Source: an uncultured Gemmatimonadales bacterium
GTDB lineage: Bacteria > Gemmatimonadota > Gemmatimonadetes > Longimicrobiales > RSA9
Assembly: GCA_963798085.1 (NCBI GenBank)
Contig: CAWCRS010000009.1
Coordinates: forward strand, 64,001-128,000
Reading direction: 5' to 3'
DNA length: 64,000 bases
How positions within the stretch are numbered: the first letter of the stretch is position 1; the number at the start of each line of letters is the position of its first letter. Shown one piece after another: positions 1-64,000 of this stretch. The notes below the pieces were generated by a model that was not told the DNA's origin, did not search any database, and saw nothing but the letters and a program-made list of their open reading frames with translations. The position numbers and the translations under genes are program-made.

Positions 1-2042
1 ATGGGTGTCTCGAAGACCTGACGCGACAGGAAATCGAGCGCGGCCTTCTGCCGGGCCAGCGGTTCGACGTGATAGACCATGCCCGGCTGCTCGGTGGATT
101 TGAGGTCGGCGTACACACCGCCGATGTTGGCGACGACGTGGCCCACGTAGCGTGACCATTGTGTAGTGGCTTCATCGTACAGCTCCGCCAGGTCGGTGTA
201 GTCGTCGCCCGGCTTCGACGTCCACTGCACGAGGTTGGGCACGATCTTCTTGAGGTTGGCCATGCCGTAGTCGCTGGCTTTCACGGCATCGTCGCCCATG
301 TCCTCCGTCTGCGCGCGCGGGTCCGCGTTCCCGGCGCCACCCTGCGGCAGGTAGCGGTACATCGGATCGTTCGCTTTCGCCAGGATCCAGCGGTTGAGCG
401 TGGGGCGCTCCGCTTCCGGGGTTGGCGCGTTCGGGATCACGCGATAACCCCAGTTTATCGCGTACTGGTCGTAGGGTCCGATGTGGCGCAGAAAGTCGGT
501 GCCCTCGAGGCCATCGCCGGGCTGCGCGATGTAGTTCTGGCGCGCGTAATCCATGATCGAGGGCGCTACGCCCATGCGCGCAGAAAACGACTTCGAGCGC
601 AGCGAATCCACAGGATAGGAGGAGCTGGCGATCATGTTGTGCGGCAGACCGAGCGCGTGGCCGATCTCATGCGCGATCACCTGCTCCATGGCCGCACACA
701 TCAGGTTGCTGTCGATGGGCAGCGATCGGGCCAGCGGATTGGCCGCGCCGGTCTGGACCATCATCCAGTTGCGGTAGGAGCGCAGGTGGTTGTGGAACCA
801 GACAATGTCGCTTTCAATGATTTCGCCCGTACGCGGATCGCTCGTGCTCGGGCCTTCCGCGTTGCGCGTCATGCTGGCGGCCCAGCGCACGACGTTGTAG
901 CGCACGTCTTCGGGATCCCACTCGGGGTCCTGCTCGGGGGCGGGCGGATCCTTCGCCTGGATCGCGTTCCTGAAGCCCGCGGTCTCGAACGCCGCCTTCC
1001 AGTCCTCGACGCCGCGCTTCACGCAGGCGCGGTACTGCACGGGTGTGGCGGGGTCGAGGTAGTAGACGATCGGCTTGATCGGCTCGGCCAGCTCGCCGCG
1101 CGCGTACGCCGCGGGGTCCTTCGGCTCGAGACGCCAGCGGCGGATGAACGTCTGCGTGGCGGCCTTCTGCTCGGGCAACCCGAAATTCACGTGCTCGACG
1201 CTGAAGAAGCCGACGCGCTCGTCGGCGTAGCGCGGTCGCATGGGCTCCTTCGGCAGCAGCACGAGCGACTGGTGCATCTCCATGGACATGGTGCCGGTCT
1301 CGGCTTCCGCCGGCGGCTTCGTCGCATCGAAGGTAAGCGTGTGCTGCACCTCGACGTTCTGCGGATAGGCGCGCGCGTAATTGATGAAGCTGCGCGCCGG
1401 ATCGAGACGACGCACACCCCACTGGGTGCGCTGATTCGGATCGAGACCGCTGATGGCGGGCGTGTCGCCCTCGTAGAAGTCGGTGACATCGACGACGATG
1501 CTCGTCGAGTCGGGTCCGAAAGCCTGAATCGGGAACGAGCCGATGATGGGCGCGAAGTTGTTCTCGACGACGCTCGACACGATGGCCGCCGTGTCCGCCG
1601 CCACCTGTTCGTAGGAATGCTTGCGCAATAACACGCGGTTACTCTGCCGTTCCCAGCTGACCACCTGTTCGTGCACGGAGACGCCGGCGGGCATGAGCCC
1701 GCCGATGCCGGGGGGCACCGCGGCGATGCGGCTGTTGAGCAGCATCTCGCGACCCAGCAGCTCGACCGGGATCTGGAAGAGCACCTTGTCGTTCACGCGG
1801 TACACGGTGAACAGCCCGCTGTCGGGATGCGCCGACGCCGGAATCACGTCACGGAACGGGCGAGGGCCGGTGGGCCGGGCACCGCCGGCGCGGCCTTCGC
1901 CCTGCTGTGGCGGCGTCTGCGGTGGCTGCTGCGCGGCGGCCGGCGCGTTGCGGGGGGCAGGCGAGGCGGGCGCATGGGCGCGGGTGCAGGCGCCCAGCAG
2001 AACCGCGGCGGCAAGCAGGAAAGAGTGTCGATGACTGATCAT
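1..2042 (-). CDS. Zinc-dependent metalloprotease lipoprotein (EcxA/DUF5117-DUF4953-like), runs off the left edge
   Basis: Manual translation from ATG 2042: MISHRHSFLLAAAVLLGAC (lipobox)...PMRPRYADERVGFF...DPRTGEIIESDI...HEIGHALGLPHN (HExxHxxGxxH)...PSIMDY (Met-turn). Absent from the ORF track because there is no stop in the window. Confidence 0.9.
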   Translation of the reverse strand, partial: MISHRHSFLLAAAVLLGACTRAHAPASPAPRNAPAAAQQPPQTPPQQGEGRAGGARPTGPRPFRDVIPASAHPDSGLFTVYRVNDKVLFQIPVELLGREMLLNSRIAAVPPGIGGLMPAGVSVHEQVVSWERQSNRVLLRKHSYEQVAADTAAIVSSVVENNFAPIIGSFPIQAFGPDSTSIVVDVTDFYEGDTPAISGLDPNQRTQWGVRRLDPARSFINYARAYPQNVEVQHTLTFDATKPPAEAETGTMSMEMHQSLVLLPKEPMRPRYADERVGFFSVEHVNFGLPEQKAATQTFIRRWRLEPKDPAAYARGELAEPIKPIVYYLDPATPVQYRACVKRGVEDWKAAFETAGFRNAIQAKDPPAPEQDPEWDPEDVRYNVVRWAASMTRNAEGPSTSDPRTGEIIESDIVWFHNHLRSYRNWMMVQTGAANPLARSLPIDSNLMCAAMEQVIAHEIGHALGLPHNMIASSSYPVDSLRSKSFSARMGVAPSIMDYARQNYIAQPGDGLEGTDFLRHIGPYDQYAINWGYRVIPNAPTPEAERPTLNRWILAKANDPMYRYLPQGGAGNADPRAQTEDMGDDAVKASDYGMANLKKIVPNLVQWTSKPGDDYTDLAELYDEATTQWSRYVGHVVANIGGVYADLKSTEQPGMVYHVEPLARQKAALDFLSRQVFETP

Positions 2043-2211
2043 GGAAACGGACTCCGCGACTGGGGTGCGGGGATAGTGACGCTGAGAATATCGGGGCAGG
2101 CGGCCGTTGATGGAAATGAGAGCGTGTCGAAGCGCCATGCTCGCGTTTCAGGCCGTCCGCGCGCGGCGCGCAGCCGCGCGAGTCGCGGCCTCGCCTGCCC
2201 GGAGGCACCAC

Positions 2212-4314
2212 ATGCACGATCGTTCCCGATGCGGTCCGTCCATCGACCCGCGCACGCGCTTGCTCTGCAGCGGGTTGCTCGCGATGACGTTCGCTGCGAT
2301 ACCGCCAGGCCCGCGCGTGCCTGCCTCGCCTGCTGCCAGCATGATCATCAAGCTGGCATCCAGCTCGGTGGTCGGCGGCAACGTCCTCGGCGGCACCGTG
2401 GTGATCGATCCGGTTGCGCCGGCGGGCGGGATGGTCGTTACGCTGCGCACGTCGACGGTGGCGGTCGCCGGCTTTCTCAACCCGAAACTGGGGCCGTCCA
2501 GCGCCGTCGCCTCGACGGAGGTGGTCATTCCCGCGGGCGGGAACGCCGCGTCGTTCCAGATCAGCACGTTTGGCGTGGCGCAGGCATCCGGCGTCGACAT
2601 CACGGCAGCTTCCAGCAGCACATCCGCGAACACGAGCCTCACCGTGATGCCTGCGTCCGTGCAGCGCGTCATACTGCAACCGGCGCAGGTCACCGGAGGC
2701 ATCACCGTCGCGGGCCAGGTCACTCTGAATGGCGCCGCGCCCGTGAGCAAGGGCGCAACGGTCGAACTGTCGACGGGACCAAGCATTCCCGGGTCCTCGA
2801 CGGCCCCGGGCGGACCACTGGCGGCTGTGCCCGCGAAGATCCCGGTTCCACCGGGCGCCAACAGCGCCTCGTTCACGGTGAAGACGACGCCGACAGACAC
2901 GCGGCAATCGGTAGTCGTGGCCGCGACGCTGGGTGGCAGCGCGCAGGCGTCCCTGACCGTGCTGCCACCAACGCTCACGGGACTGTCCGTGAACCCCGGC
3001 AACGTGGTGTCCGGTGCGCAGGCGACAGGCACGGTTTCTCTGGACGGGCCCGCGCCGCCGAGTGGCTTCGCCCTGCAGATCACGACGAACAGCCCATCCG
3101 TGGTGGTGCCGCAGAGCATGATCGTTCCGGCAGGAGCGGCGACTGCGCCCTTCCCGATCCAGACCCGCCCGGTGACCAACGCCAGCGCAGCCACGGTTAC
3201 TGCCTCACCCCCGGTCGCGGGCCAGATCCTGGGGGATGGCAGCGTACGCACGGTGAACCCGGCAGCGCGGAGTGCGGCGCTCACGCTGAACCCGATGCGT
3301 GTCAGCGTGCTGCAGCTGACGCCCTCATCGCCGGGCGGCGCGATCGCCGCGCTGGGGTCGGCTGTGGCGGAGTTCGGCGGCCACAGGCTGACAGGCACGG
3401 TGCAGCTGGTGGCGCCCGCGCCGTCCGCCGGCGTCGAGGTCACACTGCAATCGAGCAACAGCATCGCGCAGGTGCCCCTTTCCCTTTCCATTCCGGCGGG
3501 TCAGAGCCGCGCGACGTTCACGGTCAACACTGCATCGGTATCGCAGTCCTCCGGCGTGAACATCAGCGCGAGTGCGAAGGTCGTGGGAGCGACCGCAACG
3601 GGCAGCACGACCGCACCCAGCATCGCCGATGGCACGTCCAACACGATCAGCGTGGGTGAGGGGTCGGCCGGGCAGGCGACTGCGCTGCTCACGCTCATCC
3701 CGCTTCCCGTGCTGAAGACCGTGTTCGTTTCGCCGTCGCCGGCGGCCGGCGGCCAGCCGGTCACGCTCAGCGTGAATTTCACGGGCGCCGAACTCGTGCC
3801 GCCAACGCTGGGTGCGCCCCAGGCCCAGATCAGCGTGAGCCCGCCGGGCGTTCTCCAGCTGCCGCCGACCGTGGCGCTCGCGCGGAATGGGACCGTGCTG
3901 ACCCTGGGCGGCACCACGACGGCTTCCGTTTCCGGCAGCACGCTGGCAGCGGCCGTGGATCAGACCGTGACGGTCAGCGTGTCACTCGAAGGGCACAGTG
4001 TATCCACCACGCTGCAGGTCACGGCGCCCGTGCCGCCCATTGCCTCATTCAGCCTGCGGCCCGCCACATCGAAGGGCGGTAACAACGTGTTTGGCAGCCT
4101 GACACCGGACCCGCGCATCACGGCGGTCACCAGTGTGACGCTCAGCAGCGATCACCCCGGGCTGCTGACACTGCCCGCCTCGACGACCATCGCACCGGGG
4201 CAGACCCGTCTGCTCACCATCGGCACCAGCGCAGTGAGCGCACCAACCACAGTGATCATTACCGCGACCGCCGGGACGCAGAAGATGACGGCAACGCTGA
4301 TTCTCACGAGCTGA
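2212..4314 (+). CDS. Secreted protein with about 6 tandem beta-rich Ig-like repeats
   Basis: GGAGG RBS at 2201-2205 before ATG 2212; hydrophobic N-terminus; recurring unit (P..V.GG...G.V.L...AP..G..V.L....VP..V.IPAG...A.F.V.T). Confidence 0.75.
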   Translation: MHDRSRCGPSIDPRTRLLCSGLLAMTFAAIPPGPRVPASPAASMIIKLASSSVVGGNVLGGTVVIDPVAPAGGMVVTLRTSTVAVAGFLNPKLGPSSAVASTEVVIPAGGNAASFQISTFGVAQASGVDITAASSSTSANTSLTVMPASVQRVILQPAQVTGGITVAGQVTLNGAAPVSKGATVELSTGPSIPGSSTAPGGPLAAVPAKIPVPPGANSASFTVKTTPTDTRQSVVVAATLGGSAQASLTVLPPTLTGLSVNPGNVVSGAQATGTVSLDGPAPPSGFALQITTNSPSVVVPQSMIVPAGAATAPFPIQTRPVTNASAATVTASPPVAGQILGDGSVRTVNPAARSAALTLNPMRVSVLQLTPSSPGGAIAALGSAVAEFGGHRLTGTVQLVAPAPSAGVEVTLQSSNSIAQVPLSLSIPAGQSRATFTVNTASVSQSSGVNISASAKVVGATATGSTTAPSIADGTSNTISVGEGSAGQATALLTLIPLPVLKTVFVSPSPAAGGQPVTLSVNFTGAELVPPTLGAPQAQISVSPPGVLQLPPTVALARNGTVLTLGGTTTASVSGSTLAAAVDQTVTVSVSLEGHSVSTTLQVTAPVPPIASFSLRPATSKGGNNVFGSLTPDPRITAVTSVTLSSDHPGLLTLPASTTIAPGQTRLLTIGTSAVSAPTTVIITATAGTQKMTATLILTS

Positions 4315-4489
4315 CCTCGGGATCGAGGGTCGTCGACTTCCGTTGCTGCAGCGCACCCAACCGCAGTCGCGCAACTTGCCTCGCCTGATCTTCGGATGGC
4401 GTGTCCTCGGCCGACTGTTTGCGCGGGAAACGCCGCATCGAGTGAACGGCGCGGGACGCAGACGCTTTCGCCGGCCGCCGCCACCGGGC

Positions 4490-4978
4490 TCAACGCCGGG
4501 TGGATGACGGCGTCGATGCGTGGCCGGCCAGGATGCGCCAGCCGGCGGGCCGGTGCACGAACAGCATGGTCATCGTGCCACCGAAACTGAATGCAGGCGA
4601 CGACGGGTACGCCAGCGTCGTCTGGAATTCCGTCAGCACCGACGCCACGCCGGGCACCACCGGCAGGATTTCCGTGTCCTGATACTCGTGCCGGATGCTC
4701 GTGCCCGCGGGCAGTTCTGCCATGTACTTGCGCAGGTCGCCCACCGACCGCAGCTCCACCTGGCCGTCTGTTACCCAGCGCAGGGACGCGTCATTGACAT
4801 AGAGCGACGCCACCGAATCCCACTGGCCGGCCGCCGAAAACTTCTGATAGGCCGCCAGCGTGGCCTGCACGCTGTCGCGAATGGCGGCACCCTGCGCCGC
4901 GGACAGCTTCCCCGGCTCGCGGTTGCAGGCCGCCAGGATCACGAGACCCATTGCTGCCGCAGCCAGGATCGCGCGCAT
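4490..4978 (-). CDS. NTF2/SnoaL-like (DUF4440-type) lipoprotein
   Basis: MRAILAAAAMGLVILAAC lipobox; C-terminal GWRILAGHAS is typical of the NTF2 fold. Confidence 0.75.
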   Translation of the reverse strand: MRAILAAAAMGLVILAACNREPGKLSAAQGAAIRDSVQATLAAYQKFSAAGQWDSVASLYVNDASLRWVTDGQVELRSVGDLRKYMAELPAGTSIRHEYQDTEILPVVPGVASVLTEFQTTLAYPSSPAFSFGGTMTMLFVHRPAGWRILAGHASTPSSTRR

Positions 4979-4997
4979 CGTCGTCTCTCCCACGTTG

Positions 4998-5411
4998 TCA
5001 GTCCTGTTCGGGTTCGCTGCTGTCGTATTGCATGGCGCCCGCGATGTTGCCCTCCGTGTCGCGGAAGAAGATCAGATGGCCGACACCGGGCAGGTGCACC
5101 CGCGGCAGCACGATGCTGCCACCACCGGCGACGATTTCCGCCGCCACTTCGTCGACATCACCCACCGCGATCGTGCACTCGAACCCAATGTTGCGCTCGC
5201 CTTCTACCCACTCGCGCCGCTTCTGCAGCGCACCTTGCACGCCCGGCTCCGGCTCCGAACCGGTGCGGATCTGGAAGAAGCCGGGCGGCCCCCATGCCGT
5301 GAAACGCCAGCCGAACACGCGCTCGTAGAAGCGCATCGCACGACCCACGTCGTCGGCATTGATGGCGAAGTGCGCGAGGTTGGCGGGTACGCGTGCGGGT
5401 CCGGGTGACAT
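4998..5411 (-). CDS. VOC/glyoxalase family protein
   Basis: HFAINADDVGRAMRFYERVFGW...FRDTEGNIAG. Confidence 0.88.
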   Translation of the reverse strand: MSPGPARVPANLAHFAINADDVGRAMRFYERVFGWRFTAWGPPGFFQIRTGSEPEPGVQGALQKRREWVEGERNIGFECTIAVGDVDEVAAEIVAGGGSIVLPRVHLPGVGHLIFFRDTEGNIAGAMQYDSSEPEQD

Positions 5412-5496
5412 GGAGTGGCTCCTGTCGGGAGGCAGTGCGAGTGGCGCCGAACATACGTCTGTCCGCCTGTTGCTGCTAACGCTAGCTTGCCAGTTC

Positions 5497-6273
5497 ATGT
5501 CGCGAACCCGCCAGGCTCTGGGGCCCGTCGTGCGCACGGGCGTGGTGCGCTGGAGTGTGCCCTGGAACTGGCGTTCGCGGGCCAGCGACTGGGGCCACCT
5601 GCTGTACAGCTCGCATGGCATGCTGACTGTGCAGACGGAAGCGGGCGCGTGGGTAACGCCCCCGCACGAAGCGGTGTGGCTGCCGGCGCGCACGCGCCAC
5701 GGGATGGAAGCGTCGCGACCCTCGACGCTGCGCTTCCTCTACCTGCACGACAGCATTGCGAAACGCCTGCCGCGCGAGTGTCGCGCCGTTCACATTTCAC
5801 CTTTGCTGCGCGAGCTGCTGCGCGAGGTCATGCGGCTGGGCACACTGAATCGCAGCGTGCTGGCGGAGCGGCATCTGCTCGAGCTGCTGCTCGATCAGCT
5901 GGTTCTGCTGCCGCGGCGCGTGGTGGAGCTGCGTATGCCGGTGGATGCGCGCGCGCTGCAGGTGGCGAACCGCATACGCGAGGCACCGGCCGAACGCCAT
6001 TCGCTGGCCGACAGCGCTCGGCAGACGGGTTCCAGTACACGCACACTCGAGCGCATTTTCCGCAGTGAAACCGGGGTATCGTTCGGCGTGTGGCGCACAC
6101 GAGCCCGCCTGCTGCGCTCCCTCCAGCTGCTGGCGGAGGACGAGAGCGTCACGCGCGCGGCGCTGGCCGTGGGTTATGAGAGCACGAGCGCGTTCGTCGC
6201 CGCGTTCCGACGCGCCTTTGGGACGACACCCGGGCGGTACTTTCCGGCAGCGGGTCCGCCGGGCGAGTCTTGA
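5497..6273 (+). CDS. AraC family regulator (cupin + HTH), divergent from the VOC gene
   Basis: WVTPPHEAVWLP...RTLERIFRSETG...GYESTSAFVAAFRRAFGTTPGRY. Confidence 0.9.
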   Translation: MSRTRQALGPVVRTGVVRWSVPWNWRSRASDWGHLLYSSHGMLTVQTEAGAWVTPPHEAVWLPARTRHGMEASRPSTLRFLYLHDSIAKRLPRECRAVHISPLLRELLREVMRLGTLNRSVLAERHLLELLLDQLVLLPRRVVELRMPVDARALQVANRIREAPAERHSLADSARQTGSSTRTLERIFRSETGVSFGVWRTRARLLRSLQLLAEDESVTRAALAVGYESTSAFVAAFRRAFGTTPGRYFPAAGPPGES

Positions 6274-6494
6274 GACGTCGAGAGGCGTTGCTGGGGCGCC
6301 CAGAGCGGCAGCGGGATCAACTGCGGGCCTTGGGCTGGGCTGGGGAAGAGATCCATGGAAGGCGTTGCGGCTCACGCGCAGCGACGAAGCATTGTGCAAC
6401 CGATACTGCGTGCTGCGCATCTCGCTTTTGCGTGCAGCCGGCTCGGGTCTGCGATCCTGTTGAGCGCGGCGACGCAGCCGCTGTCCTGGCGGCA

Positions 6495-7169
6495 TCAGTG
6501 CGGCGCTGACTTGCGTGGCGGGCGAGGGGTGAGTCTGGGTGGGCGAGGGCCGCGGCGGGTGCGACCGTCGATGGGCACGTACTCCAGCTCCTCGCCGTCG
6601 TCGGCGCAGCGCAGCATGAGACCGCCGCGACTCATGTCGCCGCGGCCAATGAACGCAGCAGGAAAGCGGAGTCGGGCACCGAACACATCGGTCAGCGTGT
6701 CGACATACTTGCCGGTTGCGATGCTCCCCAGCAGTACGACGATCGATTGCGGCAGCAGCTGCGCGCGCAGCGCGCGGGCCGTCCGCTGCAGCGCGCTGAG
6801 GAACGCGTGCGAATCGTCGCCGATGGGGACGCGCGCGAATTCCTCGAGGTCAGCGAGCGTCGTGTGCATGTCGAGCGGCACCAGACCACGACTCGAGGTG
6901 ATGACCATCGCGGGTGGTGTTCCGGGCGGTGGCGCTGCGAAGGCGTGCGCGTACTCGACCTTGCCGCGGAAGTAAAGGCCGCTGACGAACGCGAACACCT
7001 CGGACAACGGTGCGCCGCCATTGCGCACCTGCTGCGCCAGCGGGAACGCGGCTGCGTCACGCACGAGCAGGCGCGCGCGCTTGCCCAATGCGTTGGCGGG
7101 CGAGAGCAGGAATACGCGCGTCGCGCGTGCCGCTGAGTCAGAGGGCACGGCCGGCGTTCGCCGTGTCAT
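6495..7169 (-). CDS. Hypothetical protein (looks conserved)
   Basis: Protein-like ORF with motifs FLLSPAN, SGLYFRGK, LLGSIATGKY, GRGDMSRGGLMLR; start uncertain. Confidence 0.65.
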   Translation of the reverse strand: MTRRTPAVPSDSAARATRVFLLSPANALGKRARLLVRDAAAFPLAQQVRNGGAPLSEVFAFVSGLYFRGKVEYAHAFAAPPPGTPPAMVITSSRGLVPLDMHTTLADLEEFARVPIGDDSHAFLSALQRTARALRAQLLPQSIVVLLGSIATGKYVDTLTDVFGARLRFPAAFIGRGDMSRGGLMLRCADDGEELEYVPIDGRTRRGPRPPRLTPRPPRKSAPH

Positions 7170-8024
7170 TGGGCAATGCGCCGCAGCCATTCGCTGCGCC
7201 ACAGGGCGACCGACTGGCCTGACGTCTTCTCCAGGGCTTCGATCGGGTCGCGTTCGGGGACGAGGGCGATGACGGCGGGGAGGCCCAGGCGCTCGACGAG
7301 GAATTTCACGAACGAGTGCGCGCAGCCGTAGAACAGGGGCGCGACCTCGCCGCGGCGGCTGGTGAACAGGGCCGCAGGTGTGCCGGGGCCGGGAATGTGG
7401 ACGAGGATCGAATCGGCGTCAGGCTGCTGCGCGCGCTGGTGGCATACGGCATCGACATGGGCCGCGCCACCCGTGTCGAACACGTCGCCTTCAATCAGTC
7501 CCTGCTCAGCCTCAATGCGTGCAGCCACGTAATCCGGCAGGCCCTCGATCAGCCAGTCCGGCCAATTCTCCTGGATCCCCTTCGCCACGGCGGAATCCGG
7601 GTACTCATCGGCCCAGTACGGCGGCCGCGGCTGCAGCACCAGGTGCGCGGCCTCGTGCTTCCACGGCGCGAGACCTCTTTCGACGTGCCACCAGGCGATC
7701 AGGATGCCGTCGTCGCCGGTGCCGTGCGAGATGAACGTGTCCGGACTGAATGTAGTAGTTGATCCTGCGGCCCTGGAGACGATTCCAGACCAGGGCGGGC
7801 TGGAGCAGCGCTTCCACCGCGCGTACGCCACGGTCCAGGGTATCGGCAAGTGCGCGCACGCGCGCGGCCGGAACATCGCCGGGAGCCCAGACAATGACGC
7901 GCTGCCCTTCCATCTGCTGGCCATGCCCGTGCAGCCACGCAATGCGCGCGGAGTCCGGGCCGAAGGTGGATTCCCTGAGATCCGTCCCGGTCTTCTTCCC
8001 GTGGCAGCCCGCGACACCCACCAT
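7166..8024 (-). CDS. Gluzincin-like (HEXXH...E) lipoprotein, frameshifted near 7750
   Basis: N-part in ORF 7605..8189 (MVGVAGCHG...RINYY); C-part in ORF 7166..8086 (HEAAH...WLIEGLPDY); start approximate. Confidence 0.6.
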
Positions 8025-8141
8025 CGCCACCAGCGCGCCCAACCGCAACACGCGGTTAGAGGTGCAGCAGCGGCGCACAAACGCACGAAGCTGCCCGAGC
8101 CTCAGTAACACGACCTGACGCAGCAAGCCAAGAGGTAACCT

Positions 8142-8235
8142 CGCCGTTGAATCCGTTCCCCAGCAACCAGCCCCGGCAACGCAATTCAATAGGTACCCAG
8201 CCCCAGCCGAGCCCCAGCCCGAGCCCCAGCAACGA
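8142..8235. repeat. Copy of the dispersed CCCCAGCAACCAGCCC intergenic repeat
   Basis: gttccccagcaaccagccccggcaacg followed by (gccccagcc(c)ga)n; same motif at 40.3, 50.3-50.5 and 61.4 kb. Confidence 0.7.
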
Positions 8236-8252
8236 CGGGACCGGTGCCAGAA

Positions 8253-9152
8253 CTAGAACTCGAGCTTGCGGAGATACTGATAACTCGCACGCGCACTGTC
8301 GAGGGCACTGACAGGCTCATCGTGCTCGACGAAGAAATGCTCGATGCCGGCCTGCGCACGGTGGCGGAGAATGCGACGGAAGTCAATGCTGCCGCGTCCC
8401 ACGTCCACCATGCGATGCGCACGATCCATGTCCTTCACGTGCACCATGGGGAAGCGGCCGGGCCAGCGCGCGAACTGCGTGAGCGGGTCGCCGCCGGCCG
8501 AGATGATCCAGAACAGGTCCATCTCGAAGCAGACCAGGTCGGGCGAGGTCTGCTCCAGGAGGACGTCCCAGGGCACGCGGCCCTCGACGGGTGCAAACTC
8601 GTAGTTATGGTTGTGGTAGGCGAAGCGCAGGCCCGCCGCCTGCGCCTGCCCGGCGGCACGATTGAAGGCAACTGCCCAGCGGCGCCAGTCGCGCAATGAG
8701 CGGCGGCGGTCCGCATCGATCCAGGCGGCGGTGATGTAGCGGCAGCCGATGGCCGCCGCATCGTCCACGGCGCGCGCCCAGTCCTTCTCCACCGTTTCCG
8801 CGGGCACGTGCGTCGAGGGCGCGCTCAGATGATGCCTCGCCAGCAGGGCGCGGATGTCCGCGGGCGCGCGTCCGAAGTACCCCGCGAACTCCACCTCATG
8901 GTAGCCAATGTCGGCGAGGCGCTGCAGCGTACCCTCGAAATCGCGCTGCATCTCGCCGCGCAACGTGTACAGCTGGATGCCGATGCGCTCGAGCCTTTCC
9001 CGCCGTAATCCGGCGGATCCCGCGGCAGCTCCCTCGCGACGAAGACCCGAGGCAATGTCGTCGCCTGTACCTTTTTCCGGAGCGTGCCGTGGCAACAGGG
9101 ACGGCGCCAGCGCAGCCAGGGTGGCGTGGCTCAGAAAGTTGCGACGATCCAT
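8253..9152 (-). CDS. Sugar phosphate isomerase/epimerase (TIM barrel, IolE/AP-endonuclease-2-like), Tat-exported
   Basis: MDRRNFL twin-arginine signal; GIQLYTLR, YHNHNYEF, FEMDLFW, HVKD, VEHD. Confidence 0.9.
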   Translation of the reverse strand: MDRRNFLSHATLAALAPSLLPRHAPEKGTGDDIASGLRREGAAAGSAGLRRERLERIGIQLYTLRGEMQRDFEGTLQRLADIGYHEVEFAGYFGRAPADIRALLARHHLSAPSTHVPAETVEKDWARAVDDAAAIGCRYITAAWIDADRRRSLRDWRRWAVAFNRAAGQAQAAGLRFAYHNHNYEFAPVEGRVPWDVLLEQTSPDLVCFEMDLFWIISAGGDPLTQFARWPGRFPMVHVKDMDRAHRMVDVGRGSIDFRRILRHRAQAGIEHFFVEHDEPVSALDSARASYQYLRKLEF

Positions 9153-9413
9153 GGCGACCTGTTCGGCGGTTCATGGCGCTGCGGGCGCGTGACGGCAAAC
9201 ATGTCGAACGAACGGGAAGCGCGCCAGCGCGGGTCGCGATCGGTTTCCCTTCGCCGCGGGCGTGCCGTACATTGCCGGTCTGCCCTGTTGAACGCAGACC
9301 CTGACCTGAGCCAGGCTGTTGTGTTAGTGACGTGCTTCGCGGGAGCCCGCCCATGCCGCTGGACGCTGCGCGACTCATCGAAATGCCTGCCATGGACTCG
9401 CGCCGTACGCGGC

Positions 9414-9881
9414 ATGTCTGAGCGGCGCAGGCGGATGCGTGCGCCTCCGGGCGAGGCGTGGCTTCCGGTGGGCGGGCGCTGGCAGTGTCCGGACTGCGGC
9501 AAACAGTTCGTCAAACCGGGACTCTCCCACTCCTGCGGCCAGGTGAGTCTGGAGCAGCACTTCGCGCAGCGGCCGCGCGCACGCGCGTTGTTCAATGCGC
9601 TGTGCGACACGCTGCAGAAGGCGGGCGGGCCGTTCCGTCTGTCGGTCGCGAAAACACGCATCGGCCTGATCAACGGGATCACATTCGCCGCAGTCATGCC
9701 CCGGAAAGACTTCGTGCGATTTCATATTCTGCTGCTGCGCCGGCTCGAATCAGCGCGCCCTGTCCGGATCGACCACTTTCCGCCCTGGTTCGTGCACACC
9801 TTCGAGCTGCGCGACGCGCACGAGCTGGACGCCGACATGCGCGGCTGGCTGCGTGAAGCGTGGTCGCTGGGCCTGAGATAA
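9414..9881 (+). CDS. DUF5655-like protein with N-terminal CxxC...HSC zinc motif
   Basis: WQCPDCGKQF...SHSC; C-terminal ELDADMRGWLREAW. Confidence 0.7.
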   Translation: MSERRRRMRAPPGEAWLPVGGRWQCPDCGKQFVKPGLSHSCGQVSLEQHFAQRPRARALFNALCDTLQKAGGPFRLSVAKTRIGLINGITFAAVMPRKDFVRFHILLLRRLESARPVRIDHFPPWFVHTFELRDAHELDADMRGWLREAWSLGLR

Positions 9882-9944
9882 AACCCTGTTATCAGGTGTA
9901 TACGACCGCTGCCGGCACCACCCGGAGCTCCGACCGCGCTGCGC

Positions 9945-10923
9945 ATGCAGAGGGTTCGAACACCCCTGCTTGTCGTCCTGGCGGCCATCGCTGGTTGCGC
10001 TCGAGGCGCGCCAGCAGCTTCCGGTCGCATTGTCCTCGCGGACCAGCGACGGTATCCCTGCTCGCTGGTGGTCGAGCCGACCGGTATCGCGCTGCGCAGC
10101 GACGTCAACGGTACGACACCCGACGCCGGCGCTTCGGCGGCGCGCGACAGCCGCGGGCGCTTCATTACGAGCACCTCAGCGGGCGGAACACTCGCCCTGT
10201 GGACGCCCGCGGGCGTGTTCGACCGGATGCTGGCGCGGCCCGGGCGCGGGCCAGGCGAACTCGTCGGCTACGTCAATGTTTTCGTTGCCGCGGGCGACAC
10301 CATCTACGCGCGCGACAACACGGCTCGGATCAGTGTGTTCGCTCCGGATGGCTCCTTCGTTCGTCGCTTTCCGGCGCGCTACGCGGGCGGAATGACTGGC
10401 AGCACGCTGTTTGGTTCGAATGGCGAGATCGTGTCTGCGGCAGCCAGCGCAGCGGCAGACTCTCGCGCCTGCTTCCACGTGTCCGATCATGAAGGGAACC
10501 ACATCCGGTCCTTCGGCCAGCTCGATACCGAGGACAGCGTCGCGTTCGCGGAAAGACTGCTGACTCTCGTGTCGGACCATTCACCGCGAGGCACCCTCTG
10601 GGTGGCCGTGAGGCGGGGTTCGCCGCGCGGCTACGAGCTGCAGGAGTGGTCCATCGCGGGAACGCGACTGCGGTCCATCCACCGCAACGCATCATGGTTC
10701 CCCATCCACGAGTGGCCCGCGCCATTGCGCGAGCGACCGGGCGGCACGGTGTTCGGCGTACACGTGGACAGCCTGGGCCGGCTTCTCGTGCACGCCACGG
10801 TGCCAAACGCACGCGTGGTTGCCACCGCGCGACGGTGAGGGCACGAAGCTCGAATACTTCGATCAGCACATCGAAGTGATCGACTGCCGGAGCCTCAACC
10901 GCCCGCCACGGCGGGCACGATAA
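9945..10923 (+). CDS. Beta-propeller-like lipoprotein, probable frameshift near 10812
   Basis: IAGC lipobox; GRGPGEL and ISVFAPDGSFVR blade motifs. The frame stops at 10838 but another frame continues ...EYFDQHIEVID to TAA 10923. Confidence 0.6.
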
Positions 10924-11170
10924 TCACTTCGTCGCCATCCGCCACGGTCACTGCGAACCCGCCCCGCAGACGCACATCCTCGTCGTTCAGGTAGTACACG
11001 ACGAACTCGTAGGGATTGCCCTGTGCGTCGCGCAGTCGCGGCGCCAGCGCGGGAAACCGGCTGGACACGTCGGCCACCGCTTCGCCCAGTGTTGCCCCCG
11101 CCGCCTGCAGCTCGCGCGCGCCACCCGCCAGCTCGGCCAGCACCTTCGGTAACTGTATGGTTATCGCCAT
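10895..11170 (-). CDS. MoaD/ThiS/CysO-like sulfur carrier protein
   Basis: 91 aa ubiquitin-like protein ending IVPAVAGG. Confidence 0.92.
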   Translation of the reverse strand: MAITIQLPKVLAELAGGARELQAAGATLGEAVADVSSRFPALAPRLRDAQGNPYEFVVYYLNDEDVRLRGGFAVTVADGDEVIIVPAVAGG

Positions 11171-11306
11171 CTGTCCGACTCCTCTCGTTGGTTCCGTTTC
11201 GCAAACGCCCTTCGTTGTTGCATAACGCTGTATTACAGTCCGGTGCGTCGGTTCCGGTCACAAATCAGGCGACGACGGGGCTTCATGATTCCGGCGCGCC
11301 GTGACG

Positions 11307-12703
11307 TCAGGCCGCTTCCGCCAGCGCCGCGACTTCGCGCAGACGGGGTGAAATAATGGGCGATTCCGGCAGCACGCTGGCCGGGACTTCCACGGTCTTG
11401 AGGCCGTTCCCCGTGATGCACAGAACGACATCGTCGTCCGGCCGGAAATGGCCGGCGGCAGCCAGGCGCAGGGCCGCGGCAACGGTGACACCACCCGCAG
11501 TTTCGGCGAACACGCCACACGTCTCGGCCAGCAGGCGGATCGCCGCGATCAGCTCCGCATCGCTCACGGCGGCCGCCCAGCCGCCGCTCTCGCGAATGGC
11601 GCGAATGGCGGTGGGTGCATCCGCGGGATTCCCGATAGCGAGCGAGCGCGCAATCGTGGCTGGAATGACGGGCTGTATGCGGCGCGGCGCCGCTCTCGAC
11701 CGCGCGCACGATCGGTGCGCAGCCTTCCGCCTGTGCGCCGAAGAGGCGCGGCAGCTCGCCTTCCGCGAGTGCAGCGTCGCGCACCTCGCCGAAGCCTTTC
11801 GCGAGTTTCGTGACCAGTGAGCCGCCGGCCATGGGTGCTACCACGGCACTCGGGAATCGCCAGCCGCACTGTTCGGCGATCTCGAACGCCATCGTCTTCG
11901 AGCCTTCGCCGTAGTAGCTGCGCAGATTCACATTCACGATGCCCCAGCCGAAGCGGTCGGCAACCTGTGCGCACAGCCGGTTCACATCGTCGTAGGTACC
12001 TCGCACCCGCACCAGGCGAGGCGCATACACGACCGGTGCCGATGATCTTGCCCGGCTCGAGGTCCGCGGGAATGAAGATCCAGGCGGTGAGGCCAGCGCG
12101 CGCGGCGTGCGCCGCGACCGCATTGGCGAGGTTGCCCGTCGATGCGCAGCCGATGGTGTCGAGGTGAAAACCCGCGGCGGCATTGATGGCGCTGGAGACG
12201 ACGCGATCCTTGAAGGAGAGCGATGGATGCGAGACCGCATCGTTCTTGATCCACGCGCTCGCCACGCCCAGTCTGGCCGCGAGTGCAGGCGCTTCCAGCA
12301 ACGGCGTGAAGCCGCTGTCCGGCGAGTGCAGCGGTGCGCCGTCGTAGGGCAGCCACTCGGCATAGCGCCAGAGTGAAGGCGGGCGGCGCGCGATTTCGTC
12401 GCGCCCGGGCAGCGTGCGCTGCGCATCATAGACGGGTTCGAGCGGACCCAGGCAGTGGGCGCAGATGGCGAGCGGCTCCGCGGCGAAGTGCGCGCCGCAC
12501 GCCTTGCAGGACAGCGGGTGAGGGACCGGGGGTATCGCCCCGCCTGTGCGCCCCGAGACGGCCACTCTGGTGGAACGATCCCTCGCCGGCTGGCAGCCGG
12601 GACGTTCACCGCCACCTCCCGCATCACTCGACCCTGTGAATGCGAGGGCAGCGGTGCCCGCCCCGGCAAATGCCGTCGTTGCTGCTGCGGTCTGCTGACT
12701 CAT
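11307..12703 (-). CDS. thrC: Threonine synthase-like PLP enzyme, split by frameshifts near 12030 and 11680
   Basis: CKACG/CAHC zinc ribbon, GFTPL, SFKDR (PLP Lys), ASTGNLA, EGSKTMAFEIAEQ, ITGNGLKT spread over three frames; ATG overlaps the panB stop. Confidence 0.85.
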
Positions 12704-13566
12704 GCGTTAGCTCCTGTGAGGCGAGCGAGGTGGATTTCCGCCTCGCACGCGGGATCAATGGCGTAGCAGTGTTCCGGACCCGGGAAGCGACCGGCGCGCA
12801 CGTCGTCCGCGTATTCGCGGAACGCGTTCTCGACCGTGCTGCCCAGATTGGCGTAGCGTTTGACGAATCGGGGTGCAATGTCGCCGACGAAGCTGCCCAG
12901 CAGATCGTGCGAGATGACGAGCTGCCCGTCGACATGCGGGCCGGCGCCAATGCCGTACAGCGGGATGCTGAGCCGTTCGCGCACGAGCGCCGCCGTCTCG
13001 GCGGGCACTGCTTCAATCAGCACCGCAAACGCGCCCGCATCCTCGAGCTGTTGCGCGGCATCAGCCAGGCGCCGTGCGGCAGCCAGAGACCGTCCCTGCA
13101 CGCGATAACCGCCGAGCTGGCCGAGGCTCTGCGGCGTGAGCCCGATGTGACCCATCACCGCAATGCCGGCATCCACCATGGCGCGCACACGCGGTACCAC
13201 CGCTTCGCCACCCTCGCACTTCACGGCATCGCAGCCGGCCTGACCCACGAAGGCGCCGGCACTGCGTACCGCCGTCTCATCCGATGGCTGATAGGAGAGA
13301 AATGGCAGGTCGCCGATCACGAAGGCCCGGCGCGCAGCGTGCGCAACGGCGCGTGCGAACACCAGCATCTCGGTCATCCCGATGCCGAGCGTGTTGGGCA
13401 GACCGAGCATGGTCATGGCCGCCGAGTCGCCGACCAGGAGCATGTCGACACCCGCACGGTCTGCGAATGCCGCGGTCGGATAGTCGTAGGCCGTGAGGAA
13501 AACGGCGCGTTCGCCTTTTGCCCGCTTGGCCGCGAGTGTCGCGACCGTCACCTTGCCGCCTGCCAT
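12700..13566 (-). CDS. panB: 3-methyl-2-oxobutanoate hydroxymethyltransferase
   Basis: LTAYDY, LVGDS, DLPFLSY, GHIGLTPQS, GIGAG, DGQLVISHD. Confidence 0.96.
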   Translation of the reverse strand: MAGGKVTVATLAAKRAKGERAVFLTAYDYPTAAFADRAGVDMLLVGDSAAMTMLGLPNTLGIGMTEMLVFARAVAHAARRAFVIGDLPFLSYQPSDETAVRSAGAFVGQAGCDAVKCEGGEAVVPRVRAMVDAGIAVMGHIGLTPQSLGQLGGYRVQGRSLAAARRLADAAQQLEDAGAFAVLIEAVPAETAALVRERLSIPLYGIGAGPHVDGQLVISHDLLGSFVGDIAPRFVKRYANLGSTVENAFREYADDVRAGRFPGPEHCYAIDPACEAEIHLARLTGANA

Positions 13567-13600
13567 GATTCACTCCCGCTCCGGCCGGAGCTGCATCCGT

Positions 13601-13644
13601 TGAAACGAGAACCGGCCGCCCGTCTTGCGCCGGGCGGCCGGTTC
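13601..13644 (-). terminator. Attenuator/terminator-like hairpin upstream of panB
   Basis: Perfect 14-bp stem (13609-13622 with 13631-13644), 8-nt loop, followed on the minus strand by UCGUUUC (weak U tract). Confidence 0.6.
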
Positions 13645-13663
13645 GTGGGTCCTGCGCTCGCAC

Positions 13664-13777
13664 TCAGCTGCGTCCAGCGCCATCCACTCTCCGGTCGCTC
13701 GGCGACACGGCGTGACACATGTACATGGTCATCGCCATGTACCTGTGTCCGAGAGTGAGCACCACCCGCCAGCTCAT
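13664..13777 (-). CDS. Putative Met/Cys-rich leader peptide (37 aa)
   Basis: MSWRVVLTLGHRYMAMTMYMCHAVSPSDRRVDGAGRS*; MAMTMYMC cluster; stop lies about 20 nt before the hairpin. Confidence 0.55.
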   Translation of the reverse strand: MSWRVVLTLGHRYMAMTMYMCHAVSPSDRRVDGAGRS

Positions 13778-13795
13778 GCGCGATCTCGATCCCCC

Positions 13796-13829
13796 AAAAC
13801 AAAAAAAGCCCGCGAGCGCAGCCGCGGGC
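13796..13829 (-). terminator. Intrinsic terminator (riboswitch expression platform)
   Basis: GCCCGCG-N8-CGCGGGC followed by UUUUUUUGUUUU on the minus strand. Confidence 0.85.
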
Positions 13830-13887
13830 GGTCGCTTTTTAGCATTTGTTTAACGTGGCTGCAATATGCGGCAAATCGCCACGACCG
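13829..13887 (-). ncRNA. SAM-II (SAM-alpha) riboswitch aptamer
   Basis: Minus strand reads UCGUGGCGAUUUGCCGCAUAUUGCAGCCACGUUAAACAAAUGCUAAAAAG: P1 CGUGGC/GCCACG, GAUUU loop, UUGC and 3' GCUAAA, matching the SAM-II H-type pseudoknot consensus. Confidence 0.85.
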
Positions 13888-13903
13888 AATTGTTGTGAGC
13901 GGG

Positions 13904-13932
13904 ATGATGCAACGTCGCAGGCGCCGTGTCAA
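13904..13932 (-). promoter_or_regulatory. Sigma70-type promoter for the SAM-II leader
   Basis: TTGACA (13932-13927), 17-nt spacer, CATCAT (13909-13904); the -35 overlaps the stop of the upstream gene. Confidence 0.65.
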
Positions 13933-14573
13933 TGCCTTTGCTGCCGGGCCGTGTCCGGCAACGCCACGCTCGTGCCCGCACGCGTGTAGCCCCACGGGGG
14001 CGCGGGGCGCAGCGCCGCGCGCGCGAGGTCGAAATCCACCCGGAACTGCTCGGCGCCAGCCGAACGCACAGCGTACGTCAGCCGCGTGTGCGGCACCAGC
14101 TCGAGCGTCCACAACGTGGAAGCCGCCGACGGAACCTCGTGCACGGTGTGCTCATCGGCGCGGAATTCCTGGCGTGACTTCGTGCCCTCGTTCCACGTCT
14201 CACCGCCATAACCGCTGTACTCGGTGGGGCTGCCATCGCGAGCGTGCAGCTGGTGCTTCAGCGTGAGCCCGCTGCCGGACGCGGCCACCACCCAGACGCG
14301 CGAACGATCCTCGCCCACATGGAAGGCGAGGCGCAGTTCGCGCGGGTAGCACTGCCACACCTCCAGCACCAGGGGCTGGCCGACTAACGCGCTGTCAGCG
14401 GGCGCTGCCTGTACCAGGCGACCCGGAAAGGCACGCCCGCACAGCGAGCGCAGCTGGTTCCAGAAAGCGCGCTGCACCGGGTTCGCCACTGCGGGAGGCC
14501 GGCCGCAGCCCGCGAGTACCGCCAGCAGGAAGCTCAGCGTCAGCAGCACGCCCCGGTCCCACCGTGAAGACAT
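13929..14573 (-). CDS. Hypothetical secreted lipoprotein
   Basis: LAVLAGC lipobox; FWNQLRSLCGRAF, HVGEDRSRVW, YGGET motifs. Confidence 0.75.
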   Translation of the reverse strand: MSSRWDRGVLLTLSFLLAVLAGCGRPPAVANPVQRAFWNQLRSLCGRAFPGRLVQAAPADSALVGQPLVLEVWQCYPRELRLAFHVGEDRSRVWVVAASGSGLTLKHQLHARDGSPTEYSGYGGETWNEGTKSRQEFRADEHTVHEVPSAASTLWTLELVPHTRLTYAVRSAGAEQFRVDFDLARAALRPAPPWGYTRAGTSVALPDTARQQRH

Positions 14574-14683
14574 CCCGCTCCCTGCATCTGAGGTCCGCGT
14601 AATTCCCGTCCGCCGCACAAGTTACCGGGCGAGGCACGGCAGGTCGATGGGGCCTTTGCGTTGCCCGGCGAGTCAGAGAATGC

Positions 14684-15342
14684 CCCGCACGACGCATGGG
14701 GTCGCACATGACCCGACAATCCGTACCTTGACGACAAAGGAAACACCCCCCGATGCGGATACTCATAGGCGAACGTCACGAACCATGCGCCGAAGGGCGT
14801 GCGGGTCGCAGCACAGGACCCAATGGCAAGGCGCGGGGTTCGCGGGTCTGGACCGGGACGGTGCTGGTGAGGCGCGATGATGGGCTTCCCGCAGCGACAC
14901 CCCCGCACACCGCCGCCGGCGGCCCGAACGACGAGAAGTCCTTAGAGACCTCAACCGTGTGTGTGCGTCCGGTGAGCCCCGTCACCCGACACATCAAGCC
15001 GAGCGCACACTCCCGGTCGCGGTGACTCTGAAGCGGCAGTCGCAGTCGCAGTAACGCCGACGAGCATCGCACACCTCACGGCGCCGGGACCAACACATCC
15101 CGGCGCCGCCCCTCCATCGCACCGCCGAGAGCGGAGAGCGCGCGGAAAACGTCCAGGGACGCAGCGCGCTGCGCGAGCTTTGCCGGGCCGCGGCAATAGC
15201 GCTCTAACGACACGTTACGCAGGGAGCGGCAGCCGGCAGCTCCGTGCGGTTCGGCTTCCCGGGTTCCGTTGAGACGGCTTCGGGAAGACGTGAACGCGGG
15301 TGGCACGAATAGGAGGTCAAGATCGACGCTGAATCGTGCCGC
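14684..15342 (+). ncRNA. Candidate large structured ncRNA (~660 nt), class unknown
   Basis: No credible ORF; many nested and long-range complementary segments with A-rich linkers on the + strand (see findings). Confidence 0.55.
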
Positions 15343-15522
15343 CGTGCAGTGCGCGCGCGACGCCGGCTGGTGGCGCGTCTTTCAACGGATCAACTGACCA
15401 GCGGATCAACGGATCACAGGCATCCGATCCAGCGCTCTCCACGCGCGGCCGCGCGTTCATGCACCTCCCGCCCTCCCCGGCGCCCTCCTCGCCCTCCGCG
15501 GTGAGGAGGGCGGACCGCGCGA

Positions 15523-18192
15523 CTAACGCAGGGTAAGGATGGGGTCGATGCGGAGGGCGCGGCGCGCGGGCAGCCAGGTGGCGGTGGCGGCCACCAGGAG
15601 CACGAGCAGGGCAACCGCGGCGAACGTCGCTGCGTCCGTTGCGGACACGCCCCAGAGCAGGCCGGACAGGAGTCGCGTTCCGGCCAGAGCGATCACCAGC
15701 CCGATCAGCACGCCCAGCACGGCGAGCGAGAGACCCTGGCGCAGGACCAGGCGCAGCACGTCGCCTCGACTCGCACCGAGCGCCATGCGCACGCCCAGCT
15801 CACGAGCCCGCTGTGACACGGTGTAGCTGAGTACGCCGTGTACGCCGATCAGCGCCAGCAGCAGAGCCACCAGCGCGAATGCGCCCAGCAGCCGCATGGT
15901 CGAGCGTTCGCGCGCGATCGAGCGCAATACCGTGGCATCGAGCGTGGCAATGTCGAACACCGCCAGTTCGGGGTCCGTCGCGCGCACCGCGGCCAGCACC
16001 TGCGGCGCCAGGCTCAACGGGTCCGCCAATGTGTGCACCAGAATGCTCGCGGAGTTGAAGGGCGCCTGCGGCAGCGCCAGGTAAATGGCGGGCGGTGCAC
16101 TGGCATCGAGGCCGTAGAAGTGCTCATTGCCCACCACACCCACGATTTCACGCGTTGCGCCCCAGAACGTCACGTGCTGACCCAGCGCCCGGCCATCCGG
16201 GAAGAAGCGACGTACGGCGGCCTGGTTCAGCAGCGCCACCTTCGGCGCCTGCGGCCCATCCCCTTCGCTCAGGTCGCGGCCGTCCAGCACCGGCACACGG
16301 AGCGTGCGCATGTAATTGGCTGTTACGGCGCGCACGGCGATCTCGGGCTGGGTCGCGACTTCGGCTTCGCGGCCCGCAATCACGAAACTGTTCGTGAAAC
16401 CCGCCGCCATTGGCGAATAGGCGGACAATGCCGCCGATTGCGCGCCCGGCAGACGCGCCAGCCGTTCCAGCAGATCGGCGTAGAAGCGCTGCTGCCGCGG
16501 CCAGTTCGGGTGGATGCGATAGTCACGCGGATAGCGTGAGTCCGGCAGCTGCACTTCCATGCGCAGCACGTGATCCGCGCGGAACCCCGGGTCCACGGCG
16601 CGCAACGCCGCCACCGTGCGCACCAGCAGCGCCGCGCCCATCACCAGGACCACCGACACGGCGACTTCGGCTACCACCAGCAGGCGGCGCGCGTGCTGCC
16701 TCGCCTGCCCCGGCAATGCGCCGCGATCCGATTCGGCCTTGAGGACCGCCTGCAGATTCAGGCGCCGGGCCTGCAGCGTGGGCAGCAGACCGAAGCCGAT
16801 GCCCACGAGCGCCGAGACCAGCGCGGCCACCGCGAGCACACGCACATCAATGCTCACCAGGTCCGCGCGCGGCATGTCCGCGGGCAACAGGGCGACGAGC
16901 CCGCGCAGGCCGACCCCCGCCAGCACCACACCCACCAGCGCGGAGGCCAGCGCCAGCACGAGTCCTTCCACGAGGAACTGCCGGGCCAGCCGGCCCCGGC
17001 CGGCGCCCAGGGTGGCGCGCACCGCCACTTCGCGGGCGCGCGCCACGCCCCTCGCCAGCAGCAGGTTCGCGACATTGGCACAGGCGATCAGCAGCAGCAG
17101 CCCGACACCGCCCAGCAGCACCAGCAGCGCCGGGCGGGAGCGCGCGAAGACCACGTCCAGCAGCGGCTCCACGAATACGCCGCGGCCGGCGTTGCTGCGC
17201 GCGTACTCCTGCTCCAGCCGGGCCGCCACGCCCGCCATGTCCGACTGCGCCGCCGCCAGTGCCACGCCGGGTCGCAGCCTCCCTAACACCGTGATGGGAT
17301 GCGTGGCGCGCGGCAGCGACGAGGGCTGCAGCTGCGCCGGCTCCCAGATGCGCACGCCGGCATCCGGAAACTCGAGTTCCTGCGGCACCACGCCCACGAT
17401 GACGCTGGCGCTGTCGTCCACCAGCAGCTCGGTGCCGATCACCGACCGTTCGCCGCCCAGGCGCTCGCGCCAGAACCGCTCCGCAACCAGCACCACGCGG
17501 GGCGCGCCCGGCAGGTCATCGGCGGCCGTGAGATCGCGGCCCAGCAGCGGCTGCACACCCAGCACCTGCAGCAGCGCGTGCGAGACGTCGGCCACGTGCA
17601 CGCGCTCCGGATCACGACCGCGCTGCATCAGGTTGCGGTCCTGCGTGAGGAAGAAAGCCAGGTCCTGGAAGGAATGGCTGCGCTCGCGGAAGTCGTAATA
17701 GTCGGGCACTGACGACGGCTCACGCACCGTGCCCGAGACGCGATCGTTCTCCCAGACGATCACCAGACGCGAGGGATCGCGCCAGGGCAGGGGCCGCAAC
17801 AACACACCATTAACAACGCTGAAGATCGCGGCCGCGGCCGCCATGCCCAGACCCAGCGTCAGTACGGCCACCAGGGTGAAGCCGGGGGAGGCGCGCACCC
17901 GGCGCAGCGCGTAGCGCAGATCCTGGCGCAGCTCATCGGCTCGCAGCCGGCGGCGCCGCCGCCGCTCACGCTGTGCCGCCGCCGGCACCAGAGCGGCACG
18001 GGCCCGCGCCACGTCGCCGAACTCACGCAGCGCCTCGGCCCTCGCCTCCGCGGGTGTCCGCCCGCCCGCCTCCAGCTCGCGCGCCCGCGACTCCAAATGG
18101 AAGCTCACTTCTTCGTCGACATCGCGGGCCGCGTTCTCGCGCGGCGGTCGTGGCAGCCGCAGCCAGCGCCTGAGTCCATCGAAAGCGGGCAT
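15523..18192 (-). CDS. ADOP-type duplicated ABC permease (MacB/FtsX domains)
   Basis: EEVSFHLE prefix, LRQDLRYALR, ACANVANLLLAR, ELGVRMALGA, WLPARRALRIDP. Confidence 0.93.
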   Translation of the reverse strand: MPAFDGLRRWLRLPRPPRENAARDVDEEVSFHLESRARELEAGGRTPAEARAEALREFGDVARARAALVPAAAQRERRRRRRLRADELRQDLRYALRRVRASPGFTLVAVLTLGLGMAAAAAIFSVVNGVLLRPLPWRDPSRLVIVWENDRVSGTVREPSSVPDYYDFRERSHSFQDLAFFLTQDRNLMQRGRDPERVHVADVSHALLQVLGVQPLLGRDLTAADDLPGAPRVVLVAERFWRERLGGERSVIGTELLVDDSASVIVGVVPQELEFPDAGVRIWEPAQLQPSSLPRATHPITVLGRLRPGVALAAAQSDMAGVAARLEQEYARSNAGRGVFVEPLLDVVFARSRPALLVLLGGVGLLLLIACANVANLLLARGVARAREVAVRATLGAGRGRLARQFLVEGLVLALASALVGVVLAGVGLRGLVALLPADMPRADLVSIDVRVLAVAALVSALVGIGFGLLPTLQARRLNLQAVLKAESDRGALPGQARQHARRLLVVAEVAVSVVLVMGAALLVRTVAALRAVDPGFRADHVLRMEVQLPDSRYPRDYRIHPNWPRQQRFYADLLERLARLPGAQSAALSAYSPMAAGFTNSFVIAGREAEVATQPEIAVRAVTANYMRTLRVPVLDGRDLSEGDGPQAPKVALLNQAAVRRFFPDGRALGQHVTFWGATREIVGVVGNEHFYGLDASAPPAIYLALPQAPFNSASILVHTLADPLSLAPQVLAAVRATDPELAVFDIATLDATVLRSIARERSTMRLLGAFALVALLLALIGVHGVLSYTVSQRARELGVRMALGASRGDVLRLVLRQGLSLAVLGVLIGLVIALAGTRLLSGLLWGVSATDAATFAAVALLVLLVAATATWLPARRALRIDPILTLR

Positions 18193-18365
18193 GGTTACTC
18201 CCCGTAGAGTCTTAGGGGAACAACATGCACTGCCGCACGCAGAGCGTCAAGAAGGGCGCGGCCGATCGCGGGACGAAGTGGCGGACTGCGGGTGCGCGCC
18301 TCCCCAATCGCGGGCCGACGGGCGGGCTACTAGAATGCGCCGCGTACCCCTGCAAAGGAGCGGGC

Positions 18366-18767
18366 ATGGCGGAAGGAACGCGATTGTGGCAGCCGGTGGC
18401 GCTGCCGCCGGGACAGCCGCAGCCGGTGGGCGCCTATTCGCCGGTCGTGCGGGCGGGCGATTTCCTGTTCGTGTCGGGGCAGGTGCCGCGCGATCCGGTA
18501 TCGGGAGAGCTGCTGGGTGACAATGTGGCGTCGCAGACACGCGCCGTGGTGCGCAATGTGGCGCGTGTGCTCGGGTACGCGGGTGCGACGCTGGACGACA
18601 TCGTGTCGGTCAACGCGTATCTGGCGCGCATCGAGGACTGGGACACGTTCAACACGGTGTATCGTGAGGTCATGCATGCACCGTTTCCGGCGCGCACCAC
18701 GGTGGCACCGGGGCTGCACAACTGTCTGGTGGAGCTGACCGTGATCGCCTACCGGCCGGCAACATGA
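18366..18767 (+). CDS. RidA/YjgF family protein
   Basis: GAYSPVVRAGDFLFVSGQVP...FPARTTV...LVELTVIA. Confidence 0.92.
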   Translation: MAEGTRLWQPVALPPGQPQPVGAYSPVVRAGDFLFVSGQVPRDPVSGELLGDNVASQTRAVVRNVARVLGYAGATLDDIVSVNAYLARIEDWDTFNTVYREVMHAPFPARTTVAPGLHNCLVELTVIAYRPAT

Positions 18768-19138
18768 GCTACTTCTCGTTCGAGCATCGGCGCACGCCGC
18801 TGGCACCGCTGCCCGTGTTCCTGCGGCGGCTGGCAACCCATTTCATGCTGGCCACGACGGTGATCGGGGGCTCACTGCTGCTGGGGATGGTGGGCTACCA
18901 TCTGCTGGAGCGCGAGGACTGGGTGCAATCGTTTCTGGATGCGTCCATGCTGCTGGGCGGGGAAGGTCCGCTGACATCGCCGCGCACGGAGAGTGGCAAG
19001 ATCTTCGCCGGCGTGTACGCGCTCTATTCGGGGCTGGTGTTTCTGGCGTCCATCGGCATCGTCTTCGCGCCCCTGTTCCACCGTCTGCTGCACAAGCTGC
19101 ACATCGAGGAAACCGAAGACACGCGCACGAACGACTGA
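18764..19138 (+). CDS. Small 2-TM membrane protein resembling an ion-channel pore domain
   Basis: GMVGYHLLE..WVQSFLDASMLLGGEGP...GKIFAGVYALYSG; 4-nt overlap with the ridA gene. Confidence 0.75.
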   Translation: MSYFSFEHRRTPLAPLPVFLRRLATHFMLATTVIGGSLLLGMVGYHLLEREDWVQSFLDASMLLGGEGPLTSPRTESGKIFAGVYALYSGLVFLASIGIVFAPLFHRLLHKLHIEETEDTRTND

Positions 19139-19264
19139 GTCGCGCGCGGGATCAGCGGTGGCCGGGGGTGGCGGGACGTGCCCCGGCTGGCGGCGATTGC
19201 GGGTCCTGCGAGCATGGCGAGCGGCTCGCGCCACGCCCGCGCACGGACACGGTGTGGGGGCTGG

Positions 19265-20599
19265 CTACACAATGCCGTAGGCCAGCATGGCCTCCGCGAC
19301 CTTGACGAAGCCCGCAATGTTGGCGCCGGCGACGTAATTCACCCAGCCGTTCTGCGTGCCGTGCGCAACACACTGTTCGTGGATCTTGTGCATGATGTCC
19401 TGCAGGCGGTGGTCCACGTCCTCGCGGGTCCATGACTGGCGCATCGAGTTCTGCGCCATTTCCAGGCCGGAAATGGCGACGCCGCCGGCATTGGCGGCCT
19501 TGCCCGGGCCGTAGAGGATGTGTGCATCCTCGAACAGGTGCGCTGCTTCCGTAGTAGCAGGCATGTTAGCACCCTCGGCCACGAGCTGGCAGCCATTGGC
19601 GAGCAGCGTACGAGCATCGTCGCCATCGATCTCGTTCTGGGTCGCACAGGGAAACGCGGCCTGACAGGGCACGCTCCAGGGCTTCTGGCTCCTGCGGAAG
19701 TCGACGCCGCCCCATTTGCCGAGGGCATCGAGATTGCCGCCGCGATGCGTCTTGAGGTCGATGATGTCGTCCAGCTGACCGCGCGTCAGGCCATCCTTGA
19801 AGTGCAGGAAACCACCGCGGTCCGACATGGTGAGCACGCGCGCGTCCAGGTCGAGCAGTTTTTCCGCGGCGTACTGCGCGACGTTGCCGGAGCCGGAGAC
19901 CACGCAGGGCATGCCGGCAAGGTCCTGCTTGCGCGCTCCCAGCATCTCGCGGGCGAAATAGACACAACCGTAACCGGTCGCTTCCGTGCGGATGAGACTG
20001 CCGCCGAAGGCGACGGACTTGCCGGTCAGCGCGCCCGTGAACTGATTCTCCAGTCGCTTGTACTGACCGAACAGGTAGCCGATCTCGCGCCCGCCTACGC
20101 CAATGTCACCCGCCGGCACGTCCACGTCCGGGCCGATGTGCCGGTGCAGCTCGGTCATGAACGCCTGGCAGAAACGCATGGTCTCGTGCTCGGACTTGCC
20201 CTTGGGATGGAAGTCGCTGCCGCCCTTTGCGCCCCCCATGGGCAGCGTGGTCAGGCTGTTCTTGAACACCTGCTCGAACGCGAGAAACTTGAGCACACCG
20301 AGCGTCACGGAATCATCGAAGCGCAGTCCACCCTTGTACGGTCCGATGGCATTGCTCTGCTGCACGCGGAAGCCGCGGTTCACGCGCACCTGCCCCGCGT
20401 CATCCTCCCAGGTCACACGGAAGATGAGGATCCGGTCGGGCTCACAGAGCCTTTCCAGGATTCTGTTTTCCTCGTACTGGGGGTTTTCATTGATGAAAGG
20501 GACCAGCTTGGCGGCGACATCGTGGACGGCCTGGTGGAACTCGTTCTGTCCCGGATTTCGGTCCACCACCCATTTCATGAACGTGTCGAGTTCGATCAT
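19265..20599 (-). CDS. gdhA: NADP-specific glutamate dehydrogenase
   Basis: EFHQAV, GPYKGGLRF, MGGAKGGSDF, PAGDIGVG, RTEATGYG, SGSGNVAQY, KAANAGGVA. Confidence 0.96.
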   Translation of the reverse strand: MIELDTFMKWVVDRNPGQNEFHQAVHDVAAKLVPFINENPQYEENRILERLCEPDRILIFRVTWEDDAGQVRVNRGFRVQQSNAIGPYKGGLRFDDSVTLGVLKFLAFEQVFKNSLTTLPMGGAKGGSDFHPKGKSEHETMRFCQAFMTELHRHIGPDVDVPAGDIGVGGREIGYLFGQYKRLENQFTGALTGKSVAFGGSLIRTEATGYGCVYFAREMLGARKQDLAGMPCVVSGSGNVAQYAAEKLLDLDARVLTMSDRGGFLHFKDGLTRGQLDDIIDLKTHRGGNLDALGKWGGVDFRRSQKPWSVPCQAAFPCATQNEIDGDDARTLLANGCQLVAEGANMPATTEAAHLFEDAHILYGPGKAANAGGVAISGLEMAQNSMRQSWTREDVDHRLQDIMHKIHEQCVAHGTQNGWVNYVAGANIAGFVKVAEAMLAYGIV

Positions 20600-20749
20600 A
20601 ACGCGCCATCTGCGGGGAATCCCTGACAGCAGCTGCTGGCCGGACAGGATGAGCCTTCGCTCGCGCCACGGCAATGGTACGATCCACTGGACAGGCGTCG
20701 GGATTCGCCCGATGTTCGGGACGTAATGAGCGGTTTTCCTTCCGGGACG

Positions 20750-23700
20750 ATGCTTTCCCCGCTGCTCGAAGCACTGGCGCGCGAGGCTGCGCAGCCCATC
20801 GGACGCAAAGTCCTCGTGGGCCCTCGCCGCGGTGTGTGCCGCGAGCTGCTGCGCCAGCTCGCTCTGGCCACGGGCGGCTGGGTGGGCTTCGAGCCCGCCA
20901 CGCCGCGCGACATCGCGGGCGAGCTGGTGGCGCACGAGCTGACCCGCCAGGGTCTGCGCGTCGCCGACGAGTTCGACGAGCTGGCGCTGATCGACACGGC
21001 CATCGATGAGGCGATGGCTGAACGCGGCGGCGAGGTGCTGCGCCGCTTCGTCGAAGGGGCGGGCCTGCGCGAAGCCATGGCCGCGTCCATGCGCGCGCTG
21101 CGTCTGGCTGGCGTGGATGCGCCCGTGCTGCTGCGCGCCGGTTTCCGCGACCGCGACAAGCGCGCGGCTCTGAGCCGCGTGCTCGATCGCTACGAGCGGC
21201 TGCTGCGGCGCGAGCGCACGACCGACAATGCGGGTGTGCTGCGCCTCGCGGTCAGTGCCATCGAGGCGGGCGCGGTCACGCTGCCTGAAGTGCGTTACAG
21301 CATCCTCCCGGGACAGACCCGGCGAGGGCTGACCGGTCGCCTGCTGGAGCTGCTGCTCGAGCGCGGCGCCATGCTGCTGCACGACGATGCGGTGCACGGT
21401 CTCGAGCCACCACCGGCATTGCTCGCTGCCGGCGCTGCCACCGCGTCGAGTCCGCTCTCCTGGCTGCACGCAGTCGAAGCCGCGCCCGCCGAGCCCGAAG
21501 TGCCCGTGCGGCTCGAGCTCTTCGCGGCCGGCTCCGTGAACGATGAAGTCCGTGAGGTGCTGCGTCGTGTCGTCGGTCTCGGGTTGAGCTGGGACGAGGC
21601 GGAGATCGTCGCGAGTGATCCGATGACGTACGGCGCGGCACTCGATGCGCTCGCGCGGCGGCTGGAAATCCCGGTGAGCTACGCGGCGGGTCTGCCCATT
21701 GGCCGGACGCGCACGGGTCGCGCGCTGGATGCGTACCTGCGGTGGGTACGCGACGATTTTCCGGAAGCTCTGCTGCGCACGCTGATCGCGCGCGGCGATG
21801 TCAGGGCGCCCGGCGGCAGCAGTGGCGCACTGCTGGCGAGGCGGCTGCAGCGCATGCTGATCGGCCGGGGCCGCGAGCGCTACCTGTCGGCGCTGGCGCG
21901 GGCGGAACGCCGCGCCGGCCTGCACGTGCTGCCCGATGTCGAGCGCACGCCGGAGGAGGCGGCCAGCGTACGCGCGCAGGAACAGCTGGCGCTGGCCGAC
22001 CTGGGTGCCATCCTGCGCACGCTGTTCGCGGCGCTGCCGCCGGCGGCAGCGGGCCCGTCTAACACGCCTGTTATGGCGCCATCCGCCCTGGCGCGCGGCG
22101 CGCTGGCGTTTCTCGCGCTGGTGCCGGCCGAGACCGGCGTGGAAGCAACGGCGCGCGAGCGCCTGACCCGGCGTCTCACCCGGCTGGCGGACACGGCGCA
22201 CCGCGCCACCACGCTGGAGGGCGCCATTGCCGTCATTGTCGCCAAGCTGGATGCACGCGTGCCGGCGCCCGCCGCGCAGGGCGCATCGCCCTGGACCTCG
22301 ACGGGTGGCCGGCTGCACCTCTCGGACATCGACCACGGCGGCTGTACGGGCCGCGCGGCCACGTTCGTCGTGGGCCTGGACGCGTTGCGCTTCCCGGGCA
22401 CGTCCACACACGACACGCTGCTCAACGACGAGGACCGCCGCCGTCTGGCGGAGCACCTGCCGTTCGCGCCCGTGCCCACGACCGGCGAGCGCGCCACGGA
22501 GCGCCGCCACGGCCTGGCGCGGCTGCTGGCCCGGCTGCGCGGCCGTGTAACACTGAGTTATGCGGCCTGGGAAGCGACCGAGGCGAGGACCGTGGCGCCC
22601 TCGCCCGAGCTGCTGCAGGCACTGCGACTGCAGCTGCGCGATCCGGCTGCGGACTACGAGAAACTGCACACCACGCTGGGTCGCTACGCCTCCGCGATTC
22701 CGCGGGGCGAGGGTCGCCTGGACGAGGCCGATGTGTGGCTGGGCAACCTGGAGCGCGGCGGCCTGCTGGTGGCGGGCACGGACATCGTCCGCCTCGCCTA
22801 CCCCGGCCTGGACCGCGGGCTCACCGCACGCGATGCGCGCGCGGCCGGCGAATTCACCGCGTGGCACGGCCGCATCACGCCTCGGCCGCAACTCGATCCG
22901 AGGGCGCACCCCGAGCTGGTCGTTTCCGCGCACCAACTGGAAACACTGGGGACCTGTCCGCACCGCTACTTGCTGGAGTACGTGCTGCGCGCAGCGCCGC
23001 CTCAGGAAGCGGATTTCATGCCGGACCGCTGGCTGACAGCAGCTTATCGCGGAAGACTGCTGCACGCGGTCTATCGCCTGGTGCTGCAGCGGGCGCGTGC
23101 ACGGCAGTGCGCACCGGAAGATGCCGCGTTCGAGACGCTCGCGCTGCTGGCGCTTGAGGAAGTCGTGGCCGAAGCCCGCGAGGACCGGCTGCCGCCGGGT
23201 GAGGCCGTTTTCGAGATGGAACTCGAAGAGCTGCGCCAGGAGATGCGCCTGTTCGTGCAGATGACGCGGGAACACGGTGCGCCCTGGGTAGAGCTGGAGA
23301 TGAACTTTGGCCGGGCGAAGCAGCCAGCGGTCAATGTCGAGTTGATGAACCAGAGCATTAGCGTGACCGGAAGGGTCGACCGCATTGATCGCGAGGCCGA
23401 CGGCCGGCTCGTGGTCATCGACTACAAGACCGGCAGTCCTGATGGCTTCGGCGGTCCCGACACCGTGTTCCAGGGCGGACGCCGCCTGCAGCACGCGCTC
23501 TACATGGCTGTGGCTCGCCGTGTGTTAGGCGCTGACGTAGCGCGCTCGGAGTACCATTTCCCCACCAACCGCGGCGAGATCCAGCGACTGGCCTACGAGG
23601 AAAAGCAGTTGCGCCGGGGACGCATTGTGGTCACGGCACTCCTCGACATGGTGCGTGCCGGCCACTTCTTTCCCACCGACGAACCGGAGGACTGCCGCTA

Positions 23701-23836
23701 CTGCGCGTTCGCCCCGGTGTGCCGCGTGCGCCAGGGTTCGCGCATCGATTCGCCCATGGCGGAGTGGTCGCAGCGCTGGCGGGCGTGGCTGCCCGAGCTG
23801 TACGCGTTGCGTCAGCTGCGGGAGAAGGCGCCATGA
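20750..23836 (+). CDS. addB: AddB-like PD-(D/E)xK nuclease subunit
   Basis: C-terminal CPHRY, GRVDRID, IDYKTG, LQHALY, CRYCAFAPVC (Fe-S staple); 4-nt overlap with the next gene. Confidence 0.85.
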   Translation: MLSPLLEALAREAAQPIGRKVLVGPRRGVCRELLRQLALATGGWVGFEPATPRDIAGELVAHELTRQGLRVADEFDELALIDTAIDEAMAERGGEVLRRFVEGAGLREAMAASMRALRLAGVDAPVLLRAGFRDRDKRAALSRVLDRYERLLRRERTTDNAGVLRLAVSAIEAGAVTLPEVRYSILPGQTRRGLTGRLLELLLERGAMLLHDDAVHGLEPPPALLAAGAATASSPLSWLHAVEAAPAEPEVPVRLELFAAGSVNDEVREVLRRVVGLGLSWDEAEIVASDPMTYGAALDALARRLEIPVSYAAGLPIGRTRTGRALDAYLRWVRDDFPEALLRTLIARGDVRAPGGSSGALLARRLQRMLIGRGRERYLSALARAERRAGLHVLPDVERTPEEAASVRAQEQLALADLGAILRTLFAALPPAAAGPSNTPVMAPSALARGALAFLALVPAETGVEATARERLTRRLTRLADTAHRATTLEGAIAVIVAKLDARVPAPAAQGASPWTSTGGRLHLSDIDHGGCTGRAATFVVGLDALRFPGTSTHDTLLNDEDRRRLAEHLPFAPVPTTGERATERRHGLARLLARLRGRVTLSYAAWEATEARTVAPSPELLQALRLQLRDPAADYEKLHTTLGRYASAIPRGEGRLDEADVWLGNLERGGLLVAGTDIVRLAYPGLDRGLTARDARAAGEFTAWHGRITPRPQLDPRAHPELVVSAHQLETLGTCPHRYLLEYVLRAAPPQEADFMPDRWLTAAYRGRLLHAVYRLVLQRARARQCAPEDAAFETLALLALEEVVAEAREDRLPPGEAVFEMELEELRQEMRLFVQMTREHGAPWVELEMNFGRAKQPAVNVELMNQSISVTGRVDRIDREADGRLVVIDYKTGSPDGFGGPDTVFQGGRRLQHALYMAVARRVLGADVARSEYHFPTNRGEIQRLAYEEKQLRRGRIVVTALLDMVRAGHFFPTDEPEDCRYCAFAPVCRVRQGSRIDSPMAEWSQRWRAWLPELYALRQLREKAP

Positions 23837-26800
23837 GCGGGCCGCCCGATAACACGCAATTCGACCTGTTCCGGGGCGTGCTGCGTGCCCCGGAGCCGGC
23901 AACGGCGCAGGCGACGGCGCCCGTCCCGTCACCGGCGGGGGCTGAAGCGGAGCGTCTGCTGCCGGATGCGGCGGAACGCCGGCGCATCGCGCAGGACCTG
24001 CGCGCCAACCTGCTGGTGGAGGCGGGCGCCGGCGCCGGCAAGACCACGCAGATGGTGGAGCGCATGGTGGCACTCGTGCGCTCGGGCGTACGCGTCGACC
24101 GTATCGCCGCAGTCACCTTCACGCGCAAGGCGGCCGCGGAGCTGCGCGAGCGCTTCCAGACCGGGCTGGAGATGGCGCTGCGCGCCGCGCATCCGACTAA
24201 CGCGCCATTGGCAGTTGCCTTACACGCTCGAGCCACCGCGGGTGCGGGCGGGGCGGACGGGCCGGTGCGTGACGTCGCTGGAGAGGGCGAGGAAGGCGCT
24301 CCGGTGCGTGACGCGACCGACGTCGCGTACACGCTGGACAGAGCCTTGCGCGAAATCGATCGCGCATTCATTGGCACGATTCACTCCTTCTGCGCCCGGC
24401 TGCTGCGCGAGCGGCCGCTGGAGGCGGGGGTCGATCCTGATTTCCGCGAGACGTTCACCGTCGAGCAGGAGCGGTTGAAACACGAGTATTTCGCCACGCA
24501 CGTGGAACGGCTGGCCGCGGCAGGCGACGAACTGCTCGCCGATCTGGCGCGCGTGGGACTGCGGCCGGATCAGCTGCGCAAGCTGTTCGACCAGCTCACC
24601 GAGCACGCGGACGTGACGTTCGCCGCGCCGGAAGCGCCGCGACCGGATCCGGCGGCAGCGCGTCGCCTGCTCTCCGAGTTGCTCGATGAAGCCCTGACAC
24701 TGCTGCCTGACAGACAGCCCGAGCGCGGCTGGGATGAACTGCAGTCCACGATCCGCAGGCTGCGCTTCTATCGCAATGTCGTGGGCTGGAACGACGACGT
24801 GCGCTTCCTGCACGGGCTGGCGGAGACGCTGGCGTCAGCGCCGCGGCCCGTGTTCCGGCGCTGGGGTGCGCAGTCCCAGCGTGATGTGCGGCGGGTGTCA
24901 CAGCAGCTGCGCGACTACGCGGGGCCGCAGGGCGAGGGCGGTCGTGTGCTGCGCCAGTGGTGGGCGCACCGCTATCCCATCGCACTCCGGTTCGCGCGCG
25001 GCGCGGCGCAGGCGTTCGAGCATGAGCGCCTGCGAACTGGCGCGTTAGCGTTCCAGGATCTGCTGCTGAGCACACGCAAACTGCTGCGTGACAGCCCCAA
25101 TGCACGCATCGAGCTGGGCGAGCGCTACCGGCACGTGCTGGTGGATGAGTTCCAGGACACGGACCCGGTGCAGGCCGAGGTGCTCTTCCTGCTGGCTTCG
25201 CCGCCGGACAGCGGTCCGGCCGGTGACTGGCGCCTGGCCGTGCCGCGCGAGGGCGCGCTCTTCGTGGTGGGCGATCCCAAACAGAGCATTTACAGGTTCC
25301 GCCGCGCCGACATCACGACGTACAACCAGGTGAAGCGACGTTTCCAGGAGTTCGGCGGCGTGGTGAAGCTGACGGCGAATTTCCGCTCGCGGCCCGCCAT
25401 CGAGAAACTGGTGGACAGCGTGTTCCGGCAGCGCTTCCCGGCCGAGGCGACGGCGGAGCAGGCCGCGTTCGCGCCACTGCAGGTGCAGAAGCGCGAGCAG
25501 CCCGGTCGCGTGTTTTCCTATCGCCTGGTCAAGACGTCGGACCGGCCTCGCCAGGACGAGCTGGCGGCACAGGATGCGGCGCGCGTGGGCAGCTGGATCG
25601 AAACGCGCATCCGCTCGGGCGAGCGACGGCCCGGCGATTTCCTCGTGCTGACGCGCCTCAAGAAACACCTCATTGCGTACGCGCGCGAAATCGAGGCGAG
25701 GAACCTTCCCGTGCAGGTGACGGGTGGCGGCGTGGGCATCGAGGAGGAAGTCGCCGAGCTGCGCATGCTGCTTTCGGCGCTGGCGGATCCGGGCAATCCC
25801 ATGCGCCTGGTGGCGGTGCTCACGGGGCTCTTCTTCGGTCTCGACTTCGAACAGCTCGCGGCGCACGTGCTGGACCGCGCGGGCCGGCTCGATTTCACGG
25901 ACCTGCCGTCCTCGCCCGCAACCGAAGTCGAGCACGCGCTCGCCGCGCTGCATGCGTACTGGCGGCTGGCGAAGGAAGAGCCTGCCGACATCGTGGTCGC
26001 GACCATCGTGTACGAAATGGGACTCCTGCCGTACGCCGCGGCCGGCGAGCTGGGCGAGAGCCGCGCGGGCGCACTGCTCTTCGTGCTGGAAGCGGTGCGC
26101 GTGGCCGCGCTGGGTGGCGACGCTTCGCTCGAGGGCGCAATCATTGCCATTGATGCGGCGCTGGATGCGCGCGAAGCAGAAGCGCCGCTCGAGCCGGGCC
26201 GCGACGACGTGATTCGCGTGATGAACCTGCACCAGGCGAAGGGACTCGAGAGTGACATCGTGCTGCTGGTCTCGCCGTTCGGCGAGCGCGAGCCGGTGCC
26301 CGCACTGCACGTGCGCCGCCAGGAGTCCGGCAGTGCCGAGGGCTGGATCCTCGTGACGGAAAGCCGCCGGCGCTGGAACGACACCGTGCTGGCGAGACCC
26401 GCGGACTGGGACGAGCACGAGAGTGCGGAACTCGCGTTCGGGCGGGCGGAGGCGGATCGCCTGCTCTACGTCGCGGCGACGCGCGCGCGCGAAGAACTGG
26501 GTGTGGCGCGCTACGACGAGCCCGTACAATCGCCCTGGTCCCTCTTCTACGGGTTCCTGGACACGGAGTTCGAACAGCTCGACTTCACCATCGAGCCGCA
26601 GCCGCCGCGTGCCCGCCTCGAAGCGAGCGCGGAAGACGTGACGTCGCAGGTCGCACGCACTGATGAACGACGCAAGGCGCTCGCCACCCCCGGCTACCGC
26701 GCGGCGGCAGTGCGCACGCGCGTGAAGGGTGATGCCGCGGCTGCGCCGGAGGCGATTGTACTGCGGCCCATCAATGCGGATGACGACGGCATGGCGTGGG

Positions 26801-27324
26801 GCAAGCTCGTGCACGGCGCCCTGGAAGCGGCGGGTCGCGGGCGCACGGACAGCGAACTGCGGGATGCGTGTCGCGCGCTGCTGCTGGCCAGCGAGGACCG
26901 TCCCGTGGACGCCCACGGCGAGCCGCTCGAACTGGATCCGCTGCTCAATGTCGTCGCATCGGTCACGCGCTCAGCCGTGTGGCAACGCGCGCGCGCGGCC
27001 GCACGCATGCTCGTCGAAGTGCCATTCGCGCTGGCCTTGCCGGCACAGGAATACGCGGACGCATTCGTGCCTGCGGATGCGGCCGGCAAGGCGCCCACCG
27101 AAGTCATCGACGGCGTGATCGATCTGATCTTCCGCGAGGACGGTGGCTGGATCGTCGTCGACTACAAGTCCGACCGCGCGGGCGGCAACGTCGATGCAAC
27201 AACGAAGGCGCAGTACCGCAGCCAGGTCGATCTCTATGGCCGCTGCTGGGCGCGGCTCACGGGCGAACCCGTCGCGCAATGCATGATCCTGTTCACCGCC
27301 GATGGCAGCACGTTATCGTGGTGA
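23833..27324 (+). CDS. addA: AddA-like UvrD-family helicase-nuclease
   Basis: AGAGAGKT, TFTRKAAAEL, DEFQDT, VGDPKQSIYRFR, HQAKGLE, LLYVAATRA, GVIDL..DYKS. Confidence 0.9.
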   Translation: MSGPPDNTQFDLFRGVLRAPEPATAQATAPVPSPAGAEAERLLPDAAERRRIAQDLRANLLVEAGAGAGKTTQMVERMVALVRSGVRVDRIAAVTFTRKAAAELRERFQTGLEMALRAAHPTNAPLAVALHARATAGAGGADGPVRDVAGEGEEGAPVRDATDVAYTLDRALREIDRAFIGTIHSFCARLLRERPLEAGVDPDFRETFTVEQERLKHEYFATHVERLAAAGDELLADLARVGLRPDQLRKLFDQLTEHADVTFAAPEAPRPDPAAARRLLSELLDEALTLLPDRQPERGWDELQSTIRRLRFYRNVVGWNDDVRFLHGLAETLASAPRPVFRRWGAQSQRDVRRVSQQLRDYAGPQGEGGRVLRQWWAHRYPIALRFARGAAQAFEHERLRTGALAFQDLLLSTRKLLRDSPNARIELGERYRHVLVDEFQDTDPVQAEVLFLLASPPDSGPAGDWRLAVPREGALFVVGDPKQSIYRFRRADITTYNQVKRRFQEFGGVVKLTANFRSRPAIEKLVDSVFRQRFPAEATAEQAAFAPLQVQKREQPGRVFSYRLVKTSDRPRQDELAAQDAARVGSWIETRIRSGERRPGDFLVLTRLKKHLIAYAREIEARNLPVQVTGGGVGIEEEVAELRMLLSALADPGNPMRLVAVLTGLFFGLDFEQLAAHVLDRAGRLDFTDLPSSPATEVEHALAALHAYWRLAKEEPADIVVATIVYEMGLLPYAAAGELGESRAGALLFVLEAVRVAALGGDASLEGAIIAIDAALDAREAEAPLEPGRDDVIRVMNLHQAKGLESDIVLLVSPFGEREPVPALHVRRQESGSAEGWILVTESRRRWNDTVLARPADWDEHESAELAFGRAEADRLLYVAATRAREELGVARYDEPVQSPWSLFYGFLDTEFEQLDFTIEPQPPRARLEASAEDVTSQVARTDERRKALATPGYRAAAVRTRVKGDAAAAPEAIVLRPINADDDGMAWGKLVHGALEAAGRGRTDSELRDACRALLLASEDRPVDAHGEPLELDPLLNVVASVTRSAVWQRARAAARMLVEVPFALALPAQEYADAFVPADAAGKAPTEVIDGVIDLIFREDGGWIVVDYKSDRAGGNVDATTKAQYRSQVDLYGRCWARLTGEPVAQCMILFTADGSTLSW

Positions 27325-27346
27325 CGGACCCGCAATGGTGGAAGCG

Positions 27347-28000
27347 ATGTCGATAGGAAGCACGCTGCGCGCACTCGTGACGATGGGCCAGGGAACCGTG
27401 GTCGGGCTGGATGAGCTGCAGGCGGGGAGTGATCCCATCGCGCTGTTCCACGAATGGTTCGGCGCCGCGCGCGAGAGCGGCATACTGCTGCCCGAAGCCA
27501 TGACGCTGGCCACCGCGACGAAGGAGGGCATGCCTTCCGCCCGCATGGTGCTGCTCAAGAGCGCCGACACGGATGGCTTCGTGTTCTACACCAATTACGA
27601 CAGCCGCAAGGCCGGCGAGCTGGAGGCGAATCCGCAGGCGGCGCTCTGCTTCCACTGGGCCGTGCTGCAGCGCCAGGTACGCGTGGAAGGCGATGTCACG
27701 CGCGTGTCGAGCGAAGAGTCGGAGGCGTATTTCCGCACTCGTGCGCGCGGCAGCCGCATCGGCGCCTGGGCTTCGCAGCAGAGCGCAACACTGGAAGATC
27801 GCGCGCTGCTCGAGGAACGCGTGCGCCGGTACGAACAGCAGTATCCAGGCGACGACGTGCCGCTGCCTCCGTTCTGGGGCGGCTACCGCGTCGCGCCCCG
27901 CCGCATCGAGTTCTGGCAGGGTCGCGTGAGCCGCCTGCACGACCGCCTGCTGTACCTGCGCCAGCCGGACGGCTGGCGCGTGCAGCGCCTCTACCCGTAG
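27347..28000 (+). CDS. pdxH: Pyridoxamine 5'-phosphate oxidase
   Basis: RMVLLK, FYTNYDSRK, GAWASQQS, EFWQGR..RLHDR, RLYP. Confidence 0.96.
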   Translation: MSIGSTLRALVTMGQGTVVGLDELQAGSDPIALFHEWFGAARESGILLPEAMTLATATKEGMPSARMVLLKSADTDGFVFYTNYDSRKAGELEANPQAALCFHWAVLQRQVRVEGDVTRVSSEESEAYFRTRARGSRIGAWASQQSATLEDRALLEERVRRYEQQYPGDDVPLPPFWGGYRVAPRRIEFWQGRVSRLHDRLLYLRQPDGWRVQRLYP

Positions 28001-28072
28001 GCCTCCTCCGCTCTCTTCACCGCGGACGACGCGGAGGCCTCGGGGTGGCGCTGAAGGAACGGCTTTCTTTGC

Positions 28073-28270
28073 AACGGCGACGGATTGCGGACGGATTACG
28101 GGATCACACTACGGCAGCGGGTTGCGGCCACTTTGGCGCGAGGGATCGGCAGCGGATTACAGCAGCGGGGTTGCGGCAACGGGATGCGGCGACGGATCTG
28201 CAGTGGCATAACGGTGCATTAACTCGGGATGCGCGTGGCGGGGCTGGATTGGCGGGGGCGGATCGCTGAT
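28073..28270. repeat. Degenerate short tandem repeats (acggc/gcggatt/gcggg units)
   Basis: aacggcgacggattgcggacggattacgggatc...ggcagcggattacagcagcggggttgcggcaacgggatgcggcgacggatc; lies between convergent genes. Confidence 0.5.
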
Positions 28271-28488
28271 TGACGCAGGTGAATGGGAGCAAGGCGGCAG
28301 ATCGGGCGACGATCCGAAGGCAATGGACGTACGTGGCGCTTGCTGCGTGTGAAAGCGGCAGCGCTTCCGGGACAGAGGCGTGGGTGGTGCGGGGCGTGAC
28401 GCGGAACGACGGTCAGCACGGGCAGCGTCTGGCGCGAGTAGACAACTGCCCGTGCGGAGCGTCACGTCGAGGCGGCGGTTGCGGGGGG

Positions 28489-29376
28489 CTAACTGCCTGT
28501 TCCGGAAACGGCGGCGACCAGACGGTCGAGGGCGCCCGCCATCCAGGCGTTCACGACGTCCCGTGCCGGCGGCTGCCCGGACCAGCAGGCGAGGCGCAGG
28601 GCCAGCATGCGGTGCTGCGGGCCGGCGGAGAATGCCTTCAGCTCGAGTGCACCTTCCAGCTCGTCCCAGGACAGCAGCGACTCGTGGTCGGCCAGCGCCA
28701 GCACGCGGCCGTGCAGTGGCTGTGCCAGCTCGCGCAGCTGGAAGGCGACAGGCTGATCCACCCGGTCCGGTGCAAATGATCCGTTAGTCGATGTCGGTAA
28801 TGTGAGCCAGTCGGCCAGGCGCCGCGGCTCACGGAAGCAGGCCGCCGCCTGTGCCCACTCGAAGCCGGCCGGACGGGCCATGAAGTACACGGTACGCCGC
28901 CGCGCGAAGTGATTCTCGAGGTAGTACCGCAGCTGCGCCAGCGCCAGCTTCCAGCCGGAATCGATCCCCGCCCACTGGCCGTCCCATTCTTCTTCTCCAA
29001 ACCCTGAGTTGGTCATCTCAATGACCGTCTCGCCGGCTTCCGTGCGCACCACGATCTCCTGCGTCATGGGCGGACGGCCGGGGAAGTTGACACGCAGTAC
29101 CAGCCGCTCGCCGGGCACTGATTCGACAACCTCATGGCGCACCTCCATCCCGAAAGCGGGGAAGCGGTGCACGATGGTATCGCCCGGAACTGCCCGGCCT
29201 TCGGCTTCATCGGCGAACCACCCCTGCACGATCTGCGGGTCCGCAAAGGCACGCCACGCCTGGGTGGGTGATGCGTTCGTGCGTATCTCGCGGCGGTCGC
29301 TCCAGGCGGCGGGCGGCGCCTCACCGCTGGGCCGGGACTCGGGCCGCGAATCGGGTTGGGGCGGAGTTGGACTCAC
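28489..29376 (-). CDS. SRPBCC/Aha1-like domain protein
   Basis: ASPTQAWRAFADP..VQGWF...GIDSGWKLALAQLRYYLE. Confidence 0.85.
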   Translation of the reverse strand: MSPTPPQPDSRPESRPSGEAPPAAWSDRREIRTNASPTQAWRAFADPQIVQGWFADEAEGRAVPGDTIVHRFPAFGMEVRHEVVESVPGERLVLRVNFPGRPPMTQEIVVRTEAGETVIEMTNSGFGEEEWDGQWAGIDSGWKLALAQLRYYLENHFARRRTVYFMARPAGFEWAQAAACFREPRRLADWLTLPTSTNGSFAPDRVDQPVAFQLRELAQPLHGRVLALADHESLLSWDELEGALELKAFSAGPQHRMLALRLACWSGQPPARDVVNAWMAGALDRLVAAVSGTGS

Positions 29377-29442
29377 AGTGCCTCTCCTGTTCCTCGGGTT
29401 GCTGCGTTAATCGTGGGTTAATACGGCTCGGAATCGCTGCGT

Positions 29443-30165
29443 TCAGGCGCGATCGCGGCCGGGCCTGGCTGCAGGTGCCCTGGCGCGCGCCGGCCGCCTG
29501 CGTGCGCCCACTGCGCGCGTCATCGCGGGCGCGGGCGCGTCCACAGCGGGAGCGGGCGCGGGATGACAGAAGACGACCAGGCGGTGCGGGCGGCCCGGAC
29601 CGGGCTCGCCGTCCGGCAGCCGCTCGGGACTCGTGTGGTCCCGCACGACACTCGCGATTGCTGTGCTCAACGCCGTGACGAACGCCGCACGTTGTTTCGC
29701 GGACGTGAAGCGGATGTCCGCGGCGAGCGAGAGCGCGGGCAGGGAAAGGCCTTCGCTGGATGCGGCGGCCGCGGCGCGCGCGACCTCGCTCTGCGTGCGC
29801 GCCGCCACCGCGAGCAGGTGGGTGGCCCCGGCCGATTCCAGCGCCGTGGCAGCGGGCCCCGCCGGCCCCAGCACAGCCGCACCCAGCAGGTAACCGCGGG
29901 CACTCGCGACGTAAAGGCGCTCGATCAGATTGCGCTTGCGGCGAGTGCCGGCGCGTCGCAGGAACCCCGCCTTTGCCAGCTCGCGCACATGGTAGTTCAC
30001 ACGCTGCCGCGGCAGCCCGAGCGCATCGGCGATGCCACTCGCCGACATGGGCACCGCGGCGTGCCGCACAATGCTCAGCCGCAGCGGGTGCAGCAGTGTG
30101 GCTGCGCGCGTTGCGTCATCGATCCATTCCAGCTCGGTGGTGCTGGCCGTGGCCACGCTTTTCAT
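29443..30165 (-). CDS. ArsR-like winged-helix transcription regulator
   Basis: LLHPLRLSIV...LGLPRQRVNYHVRELAKAG. Confidence 0.85.
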   Translation of the reverse strand: MKSVATASTTELEWIDDATRAATLLHPLRLSIVRHAAVPMSASGIADALGLPRQRVNYHVRELAKAGFLRRAGTRRKRNLIERLYVASARGYLLGAAVLGPAGPAATALESAGATHLLAVAARTQSEVARAAAAASSEGLSLPALSLAADIRFTSAKQRAAFVTALSTAIASVVRDHTSPERLPDGEPGPGRPHRLVVFCHPAPAPAVDAPAPAMTRAVGARRRPARARAPAARPGRDRA

Positions 30166-30207
30166 GACAGCAATCATTGCACAGAAAGTATTTCCTGTCA
30201 ATAACGA

Positions 30208-30430
30208 CGGAGGGATGGGCGGGCGCGAAGAGTCAACTCAATAGGCGGCTGCTCCCGCGGAGGCGTTGGAGGGGGCGGAGTCAACTCAGGAAGCGGGTGC
30301 ACCGCGAAGGGGGCGGGAGGGGCGCGAGTCAACTGAATAAGCGGCGGCACCGCGGAGGGGGTGGGAGGGGCGCGAGTCAACTGAATAAGCGGCACCGCGG
30401 AGGGCGGGAGGGCGCGAAGTCAGCGGCACT
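30208..30430. repeat. 48-bp tandem repeat, about 4.5 copies
   Basis: Core GAGTCAACT at 30230, 30278, 30326 and 30374 (exact 48-nt period); degenerate fifth copy. Confidence 0.85.
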
Positions 30431-30454
30431 GTGATCGGGTAACGGCACCGGATT

Positions 30455-30664
30455 TCGGACCGTCTTGGCATTCTTGCGTTGTGGCCGTTTCAGCGATTCC
30501 TGGGTCCCGCGCTGAAATGGCGGAGGCGGGCTTCATGGGGACGCGGGACGCGGTCGTACGCGTCCGGGACCGAAGGAAAGAATGCCAAGACGGTCCGATA
30601 AGGAGAAGGAAAGAATGCCAGGACGGTCCGATAAGGAGAAGGAAAGAATGCCAGGACGGTCCGA
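30455..30664. repeat. 33-bp tandem repeat (3 copies) plus a 21-bp inverted copy
   Basis: GAAGGAAAGAATGCCARGACGGTCCGATAAGGA at 30572, 30605 and 30638 (third copy partial); 30455-30475 is the exact reverse complement of 30578-30598. Confidence 0.9.
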
Positions 30665-30756
30665 CCAAGCAATGCGGGCAGTGAGACTGGCTCACTGCCC
30701 GCATTCTCCAGAGGCGTCGAAGGCGGCGACGTCTCCGCTCAACGCGGTGAAGAGGT

Positions 30757-32791
30757 CTATCGGGTTGCCGCGAGGTTTCTCACGGCGCTGGCGAGCATGC
30801 GGACGCGGGTGGCGTCGTGGGCGCCGCGGGCGTCGCTGTCGAGCTGTGTCGCCAGTTGCGTCAGTGCGGTCTGGCGCTGCGCGCCGCTGGCCTGCTGCGC
30901 GCCGGCGAGGGCCTGGCGCGCGGTGTTGATCCTGGCGCTGGCGAGGCCGTTGCCGCGCTCGAGCTGATCGAGGTAGGCACCGGCCAGCGCGAAGCTGGCG
31001 GGCCATACGAACTGTGGCTGACCCTGGGTGTTGAGGTAATCGAGGCGAACCGACTTTGCGGCGTCGATTTCATTCTGTGAGATGAAGGCGCTGGGCGTCA
31101 GCTCGAAGATGTCGAGGCCCCGTGCGATCTCGGAGCTGACCATCACCCCGTTGTACCAGTAGACGGACCACGAGCCGCCCATGGCCATGTGGGTCGAGTC
31201 CACCGGCCCGCGATCGAAGTAGGCGATCTCCTTCGGGTGCGCGGCATCGGTCCAGTCGAAGACCGAGATGCCGCCCTGATACCACGCCTGCACCATCACA
31301 TCGCGGCCCGGAATCGGGAATCAGCGAGCCGTTGTGCGCCACGCAGTTTTCCTCGGGGGTCTGCGGCGCGGGCATCTTGTAATAGCTGCGGAACACCATC
31401 TTGCCGTTGATCAGCTCGAAGATGGCGTCGGCGCCCCACTCATGCCGGTCGATGCTGCGGCATTTCGGCTGTCCGCCGCCGCCCCATTCGTCGGAGAACA
31501 GCAGCTTGGTGCCGTCGTTGTTGAAGGTGGCGGAGTGCCAGTAGGAGAAATTCGAATCGGCCGCGGCAGCCAGGCGCACGGGGTGTACGGGATCACGGAT
31601 GTCGAGCAGCAGGCCGTAGCCCTCGCAGGCGCCGCCGGCGAGTCCGATCGCCGGGTACAGCGTGATGTCGTGGCACTGTGTCGGCCCGGGCCGCGGGCCG
31701 GGGCCGCTCGGCTCCTCGCCGAACATGCGGGCGATCATGACAGGCAGTGCGCTGCGCAGCGCGGCGCTGTCGGCGCCGGTCGCTGGCCCGTTGCCGCTTC
31801 TCGCCTTCACGATGCTGTCGAGCATGGGGCGCACGAAGTTGTCGGGCAGGACAATCTCGGTGCCGCCGGGGATAGCGACTGTGAACGCGCCGCGGGCACG
31901 GGCCGCTGCGGCCGCTTTCGCGGAAGCCGCGACGTCCGCCGGGTTTTCGCCATGCATGGCGGGCTGCGTCAGGTCATTGAAAATGCGCGGTGAGCTGACG
32001 ATCGCGGCCTGTTCCGGGTGCGCCAGCGGCACCTTGATGACTTCAATGCGGAACTTTGCCGAGGCCGGATCCTTGTCGGGCGAAGCGTCCACGCAGCCCG
32101 GCAGCTCCGCGGCCGGGCGCACACCGGCCGAGCCCGAGATGTAGACGTAGACGTTGTCCGGGTCCTTCGGGTCGACTAACACGGAGTGCGTGTGCGAGCC
32201 GCGGCAGGTCTGCACGTTGCCCACGTTGCGCGGGTGCGCGATGTCGCTGATGTCGAAGATGCGCAGTCCGCGCAGGCGGTCCTTGCTCACGGTTTCGGGT
32301 ACGCCCTGCCCACCGCAGTCGAGACGTCCGGTCTGACCCTCGCCCGAGACAAACAGCAGGTTACGGTACACGGAGACGTCGCTCTGCGAAGCCGGGCAGT
32401 AGTACGCGGTCTCGATCACGGGATGTGCAGGATCGGAGATGTCCCAGACCTGGTAGCCGTTGTAGCTGCCCTGGATCGCGAACCTGCCGAGGAACGCCAG
32501 GTCGGAGTTGGTGGCGCCGAGGAAGCGTGCTGTCGGCTGCGTGCGCGAGAGGACGCGCACATTCCAGGTGGCCTCGGCCGCATCCATGAGGCCGGCGCGC
32601 AGGCCGACGCGCGGATCGGGGCTGGGCTCGCCGGCGGACACTACGCTCGCGGCGGGCGAAGGCGAGCGCGCCCCGCCCGATGATGCGCTCGAGCCGGCGC
32701 ACGCCGCGAGCAGGGAGCAGGCGAGCGCGCTCAACGCGAGTCTGCGTGCGCTTCGCTGCGACGATCCATTAGTCGGATACACGTGTGCCAT
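30757..32791 (-). CDS. LVIVD-repeat beta-propeller lipoprotein, frameshift near 31318
   Basis: LLAAC lipobox; NSDLAF, CRGSHTH, CHDIT, YWHSATFNNDGTK, ENCVAHNGSLIP then QAWYQGGISVFD in another frame. Confidence 0.85.
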
Positions 32792-32845
32792 GGAGAATTC
32801 CTCAGTCGGGTCAAGTGAAACGGGAAAGATCGTGGAAAAAGCCTG

Positions 32846-33532
32846 CTACGGAGAGTGCCGCTCGATCTCAATGGCGAAGAGCATGCGCTCCATCCGTGCG
32901 ATTTCCGTCGTCTGATCGACATTGACGTCGGAGGCGAACTTGAACACGAGTTCGTCCTGCCCGGCGCCGTCCGTATCGAACAGATCCTTCACCATGGCCA
33001 CAGCGCCGCGGTGGTGCTGAATCATGTACTTGAGAAACAGCCGGTCGAACTCCTGCCCGCGTGCTGCATCCAGCTCCTTCATCTGGGCATCGGTCAGCAT
33101 GCCGGGCATGCGCATGACGTGCTCCATGCCGTCCATCTGCATCTTCATGCCCGATGGGTTCGCATCAGGCACGGGCTGGTTCCGGTCGCGCAGCCACGTC
33201 TGCATGGTGCGGATCTCATCGGTCTGCGCATTGATGATGCGCTCGCACAGCGTGCGCACGGAGCTGCTGGCGCCGTGGCCGGGCGCCCATCCCGCCATCA
33301 CGAGCGCCTGCGCGTGATGGCTGATCATGCCCGACATGAAGCGGATATCGGCGGCCGTGTACGGGTAGCGTGCGCTGTCCGCGCGAGCTTTCGCTATGGC
33401 CGACGGACTGCTGGTGCCGACGGTCGCAGGCATGGGCGCGACCGGCTCCGCTGTGCGCGCGTGATGCGCGCACGACGCCCCGAGAGCGACTGGCAGCAGC
33501 ACAGTCGCGAACCGCCCGATGCGTGATACCAT
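32846..33532 (-). CDS. DUF305 (ferritin-like) lipoprotein
   Basis: FMSGMISHHAQA, QTDEI..M, MPGML, FLKYMIQHHRGA. Confidence 0.9.
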   Translation of the reverse strand: MVSRIGRFATVLLPVALGASCAHHARTAEPVAPMPATVGTSSPSAIAKARADSARYPYTAADIRFMSGMISHHAQALVMAGWAPGHGASSSVRTLCERIINAQTDEIRTMQTWLRDRNQPVPDANPSGMKMQMDGMEHVMRMPGMLTDAQMKELDAARGQEFDRLFLKYMIQHHRGAVAMVKDLFDTDGAGQDELVFKFASDVNVDQTTEIARMERMLFAIEIERHSP

Positions 33533-33728
33533 TACCGCGAAGCTTTCCCGGGGGACTGAAGTCGGCCTGGCGTTTGCGCCACCGGAAAATACGGTGAAGC
33601 AGGCCGCGAGGTAAGCGGTCCGGCCGGGGACTGTCGATTTCATGCCCCGTCATTCGACGCCTGTATGAGTCGGGGCCAGCCGATCCGATCGGCGGCGGGG
33701 CAGGAACCCACAACAATGGGAGACGGAA

Positions 33729-34154
33729 ATGCGAGTCATGGTACTGGTGAAGGCGACGAAGGAGTCAGAGGCGGGCGTGCTGCCCGACGAGAAGCTCCTG
33801 ACCGACATGGGCAAGTTCAATGAAGAGCTGGTGAATGCGGGCATCATGAAGGCCGGTGAAGGGCTCCAGCCAAGCTCGAATGGAGCACGCGTCCGCTTCT
33901 CGGGCGCCAGGCGGACCGTCATCGACGGACCGTTCGCCGAAGCGAAGGAGCTGATTGCGGGCTTCTGGCTCTGGGAAGTGAAGTCGCTGGCCGAGGCGAT
34001 CGAGTGGGTGAAGCGTTGCCCCAACCCGATGGACGGCGACTCGGAAATCGAGATCCGGCCCGTTTTCGAGGCCGAGGACCTCGGCGAGGGCTTCACGCCC
34101 GAGTTGCGCGAACAGGAAGAAAAGCTGCGCGCCAGAGTGGCCCAGGCGAAGTAG
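33729..34154 (+). CDS. YciI/DGPF family protein
   Basis: VIDGPFAEAKELIAGFW. Confidence 0.92.
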   Translation: MRVMVLVKATKESEAGVLPDEKLLTDMGKFNEELVNAGIMKAGEGLQPSSNGARVRFSGARRTVIDGPFAEAKELIAGFWLWEVKSLAEAIEWVKRCPNPMDGDSEIEIRPVFEAEDLGEGFTPELREQEEKLRARVAQAK

Positions 34155-34372
34155 TCCGCGGTTCAGGCGAAATGGCGCACGGGCGGCGAGATTGGACTGG
34201 CCCGGGCGATTAGTAGTCTGCAGACAAGCAAAGTGGCGCACGCGCGGCGAGGCCCGCCAGTTGGACGAAGCCGTACTGCTGCGAGCCAGGCCAGGCGAGG
34301 GAGTGATCCGCGCGCCCGGTCAGCGATTTCCGATGGGTGCGCCGCGCCTGCTCCGTTACGCGCGAGCAGGCC

Positions 34373-34655
34373 TCAATCGCGGGGCGGTTCCTGTAGCGGA
34401 GCCCGTTCTACTCCTGGAGCGGGAGGGAGGTCAGCCGGGGCCGCCGGTTGCAAATGCGCTGCCTCCTCCCGGATGATGTCGTTGCACAGATCCACGCAGT
34501 TGTCGCAGATGCATGCGCGTGGGCCGGAGATGAGCTTCTTCACCTCCGACTTCGATCGACCGCAGAAGGAACAGTAGTGAAAGAGGTGTCTCGCAGGCAC
34601 GGGACTCCTTGGGTCCGGGGGTTCGGCGCTTCGGAGCGGGGTCCGTCGATGACAC
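34373..34655 (-). CDS. Stand-alone ClpX C4-type zinc finger protein (start uncertain, possible frameshift near 34585)
   Basis: [35 protein letters not shown] with no AAA+ domain. Confidence 0.65.
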
Positions 34656-34673
34656 CGCCCTGCGGCAGCGAGC

Positions 34674-35297
34674 TCATGGAAGCGGGTCGCTGTCGGGCGT
34701 GTCGGAGGCGAGCATACCGCCCACACTCGCGCCCATGAGGTAAAGGGTTCCTGGCAGTATAAAGGATTGTAGCGGCAAACCGCCAACCGCGAAGTTCGCG
34801 CCCACCCCAAACGCGCCCCACAGCCCTAACAGCTCGGTTTGGAATTCGCGCACCGTTCCGCGCGAGCGGTGACGCCGGATCAGGTCCAGCGAGCGGGCCA
34901 CCATCAGGCTCAGGGTGGCGATCACACCGATTCCCGCGCCCGGGGCACGATAAGCGAAGAAAGCGGTGGCCACGCCCAGGACGAGGCCGGACGTGGCGAG
35001 ACGCAGCACGCGAATCCAGCGGTCCCGCGTGGACTGGGCGGGGAGAGTTCGGGCGGCAGCGTCCGCTGTAAGGTCATGCCCAGTCCGGCCGGCATGGGCG
35101 GGCTGCTGCGACAACTCGACCATGGCCTGCTGCACCGCTTCCTGCGAGATGCCGGCTTCCTGCGCCACCTTCCACAGCTCTTCCGCGCTGAGCGCGGCAC
35201 TGCGAAGAGCATCCAGCTCTGAAGCGCGACTCAGGACCTGGCGAACTTCAGCTTCCGATAGAAGCCGATCCGGGGGAATCCGCCCACTCAGCGACAT
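34674..35297 (-). CDS. Hypothetical membrane protein
   Basis: Helical N-terminal domain ([13 protein letters not shown]...EAGIS) followed by about 4 hydrophobic segments. Confidence 0.6.
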
Positions 35298-35368
35298 GGC
35301 CCACCTGCGGCAGAGTGCAAACGGCAGGAACTACTACATTCATAAGGAACAACCGGGGCGCGTAATCG

Positions 35369-36180
35369 TCAAGCCTGCCGGTCCGCTAGCACCCCCCGGC
35401 TGGCCCGCGCGCCGGACGCCAGCCGGCCGGAGTCCAGCTGCACGCGCGGCCACTTGTCCAGGGCGCCGGCGTTGATGCCGCCCGCCGGGTCCACGTTGTC
35501 GTTGGCGAAGGGCTGTACCGGCTGCACCCGACCGTCTACGCGGGCGTGCCGCAACGCAGTGTTAGCGCCACTGCCGCCCATCGAGCCGCGGTCGTTGCTC
35601 TCGTCCATGCCGACGCGCGCCATGATGCGCTGCGCGATGAAGTCCTCCCACGTCTGGCCCGACACCGCCTCGATCACCTCGCCGGCCACGCCGTAGAGCA
35701 CGTTGTCGTAGGCGCAGGCGCTGCGGAAGCTGGTGGCCAGCGGGATGTACTGCAGGCGGCGCACGATCTCCTTGCGGTCCAGCGTCGACGGCGGCCACCA
35801 CAGCAGGTCGCCGGCGCCCAGACCAAGGCCGCTGCGGTGGACCAGCAGGTCGCGCACCTGCAGCTGGCTGGTCACACAGGGATCCGACAGGCGGAACCAG
35901 GGCAGATACCGGATGACGGGCGCGTCCCACTGCAGCTTGCCTTCTTCCACCAGCAGGCCCAGGGCCGTGGCCGTGAAGGCCCTGGTGTTGGAGGCAATGC
36001 CAAACAGCGTGTTTGCGTCGACCGGCGAGGCGCCGCCCAGACGGCGCACGCCGTAACTCTTCGCCAGCACCAGCTGCCCGTCCTTCACGATGGCCAGCGA
36101 CAGTCCCGGCCCCTCGAACGTGCGCATCACCTCGGCGACGTAGGCGTCGAGACCGGGCGGCGGCTCCGGTCCTGAGAATG
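35369..36180 (-). pseudogene. Serine hydrolase (beta-lactamase family) remnant
   Basis: PGLSLAIVKDG, DLLVHRSGL, YDN motifs; SxxK reads SNTR; no signal peptide or start, and the C-terminal half is missing. Confidence 0.7.
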
Positions 36181-36309
36181 GACTCGCCGTGCGGCGGTAT
36201 CGGATTGCGCGACAAAGCCGCTCCGGGTTGCCTGCGCCTCGTCCGGCACGCGGCAGGCGCCGGCCGCTGCAGCTTTCACCGGCGCTGGACCGGCGTTGTC
36301 GCATACCCC

Positions 36310-36340
36310 TTGCTCCTCACGTAACGTAAGGTCTTAACCT
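36310..36340 (+). promoter_or_regulatory. MerR/TipA-type promoter-operator
   Basis: TTGCTC, 19-nt spacer, TAACCT; dyad CCTCACGT-A-ACGTAAGG at 36315-36331. Confidence 0.8.
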
Positions 36341-36398
36341 CGAACGCACACGATGGCATGTGCGATACGCGGGACCACCACACACCAGGAGCCGGGTC

Positions 36399-37136
36399 GT
36401 GCAGAGCTGGAAGGTAGGCGAGCTGGCGAAGCGGACCGGTCTCACGGTGCGAACGCTGCACCACTACGACGAGATCGGGTTGCTGCGGCCGTCGCAGCGT
36501 TCGCGGACGGGGCACCGGCTGTACGACGAGACCGACGTCGAGCGGCTCCAGCGCATTGCATTGCTGCGGCACCTGGGTTTTTCGCTGGATCAGGTGGCGG
36601 CGGTGCTGGACGGACCGCAGGGCACGCTGGAGCGCGTGCTGGAGCGGCAGGTCGCGCATCTGCGCGACGTGATCGCGGTGGAGTCCGAGCTGTGCGACCG
36701 CGTGCAGCACATGACGCAGTGGCTGCGATCGAACGGGACGGTCTCGGTCGACGCGTTGCTCGAATTGATGGAGCGCATGATGAAAGCGGAGAGCTACTAC
36801 ACACCGGAGCAGCTGGAGTACCTGAAGGAGCGGCGCCAGCAGATCGGCGAGGTGCGCATGCAGGAGGCGGCCGGCGACTGGGAGAAACTGATTGCCGAAG
36901 TACGCGCCGCCATGAACGCGGGTACGGACCCGACCAGCCCCGCGGTGCAGGCACTGGGCAGGCGCTGGATGTCACTGGTGCACGAGTTCACCGGTGGCAA
37001 CACTGGCGTTAACCAGTCGCTGAATCGCTTCTATGGCGACATGCTCGAGCAGCCTGGCGGTTTTTCGGGCATTGACCAGGCGATGGCCGCGTACATCGGG
37101 AAGGCCATGAAGGCGGCCCGGGAGGCTGCTGAGTAA
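36399..37136 (+). CDS. MerR family regulator with TipAS-like effector domain
   Basis: WKVGELAKRTGLTVRTLHHYDEIGLL; DPTSPAVQALGRRW. Confidence 0.92.
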   Translation: MQSWKVGELAKRTGLTVRTLHHYDEIGLLRPSQRSRTGHRLYDETDVERLQRIALLRHLGFSLDQVAAVLDGPQGTLERVLERQVAHLRDVIAVESELCDRVQHMTQWLRSNGTVSVDALLELMERMMKAESYYTPEQLEYLKERRQQIGEVRMQEAAGDWEKLIAEVRAAMNAGTDPTSPAVQALGRRWMSLVHEFTGGNTGVNQSLNRFYGDMLEQPGGFSGIDQAMAAYIGKAMKAAREAAE

Positions 37137-37310
37137 CATCGTATTAGCAGGGCCCGGGCTGGGGCCGGGGCTGAGGGCGAATATCGGTTGGCCGGCGGCG
37201 GGCGACGCCGGGGCGACCGGGTAGCGTCAGTCCCCGGCCCGCCCGCCCACGTGGTGTTACCGCCATGGCGTGCTCGCCTGGCGACCGCGGTTCCGGTATC
37301 TTGCGCTGCC

Positions 37311-40166
37311 GTGAGCGACTTTCAGACCCGACTGCAAGACACGCTGGGCAGCGCGTATCGCATCGAGCGAGAGCTCGGCGGCGGGGGGATGAGTCGCCTG
37401 TTTCTCGCGCACGAGGCCACGCTCCACCGCCAGGTGGTCGTAAAAGTGTTGCCGCCCGAGCTGGCCAGCGACATGAGCGTGGCGCGGTTCAAGCAGGAAA
37501 TCGAGCTGGCGGCGCAGCTGCAGCATCCCCACATCGTACCGGTTCTCGGGGCGGCATCGGGCAACGATCTGTTGTACTACATCCTGCCCTACCTGCCCGA
37601 CGAGTCCCTGCGGCACCGCCTGGACCGCGAGGGCCGGCTGCCCGTGGCCGCGGCCATGGTAATCCTCAATGACATCGCCGATGCGCTGGCGTACGCACAC
37701 GCGCGCGGCGTCATCCATCGCGACCTCAAGCCTGAAAACATCCTGCTGGCCGCGGATCATGCCGTGCTCACGGACTTCGGCGTGGCGCGCGCGCTGGCGG
37801 AGGCGCGGTCGGGCGGGCAAATGACGACTAGTGGTTTCATCGTGGGCACGCCCGGTTACATGTCGCCGGAGCAGGCCGCGGGCGAGCGGCGGATCGATGA
37901 GCGTGCCGACATCTACGCTCTTGGCGTGTCCGGCTACGAGATGCTCGCGGGTGCGCCTCCATTCGAGGGCGCAACCGCGGCCGCGCTGCTCGCGGCACAC
38001 CTCACCCGCACCCCGAAGCCGTTGCACGAAGTCCGGCCCGAGGTTCCGCGTCACGTGAGCGCGGCCATTCAGCGCGCGCTCGCCAAGGAGCCTGCGCAAC
38101 GCTTTCAGAACGCGAGCGAGCTACGCCGTGCGCTTTCGCCAGACCGGTCCCGTCGGGCCTCGCCAGGAATCCGGCCTGCACGCTGGATCACCGCGTTGCT
38201 CGGGCTTGCGGTCGCGGTGACGGCGGGAAGCACGGCGTACTCGCTGCTGCACGGGCGGAAGGCCGCGCGCCTGGACGCGAACCTGATTGCGATTGCGCCG
38301 TTCAATGTGCTGGACCCGCAGCTCCAGCTTTGGCGCGAAGGGATGGTCGACCTGCTGGCGCGCAACCTGGACGGAGCCGGGCCGCTGCGCACCGTGCCGC
38401 CGACGCTTTCCATTCGACGTTTCCACGGGCGGGCGGACCCGCTCTCGGCGCAGGCGTTGGGCAACACATCCGGAGCCAGGCTCGCGGTGTTCGGGACACT
38501 CGTGCGCTCGGGACAGGACTCGGTCCGCATTACAGCAAGCATCATCGACGTGGCCAGCCGTGGCAGCCTCGGCGAAGTCGAGTTGCGCGGTGCCACGGAT
38601 CGACTGGATGCGCTGGTCGATTCGGTCACTCTCGGTCTGCTGCGCGAGCTGGGGCGCACACACGCCATCGGCGCCGCGCGGCTGGCTTCGCTCGGCTCAC
38701 GCTCGCTGCCCGCGCTCAAGCTGTTCCTGCAAGGCGAGCAGTTTTTCCGCCGCGCCGTGTGGGATTCCGCGCTCGTCTATGAAGAACGCGCCATCGCCAG
38801 CGACAGCAATTTCACGCTCGCGCTGCGCCGTGCGGGACTGTCGATTCAATGGGCGCGCACCAACATGGATTCCGTCGGTCGCGCCTACCTTGCCCGGGCG
38901 GGTGCGTTGAATCACGGGCTGGCGCCGCGCGACAGTGTGCTGGTTGCGGCCGACTCCGTGGCCAGCTCGATCTGGTCGCTGCGTGGCGATCTCCCATGGT
39001 GGCGTGATGTGCGGCGTCTGCTTACGACGCTCGAGAACGCCACGGCCCGCTACCCCGACGATCCGCAGATCTGGTACGAGCTGGCCGACGCGCGCGGGCA
39101 CTGGGCCTATGTCCCCGGCGCCCAGCTGCCGCTGTCCGAAATCGTCCGCACGTTCGACCGCGCCATCGCGCTCGACAGCGCCTTCGCGCCCGCATACTAC
39201 GACGCTATCCCGCTGACACTCGACATAGGCGACTCGGTGGCCGCACGCCGTGATATGTCGCGTTATCTCGCACTCTCGCCCACGGCCGTACAGGGGCCGG
39301 GACTGCGCCTGGCCGCCGAACTGCTGGACGCGCCGAAGCAGGCGCCCGACGCTGTCACGCGCGTGCTGGCCAATGCCTCGGAAGCGGCACTCTATGATGG
39401 CGCGGCCGTGCTGGGCCGCTGGCCCGACTCGGCCGAAGTGGCCGTGCAGATCATGCAGGAGCGGATCAGACGCGGCCTGCCCGTGTCGCCTGCGTGGCAT
39501 CTGCTGCGCGGACATCTGCGCGAGGCGGCGGAACTGCTGCGCAACCGTCGGCGCAGCCTTCGGGAGGAGGGCATTCAGCTGGCGATGCTGGGTGGCTCCA
39601 CGGAAGCGGCAGTGCGAACGGCGCGCGACTGGATCGCCGGGCCGACGCCGTCCTACTCGCTCGCGCTCGCCTGGTGGGCCATGGCGCACGACACCGCGTC
39701 GCTGCGCGCGGCGGTGGGTCGGGCCGACTCTACGGTGAAGGCGGCGACGTCGAGCTGGGCCGGGGACATCGCCCGCTACACGGCCGTCAGCGCGCGCGCC
39801 TGGCTGGCGCTGGCCCGCAGTGACACGGCAGAAGCCGTGCGTGTATTCGATACCGTGCCGGACACGATGTGCGCCTGGTGCTACATGATGGACGCCTGGC
39901 CGCGCGCCCGCCTGCTGGCCGCCGCCGGCCGACTGCAGGACGCCGCCGCGCTGCTCGAGGTCCAGCCCGCCGAATGGATGAACCCCATCGACATCGCGCG
40001 CGTGCTCGACCGGGCGCGCGTCCACGAACGACTCGGCAACCGTGCGCGCGCCCGCTCCGAATACACCTTCGTGGCGAACGCGTGGCGCAACGCGGACCCG
40101 GAACTGCAGCCCCTGGTGGCAGAAGCCAGAGCCGGCGCAGAGCGGTTGCGGGGTGCACTGCGTTGA
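37311..40166 (+). CDS. Ser/Thr protein kinase with TM, TolB-like and TPR regions
   Basis: ELGGGGMS, VVVK, HRDLKPEN, DFG, GTPGYMSPEQ, DIYALG; C-terminal WRNADPELQP. Confidence 0.92.
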   Translation: MSDFQTRLQDTLGSAYRIERELGGGGMSRLFLAHEATLHRQVVVKVLPPELASDMSVARFKQEIELAAQLQHPHIVPVLGAASGNDLLYYILPYLPDESLRHRLDREGRLPVAAAMVILNDIADALAYAHARGVIHRDLKPENILLAADHAVLTDFGVARALAEARSGGQMTTSGFIVGTPGYMSPEQAAGERRIDERADIYALGVSGYEMLAGAPPFEGATAAALLAAHLTRTPKPLHEVRPEVPRHVSAAIQRALAKEPAQRFQNASELRRALSPDRSRRASPGIRPARWITALLGLAVAVTAGSTAYSLLHGRKAARLDANLIAIAPFNVLDPQLQLWREGMVDLLARNLDGAGPLRTVPPTLSIRRFHGRADPLSAQALGNTSGARLAVFGTLVRSGQDSVRITASIIDVASRGSLGEVELRGATDRLDALVDSVTLGLLRELGRTHAIGAARLASLGSRSLPALKLFLQGEQFFRRAVWDSALVYEERAIASDSNFTLALRRAGLSIQWARTNMDSVGRAYLARAGALNHGLAPRDSVLVAADSVASSIWSLRGDLPWWRDVRRLLTTLENATARYPDDPQIWYELADARGHWAYVPGAQLPLSEIVRTFDRAIALDSAFAPAYYDAIPLTLDIGDSVAARRDMSRYLALSPTAVQGPGLRLAAELLDAPKQAPDAVTRVLANASEAALYDGAAVLGRWPDSAEVAVQIMQERIRRGLPVSPAWHLLRGHLREAAELLRNRRRSLREEGIQLAMLGGSTEAAVRTARDWIAGPTPSYSLALAWWAMAHDTASLRAAVGRADSTVKAATSSWAGDIARYTAVSARAWLALARSDTAEAVRVFDTVPDTMCAWCYMMDAWPRARLLAAAGRLQDAAALLEVQPAEWMNPIDIARVLDRARVHERLGNRARARSEYTFVANAWRNADPELQPLVAEARAGAERLRGALR

Positions 40167-40174
40167 CATGCAGC

Positions 40175-40309
40175 GGCGTTGCCGGGGCTGGGGCCCGGGC
40201 TCGGGCCGGGAACTCACGAGTCTTCCCCCGCTTCAGTTGGAGACGTAGTTCAGATCCGCCGGAAGCCGTTCCCCAGCAACCAGCCCGAGCAACCAGCCCC
40301 AGCAACGCC
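40175..40309. repeat. Inverted-repeat element of the CCCCAGCAAC family
   Basis: ggcgttgccggggctgg...ccagccccagcaacgcc between convergent genes. Confidence 0.7.
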
Positions 40310-40322
40310 TTTCAGGCTGTTC

Positions 40323-40910
40323 CTACCGCCCACCCGCCGCGGCCAGAACGAACTTGAGGACCGCCACCGGCACGTCCGTACCGGCGACGAACCGCAACAC
40401 CTCGTTAGCCGCCGGCCGGCCGTTGACTTCGACGAAGATGTGGTTGAGCGGCACGGAAATCCCAATGCGGGATACGCCGCGAATGCGGCTGACGGGGCGC
40501 AGCACGCGCAGCCAGCTGGACAGCTGGGTCCACGTGTACTCGCCATGCTGCACGAGCACGCTGGCGTCGCGGCCGCAGCGGTTGGATTCCACGTAGCGGC
40601 GCAGGTACGGCGAGAGCACGTCCTTCGCCAGCTCGCTCTGCTCGAGATCCGTCAGCACCACGTTCAGGTTGCAGGCGCGGTCGAACCAGAAGCCGCCGAA
40701 GCCGGGAATCTCGGCCGACAGCTTGTCGAACAGCGAGCCATCCGGATCGCCGGCGTCCAGCGCCGCGAGATCGAGTGTGCCGCCTGCCGCAAGGTCTGCC
40801 GTGGCCAGTGCCGGCTCCTCCGGCGCTACCAGCGAGGGATTGTCCCTGCAGGCTCCGAGCATGGGCCCCAATACCAGCACCAGTGCCAGGGTCGTCGTGC
40901 GCGTTTTCAT
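40323..40910 (-). CDS. Hypothetical lipoprotein
   Basis: MKTRTTTLALVLVLGPMLGAC; GGAGG RBS; EIPGFGGFWFD. Confidence 0.75.
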   Translation of the reverse strand: MKTRTTTLALVLVLGPMLGACRDNPSLVAPEEPALATADLAAGGTLDLAALDAGDPDGSLFDKLSAEIPGFGGFWFDRACNLNVVLTDLEQSELAKDVLSPYLRRYVESNRCGRDASVLVQHGEYTWTQLSSWLRVLRPVSRIRGVSRIGISVPLNHIFVEVNGRPAANEVLRFVAGTDVPVAVLKFVLAAAGGR

Positions 40911-41254
40911 GGTGTCGCCTCCTCCTCACGGTGATGCAGTTTGCGCCGGCCCTCCGGCGCGTTCGCACTGTTGGAATCACTGGCCTGGCCGCTTTCTGAC
41001 GCTCGCCCCGCCCCGCCGCAGGCGCTCGACGGAACGCGCGCACCGCATGGCTCTCACCCGTGCGCGCGGTGCTGTCAGAAGACCCGGATGCCAGTGATTC
41101 CATGAGCGGGGGGAGGACCGGGACGGGGTGTCCGATACTCAGGAAGGGGCAGAGAAACGGCGGCGAGCCGGAGCGGCATCGTCGCCTGCAATCCGCTGCC
41201 AACGCGCACCCGCAGTCAGAACGGTCTGTTACAGGCGCTGATCGGAGCCGATGG

Positions 41255-43792
41255 ATGCGTCACGCGATCCTCATCACGCTGCTGCTGCTGTCAGGCGAGG
41301 CTGCACGAAGCCGTGCGGGCCTGCAGGCGCAGCTGCGCGCGACCGAGGGCGAGGTGGCAGGCGTGGTAGTGGACGCGGCGACGGGCGGGCCGCTGCCGCA
41401 GGTCATGGTCAGCCTCGAGCCGATGCCTTCGGGCCTCGTATCGAGCTCGGGGTCCAACACGCTGTCAGCTGCGCGCGTGACCGAAACCGATGCGCACGGC
41501 GGCTATCGCTTCGCGGGCGTAACGCCGGGACGCTACCGCTTGCGCGTGGCGCGCATTGGTTATCGGTCGACGACGCTGGACGTCAATGTGCGCCGCCCGA
41601 TGGATGCGCGCGTTTCCGTCGCGCTCGAGCTGGAGCCGGTGCAGCTGGAGGCGGTGAGCGTGCACGAGTCCGCGCAGCCGCCGTTCCGCCGCGTCGCGGA
41701 CCGCCTGGATGAGCCGGCCGCCGCGCGCACCCTTTTCGAGCGCGATCGCCAGGCGCAGTTCGTGACGGCGGACGCACGCGCGCTCACGTACGCCGATGTC
41801 GTCGAGAGCGTGACGCTGGGCGAGACCGACGTGTTTCGCGCGCTGCAGCGGTTCCCGGGCGTGGCCACGCGCGATGACTACACGGCCGAGCTGTGGACGC
41901 GCGGCGCGCCCTGGGCGCAGACGCGCGTGACGTTCGATGGCCAGCCGCTCTTCAATCCGGTGCACGGCGTCGGCGTATTCTCCGCTGTGCCGCCCGAGAT
42001 CCTGGGCGCGGTGTTCTTCCAGCCAGGCTACCGCTCGGTTTCCATGGGCGAGGGCGCGGCTGGCGTGGTGGATCTGCGCACGCGCGGCGGCGGCGGCCAC
42101 GGTGAGCTGCGCGGCGCGGCCGACGTGTCGATGGCGAGCGCGCGACTCGAGCTGGACCAGCGCCCCGCTGATCGCGTCGGCTGGATCGTGTCGGCGCGTC
42201 GTTCGTACTTCAATGTGCTGAAGGGCGGCCTCGATTTCCTGGGTGTGCCGCAGCTCGATCTGCCCTACGAATTCCACGACCTCAGCGCCCGCGTCGATGT
42301 GCAGCTGGACGCGCGCCGCTCGCTGGAGACCAGCGCACTGCTCGAGGATGACAGGCTGTTTGGCGATGTGCAGGGGATCCTGGCCAGCACGCACGCGGAG
42401 TGGGGCAACGCCGTGGCGCGCATGACCCTGCATTCGCTCATCGCCTCACTGCAGGCGACGCACACGCTGGGCATCTCGCGCTACCGCTCGAGCGTGCAGG
42501 AGGCGGGGGACAGCACACCGGACGGCCGGCCGGGCCCATGGGTCGAGCCGGCCGCCGATAACCGCGTTGTCAGCATTCGCTGGTCGACGACGCTGGAGCC
42601 GTCTTCGTCGCCGGGGCGATCGCCTGCGTGGAGCGCCGGCCTCGAAGTGGTTTCGCAGAGCCTGCACTACGACGGACCCGAACCGCGCTTCTATCCTGTG
42701 CGGCCCGACACCACCGTGCGCGTGCTGCGCGCTGACGCCGGCTGGAATGCCGGCGCCTGGTTCGAATTGCGCCGCCAGTACGCGCGGCTCACGCTGGTGC
42801 CGGGACTCAGGCTGGAGGGCGGCAGCGCCATCGCGTCCTTCAATGGCGCGGCCGGGCTGGCGGGCGTGCCGCGCACGGGCGGTGTACAGCAAGGCTCGCT
42901 GCGTGCGGCGCCGCGACTGGCCGCACGGCTTGCGCTGACACCGCTGTTATCACTCTCCGCATCGGCCGCGCGCAGCTGGCAGTACCTGCAGGCCATTGCG
43001 CTGGCGGGACCCAGTGCGCACCCGCTCTTTCACGCCAGCCAGTTCTGGCTGCTCGCAGGGGATGCCGCGCCCGCGATCCGCGCCAATGCCGTTACGCTGG
43101 GCGCGGAGCAATGGCTGGGCAGCGGCTGGCTGGCATCGGCGACCGCCTACGCGCGCCACGCGGTGGGTGTCGCGCTGCCCGATCCGAGGCCGGGCTCCAC
43201 CGAGGGCCGCCCGCTGTTCGTGACCGGCGAGAACCAGGCGAGCGGACTCGAGCTGGGACTGCGTCGCGTGGCGGGTGGCTGGACCGCCGCGCTCGGCTGC
43301 ACGCTGGGTCGCTCCGCGATGGAAGCGGCGGGATTGCGGTTTCCGGCCAGCACGGATCGCGCGCGCCGGCTGGACGCGACGGCATCCTTCCGCATCGGGC
43401 GCGCGCTGCAGCTGGGCGGCGCCTACTCCGCCATGAGCGGCGCGCCGTACACACGCGTGCAGACTCGGCTGCGCAACGCGGACTGTCAGGAGTTCGGCTT
43501 CGGCTGCAGCGGCCCGGCGGGTGTGGTCGAGGCGCCCAACACGCGCCGCACACCCGCGTGGCAGAGTCTGGACCTGAGCGCCACGCTGACACGGGCGTTC
43601 GGGCGCACGCAGGCGAGTCTGTACCTGCAGCTGCGCAATGTCACGGGCCGCGACAACGCGGTCACCTATTCGCACAGCTACTACACACCGGTCCGCCGGC
43701 CCGATGGCACGGGCGAAGAAATCCTCTGGCAGGATCAGTTCGAGCGTGGCCTGCCCCGCCTGCCACTGGTGGGCGCGCGTGTCACCTTCTGA
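41255..43792 (+). CDS. TonB-dependent receptor-like protein with N-terminal carboxypeptidase-regulatory-like domain
   Basis: GVVVDAATGGPL..TDAHGGYRF..RIGY; plug DVFRALQRFPGV; terminal RVTF. Confidence 0.85.
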   Translation: MRHAILITLLLLSGEAARSRAGLQAQLRATEGEVAGVVVDAATGGPLPQVMVSLEPMPSGLVSSSGSNTLSAARVTETDAHGGYRFAGVTPGRYRLRVARIGYRSTTLDVNVRRPMDARVSVALELEPVQLEAVSVHESAQPPFRRVADRLDEPAAARTLFERDRQAQFVTADARALTYADVVESVTLGETDVFRALQRFPGVATRDDYTAELWTRGAPWAQTRVTFDGQPLFNPVHGVGVFSAVPPEILGAVFFQPGYRSVSMGEGAAGVVDLRTRGGGGHGELRGAADVSMASARLELDQRPADRVGWIVSARRSYFNVLKGGLDFLGVPQLDLPYEFHDLSARVDVQLDARRSLETSALLEDDRLFGDVQGILASTHAEWGNAVARMTLHSLIASLQATHTLGISRYRSSVQEAGDSTPDGRPGPWVEPAADNRVVSIRWSTTLEPSSSPGRSPAWSAGLEVVSQSLHYDGPEPRFYPVRPDTTVRVLRADAGWNAGAWFELRRQYARLTLVPGLRLEGGSAIASFNGAAGLAGVPRTGGVQQGSLRAAPRLAARLALTPLLSLSASAARSWQYLQAIALAGPSAHPLFHASQFWLLAGDAAPAIRANAVTLGAEQWLGSGWLASATAYARHAVGVALPDPRPGSTEGRPLFVTGENQASGLELGLRRVAGGWTAALGCTLGRSAMEAAGLRFPASTDRARRLDATASFRIGRALQLGGAYSAMSGAPYTRVQTRLRNADCQEFGFGCSGPAGVVEAPNTRRTPAWQSLDLSATLTRAFGRTQASLYLQLRNVTGRDNAVTYSHSYYTPVRRPDGTGEEILWQDQFERGLPRLPLVGARVTF

Positions 43793-43808
43793 TCGGCAAC
43801 AGACTGTT

Positions 43809-44303
43809 ATGGACGCCGCCAGCCTGTACGCAGAGCATCACCCGGCGCTGCTCCGCTATCTGGTGCGCCTCACCGGTGACAGCGAGCTGGCGGCGGACGC
43901 GGCGCAGGAGACGTTCACCCGGCTGCTGGAGCGGCCGCCGCGCGATGAGAAGCCGCGCGCCTGGCTGTTCACGGTGGCGACCAACGTGGTGCGCGCCTGG
44001 TCCAACAGCCAGCGTCGGCGGCGCGAGCTGGTGCTGGCCAACGGCGAGCGCGCCACGGCCGGCAATGCGCCACTCTCGCCGCATGCCGCGACCGAAGCGA
44101 ACGAGACACAGCGCATGGTGCGCGCCGCGCTGGACACACTGACCGACAGGGAGCGCACGGTGCTGCTCATGCGCGAGGAAGGCTTCTCGCACCGCGAGAT
44201 CGCCGACGCCGTGGGCACGACCACCGGCTCGGTGGGCACCATGATTGCCCGTGCGCTGGACAGGCTGGCGGCGCGACTGCCGCTTGACGCGGAGGACCTG
44301 TGA
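43809..44303 (+). CDS. ECF sigma factor
   Basis: AADAAQETF, AWLFTVATN, EGFSHREIA...GSVGTMIARA. Confidence 0.92.
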   Translation: MDAASLYAEHHPALLRYLVRLTGDSELAADAAQETFTRLLERPPRDEKPRAWLFTVATNVVRAWSNSQRRRRELVLANGERATAGNAPLSPHAATEANETQRMVRAALDTLTDRERTVLLMREEGFSHREIADAVGTTTGSVGTMIARALDRLAARLPLDAEDL

Positions 44304-44305
44304 CC

Positions 44306-45142
44306 ATGACGACGACGAATCCATCTCCGGGTCGCGCCGCGACTGACGCGGACCTGGTTCGCTACCTCGATGGCGAGCTGAGCGCAGCCGAGCGCGCCGC
44401 CCTGGAGGCCGTGCTGGCCACGGATGCGGCTTCGGCCGCACGGCTGGAGCAGCTGCGCCGGCGCAGCCGCCGCCTGCACACGCTGTTAGCCGCGGCCGAT
44501 CCCGTGGCGGACACGTCCGTGCAACCCGCCGTGGACGTGCCGGAGCCGCACGCGGCAGCGCCGGCGGCTGCGGCGCGCCCGGTCCTCTCGCTGGGCGAAG
44601 TGCGGGCGGCACGCACCGGCGCCGCGGCCGGCTCGGGGCGGGTCTGGCTGCGCGCGGCCATCTTCATCGGTGTGCTGCTGACAGGTGTGTTTGCGGTGCC
44701 GCCGGTGCGCGCGTGGGTGCTGGATCGGCTGGACCATGTGCTGCATGGATCAGGCGACGCTGCCGCCGCCTCGCCTGCTCCGCTTCTGCCGGCCGTGGAA
44801 CCGGATCCCGGTCTGGGCATCAGCTTCCCCGCCGCGGGCGCCAGCTTCGACATCGAGCTGACCCGTGCCCAGTCCGGCGGGCGCCTGGCGCTGCGCGCCG
44901 GCCGCGCGGATTCGGCCGGCATCGTGATCCGCGGCAATGGTGTGAGCACGCTCAAGCTGCCGCAGGGTGTGCGCATCGAGAACGCGACGGCCGCAACAGC
45001 GAGTTATACGGTGACCGTGCCCGCCAGTGCGCAGCGGGTGACGGTTCGCGTACCCGGCCGGCCACTGCTCACGTTCACACACGAGCAGCTGGCGCAGCAA
45101 CCGGTGATCGAGCTGGGCCGGACGGCGCCGCCCGGGCGCTGA
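44306..45142 (+). CDS. Membrane anti-sigma factor
   Basis: LVRYLDGEL N-terminal domain, one TM helix, periplasmic beta domain; directly after the sigma factor. Confidence 0.78.
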   Translation: MTTTNPSPGRAATDADLVRYLDGELSAAERAALEAVLATDAASAARLEQLRRRSRRLHTLLAAADPVADTSVQPAVDVPEPHAAAPAAAARPVLSLGEVRAARTGAAAGSGRVWLRAAIFIGVLLTGVFAVPPVRAWVLDRLDHVLHGSGDAAAASPAPLLPAVEPDPGLGISFPAAGASFDIELTRAQSGGRLALRAGRADSAGIVIRGNGVSTLKLPQGVRIENATAATASYTVTVPASAQRVTVRVPGRPLLTFTHEQLAQQPVIELGRTAPPGR

Positions 45143-45148
45143 GACGGG

Positions 45149-45745
45149 CTACTTTGCGTCCACCACCGACTGGTACCTCGCCGCATCGGCGGGCCGATTC
45201 CAGTCCGTGTACAGGCGAACCAGGGTGCGCGCAGTCTGCTGCGTGTAGCCATCGCGCGGGCCGCGCTGCCGGCGCAGCGCCTCGAAACCGGAAGTCAGGA
45301 GCGGCTCCGCCTCGGCGAACTGCTGTTGCGCGGCCAGGCAGGTGCCGAGCACGACGCGCGCACGAACCACCCGCCAGTCGTCCGGCGGGTGGGCACGCGG
45401 CTCCGCCGCGTAGAGGCGGCGGAGTACGGCCTCGGCCGGCGGGCGCCGGCCCAGCGCGAGCAGCGCGTAGCCGTAGTTGAACAGCGGCTCCGCGAAACGC
45501 GGATCATCACCGGCCGAGTCCAGCGCCGTCACGGCATCGTGCAGAATGGGCTCGGCCTCCGCAAACCGATTCTGCGCGATCAATGCGGCGCCGAGGTTCC
45601 CTGCCACGAGCGCGGTCGTGACGTGCGAAGGGCCACGCAGGCGGCCATAGAGCTGCCACGCCTCGCGCAGCGGCGGCTCGGCGCGCACCGGCATGCCTGC
45701 ATCGCTCAGAAAGGTCCCGTAATCATTGAGCACGCTGGCCAGGAC
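45149..45745 (-). pseudogene. C-terminal TPR fragment (kinase-TPR-type tail)
   Basis: NLGAALIAQNRFAEAEPIL, LGTCLAAQQQFAEAEPLL, LVRLYTDW; no native N-terminus. Confidence 0.6.
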
Positions 45746-46073
45746 CGCGACAGACAGCCATGGCAGCACGGGCACCGCGAGCGTGAGCATTGCGATCGTC
45801 GCGGGCGGAACCGTGACCGGCGAGGTGACCGTGTACGGCGAGCCGGTGCCGGGCACCACGGTGCAGCTGTCGGGTCAGGGCGCGACACGAACGACGACCA
45901 CGGACAACGCCGGCGGCTACACGTTCACCGCCGTGCCCGCCGGCACCTGGACCGTCACGATCTTTCCGCACTACGGGAATTTCGCGTCGACGACTCGGAC
46001 CGTAACCGTCGCCGCGGGGCAGACAGTGGTGGCGAATTTCGCCGGCGTGGCGCTGGTGCTGCCGGCTTCCTGA
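45744..46073 (+). pseudogene. C-terminal fragment: end of a PKD/Ig domain plus a carboxypeptidase-regulatory-like domain
   Basis: TATDSHGSTGTASVSI...TTTDNAGGYTFTAVPAGTWTV; no signal peptide. Confidence 0.55.
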
Positions 46074-46182
46074 CACGCTGTCAGAGCGATGGCGCGCGCC
46101 GGTCGTCGTGTGCAGGCAAGCCCGGACGAGATCGCACGCCGGCGCCGATCGCACGGCTGTGGCGATGCGCCCGGGCCGGCCG

Positions 46183-46881
46183 TTACGGTTCGCGCCGGCC
46201 CAGCAGCCGCTCGACTTCCTGCTGCGCGGACAGCTCGTGCACCACGTTCTCGACCTCGCGCTTCACGCGACCCAGGGCTTCCGCGTCGCGCAGGATGACA
46301 GCCCCGTGCAGGTCGGAGAGGCCCGAGATCAGCTGGCCGGTACGCGCCTCGAGGAAGTCGATGACATCGGAGAGGCCGCGCGTGCCGGCGCCGCGGTTGC
46401 CCCCCGCCTGCGACGCTTCCTGCAGCAGCTGTACCGTGCGCAGGTCGCGCTGCGTCACGTGCAGGTGCCCGACCAGTTCCGAAGTGACGCGCGCGACCGA
46501 CTCGTCAATGCCCGGGTGGTTGAGGATGCGCTTCGCCATCTCTTCCGCCACGCGCAGCCGCGGATCCGTGGGCGCGCCCGCGATCTCCAGCGACATCTGG
46601 ACGCGCAGCTCATCCCAGCGCCGGATGATCTCGCGCGCGACACGGGCATGGCGCATGGGCGGCAGGAAGTAGATGGTGACCAGCGCCGCCAGGAAGATGC
46701 CCCACCAGAAGATCGGGATGAACTGGTAGCCTACCTCGATGCTGGCAAACCAGTACCACGCCGAGCCCAGCCCCCCCGCCACACCCAGCCCGATGCCCAA
46801 ATGCCGGATCGTCGCTTCCGCCTTCTCGACAGCCTTCGGCTTCTCCAGCTCATCCGCCGGAACCGGCCAATTCTCCTCCAT
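46183..46881 (-). CDS. Hypothetical 2-TM membrane protein with helical C-terminus
   Basis: GGAGAGG RBS; two TM helices; coiled-coil-like tail. Confidence 0.7.
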   Translation of the reverse strand: MEENWPVPADELEKPKAVEKAEATIRHLGIGLGVAGGLGSAWYWFASIEVGYQFIPIFWWGIFLAALVTIYFLPPMRHARVAREIIRRWDELRVQMSLEIAGAPTDPRLRVAEEMAKRILNHPGIDESVARVTSELVGHLHVTQRDLRTVQLLQEASQAGGNRGAGTRGLSDVIDFLEARTGQLISGLSDLHGAVILRDAEALGRVKREVENVVHELSAQQEVERLLGRREP

Positions 46882-46983
46882 GTTGGCCTCTCCTTCGGAG
46901 TTGGCGTGAGGCCCCGGGGGTCAGAGTGGCGAGGCCCATCAGGCACAGCCCAGGATGTTGTGGCTGCCCACGCAAACAACAGC

Positions 46984-47152
46984 ATCACACAGGGGTCACA
47001 GGGGCACAGCGGGCACTGTGGACGACGACGACCTCACGCGGCACGCGGACGCTTCGGCCACCGACCCGGCAGAGGACGGATACACGTCAATGGAGTCGTC
47101 ACCCGCTCCATCCCGTGATCCGTCCTCCGCACCACTGTGTCCCCTGTGTGAT
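46984..47152. repeat. Palindromic intergenic element
   Basis: ATCACACAGGGG (46984-46995) pairs with CCCCTGTGTGAT (47141-47152); inner ggacggatacacg/cgtgatccgtcc. Confidence 0.6.
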
Positions 47153-47243
47153 AACAATCCGTCAAGATCCGTTCTCAGCGTCCTCCATCGTCCTCGCGCC
47201 GGTACGCAGCGCCCTCCAGCCGCACTCCGGCCTCCTCAGCCCA

Positions 47244-50163
47244 TCACCGCGACCCGCTGCTCTGCTCCGTGGCCACCTTCTTCTCGGTGACCAGCTCGAG
47301 GCCGAGTGTCCTGCCTTTCTTGATCGCGGGCACGCCATCGGCCATCCACACGGGCATGGGTGTGCCCTTGAGGTAATGGTCGAAGAACTGCTGCATGCGA
47401 ATGGTCCAGTCCTTCCGGTTCTGCGCCTTGGTCAGGCCGTGGTCCTCACCGTTGTAGTCGAGCATCCATGTGGTCTTGCCCAGGCGGCGCAGCGCGGTGA
47501 AGTACTCGATGCCCTGGTACCAGGGCACCGCGCCGTCGGCGTCGTTGTGCATCATGAGCAGCGGCGTCTCGACCTTGTCGGCCCAGAAGATGGGCGAGTT
47601 CTCGATGAAGTGCATGGGCGCTTCCCAGAGCGTGCCGCCGATACGGCTCTGCGTCTTCTCGTACTGGAACTCGCGGCTCATGCCGGTGCCCCAGCGGATA
47701 CCGCCATAGGCGCTGATCATGTCGGACACGGGCGCGCCCGCTTCGGCCGCGGCGAACAGGTTGGTGCGCGTGACGAGATAGCCGACCTGGTAGCCGCCCC
47801 AGGAGTGGCCCTGCATGCCCACGTGCTTTTCGTCGACGTAGCCCTTGCTGATCAGGCTGAGCACGCCGGGCACGATGGCCTTGAGCGCGCTCTCGCCCGG
47901 ATAGCCGTGCGGTAGGGAATGTCGGGCGTGAACACGAGGTACCCGCGGCTCACGTAGAACGCGATGTTGATGCTGGAGCTGCCCGGAGTCGGCGCCACGT
48001 AGTTGTGCAGCTGGTCGGAGAGGCGCTCGTAGAAGTAGACCATCATCGGGCTACTTCTTCGAGGCATCGAAGTTCTCCGGCTTGTAGCAGCACGCCCTGC
48101 AGCATCTCGCCATCCTGGCCGGAGCGCCACTCGACCAGCTCGGACGTGCCCCAGACGTAGTCCTTCTGCTGCGGGTTGGCGTCGCTCATGCGCTTCTGGT
48201 CGCTGAAGTCGGGGCCGCTCACGTAGAGGTCCGGGAATTCCTCGAAGCTGCCGCGATTGTACAGCAGAACATTGGCGTTATCGGCCTTGCGCACACCGCC
48301 GCCGAAGCCGCCGCCGAACGATTTCGGCATCATGACCAGCTTCGAGGGCGGCGCGCCGGCGCCCAGGCGGTCGCGATAGAAGCCCGCGTCCTTGGTCTGG
48401 TAGTTGAACGCGGAGAGCAGCAACTCCTGGTTAGGCTTGATGGTCTGCTCCTCGGGATCGAGGCGCACGTAGCGCAGGCGCAGGTTCTCCCTGCGGCCCA
48501 CGCCGCCCGTGATGTTCTTCGGTTCCGTCTTGCCCGTGGGGTCCACGGACCAGATGTCGTCACGGTCGTAGATCAGGAACTGGGCATCATTGTCAGTCCA
48601 GCCGGCGCTGCCGTAGGCGGGCGGCTGGTCCGGTGTGTCGTGCTCTTCCTGCTGCATGGGGAAGGGAATGGCCTTCGATACGTTGCTGACCTTGTGCGTG
48701 GCCACATCCATGACGTTCCAGTTCTCGTGATCCTCGTCCCACCAGGCCAGGTACTTGCCCGAAGGCGACAGCGCGGCGTTGCTGCCCAGGTGCTCGAGCA
48801 GCTTCTCGTGATCGCCGGTGCGCAGGTTCACGAGGTACACGTCGCTGTACGTCTGGTCCCACGAGATTTCCTTCTGGTACGGCAGGCTGTTGCGGCCCAG
48901 CGCGACATCAATGTCGCCGCGGTCGGCGAGCTGCAGGTCCGGCATCCCGGTGGACGCGAGCTGCAGGAGCCGGCCGTCCTTGAGGCTCACCATCGCCTGG
49001 TAGTTGCGACGCCGCTCCTGGTCCACCTGCTTCAGCTGCATGGGCTGCAGCAGTGGATCCGTCCACGCCCACACGTCCACCACCACCTTCTCATCGTCCG
49101 GCGTGGTGTCCTTCACTTCGGGCTCGGGCTTCGGGGCTGTGCCCAGGAAAAGGCGCAGTCCGTTGTGCGAGAAATTCGGCTCGCGGTATTCGCTCGCCGA
49201 CCAGCCCTGCGGCATGCCCGGCGTGGTGGGCGCGGCCACAGCCTTCGCGGCCGCTGCCTTGCCGTCCCAGTAGAACAGGCTGAACGCCGGCTGCTCCGCC
49301 GCATAGTCGTCACGATTCGTGAGGAAGGCGACCTGTTTGCCGCCTTCATCGATCGCGATGCCCTTGTAGTCACCCTTGCCCGAAGCCAGCGCGGTCACCT
49401 GACCGCTGCCCGTGTCCAGCGCGAAGGCGCCGTCGTTACTGCCATCCTTTGTCGACGTGGTGTAGATCAGCTTCGAGCCGTCCTTCGCAAATTCATAGTT
49501 AGTGACCAGCTCAATGCGCCGTTCCTGGCCGCTCGCCAGATTGCGCAGGACCAGCGGGCTGCCATCGGCCTTGCGGTCCTTGCTCGATTGCGGCCCCGTC
49601 CCTGCGCCGGCCCCACGGCCCGCGCCGCGACCCCGCCGCCGCCCCGGCCGCCCCGGCCATTGCCGCCCCCCGCGCTGTCCGCGCCCGGCTTGACCAGCTC
49701 GTACGCCACCCATCCGCTGTTCTCGGCGGGCAGCTTGAAGTTGCGCAGCTTTTCCGCCCGCGCCACGACCTGGCCCGTGCTCAGGTCCAGGATGCCGAGC
49801 GAGTCCTGCGGCATCTGGTCCGCCTTCACCTTGTCCTTCTTCGCCTGCTTCACCGCCTCCTTCGACGGCTTGATGTGGAAGACCACGAAGCGGGCATCCT
49901 TCGTGAACTCACCCGCCTCGCCGCGTTCGATCACGTGTTCCGTGCCGCTGCCCACGCTCTTCACGTGGAGCTTCGAGTCATTGGCCTCGGAGCTGACCGT
50001 GAAGAGCACCCAGCGGCCATCCGCCGAGATCGACTGTCCCGCGATGCGGTTCCAGAATGTCGTAGTCGCTGTGGTCCAGCGGCTTCTTCGCCTGGGCCGC
50101 GAGTGCCGAAGCGGCGAACAGCGACGTCGTGAGGGAGAGGAGCAGAGTCCGGGTCGTGCGCAT
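47244..50163 (-). CDS. S9 prolyl oligopeptidase family protein, several frameshifts
   Basis: Signal MRTTRTLLLSL; GHSWGGY nucleophile, HNDADGAVPWYQG, GEDHGL; pieces in about 5 ORFs. Confidence 0.85.
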
Positions 50164-50290
50164 TGGCGCCATCCTGAGAGGAGGAGATTGGCCTTGCCGA
50201 AGCCTGAGCCGCCGGGGCGGGACGCAGGGCTGCGCAATATGAAGCAATTCTGCATTGCCCGACAAGGAAGGGCGCTATCAACGCCCGATG

Positions 50291-50553
50291 ACGGCGTTGC
50301 TCGGGCTGGTTGCTGGGGCTGGTTGCCTGGGAACGACGGCAACGGATTCAATGGCGTTTCTGCGGCGAGGGCTGGGAACAGAGACTCGCGCTGGATCGGG
50401 AAGCCGCTCGTGCCCGTGCCCGCGTCCGACCCCTGAACCCGACCCTTGCCCTCACCCTTTCCCGACGTCGCTGCGGCTGGGCGCGGGAAAGCGCTTCATC
50501 CGTCAATTCGTTCCCCAGCCACCAGCCCGAGCAACCAGCCCCAGCAACGCCGT
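50291..50553. repeat. MITE/REPIN-like element with ~46-bp imperfect terminal inverted repeats
   Basis: 50291-50336 is a near reverse complement of 50508-50553. Confidence 0.75.
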
Positions 50554-50614
50554 TCGCCAACCCGCCTTCCCAAGCCGGAAACTATCTTCTATTCTGAAGA
50601 TTATGCGAAAACGC

Positions 50615-50971
50615 ATGCAATCGCTGAGCGAGCAGGCGGCGCAGCGCGTGCCGCTGCGGCCGGCGGCGCTCGCCGTGCTCACGGCACTGGCCAGAGGGCC
50701 GCGCGCCGGGTTCGAGATCCTGGAATTCGTGAATGCGACAATGCCGGGCAGCGGCCTGTTCGGGCCGGGCACGTTCTACCGGCTGCTGCGCGAGCTGCGG
50801 CAGGAAGGCCTGGTGCAGCGTACGACGGCGCCCGGGATGGCGGCGGGCGACGAGCGGCGCACGTACAGCGAACTCACGCCGCTGGGCCAGGCGACGCTGC
50901 AGGCGGAAGCGGCGCGGCTGCGCCGCACATTCAATGCGGCGGGTTTGCTCGATCTGTTGCGTGAGGCGTGA
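50615..50971 (+). CDS. PadR family regulator
   Basis: VLTALARGPRAGFEI...GPGTFYRLL...ERRTYSELTPLG. Confidence 0.88.
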   Translation: MQSLSEQAAQRVPLRPAALAVLTALARGPRAGFEILEFVNATMPGSGLFGPGTFYRLLRELRQEGLVQRTTAPGMAAGDERRTYSELTPLGQATLQAEAARLRRTFNAAGLLDLLREA

Positions 50972-53580
50972 TGGCGGCGTCGAGCGCACGAGCGGTGCGG
51001 TGGTATCGTCGCCTGCTATGGCTGCTGCCGGGCCACATGCGCGAGGAGAGCGAAGCCGAGCTGGTGGAGTTGTTCGAGGGCCTTTACGCGCGGCGACAGG
51101 TTGGCCCGCTGCGCTTCTGGACGCGACTGATCTTCGACCTGATGGTGACGAGCATGGCGGAGCGATTCAGGCGGGGAGCCGGGGCGCGCGGCGCGGGGGA
51201 GCGCGGCGGGCGCGCGATCGCGCTGGACCTGCGGCTGGCATGGCGGCGTCTGGTGCGCGAGCCGGTGCAGGCGGCGCTCGGATCGCTGGGTCTGGGCATC
51301 GGTCTCGCCGCGACCGTGCTCGTGGTCACCCTGGTGCGCGGCGTACTGCTGGCGCCGCTGCCGTACCGTGACGCGGGACGCCTGGTGCGGCTGCGCGAGC
51401 AGAGTGCGAACGGGCGACTCTGGTATCCGTCATTTCCCAATATCCGCGACTGGCGCGAGCATTCGCGGGTGTTCGCGGGTGTGGGCGCCGTGAACATTCC
51501 GCAGATGACATCGGTGCTGTCCGGTTCCGTCGCGGTGCGCGCGAAAGTGGGCGGCGTCTCGCGCGGCTTCTTTCCGCTGCTCGGTGTCAACCCGGTGCGC
51601 GGTCGGCTGTTCACGGATGCGGAGAATGCGCCGGGAGGGGCCCCGGTCGCGCTGGTGAGCGCGGACTTCTGGCGGAATCAGCTCGCGGGTCGCGCGCTCG
51701 ATTCGCTGACCCTGACGATCGGCGAGGAAACCTACGCCGTGGCAGGCGTGGTGCCGGCGGATTTCCGCTTTCTCGGCGAGCTGAGCGTCTGGGATGAGGC
51801 CGCCGTCTGGCTGCCCATGGAGAGACACGATCTCGGTGGCCGGCAGTCGCACGGCTATCACACGGTGGCGCGGCTGGCGCCCGGTGTGACGCTCGAGGGT
51901 GCGCGCCAGGAGATGAATCGCCTGGCCGCCGACCTGAAGCGGCGCAACGGAGAAGGCACCGAGGCGGACGCCGTACGCATGACCCTGCTCACGGATGAGA
52001 TCGTGGGTGGCGTGCGCGCACCGCTCCGGCTGCTGCTCGCGGCAGCGTTTTTCGTTCTCCTGGTGACCTGCTTCAATCTGGCCGCCGCGGTGCTGGCGCG
52101 CGGGCTGGCGCGCATGCGTGAGCTGGCGGTACGCACCACACTGGGCGCGCGACGCGGCGACCTGCTCCGCTACCTGCTGCTGGAGAGCGCCGTGCTCGCT
52201 CTCCCGGGCGCGCTGACCGGCGTCGCGCTGGGTGAGGCCGGACTGCGCGCGCTGCAGAACGCAGGTTTTGACGTGCCTCGACTGGACCAGGTGCGTCTCG
52301 ATGTCAGCATGCTCGGACTCACACTGCTGCTGGCGTTGCTAACCACGCTGCTGGCGGGCGTATTCCCCGCACTCGCCCTGTCGTCACGCAACCTGTGGGC
52401 GAGGCTGCGTACGCACGGTGCGACCACGGCAGCGCGCGAGCAGCGCGGTCTCTGGACCGGCTTCATCGCATTGCAGGTCGCGCTCACACTCGTGCTGCTC
52501 TGCGGCACGGGCGCGCTGCTGCACAGCTTCGAGCGACTGTTGACCCAGGACCTGGGCTACGACACGCGGCTGCTGGCCGTGGACGTTACCCTGCCGGAGA
52601 CGCGTTACACCGACGCGGGCGCGCGCATCGCGTACTACACGAATGCGCTGGAGCGCATCCGCGCGCTGCCCGGCGTGCGGGCCGCGGGACTGACCAGCAT
52701 GCTGCCCGACATCACCACCGCGTACACGGCTAACACGCAACTTCCTGCCCGCCCGGACCACTTCGTCTATGCAGGATTCCGCGCCGTGGATCCCGGCTAC
52801 TTCGACGCGCTCGGACTGACGCACGGGAGCGGCGCGCCGCTGCTGTCGCAAGCGCGCGCTGCTGTCATCGATGCGCAGCTCGCACAGCAGTTGTGGCAGG
52901 ACAAGTCGCCCATCGGCGCGGCCCTGATCAGCGGCTTTTCGAGCGACACGCTGACGGTGCTGGGAACGGTTTCTTCGCTGCGCGAGCTGGACCAGGATCA
53001 CCCGGTGGGGGTCGTGTACGTCGATTTCCGCACGCAGCCACGATTCCTGTCGAACATGCACCTGGTCGTGCGGCCTGCGACCGTTGCGGTGGCGCGGGCT
53101 GTTGCCGCAGAACTGCGCGCCGTGGATCCGCTGGTGCCGACGACCATCGAGTCCATGGATCAGCGCATCGGGCGCGGGCTGGGCACGCGGCGCTTGCTGC
53201 TGCTGATCAGCGGCAGCTTTGCGGCGGTCACGCTGCTGCTGGCGGCGCTGGGCGTCCATGCCGTGGTGGCCTACGCGGTGGGCCGCGAGCGCAAGAGTGC
53301 GGCGATACGCATGATCCTGGGCGCGCGGCCCATCAGCGTAGTGCGTGTGCTGCTCGGCTTCGGCGTGCGCCCCGTTGCCGTCGGTCTCGGCCTGGGCCTG
53401 CTGCTCACCGTGCCCGCGCTGCTCACCCTGCGCTCCCAGCTCTTCGGCGTGCGCCCGCTCGACCCCCTGTCGCTGCTGGCCGGCGTACTCGTGCTCGCTG
53501 TCGTCGCCGGCCTGGCCGCGTGGCTGCCCGCGCGCGCCGTCATCGGCATCGAGCCTAACGCCGTACTACGCTCCGACTGA
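50968..53580 (+). CDS. ADOP-type ABC permease (MacB/FtsX)
   Basis: VLLAPLPY, ELAVRTTLGA, WLPARAVIGIEP; overlaps the PadR stop. Confidence 0.9.
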   Translation: MMAASSARAVRWYRRLLWLLPGHMREESEAELVELFEGLYARRQVGPLRFWTRLIFDLMVTSMAERFRRGAGARGAGERGGRAIALDLRLAWRRLVREPVQAALGSLGLGIGLAATVLVVTLVRGVLLAPLPYRDAGRLVRLREQSANGRLWYPSFPNIRDWREHSRVFAGVGAVNIPQMTSVLSGSVAVRAKVGGVSRGFFPLLGVNPVRGRLFTDAENAPGGAPVALVSADFWRNQLAGRALDSLTLTIGEETYAVAGVVPADFRFLGELSVWDEAAVWLPMERHDLGGRQSHGYHTVARLAPGVTLEGARQEMNRLAADLKRRNGEGTEADAVRMTLLTDEIVGGVRAPLRLLLAAAFFVLLVTCFNLAAAVLARGLARMRELAVRTTLGARRGDLLRYLLLESAVLALPGALTGVALGEAGLRALQNAGFDVPRLDQVRLDVSMLGLTLLLALLTTLLAGVFPALALSSRNLWARLRTHGATTAAREQRGLWTGFIALQVALTLVLLCGTGALLHSFERLLTQDLGYDTRLLAVDVTLPETRYTDAGARIAYYTNALERIRALPGVRAAGLTSMLPDITTAYTANTQLPARPDHFVYAGFRAVDPGYFDALGLTHGSGAPLLSQARAAVIDAQLAQQLWQDKSPIGAALISGFSSDTLTVLGTVSSLRELDQDHPVGVVYVDFRTQPRFLSNMHLVVRPATVAVARAVAAELRAVDPLVPTTIESMDQRIGRGLGTRRLLLLISGSFAAVTLLLAALGVHAVVAYAVGRERKSAAIRMILGARPISVVRVLLGFGVRPVAVGLGLGLLLTVPALLTLRSQLFGVRPLDPLSLLAGVLVLAVVAGLAAWLPARAVIGIEPNAVLRSD

Positions 53581-53664
53581 GCCGTTCCAGCCGCCGGGGT
53601 CTGCGCCGCGAGGGCAGGGAAGCCGGTCGGGGTCCCGGCCCGAGTCCGGCGCCCCGCCGCGCCA

Positions 53665-55955
53665 TCAGCTGCCCGTAGCCGAAACCTTCTCCGCCGCCGG
53701 CGCCTTCAGGTAGCGGTCGTACCAGGCGAGGATGCGCGCGTGGAAGTCGCGCACATTGGCCTCGTTGTCGGTGGGCATGCCGTGGCCGCCATGCGTGTAG
53801 CTCACCCACTCGACGCGTTTGCCCAGGCGGCGCAGCGCGTAGAACATCTCCGCTGGTGGTGCGCTCGGGCACATTGGGGTCCTCGTGGCCGGTCATGAGG
53901 AGCAGAGGCGTCTTCACGCGGTCCGCGAACATCACCGCGGAATGCGCGACGTACTTCTGGGGCTGTTCCCAGAGTGATGCGCCCAGGCGGTCCTGGCTGT
54001 GCTCGGGGGCGTGGATGTTGCGCGTGCCCAGCCGCGGCGAGTCGGTATAGAAGCTGATCATGTCGACCTTGCCGGAGATGTTGATGGCCGCGGCAAAGCG
54101 GTCGGTCTGCGTGACCAGCAGGTTGGTGGCGTAACCGCCGTAGCTGGTGCCGTGCACGCCCAGCCGTTTGGGATCGGCGATGCCCATCTCGATCAGCTTG
54201 TTAGCGGCAGCCGTCACGCCCTTCTCCCACGCCTCGCCCGGGAACCCGATCTCCAGATCCACGGACGGCTGCATCACGGCGTAGCCGTTCGAGGTGAGCA
54301 GGTTGATCATGGCGTTGAAGCGGTCGTCGAAGAAGTCCTCGTAGACGATGAAGATGGTGGGCACCTTCGTGCCCTGCTGATAGTCGAGCGGATAGTTGAG
54401 CACGCCGTACATGTCGTGACCGTCGGCATCCATGTACCTGATCAGCTCGGTGCGACTGAGCTTGGGCTCGATGCCGGGGTTCGCCTGGGTGAGGCGCCGC
54501 ATTGTGCTCAAGTCCGCGTCGGCGGCGTACACATCGCCCGGGTCATTGCCTTTCGCCACCGAGAGCACCATGGAGCGGCCGTCGTCGGCGAGGCGGATGC
54601 CTGTATAGTAGCGGTCATCCTTGACCAGCTCGCGCGTCTGTCCCGTGTTGCGCTGGTAGCGCATGATGCCGCGCTCCCACTTCGTGCGTGACGCGAAGCT
54701 CAGGTAGATGTCGTTCGCGTCCCTGCTCCAGGCGACGACGCTGTAGCGGGGCGCCGTCTTGTCCTCGTCGCTCTGTGGTGCGGCCAGGAACATCGAGCGC
54801 TCACCGCTCGCCGTGTTGATCAGCCAGAAGCCTTCCTTGCTGGTGGCAATCAGCCAGTCGCCTTTTTCGCTGAGTCGCACCGGTGTGAAGCGCTGCTTCT
54901 CGCGCTCCTCGCGCGCGGCCTTGCGGGCTGCGCTGTCGGTCGGCTCATCCGCGGGCTTGGGCGCGTCCACGCCCGCCAGCTTGCGCGGCTCGCCGCCTGC
55001 GACCGTGCCGAAGAAGACCTTGCCTTCCTTCGCGTACACGAAGGCCTGGCCATCGCCCGACCAGCGCAGTGTCATGCCTTTCGTGGTGGGGAACAGCGTG
55101 CGCGTTTCGCCGCCCGCCAGCGGCTTGACCAGCAGTTTGCTCTCACGGCCGAAGATCTCGTCGTAGTCGGTCTTCTTCGTAATGTCCTGTTCGTAGTGCA
55201 GCGTACCGCCGTCCGCGGTCACGGCGTAGTCGCCCAGCATGGTCTCGGGCAGCAGTTCATCGATGCGCCCGCTGTCTGCGTGATACTCGGCCGGGATCGC
55301 GACACTGCCGAGGCGGCGGATGTCGTCCCAGTCGAGGAATGGATCCTCGCTCGAGTTCACGACGAAGGGTGCGGACGTCTCTTTCTGGAAGCGCGCTGCC
55401 GCCTTCTGCTCCCATTCCTTCGTGCGCAGCGCCAGCAGCAGCGTGCGTCCATCGGCGGACCACGAAAGAGGCGGAGTTTTCGGCAAACAGGCGGTTCGAC
55501 GGCGCCGGCACGGTGCGCATGCGGTTGCGGGCACGGTCCCAGAGGGTGAGGCGGAACTCGTCGCCTTCCCGGAGCATGAAGGCCAGCTGCGCGCCGTCCG
55601 GCGACCACGACCAGCCCCTGGCCTGGCGCTTATCGGGGAACAGCTTGCGACTCTCGCCGGAGCGCGTGTCCACCACCGTGATTTCCGCCACGCCGGGCGA
55701 GGTGTAGGTGGGGTCGCCAAACCGGCTGTTATCCACGCCCAGCCGGTCGCGCAGTGAGCTCAGGGTGATCACGGCCCAGCGGCCGTCCGGGCTCACATCG
55801 CCGACCGCCGCGTTGCGCACGGTCAGCACGTCGTCGACCGTGAAGCGCGTCGTCGCCTGCGCCACCTGCGCGGGCAGACTGCGTGCGTGCAGGGCCGCCA
55901 GCAGGAGAGGCAGGCCGAGCAGGATGCGGGGAGAGACGCGTGGCGAGCGCCGCAT
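53665..55955 (-). CDS. S9 family peptidase, frameshifts near 55470 and 53855
   Basis: Signal MRRSPRVSPRILLG; GTSYGGY, GHEDPNV, GGHG. Confidence 0.85.
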
Positions 55956-56547
55956 GAAAGCCTCCGTCCGGAGCAGGATGATTCGGGAGCCGTGAACGCG
56001 CGCCGCATGCCGGGGAGCATCTGTCGGACGGCGCGCGAAGGTCGAAGGTAGCGCGTTTTCGATGGGGGCGGCAACGGCGCGCGCCAGCACACGTGCGGGC
56101 GCGCGCCGCCAGCGCACCACCATGGCAGCGCAACCTCCGACCCGGCTGCAGGAGGGTTCTACCGAACTGCGGTTTCTCCCTGCCTGCGGTTCCGCCTGAG
56201 TGCGCGGCTCGGCGCCCAGAAACTGCGCGGGCGCGAGTGGCTGAGCCGACGCCGGCAGGCTATCGCGGGCGCGGTCGTGCAGCGTGCGGGCGGGAAGGTG
56301 AGGTTATCGCCAGTGTCGAGACCTGCCCGGATGGGTTCCTCACGACCGCTTCCTCACGGCTGGCGGCTACCGGCTGGGCCGTGCAGAGTGCCTGCCGGTC
56401 GGTTGCTCGCAACGGCAACAGATAGTGCGGTCGCGACGCCGGCTCGACCCGTCGCGTGCGGCGCATACGAAGCGGGCCCGCCCGAGCTGCCGGCGAGCCC
56501 CCGCCTCTAGCTCGATGTTAGGACGCGGCCGCAGCCGCGGCCTGCGT

Positions 56548-58059
56548 TCAGGACGCCGTGGGTTTGATGTTGGCGTTCAGCCGGAACAGGTTCTTCGGGT
56601 CGTACCGGTTCTTCAGCGCCACCAGCCGATTGTGGTTGGTGCGGTAGTTGTCCCGCACCGCCGCCGGCGTCCTGTCCGGTGTGAGATCGTTCACGTAGAA
56701 GCCGGCGGTGTAGGGTTCGAGCTTCGACCAGTACTGGCGCGACGCCTGGATGTGCGCGTTGCCGTCGTCGGCGGAATTCCAGACAGCCACGACCAGCATG
56801 TTGGCCAGCGCATCGCGCTGGACGAATGCCGTGGCATCGGGCGCCACGCGGCCAATGGCGCCCAGCCCGGACTGGAACGCGACTTCCGTCGTGCGGCCGG
56901 GATCGCCCCGGAACTCGGAGACGATCGCTGACACCAGGTCGGGCGTCATACTCGAGAGGAAGCCGCTCTTCAGATACGTCGCGATCGCTCGCGGATCCGC
57001 AATGTCGCCGGAGCGCTGGAGGACCTCGTATTCCATCGGCTTCACGTCATCGACCAGCGGCGTGCCCAGCTTGCGGATGGGCGCGAGCGCGCGATCGACA
57101 CCATTGGCCGGACCGCAGTAGCACACGCCGAAGGAGAAGATGCCAGCGGCCCCGCCGGGTGGCTGCACCATGGCGGGGAGAATGTCCAGCTCGTCGGGCG
57201 CCGTCCTGAGGTAGTCGCCGTACAGGGCTATGGCGTCGCGGGCGCGCGAGATCGGGTACACGATCGTGCCGGCGTGCACTTGCCGCGACATGGGATTCAG
57301 CTGGAACTCGAAGCTGGTCACGATGCCGAAATTGCCGCCGCCGCCGCGCACGCCCCAGAAGAGGTCGGGATTCTCGCTCGCGCTGGCGTGAACGAACTGG
57401 CCATCCGCGGTCACGACGTCGACGCTCTGGAGGTTGTCGACGGCAAGGCCGAAGCGGCGCGCCACGCGGCCGAAGCCGCCGCCGGTCACGAGGCCGCCCA
57501 CACCGGTGTGCGAGACCGTCCCGAGAGGCGTGACCAGATCGAACTGTGCGGTCTCGTGGTCGACGAGACTGAGCAGGCTGCCGCCCGTGACCCAGGCCCG
57601 GCGTGCACGCGGATCGACGCGCACGGCGCGGAAAGTCGAAAGGTCGATCATCATGCCCTTGTCGCACGTGGACGCGCCCGAGAAGCTGTGTCCACCGCAT
57701 TTCACCGCGAGCAGCAGCCCGCGATTCTCCCGCGCGAAATTCACTGCGGCGCGGATGTCGGCCACGCCCGAGGGCTGCACGATCAGGGCGGGGTGCTTGT
57801 CGAAAGATGCGTTGAGGATGCGGCGGGCGTCATCGTACCCCTGATCGCGCGCCAGCAGCAGCCGACCGCGCAGCCGGGCCCGCAGGTCCGCAATGTCGCG
57901 CCCGCGCAGTGTGACCTGCTGCCCGTCTCCGGTTACGGCATCGATATCGGGAAGCTGTGGCTGCGAACTTCGCAGCACGGCCGCTGCGAGCGGGCGTCGT
58001 GGGAGGGACATGACTGTCGCGGCGGCGACAGCCGAGCGGAGGAAGACGCGTCGCCTCAT
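56548..58059 (-). CDS. FAD-binding oxidoreductase (BBE/VAO family), Tat-exported
   Basis: MRRRVFL; KCGGHS, DLFWGVRGGGGNFGIVT, LKNRYDPKNLF. Confidence 0.93.
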   Translation of the reverse strand: MRRRVFLRSAVAAATVMSLPRRPLAAAVLRSSQPQLPDIDAVTGDGQQVTLRGRDIADLRARLRGRLLLARDQGYDDARRILNASFDKHPALIVQPSGVADIRAAVNFARENRGLLLAVKCGGHSFSGASTCDKGMMIDLSTFRAVRVDPRARRAWVTGGSLLSLVDHETAQFDLVTPLGTVSHTGVGGLVTGGGFGRVARRFGLAVDNLQSVDVVTADGQFVHASASENPDLFWGVRGGGGNFGIVTSFEFQLNPMSRQVHAGTIVYPISRARDAIALYGDYLRTAPDELDILPAMVQPPGGAAGIFSFGVCYCGPANGVDRALAPIRKLGTPLVDDVKPMEYEVLQRSGDIADPRAIATYLKSGFLSSMTPDLVSAIVSEFRGDPGRTTEVAFQSGLGAIGRVAPDATAFVQRDALANMLVVAVWNSADDGNAHIQASRQYWSKLEPYTAGFYVNDLTPDRTPAAVRDNYRTNHNRLVALKNRYDPKNLFRLNANIKPTAS

Positions 58060-58242
58060 GTGCGGCTCCCATGTCGGGGGATCGGGAGAGACAACGCAGC
58101 CTATGTCGAGTGGCGACGCAGCGCAACCCGCTGTTGGCGCGCGACCGCCGCGAACCGTCCGGCGCAGCCCGGGATTATGGGGGTGTCACGAAAAGCCGTG
58201 CGGATGGAAATCGCGGACGGCGCTCACGAGCGGAGAGATGCG

Positions 58243-58812
58243 ATGGCGAAGCGGGACGTTGTGGCCTCGATCGAGGCCGAGTTCCGGCGCTACAAGGCGG
58301 CAGCCGAGGCGGCGATGGCACAGCTGGAGACGGAGCAGCTGACGGAGCGCGCCTCCACGACAGACAATTCGATCGCTACCATGGTCTGGCACATTGCCGG
58401 CAATCTGCATTCGCGGTTTTCCGACTTCCTCGCCAGCGACGGCGAGAAGCCGTGGCGTGATCGCGAATCGGAGTTCGAGGCCCGTGCGCCGACGCGCGAA
58501 CAGCTGCTGGAGAAGTGGGAAGATGGCTGGAACATGCTGTTATCAACGGTGGCCGCACTCACGGACGACGACCTGTTCCGGATGGTGTCGATCCGCGGCG
58601 TCGCGCTGCCGGTGCACGCCGCGCTGCACCGCTCGCTGGCGCACGTCAGCTACCACGTCGGCCAGATCGTCTACCTGAGCAAGATGATGCGCAGCGATGC
58701 CTGGCAGTACCTTTCGATCCCGCCGGGCGGATCCGTGGATTACAACCGCGATCCGGCCTTCGAAAAGCCGGCGCAGCACGCGGCACGACTGGCCGCTCCC
58801 GGCTCGAAGTAA
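58243..58812 (+). CDS. DUF1572/DinB-like protein
   Basis: NSIATMVWHIAGN..SRFSDFLASDGEKPWRDRESEF; YHVGQIV. Confidence 0.88.
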   Translation: MAKRDVVASIEAEFRRYKAAAEAAMAQLETEQLTERASTTDNSIATMVWHIAGNLHSRFSDFLASDGEKPWRDRESEFEARAPTREQLLEKWEDGWNMLLSTVAALTDDDLFRMVSIRGVALPVHAALHRSLAHVSYHVGQIVYLSKMMRSDAWQYLSIPPGGSVDYNRDPAFEKPAQHAARLAAPGSK

Positions 58813-58863
58813 CGGGCGGGCGGCGGGCGCGCGCAGCCTGGGGCGCGCGGCGATGCGGTGATG

Positions 58864-59397
58864 TCAGGGTTTGCGCGGCTGCCGGCTCTGGTACTGGCGC
58901 TGGCGGATGTCGACGAAGTTCTCGGCAATGTTGCGGGGAATGGAAAGGTGCTCCTGCAGCTTGCGCAGGAAGTCGCGCTCGGCTTCATCAATGGTGCCGT
59001 CGGCCAGTACTTCGGACACGGTGCGCAGGTACACCTGGCGGGCGACGTTGCGCTGGATGGCATCGCAGGTGGTGGCATCCAGCCCGAACAGGGCGCGCAG
59101 GTGCGCGATGTCGGCCAGCTCGTCATCACTGATGCGGCGATCCTCGAGGCAGTGCACGAGGTAATCGCGGTACACCACTTCCAGCTCGCCGCGGAAGTAG
59201 TTGACCGGATTCACGCGATGGACGCGGGTGATGCGATCGAGGTCGGTCTGCGTGACCGCGCGCGGCGAATCGACGCTGCCCAGCAGGTTCACCAGGTCGA
59301 TCAGCGCGTTTCGGGGCAGCTTCCGCCGCAGCAGCCGTTGCGCGAACGAAGGCCGCTGCAACGCCCGCTGCGGAAACGGTGAGGAGGTCGTCGGCAC
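58864..59397 (-). CDS. TerB-like helical repeat protein
   Basis: EDRRISDDELADI and ADGTIDEAERDFL repeats; start approximate. Confidence 0.65.
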   Translation of the reverse strand: MPTTSSPFPQRALQRPSFAQRLLRRKLPRNALIDLVNLLGSVDSPRAVTQTDLDRITRVHRVNPVNYFRGELEVVYRDYLVHCLEDRRISDDELADIAHLRALFGLDATTCDAIQRNVARQVYLRTVSEVLADGTIDEAERDFLRKLQEHLSIPRNIAENFVDIRQRQYQSRQPRKP

Positions 59398-59534
59398 GTC
59401 GTCGCCTCGAACGAAATCGGTGGTGGGGCGCTGCAAGACAGCAGCGCGGACCGGCAGGGCCGGACCGCACAGCGCGGGTCACGCACCCCCAATGTAGACC
59501 TGAAGTCGAACTACGGTCCAGTGCGCGGCCGGTT

Positions 59535-60689
59535 TCAGTGGCCGGTGATCTGCCGGGCGGCAAGCGGCGCATCGTGGCCGATATTCCGGAGGCCGCCGGT
59601 CGAGTCATAGTTGTGGCCGACGAAGAAGAGGTCGGGGCGGTCCGCGCTGCGCACGCGGTCCGCGCGCAGCGCGAAGCCGGCGGCATCCGTGCGCACGGAG
59701 CCCAGCACGGGCTGCAGCGCCGGCCGGAAGCCGGTGGCCAGAATCACGTCGTCGCATGCGATTTCGGTGTTATCCACGAAGCGCACGCCGCCTGCCGTGA
59801 AGCACGCGATGCCCGGCGCGACGCGCACGCGGCCGGCGCGTATGGCGTCCACCAGGTGGAAGCCGATGAGCGGGATCCGGTCCAGCGGGCCGTACGGCGG
59901 CAGGGGCAGCACGGGCCGGCCTCGCCGGGCGATGACCGCCGCGCGCAGCATGCGGACCACGAGCTGACGGGCCGGCCGCGGCAGCTCGCGCAGCAGATAC
60001 GCCACGTACTGGACGGGCACGCCCAGCAGCGTGAGCGGCACCACGTTGGCGCCCGTGCGCACCGACACGACAACCCTAACGCCGGCGTTAGCCAGCTCGG
60101 CCGCGATCTCGCCGCCCGAGTTGCCGCAGCCCACCACCAGCACCCGCCGGCCCTGGAACGGCTGCGGCCGCCGGTACTCCACGGAATGGAGTATGCGACC
60201 GGTGAACGTCTGCTGCCCGTCGAAACTCGGCGTTATCGGCCAGGACACGATGCCGGTGGCCATGACCAGCGCACCGGCCTCGATCTCGCCGGCCGAAGTC
60301 GCGAGCGTCCAGCCGCCGCCGGCGCGCGGCTCGGCGCGCTGCACATCGACGCCGGTTTCGACACGCAGCGCGAAGCGCTCGCGGTACTGCTCGAGGTACT
60401 CGATGAGGTCCGTGCGCGAAGGGAAGAGCGGCGTGGCGCGCGGGAAGCGCAGACCGGGGAGCGTGGACAGGTGTTTGCCCGTGTGCAGGCGAAGGCTGTC
60501 GTAGAGATTGCGCCAGACGTGCGCGGCGGCGGGACCGCGCTCGAGCACGCGGTACGGCACGCCCCGTTCGGCCAGCGCCCGTGCCGCCGCAAGGCCGGCG
60601 GGTCCGGCCCCCACGACCACCACAGGATGCAGGCGACGCTTCCCGTTCACCCGTGCGGGCGAGGTCAGCGTGGCCGTGGCCTCAGCCAT
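59535..60689 (-). CDS. Flavin-containing monooxygenase-like oxidoreductase
   Basis: GAGPAG, HSVEY, GCGNSG, ATGF. Confidence 0.9.
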   Translation of the reverse strand: MAEATATLTSPARVNGKRRLHPVVVVGAGPAGLAAARALAERGVPYRVLERGPAAAHVWRNLYDSLRLHTGKHLSTLPGLRFPRATPLFPSRTDLIEYLEQYRERFALRVETGVDVQRAEPRAGGGWTLATSAGEIEAGALVMATGIVSWPITPSFDGQQTFTGRILHSVEYRRPQPFQGRRVLVVGCGNSGGEIAAELANAGVRVVVSVRTGANVVPLTLLGVPVQYVAYLLRELPRPARQLVVRMLRAAVIARRGRPVLPLPPYGPLDRIPLIGFHLVDAIRAGRVRVAPGIACFTAGGVRFVDNTEIACDDVILATGFRPALQPVLGSVRTDAAGFALRADRVRSADRPDLFFVGHNYDSTGGLRNIGHDAPLAARQITGH

Positions 60690-61263
60690 TGTAGATTTCG
60701 CCGCCCTCGCGACCGTACTCGAGCAGCACCCGCCGCGCGTCTTCACGCAAAGGGCCGGCCTCGCAGCGGATCGAGCGCGCGGCCAGGTAGTCGTACGACG
60801 ACTGGAACACCGGGCCCTCGTCGAACTGCAGGCGGCCCGCATCATCGCGCGTCGCGGCCCACACCACGCGCGCCACACCGCTCCATGGCACCGCACCCAG
60901 GCACATGGCGCACGGCTCGCACGACGTGAAGAGCTCATGTGCGGGCATGCCCGCTTCACCCAGCGTGTACGAGCCGCGTCTCGCCTGCGCCAGCATCAAG
61001 GCCACGATTTCCGCGTGCAACACCGAGTTACCCAGCGGGACCACGCGGTTCATGCCCACCGCGACCAGGCGCCCCTTCCCCGCCTCGAAGATGGCCGCAC
61101 CGAACGGTCCGCCCGTCCCTCGCCGCACATTCTCCCAGGAGAGCCGTATCGCCAGCTCCATGCGCTCTTCATCGCTCGCGTACCGCCGATCGAAGTCGAC
61201 GCCGTCACTCACCCAGTCGGGAAGCGAGACTGTGATCGAGGTCGCAGGTTTGGCTTGCAGCAT
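60682..61263 (-). CDS. Nucleoside/guanine deaminase (CDA fold)
   Basis: GGPFGA, HAE, SCEPCAMC. Confidence 0.92.
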   Translation of the reverse strand: MLQAKPATSITVSLPDWVSDGVDFDRRYASDEERMELAIRLSWENVRRGTGGPFGAAIFEAGKGRLVAVGMNRVVPLGNSVLHAEIVALMLAQARRGSYTLGEAGMPAHELFTSCEPCAMCLGAVPWSGVARVVWAATRDDAGRLQFDEGPVFQSSYDYLAARSIRCEAGPLREDARRVLLEYGREGGEIYNG

Positions 61264-61271
61264 ATTCGGAA

Positions 61272-61524
61272 GCGTTTCTCGGGCTGGGGTTCGGGTTGGG
61301 GCCGGGTAACGACTACGGATTCATGGCGAATGATGCGTTTGCTGCACAGGATTGAAAAGGACCCATGGGAGTCAGCCAATACGTTCTCGTCCACCCCGGC
61401 CCGCATCGCATTCGATCCGTTGAATCCCTTCCCCGGCAACCAGCCCCAGCAACCAGCGCCAGCAACGCCGTTGATCCATTGATCCGTTCCCCAGCCCGAG
61501 CCCCAGCCCCAGCCCGAGAAACGC
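61272..61524. repeat. Inverted-repeat-bounded element of the CCCCAGC family
   Basis: GCGTTTCTCGGGCTGGGG (61272-61289) pairs with CCCCAGCCCGAGAAACGC (61507-61524); internal ccagccccagcaaccag copy. Confidence 0.72.
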
Positions 61525-61603
61525 CTTTCAACAGGCAGACAGTCACGATGAAGCCGACCTCACGATGACTCAGAGGCGCGCCACAAGGGTAGCAGTCCCC
61601 ACC

Positions 61604-62605
61604 ATGTTCACGCGCTGCGTCTTCTGCCACGTGACACTGCCGGCCAACGAGCTGGTGGAGCGGTTCCCGCATGGACGTCGCATTGCGTTCGATCCGGAGC
61701 GGGGCCGGCTCTGGGTCGTGTGTCCGGCGTGCAGCCGCTGGAACCTCGCGCCCATTGAGGAACGCTGGGAGGCGCTGGAAGAGCTGGAGCGCACCGCACG
61801 CGACCGCGGCAGACTGCTCTCGCAGACCGACAACATTGCGCTGATCCGTGCGGGTGAGATCGAACTGGTGCGCGTCGGCAAGGCGACCCGGCTGCCCGAG
61901 GAAGCGTGGTGGCGCTACGGCAGGGAGCTGCAGAAGCGACGCTCGCGGCACACGCTCGTCTCCATCCTGGAAACCAGCGCGATGGTCGGCCTCAGTCTCA
62001 CCATGGGCGGCTTCTACTGGTATTACGGTGGCAGCTTCGCCAACAACTTCCTGCGCTGGCGCGAGTACGGCAGCACGGCATGGCGAGGTTATCTCCAATG
62101 CCCACGCTGTGGCAGTCTGATCGAAGAACTGAAATTCAACCAGGCCAAACGCATTGTGGTGCTGCCGGAGGCGGACGGCGTGGTGCTTGCCCTGCGCTGC
62201 CGGAATTGCGCCTACGTGGACACGTCCGGCCAGTTGCGCCTCGAGGGCAACACGGCGCAGCACGTGCTCCGGCGTGTACTCGCCTGGCAGAATTATGCAG
62301 GCGCGAGCGATGCGCAGGTGCGCGAAGCGACGCATGCCATCGAAACGGCCGGCAGCGCCGAAATGTTCACCCGCGGCATCGTGAGCACGCCTCTCACTCT
62401 GGATGAGCTGCGCAAGAAACAGAACCGCACGCGCGCCATCGGCCTGGAAATCGCCCTCAACGATGACGCCGAACGCCGACTGCTCGAGCTGGAGCTGTCG
62501 GAGCTGGAGGCGAGATGGCGGGAGGAGGAGGAGCTGGCGTCCATCGTCGACAACGAGCTGACGCCCGTGCCGGCCTTGGAGAAGTTGCGGCGAATGCTGC
62601 GTTAA
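61604..62605 (+). CDS. Hypothetical protein with two CxxC-CxxC zinc ribbons
   Basis: CVFC..CPAC, CPRC..CRNC; acidic coiled-coil C-terminus. Confidence 0.75.
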   Translation: MFTRCVFCHVTLPANELVERFPHGRRIAFDPERGRLWVVCPACSRWNLAPIEERWEALEELERTARDRGRLLSQTDNIALIRAGEIELVRVGKATRLPEEAWWRYGRELQKRRSRHTLVSILETSAMVGLSLTMGGFYWYYGGSFANNFLRWREYGSTAWRGYLQCPRCGSLIEELKFNQAKRIVVLPEADGVVLALRCRNCAYVDTSGQLRLEGNTAQHVLRRVLAWQNYAGASDAQVREATHAIETAGSAEMFTRGIVSTPLTLDELRKKQNRTRAIGLEIALNDDAERRLLELELSELEARWREEEELASIVDNELTPVPALEKLRRMLR

Positions 62606-62820
62606 CGGGGAGCGTTCTGCGGGCTGGCTCACTCGACTGCCTGTCGCCCCGGAAGCGGCTGCGCTCGCCCTGGCACGGCGCTGCGGCACACCCGGGCTTC
62701 GGCGGCATCTTCGTCCTTCGCGTCGGCACCCGCAGAACCGTCTCGCCGAATCGCAGAGGCCGTGCTCGCCAGCGCCTCGTAATGATCTGTTAGAGTCTGG
62801 AGAACCGGATCGCCCGAGGC

Positions 62821-63669
62821 TCAACCCAACAGGATGACATTCCCATCCGGATCCCGGACGGACAGGCCATCCGGACGCTCTTCCGCACGGATACCCTTCG
62901 CCGCAAGCCGCGCGACCAGCTCCTCCCGCGCCGCGGTGGAAGGCAGCACGACTTCATAATCAATGAGGCCGGCATCGTGCGGGGACTGGGGCCGGTGGGC
63001 CCAGGTGTTGAGGCCGATGTGATGGTGGTAGCCGCCCGCGGCGACGAAGAGGGCACCGGGGAAATTGCGCTCGGTGACGGCGAAACCGAGCGCGTCGGCG
63101 TAAAAGGCTTCGGCGCGCGCCAGGTCGGTGACGTGCAGGTGCACGTGGCCCATGCGCGGCGCATCGGCTGGAGCTGCTGCGGACTGCTCGCCGGCGTGGA
63201 GCACGCTCTCCAGGTCCAGCCGCCGTGTGTACATCACGATGCGCTCGCCCTCACGGGGCCACTCGGCGCGCGGCCGGTCGGCGTACAGCTCGATGCCGTT
63301 GCCATCGGCATCCGTGAGATACGCCGCCTCACTGACGCCATGGTCAGCGAAGCCGGTGAAGGGCCAGCGCGCGTCGATCAGGCGGCGCAGTGCGCGGCCC
63401 AGCGCTCCACGGTCCGGGTACAGCAGCGCGAAGTGGTACAGGCCGAGCGTGCCTTCCGGACGCTCCTGCACGCCAGCCGCTTCCGTCAGCGCGAGCAAGG
63501 GCGTGCCCGCCGCGTCTGCGGACAGCGTGACGGACGTTGCCGGCGTGGTCGCCGGCTCCATTCCCAGCAGGCTCTGGTACAGCTGCAGTGCGTGCGCCAC
63601 GGAAGCCACGCGCAGGTGCACGCGCCCAATGTGCGTGTCCGCCGGCAGCAGGTTCTGCGTTTCCAACAT
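62821..63669 (-). CDS. VOC family catechol 2,3-dioxygenase-like (CatE-type)
   Basis: GLYHFAL, DHGVSEA.YL.D.DGNGIELYAD, GGYHHHIGLNTW. Confidence 0.9.
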   Translation of the reverse strand: MLETQNLLPADTHIGRVHLRVASVAHALQLYQSLLGMEPATTPATSVTLSADAAGTPLLALTEAAGVQERPEGTLGLYHFALLYPDRGALGRALRRLIDARWPFTGFADHGVSEAAYLTDADGNGIELYADRPRAEWPREGERIVMYTRRLDLESVLHAGEQSAAAPADAPRMGHVHLHVTDLARAEAFYADALGFAVTERNFPGALFVAAGGYHHHIGLNTWAHRPQSPHDAGLIDYEVVLPSTAAREELVARLAAKGIRAEERPDGLSVRDPDGNVILLG

Positions 63670-63693
63670 ACCGTTAGTCCCTCATGATGCGGC

Positions 63694-64000
63694 TCAGCGG
63701 CGCACGCCCACCATCAGCTGCAGCCCGATATCCGGACTGTAATGCAGCAGTCCCTTGATGGCGGTCAGGGAGACAAAAGTGCGCTCGCCGCCACGCAGTC
63801 CCACGCGGATTTCGCTCAGGTCTTCATCGCCGCGCACGAAGCTGCTGTGCAGGTCGGTCTGACCGGTGAACGCGCCCGAGGAAGTGAGCGGGCCGAGTTT
63901 CGCGTCAATGTTGAAGCCGTATGTGAGCACGTCCAGCTGATCGATGCTGGCTGTGCGCGTGCCCAGGATACCCAGTCCCGCGTCCCCGCCCACGCTGAAG
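63694..64000 (-). CDS. C-terminal part of a hypothetical beta-rich (possibly outer-membrane) protein
   Basis: Frame open to the window edge; alternating hydrophobic strands ending LQLMVGVRR. Confidence 0.5.
   Translation of the reverse strand, partial: FSVGGDAGLGILGTRTASIDQLDVLTYGFNIDAKLGPLTSSGAFTGQTDLHSSFVRGDEDLSEIRVGLRGGERTFVSLTAIKGLLHYSPDIGLQLMVGVRR

Follow-up and report, generated by a model that had tools for sequence, protein, structure and literature searches.

A predicted SAM-II riboswitch and methionine-codon attenuator arranged in tandem ahead of a panB paralogue in Gemmatimonadota

A SAM-II riboswitch with an intrinsic terminator is known from metZ of S. meliloti (RF00521; PMC9373788, accessible part). 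The leader described here resembles it in having an aptamer with P1 and a pseudoknot, a terminator directly behind, and methionine-related genes downstream. In contrast, a second terminator, predicted to be coupled to translation, follows here, and the host belongs to Gemmatimonadota; no paper on SAM-II in Gemmatimonadota was found in the open-licence literature. The trp and his attenuators, as presented in the available sections of PMC1183508, share with the second half of this leader a cluster of cognate codons, an antiterminator strand within a short ORF, and a stop codon near the terminator, and candidate attenuators with Cys and Phe leader peptides appear in the part of PMC8632094 at hand. 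However, the regulatory codon of this leader is Met, and the antiterminator strand (segment 2), at a distance of 19-42 nt upstream of the last base of the stop codon, falls outside a ribosome parked there. Neither Met codons as leader-peptide control codons nor a leader peptide devoted to methionine was the subject of any paper found in the open-licence main texts. To our knowledge, Met control codons are known only within the mixed Thr/Ile/Met thrA leaders of Pasteurellales.

A riboswitch and a leader peptide are combined in mgtA. Tandem gates are described as pairs of SAM-II/SAM-II, SAM-II/SAM-V, ppGpp/T-box, and AdoCbl/T-box in the accessible part of PMC9481103. As in those gates, two sensors stand in series here, and the T-box cases likewise pair a metabolite sensor with a sensor of tRNA charging; unlike those gates, the second sensor here is an ORF, predicted to be translated. 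The available main text of PMC9481103 contains no occurrence of 'attenuat' or 'peptide'. The nearest case of tandem attenuators is Salmonella mgtCBR with mgtM and mgtP (PMC3641672, in part), in which one leader carries two attenuation switches and one of them reads tRNA charging via a codon-rich ORF. As far as that excerpt goes, mgtCBR has no aptamer and its signals add, whereas the first switch here is a ligand-binding aptamer, and expression is predicted to depend on both. No description of a Met leader peptide behind a SAM riboswitch was found in open-licence main texts, including the accessible portions of PMC2965389 and PMC5473149; supplements may list these aptamers. Both modules are of known kinds, and their pairing, which the preliminary description had not recognized from the literature, was not found in print in the open-licence main texts.

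The leader lies on the minus strand of the window, a 64,000-nucleotide stretch of DNA from an uncultured Gemmatimonadales bacterium to which all positions refer. Every part of the tandem leader was found at the minus-strand positions first given for it, namely a promoter, an aptamer, a GC hairpin with a U tract, a 37-codon ORF with the sequence MSWRVVLTLGHRYMAMTMYMCHAVSPSDRRVDGAGRS, and a perfect 14-bp hairpin followed by panB (Table 1). The stretch from the ORF through the second terminator (13790-13595) folded better than its shuffles (z = -5.3). A short-read contig, which may derive from the source sample, spanned 13623-13888 with one mismatch and none in the Met codons; contigs from this source span neither the tail of the second terminator nor the breaks in the thrC-like gene. 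Other Rfam families compared with the second half of the leader (P35, mir-1538, and others) all scored far below cut-off, and the leader peptide had no match in Pfam. Genome-wide, 332 terminator-like sites included 2 with a short upstream ORF of at least 3 Met codons and a gene behind, one being this leader and the other appearing to be the end of a long gene. At the chosen thresholds, no candidate for a Trp, His, Leu, Ile, or Thr attenuator in the genome-wide scan was convincing. The gene upstream of the leader (14573-13929, minus strand) had no Pfam or NCBIfam match. A perfect 14-nt palindrome at 13594-13581 (minus strand), just 5' of the panB ribosome-binding site, is absent from three aligned relatives.

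Table 1. Features of the tandem leader and the genes behind it (window positions)
Feature	Position	Strand	Details
Sigma70-type promoter	13904..13932	-	-35 at 13932-13927, -10 at 13909-13904; TTGACA-17-CATCAT
SAM-II aptamer (predicted)	13833..13883	-	P1 13883-13878 with 13859-13854; pseudoknot P2, loop with 13843-13833
Terminator T1 (predicted)	13796..13829	-	8-pair stem 13829-13808, then U tract
Candidate ribosome-binding site of leader ORF, weak	13788..13795	-	From sequence only; long spacing to ORF
Leader ORF, 37 codons	13664..13777	-	Met cluster at codons 14-20 plus one Cys, 13738-13715
Segment 1 (putative protector)	13749..13757	-	Partner of segment 2 when the ORF is untranslated, MFE model only
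Segment 2 (putative antiterminator strand inside ORF)	13684..13704	-	Pairs with 13648-13628
Terminator T2 (predicted)	13602..13644	-	Perfect 14-bp hairpin 13644-13609, weak U tail
panB paralogue, first operon gene	12700..13566	-	PF02548, TIGR00222
thrC-like PLP enzyme (nearest PRK08197)	11307..12703	-	Three frames, breaks near 12035 and 11680
MoaD/ThiS-like sulfur carrier	10895..11170	-	Gly-Gly C-terminus

We consider it likely that this tandem leader acts as a gate, with two independent premature-termination switches in series on one transcript. At the first switch, bound SAM would lock the SAM-II pseudoknot and with it the loop bases that, when free, can pair with T1's 5' arm; at high SAM, T1 would form and transcription would stop, and at low SAM polymerase would read through. 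At the second switch, a ribosome would translate the 37-codon ORF and, when Met-tRNA is scarce, stall on codons 14-20. Segment 2 could then pair with the emerging 5' arm of T2, and polymerase would enter panB2-thrC-like-moaD. When Met-tRNA is plentiful, the ribosome would pass segment 2 to reach the stop codon 22 nt before T2, and T2 would form. Expression would be expected only when SAM and charged Met-tRNA are both low (NOR logic). A Met attenuator faces a problem of its own, in that Met is needed both to start translation and to read the control codons. The preliminary description had read the leader as a SAM-II riboswitch followed by a leader-peptide attenuator, and the comparative tests reported below (Met frame, stop spacing, pairing, and stand-alone modules) support that reading.

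The promoter is the sole promoter-like site in 12500-15500 (shuffle mean 0.2), and transcription would start near 13896. Of 82 distinct orthologous leaders, 77 had TTGAC no more than 70 nt upstream of P1, and in 74 of these the distance was 47-52 nt (background 0.02). The covariance-model check that had been proposed for the SAM-II aptamer gave an RF00521 (SAM_alpha) match at 13883-13835 just above the gathering cut-off (36.5 bits vs 36; model positions 10-62), and RF01726 scored 28.7 on the same leader, under its cut-off of 44. All 8 aptamer-bearing relatives tested exceeded the RF00521 cut-off, with 38-52 bits. Over 61 sequences, the 14 pairs of P1 and the H-type pseudoknot P2 were 97.9% paired, vs 26-52% when slid, with two compensatory changes and conserved bases in the loop and 3' strand. 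Neither RF00521 nor our own model R1 detected a second SAM-II in the genome. The 5' arm and loop of T1 can alternatively pair with the aptamer loop at 13874-13866 (antiterminator 1); this duplex was computed at -11.1 kcal/mol here, with a mean of -12.6 over 84 leaders, and a one-base loop insertion in 3 relatives (L031, L034, L041) was matched by a change in T1. T1 and this antiterminator are computationally predicted to form an expression platform that is exclusive with the SAM-bound fold.

The aptamer motif was found upstream of panB in 127 of 162 orthologous loci, the window counted; many of the other 35 loci are cut short or distant. In a group of short leaders with no ORF (L038, L040, L045, L051, and kin), a T2-like hairpin with a U tract directly follows a weakened T1, and a stretch is complementary to the 3' end of the aptamer. 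These leaders possibly carry another type of expression platform, which remained once the ORF had been lost.

The leader ORF has four clustered internal Met codons, at 14, 16, 18, and 20, with Cys at 21. The anti-SD sequence CCUCCU is present in the genome, and the ribosome-binding site of the ORF is poor. Among the 127 aptamer-bearing loci (the panB set), 98 have at most 190 nt ahead of the first gene, which leaves no room for the ORF. The remaining 29 are longer, and 21 of these had a second terminator more than 130 nt on, corresponding to 16 distinct leaders at 90% similarity. The T2 finder was motif-free; L059 and L189, which have similar ORFs, failed its tail rule and were left out of the counts. 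The ATG-richest frame stopped 22-38 nt before T2 in all 16 distinct leaders (22 nt in this one), compared to 2 of 32 other frames, and all 16 had at least 2 internal Met codons 10-25 codons before the stop. Met made up 65 of 676 codons after the start in these leaders vs 1.7% in the proteome. Because the frame had been chosen by ATG count, the same choice was repeated on 500 shuffles, which gave 42.5 +/- 3.6 ATG (maximum 53) compared to the 81 observed.

For an independent set, the aptamer-region model matched 36 of 73 genomes of the window's family and yielded 35 loci (29 primary and 6 second matches), with one second match and one partial match left out. T2 was found in 32 of the 35. Exactly one frame stopped 12-50 nt before T2 in 20 loci, so that the frame was picked by its stop alone. 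In those frames Met accounted for 65 of 320 codons (20%) at positions -25 to -10, two of the 65 being start codons, vs 0.2% of 640 codons in other frames. At least 2 internal Met codons were present in 17 of the 20 loci, one Met in 1, and only Cys in 2; by inspection, the other 12 T2-bearing loci had a Met-rich frame among two or three candidates. The comparison of relatives' leaders that had been suggested as a check showed clustered Met codons kept in frame in both sets. As read from their N-termini, the genes behind the independent leaders resemble metY, aspartokinase, homoserine dehydrogenase, metX-like, thrC-like, and rhodanese genes. Unpublished genomes contributed L002 and L197 (G016), L194 (G076), and L195 (G019) to the aptamer, independent-set, and homoserine-dehydrogenase tallies, L194 and L195 being 2 of the 20 single-stop loci; the conclusions are independent of them. 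The same tandem leader precedes genes of a single family at L205, L215, and L219 (genomes G017, G013, and G055). In both sets Met codons are mostly interleaved with codons for Cys, Arg, His, or Tyr, which results in alternating purines and pyrimidines and in local hairpins; a slippage origin or a pause structure is possible.

The T2 tail has 6 U in 10, and a consensus terminator scan gave no call; in most relatives the U tract of the homologous hairpin is longer. The best duplex with the 5' arm of T2 started 31-42 nt before the end of the stop codon in 14 of 16 leaders. A 10-pair antiterminator helix was 83.9% paired over 18 leaders vs 28-48% when slid, and covariation in this helix within the panB set was not above shuffles because the sequence is conserved. 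Across 36 leaders, ORFs paired better with their own T2 arms than with those of other leaders (residual -3.09 vs -2.08 for the most extreme of 10,000 permutations), although the leaders are related and p-values are therefore overstated. For the antiterminator of this leader alone, the result was not significant (p 0.32). At the level of the family, these sequences point to an antiterminator that would be exclusive with T2 and downstream of the control codons.

When all sequence upstream was blocked as far as a Met-stalled ribosome, the nascent RNA of the window was predicted to form the antiterminator (-45.4 or -42.2 kcal/mol). The finished T2 fold was lower by 15-19 kcal/mol (-64.5 vs -45.4; -57.6 vs -42.2), so the switch would have to be kinetic. 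A ribosome at the stop codon leaves segment 2 uncovered. With the footprint modelled as 30 unpaired bases at the stop, pairing of the T2 arm with segment 2 was 0.75, vs 0.78 when stalled, and footprint-only folding of 16 leaders gave the expected drop in pairing only in L117 and weakly in L041. Since pairing persists around the modelled ribosome, the switch would rest on timing and steric exclusion. For the state with no ribosome, the single best fold and the ensemble disagree.

The family could be a real Met attenuator and this copy's second switch nevertheless degenerate, such that T2 always forms or rarely terminates. We regard this as unlikely. The start, the four Met codons, the 22 nt stop spacing, and segment 2 are all retained, and the ORF ranks its own T2 arm 3rd of 36, against which stand a T2 hairpin that at -34.4 kcal/mol is the strongest of 16, one extra mismatch in the antiterminator, and a U tail weaker than those of L113 and L112. 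The thrC-like gene is also broken into three frames in the assembly; however, of 24 genes tested across the assembly, 3 are split between frames, so the breaks may be sequencing errors. Sequencing or assembly error and decay are indistinguishable here, and either may account for the breaks.

Riboswitch-only (for example L047), attenuator-only, and combined leaders occur among the orthologues, and comparison of these sequences indicates that the modules are separable. Predicted stand-alone Met attenuators at L112:2710-3003, L111:410-691, and L062:2300-2600 consist of a promoter, a Met-rich ORF, and T2 with no aptamer, and the attenuator module is the sole visible control in all three. L112 is a close orthologue (82%; L111, 81%), its -10 hexamer is identical to that of this leader, and the end of its upstream gene matches that of the gene upstream here. 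On a quick PanB tree, from which short and duplicate rows were excluded, the long leaders were scattered with 8 changes, of which well-supported branches force only 2; repeated loss or swapping of modules is likely from this distribution. Such natural riboswitch-only, attenuator-only, and combined alleles before the same operon make it testable both how cells separate SAM from Met-tRNA status and by what steps regulatory modules come and go.

These stand-alone leaders also bear on whether only the SAM-II riboswitch regulates, with T2 a constitutive damper or the end of an sRNA and the ATG run a by-product of self-complementary hairpin repeats. The Met codons do sit in a hairpin, Met is followed chiefly by Cys, Arg, or another Met, which favours self-pairing, and the accessible part of PMC9373788 offers a precedent in the non-switching second terminator behind the S. 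meliloti metA riboswitch. We nevertheless find this account very improbable, given a module that stands alone as the sole visible control at 3 loci, a frame and stop spacing fixed in 16 of 16 leaders, Met enrichment even where the frame was chosen by the stop alone, and plain poly-Met runs in the leader ORFs of L214 and L227.

The second module had been described as a Met/Cys leader peptide. Met was borne out as a well-supported signal by frame, enrichment, and spacing; Cys may have a role in some members, with one Cys codon in this ORF and null models that disagree. Cys was present in the control window of 9 of 16 relatives. It was not enriched across relatives against a dinucleotide null (39 vs 41.4), nor against other frames in the panB and independent sets, and both of these tests are conservative. 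Against a mononucleotide null in which non-Met codons were shuffled base-wise, a liberal test, Cys was 3.4- to 3.7-fold enriched (18 vs 5.3 and 28 vs 7.6). Behind a SAM-II aptamer, the leader ORFs of L223 and L224 contain Cys at alternating codons and lack any internal Met. SAM-dependent stalling of a nascent peptide is known in plant CGS1. That the ORF is translated but senses something besides Met-tRNA, be it Cys-tRNA in addition or a ligand causing the nascent peptide to stall, is the least probable of the explanations considered. In its favour, Cys is the codon after Met in 25 of 117 cases, the mononucleotide null shows Cys enrichment, two leaders are Cys-only, and peptide tails are rich in Arg, Pro, and Gly. 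Against it, the peptides are not conserved beyond their Met content, the tail is accounted for by antiterminator pairing, and Cys is neither enriched under the dinucleotide null nor present more than once here.

This panB has its best orthologues in Gemmatimonadota, and another panB copy, 47% identical, lies on C7 of the genome. A pantothenate operon was rejected given that other copy and the sulfur and homoserine neighbours. By sequence and context, thrC-like and moaD-like genes join this panB paralogue in what appears to be a Met/homoserine operon. Flanks of at most 3 kb at the 162 orthologous loci contained moaD (92 loci), moeZ (86), an aminotransferase gene (84), and thrB (80). The clade of this paralogue (the window and loci L031-L190) travels with aminotransferase, thrB, thrC-like, moaD, and moeZ genes. 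A MetM/MetO/MoeZ homocysteine route is listed in GapMind 2026 (PMC13759103, in part); the ThrC-like, MoaD, and MoeZ proteins of this operon family, which also has thrB and the aminotransferase, resemble that route, and the comparison is one of resemblance only.

Homoserine dehydrogenase (PF00742) was not found in this 90% complete genome, and it was present in 8 of 50 genomes with this panB clade (50 of 80 loci; the genomes are possibly incomplete). Within the family, PF00742 was present in 24 of 26 other genomes with a strong aptamer match and in 1 of 4 where the aptamer leads panB. According to the part of a preprint available to us, PanB of P. putida, acting as a pyruvate-formaldehyde aldolase, gave partial rescue of a homoserine auxotroph (bioRxiv 10.1101/2025.02.17.638773). 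The panB paralogue may supply homoserine, by a candidate route from pyruvate and C1. In that route, the PanB paralogue would hydroxymethylate pyruvate to 4-hydroxy-2-oxobutanoate, the aminotransferase would convert this to homoserine, and ThrB with ThrC-like/MoaD/MoeZ would lead to homocysteine. The predicted regulation by this leader flags the panB paralogue as a likely misannotated enzyme of the homoserine pathway. The widest proposal, that Gemmatimonadota have a dedicated family of Met-codon attenuators, which occurs by itself, is lost, or is placed behind SAM-II to form a riboswitch-plus-ribosome NOR gate, and which here would control a hitherto undescribed natural homoserine route bypassing aspartate, is tentative and on balance doubtful. 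At L188 (~2600-2830), a leader that lacks an aptamer combines a hairpin with an ORF holding a run of six Thr codons; it precedes an operon that has an aminotransferase and a panB paralogue.

What the first reader, a model, noticed from the sequence alone, without database searches (positions are those of the whole stretch)
14684..15342. Candidate novel large (~660 nt) structured ncRNA
Seen: an intergenic region with no credible protein ORF and a hierarchy of complementary segments. The 5' domain is closed by CCCGCACG (14684-91)/CGTGCGGG (14798-805) and CGCATGG/CCATGCG, with inner hairpins (GGGTC..GACCC, ATCCGTA/TGCGGAT). A large domain is closed by GTTCGCG (~14838)/CGTGAAC (~15289). GACCGGGA (14851-58) pairs with TCCCGGTC (15011-18). 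GTGAGG..GCGATG (~14867-79) pairs with CATCGC..CCTCAC (~15065-79), crossing the previous helix, which would be a pseudoknot. Further stems: GTGTGCG/CGCACAC, GGCGCCGGGA/TCCCGGCGCC, AGAGCG/CGCTCT, TTGCCG/CGGCAA, CTTCCCG/CGGGAAG, and a 3' hairpin GGCACGA/TCGTGCC. Linkers are A-rich on the + strand, and both flanking genes are on the - strand, which fits an independent transcript. It lacks the signatures I know for RNase P, tmRNA, SRP, group I/II introns, OLE and raiA. Inference: an RNA in the size class of GOLLD/ROOL/OLE/MISL, possibly a new class.
Basis: partly seen in the sequence, partly recalled or inferred. Interest (0 to 1): 0.85.

Follow-up and report, generated by a model that had tools for sequence, protein, structure and literature searches.

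The report
Orphan RNA with intron-like core
A gene-free stretch of about 640 bases may encode a folded RNA that carries a worn trace of a self-splicing intron's core, but no relative of it was found, so it remains an unproven one-off.

Summary
The named helices are all present and the stretch is non-coding, but they are no more numerous than chance gives at 67% GC (65 perfect helices of 6 bp or more against 70 in shuffles). Only the 3' half folds better than shuffles (z about -2.6). New: matrices built from six real group I introns of this phylum pick Q, R and S elements on the + strand, in order, with a paired P7 (0 of 2000 shuffles, 0 of 3972 other intergenic windows), but at 22 bits against 47-64 for real introns. 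Host gene, P1, P9, terminal G and the A-rich junctions are missing; Rfam finds nothing. No homologue was found in any genome, phage, plasmid or metagenome search, so there is no covariation and no expression evidence. Best reading: a stranded, non-splicing group I-derived RNA (about 0.4); rivals are chance and an unrelated new RNA.

The parts
   Evidence: non-coding; composition and folding; unique in the genome
14684..14837 (+). 5' region with three small hairpins (14699-714, 14719-60, 14803-21); not more stable than chance
   Evidence: z -0.9 and -0.1; pair probabilities
14800..14805 (+). alternative P4 5' strand (6 of 6 pairs with 14888-93, 82 nt between, the spacing seen in 23S IB-type introns)
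   Evidence: sequence; comparison; inference
14838..14844 (+). 5' arm of long-range helix with 15289-95; sits where P15 of the lariat-capping ribozyme would sit
   Evidence: pair probability 0.0 in nested folding; topology from PMC2219692 passages; inference
14851..14858 (+). candidate P3 5' strand, 8 of 8 pairs with 15011-18, three bases before the candidate P4 strand 14862-67
   Evidence: inference
14862..14867 (+). candidate P4 5' strand, same six letters as in two real 23S introns; 5 of 6 pairs with 14888-93
14882..14897 (+). Q-like element (P4 3' strand and start of P6)
   Evidence: picked by matrices from real introns, about 6 bits
14937..14952 (+). R-like element: P6 3' strand, 3-nt J6/7, bulged A and P7 5' strand
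   Evidence: 11.4 and 14.6 bits; 9 and 2 of 1000 shuffles reach it
14961..15010 (+). stable hairpin between R and the candidate P3 3' strand (P7.1 position)
   Evidence: pair probability 0.98; fold
15019..15288 (+). array of 6-7 hairpins with A/C-rich loops; the only part that folds better than chance
15307..15319 (+). S-like element; 15313-18 pairs 6 of 6 with 14947-52 (P7); the 262-312 pair is a G-A mismatch
15327..15380 (+). 54-base exact copy, sense strand, of the middle of an intact GNAT acetyltransferase gene at G000:C3:869562-869615
   Evidence: junctions also present in an independent soil-run contig
15381..15430 (.). low-complexity intergenic repeat motif common across this genome
   Evidence: 299 copies of the 8-mer core
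13929..14573 (-). left flank: hypothetical secreted protein, no Pfam family, divergent from the RNA
15523..18192 (-). right flank: MacB/FtsX-type ABC permease, convergent with the RNA

Best explanation
It is a stranded descendant of a group I intron: an ORF-less RNA element on the + strand that keeps the order and some letters of the group I core (P4-P6, three-base J6/7, bulged-A P7 closed by a distant S strand) and has grown large peripheral hairpin domains, but lies in no gene and cannot splice, because the 5' splice helix, the A-rich docking junctions, P9 and the terminal G are absent. It came into this lineage recently enough to be missing from the same site in the one congener, and its 3' end was later overwritten by a 54-base patch copied from a GNAT gene during DNA repair (Ku-type end joining or microhomology patching), a process that has left similar patches all over this genome. 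Shown: non-coding, Q-R-S/P7 signature above chance, missing splice parts, patch identity, patches elsewhere, absence at the congener's site. Inferred: descent from an intron, the fold of the core, inability to splice, the repair route. Not known: whether it is transcribed.
For: Matrices from six real group I introns of this phylum, built without the candidate, choose 14882, 14937 and 15307 on the + strand, the places proposed beforehand from pairing (note: 1 of 150 and 0 of 150 shuffles). With a P7 rule that all 6 real introns pass, the candidate scores 22.5 bits; 0 of 2000 shuffles and 0 of 3972 other intergenic windows reach it; RNase P RNA, tmRNA and the - strand fail. Its R element differs from that of the 23S intron in L359 at few places and shares the less common GACC/GGUC form of P7; two P7 pairs differ on both sides and still pair. 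A pattern taken from the candidate fetched two real 23S group I intron loci (L224, L238) among 120 otherwise chance rows. The congener G461 has the left gene next to RidA with neither RNA nor permease. In 11 of 16 isolated repeat pairs examined, ours included, one copy is in a gene and the other outside; two patches from one source lie side by side in opposite orientations; Ku is encoded.
Against: The signature is weak: 22.5 bits against 47-64 for real introns, and the best other window scores 22.2. On sequence alone 15 of 3976 windows equal it. A loose topology descriptor also fits 18 of 600 shuffles and 82 intergenic strands. Rfam RF00028 finds nothing at E<=10, and a covariance model of the candidate core does not recognise any real intron in the 7 intron-bearing loci among 10 searched. 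The core region folds no better than shuffles (z -0.07), the group I-constrained fold costs about 32 kcal/mol before pseudoknots, and a competing 12-pair helix (14867-79/15065-79) uses the same bases. Two P4 registers fit. I tried several families before this one, so the odds need discounting. No homologue exists to test covariation.
Confidence: 0.4

Rival explanations
1. No RNA element: ordinary GC-rich intergenic DNA in which helices and a weak Q-R-S pattern occur by chance, next to a repair patch and a common repeat.
For: Helix counts and whole-length folding equal shuffles; 7 of 45 sampled gaps fold better than the candidate's best 450-nt window; gaps of this length are common (314 of 1492); no promoter or terminator found; no homologue; absent at the congener's site; change density in the related soil contig is no lower in the RNA (3 in 179 bases) than in patch and tail (3 in 209).
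Against: 3' half z -2.5 to -2.7; A over T skew 0.22-0.29 against at most 0.26 in 45 gaps; Q-R-S/P7 test; tmRNA here also has a weak z (-1.2); the 3 changes in the soil contig are two unpaired bases and one G-C to G-U (one contig of depth under 5, weak).
Confidence: 0.26
2. A real large structured RNA of a new kind, unrelated to group I introns, acting as a free scaffold or protein-binding RNA like other ornate bacterial RNAs.
For: Size, composition like RNase P RNA, hairpin array with repeated A/C-rich loops; no Rfam family; the same genome carries another uncatalogued 290-nt RNA family.
Against: Such RNAs come as families; none of the searches found a second member; the profile of the 290-nt family does not match it; it does not explain the Q-R-S/P7 order.
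Confidence: 0.22
3. An active free-standing group I-derived ribozyme, with a P15-like helix as in the lariat-capping ribozyme, that binds or joins to other RNAs; the 54-base piece is its captured substrate or guide.
For: The piece starts 8 bases after P7, in sense, where a 3' exon would be; 15299-308 pairs with 15334-43 over 10 bp (34 of 1500 matched controls do as well) and six helices of >=10 bp form with the piece (7 of 400 controls); helix 14838-44/15289-95 has the P15 position described in PMC2219692.
Against: Similar patches occur genome-wide without this RNA and in both orientations; duplex energy is matched by 11% of controls; no reverse transcriptase (PF00078) or TnpB-like gene found in this 90% complete genome; no terminal G or P9 before the junction; the joining strand to P7 is 17 nt, against 3 nt in GIR1.
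Confidence: 0.07
4. A cis-acting leader or 3' region on the - strand, between the ABC permease and the hypothetical gene.
For: Both flanking genes are on the - strand; two 140-nt - strand windows reach z -2.3 and -3.0.
Against: Whole - strand z -1.2; G-U pairs and A-rich loops favour the + strand; the congener has the same gene without this sequence; no riboswitch family match.
Confidence: 0.05

Closest known systems
Group I introns, IB-type in bacterial 23S rRNA (examples L359, L360, L224, L238, L363; Rfam RF00028)
   Same: Order Q-R-S, 3-nt J6/7, bulged A, GACC/GGUC form of P7, same P4 5' hexamers, ORF-less size range
   Different: Not inside a gene; no P1/IGS, P9 or terminal G; A-rich J3/4, J4/5, J5/4 replaced; 262-312 pair broken; 355 nt between R and S without an ORF; P3 3' strand does not follow R directly; score a third to a half of real introns
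Lariat-capping ribozyme GIR1 (PMC2219692)
   Same: Group I-like core outside a splicing role; a helix in the P15 position; mRNA-like sequence just 3' of P7
   Different: GIR1 is about 180 nt, eukaryotic, inside a twin-ribozyme intron before a homing endonuclease gene, with a 3-nt J15/7 and a P9; none of these holds here
Ornate large ncRNAs (GOLLD, ROOL, OLE, raiA) and the 290-nt family of earlier findings e1-7862718 / e1-7863441
   Same: Large, ORF-free, hairpin-rich, free-standing
   Different: No Rfam match; no match to a profile of the 290-nt family; no family, promoter or terminator shown
Short templated patches (SPDIR, bioRxiv 10.1101/2023.11.22.568220; filler capture in Ku/LigD end joining, recalled)
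   Same: 54 bases is within the stated 3 to about 100 bp range; donor is ectopic and intragenomic; imperfect similarity lies near both junctions
   Different: The allele before the event is unknown, so crossover points and the pathway are not shown

Membership tests
Group I intron | P, Q, R, S elements in order | tested here: inconclusive
   Q, R, S found in order above chance but weak; the P element is not picked at either proposed place
Group I intron | P7 helix with bulged A and G-C pair of the G-binding site | tested here: inconclusive
   6 of 6 pairs 14947-52/15313-18 with bulged A14946, but the 262-312 pair is G-A; all 6 real introns have G-C
Group I intron | P3-P7 pseudoknot with P4-P6 domain | tested here: inconclusive
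   An 8-bp P3 with 3-nt J3/4 can be drawn; 18 of 600 shuffles also fit; no covariation possible
Group I intron | Interrupts a gene; P1 with U-G at a 5' splice site | tested here: not met
   No tRNA, rRNA or ORF spans it; 5' flank does not match the GNAT gene
Group I intron | P9 and terminal G after P7 | tested here: not met
   Only 8 bases separate P7 from the copied patch; real introns have a P9 hairpin there
Group I intron | Match to RF00028; reciprocal model match | tested here: not met
Group I intron | Self-splicing with G cofactor | not testable with these tools
   needs an in vitro assay
Lariat-capping ribozyme (GIR1) | P3-P15 pseudoknot, 3-nt J15/7, upstream of a homing endonuclease mRNA | tested here: not met
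   A 7-bp helix has the P15 position, but the joining strand is 17 nt and no endonuclease gene follows
Group II intron, incl. permuted forms | Domain V with catalytic triad, domain VI, boundary motifs | tested here: not met
   No Rfam group II match at E<=10; no domain V by inspection; features from PMC8637638 passages
RNase P RNA / tmRNA | Family model match | tested here: not met
   No match here; ordinary copies lie elsewhere in the genome
GOLLD / ROOL / OLE / raiA | Family model match | tested here: not met
290-nt two-pseudoknot family of earlier findings | Profile match | tested here: not met
   A profile from 7 members finds 2 copies in G000 and none in the candidate at E<=5
TnpB/IscB guide RNA, DGR template, retron | Cognate nuclease or reverse transcriptase gene | tested here: not met
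   None adjacent; PF00078 and PF07282 not found in the 90% complete genome; IscB not searched

The most novel reading that the evidence does not exclude
A bacterial free-standing RNA built on a rewired group I core (P15-like helix, large P7.1/P8 domains, no splice sites) that is expressed and has been kept for a new job, such as cleaving, capping or joining other RNAs: a bacterial counterpart of the lariat-capping ribozyme. The double changes in P7 that keep pairing while docking adenosines are gone fit selection on a changed core better than plain decay.
Probability: 0.12. Interest if true: 0.9.

Novelty: new variant of a known kind. Interest (0 to 1): 0.45.

Why it matters
If the core is real and expressed, it would be a group I-derived RNA living outside any gene in a bacterium, a form I did not find described in the searches run (listings only), and a direct test of how splicing ribozymes are repurposed. 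If it is a relic or chance, it matters little. The side result is solid and general: this genome holds many 30-60 base copies of gene fragments at unrelated sites, which can mimic guides or spacers and mislead scans.

Tried and rejected
Homologue searches, all without a relative: BLAST in 300 phylum genomes with the patch included (short hits only), 150 order genomes (best non-self hit 38 bases, E 1.2e-5), 399 phylum genomes (0 at E<=1e-5), with only 2-3 candidates scored per genome; a 20-base pattern in 400 genomes (70 genomes with three mismatches, none closer, control similar); covariance model R1 in 149 order, 72 family and 111 class genomes, overlapping sets (best non-self hit 29.9 bits is the start of a der GTPase gene); phages and plasmids; 7 viral scans (58, 1, 17 and 1 loci checked and chance); 2 metagenome scans (3 chance loci). 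Sequencing runs: no RNA holder listed, so nothing on expression; one soil sample has a contig over 15148-15535 only. Guide, spacer or template reading of the patch: dropped. Decayed protein gene or mosaic of captured genes: no coding signal, no second exact piece. Circularly permuted raiA-like or 290-nt family: short look-alike words only. Promoter and terminator scan: none. The 6-of-6 P7 rule was fitted after seeing the candidate (2 of 6 real introns meet it) and was replaced by the rule; 'level 2' had the P4 strand one base out of register and is disregarded. One search included the candidate in its matrices and is used only to spot real introns.

Full report
Setting. The window is G000:C9:64001-128000 of a 6.2-Mb, 67% GC, 90% complete genome in 12 contigs. 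The stretch lies between a hypothetical gene (13929-14573, -) and a MacB/FtsX ABC permease (15523-18192, -). No frame scores as coding. Rfam gives no match inside it at gathering score or at E<=10; ARAGORN finds nothing in the window. Normal RNase P RNA and tmRNA genes lie elsewhere.

The observation. All 14 named segment pairs are present. They are not enriched: 65, 17 and 4 perfect helices of >=6, 7 and 8 bp against 70.0, 19.7 and 5.2 in 300 shuffles. By part: 5' region -0.9, middle -0.07, 3' half -2.7. Controls from the same genome: RNase P RNA -4.7, tmRNA -1.2, two 290-nt RNAs -2.7 and -1.6, so a weak z does not exclude a pseudoknotted RNA. Of 45 gaps drawn from 433, 7 fold better than the candidate's best 450-nt window; its A over T skew (0.22-0.29) is at the top of their range.

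The 3' end. Bases 15327-15380 are an exact sense copy of the middle of an intact GNAT gene at C3:869562-869615; the gene has 46-51% identical relatives in 4 of 5 genomes searched, so the gene is the donor. A contig from an independent soil run spans 15148-15535 with 6 differences, so the junctions are not an assembly error (depth 2.8). I first read the piece as a guide or captured exon. A genome-wide search changed that: of 258 two-copy exact repeats of 30-200 bases, 56 have unrelated flanks; I examined the 16 that were not tRNA, IS or simple-repeat pieces, and in 11, ours included, one copy is in a long GC3-rich frame and the other is not. A looser search lists 26 rows, among them two pieces from one source locus side by side in opposite orientations, which points to DNA-level copying. 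Ku is present; no RVT_1 or TnpB-like gene was found. SPDIR makes patches of 3 to about 100 bp at microhomologies (bioRxiv 10.1101/2023.11.22.568220, passages); filler capture in end joining is recalled knowledge. The hairpin may be original, with the patch landing on a similar arm; that is untested. The tail 15381-15430 is a common intergenic repeat.

The core. By eye I proposed a group I-like arrangement (note): P3 14851-58/15011-18, P4 14862-67 or 14800-05 with 14888-93, P6 14894-98/14938-41, a 3-nt J6/7, and P7 14947-52/15313-18. A loose descriptor fits the + strand only, but also 18 of 600 shuffles. For an independent test I took real introns: 7 of 150 phylum genomes have RF00028 matches, and 6 introns from 5 loci of published genomes were used. 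Matrices from them pick Q at 14882, R at 14937 and S at 15307 (1 of 150 and 0 of 150 shuffles; R alone 9 and 2 of 1000); the P element is not picked at either proposed place. On sequence alone 7 of 2000 shuffles and 15 of 3976 intergenic windows equal the score. With a P7 rule passed by 6 of 6 real introns, 0 of 2000 shuffles and 0 of 3972 other windows do, though the runner-up has 22.2 bits against 22.5, and real introns have 47-64. The candidate shares the GACC/GGUC form of P7 with 23S IB-type introns; its two outer P7 pairs differ from L359 on both sides and still pair, while the 262-312 pair, G-C in all six, is G-A. Against: RF00028 does not see it; a model of its core does not see real introns; the core region is not more stable than chance; a 12-pair helix competes for the P4/P5 bases; host gene, P1, P9, terminal G and the A-rich junctions are absent. 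Defining features are from PMC3984707 (passages). It is therefore not filed as a group I intron; it looks like one in its core only. The helix 14838-44/15289-95 has the place of P15 in GIR1 (PMC2219692, passages), but the strand to P7 is 17 nt, not 3.

Relatives. None found; the searches and their limits are listed under Tried and rejected. In the only congener (G461, 91% complete) the left gene is followed within about 0.5 kb by RidA, with no RNA and no permease, so the block was gained here or lost there. Without homologues there is no covariation, and no RNA run holds the sequence, so expression is untested.

Earlier findings. Two notes describe a 290-nt RNA family in this phylum. I found it in the lipB-rnhA gap of G000 and at a second site, built a profile from 7 members, and it does not match the candidate.

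Literature seen. Passages: PMC8637638, PMC2219692, PMC3984707, bioRxiv 10.1101/2023.11.22.568220. Part 1 of 6: PMC12968392. All others as search listings only. No supplement was opened; motif tables in supplements of large RNA surveys, and papers outside the library, could hold this RNA.

Verdict. Real structured element about 0.7; group I-derived, non-splicing relic about 0.4; chance about 0.26; unrelated new RNA about 0.22; active ribozyme tied to the patch about 0.07. It is a single sequence with one intriguing but weak signature: worth a profile search and one in vitro experiment, not yet a new class. Interest 0.45.

Noticed in passing
G000 genome-wide, e.g. C7:559769, C12:10974, C8:286656 and 286708, C9:27846, C7:93353 and 93387, C8:442784, C8:479465: Many 30-60 base exact or near-exact copies of gene fragments sit at unrelated, mostly intergenic sites; some come in pairs from one source locus, once in opposite orientations; Ku is encoded. 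Looks like frequent templated patching in DNA repair.
   Followed up: partly
G000:C7:1734690-1734975 (-) (L181) and C7:1417740-1418020 (-): Two copies of an uncatalogued 290-nt structured RNA, one between convergent lipB and rnhA, also in 6 relatives' loci; no Rfam match at gathering level; probably the family of e1-7862718.
   Followed up: partly
window 13835-13883 (-): SAM_alpha riboswitch match (36.5 bits, cut-off 36) upstream of a panB-like gene, an unusual host and target for this family.
   Followed up: no
window 11307-12703 (-): Threonine synthase-like gene split over two frames near 11990; frameshift or assembly error.
   Followed up: no
G000:C7:200600-208400: Long CRISPR array; no spacer matched the candidate in the BLAST.
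   Followed up: no
G000:C2:383000-445000 and C12:1700-7500: Large array of attC-like repeats, suggesting a chromosomal integron.
   Followed up: no
window 15381-15430 and 15480-15512; genome-wide: Families of low-complexity tandem intergenic repeats are abundant in this genome, and one patch at C9:27846 lies next to the same motif as the candidate's tail.
   Followed up: no
L359, L360, L363, L355, L356, L358: Group I introns in 23S rRNA and tRNA genes of this phylum, several below Rfam's cut-off and some loci with two or three introns.
   Followed up: partly
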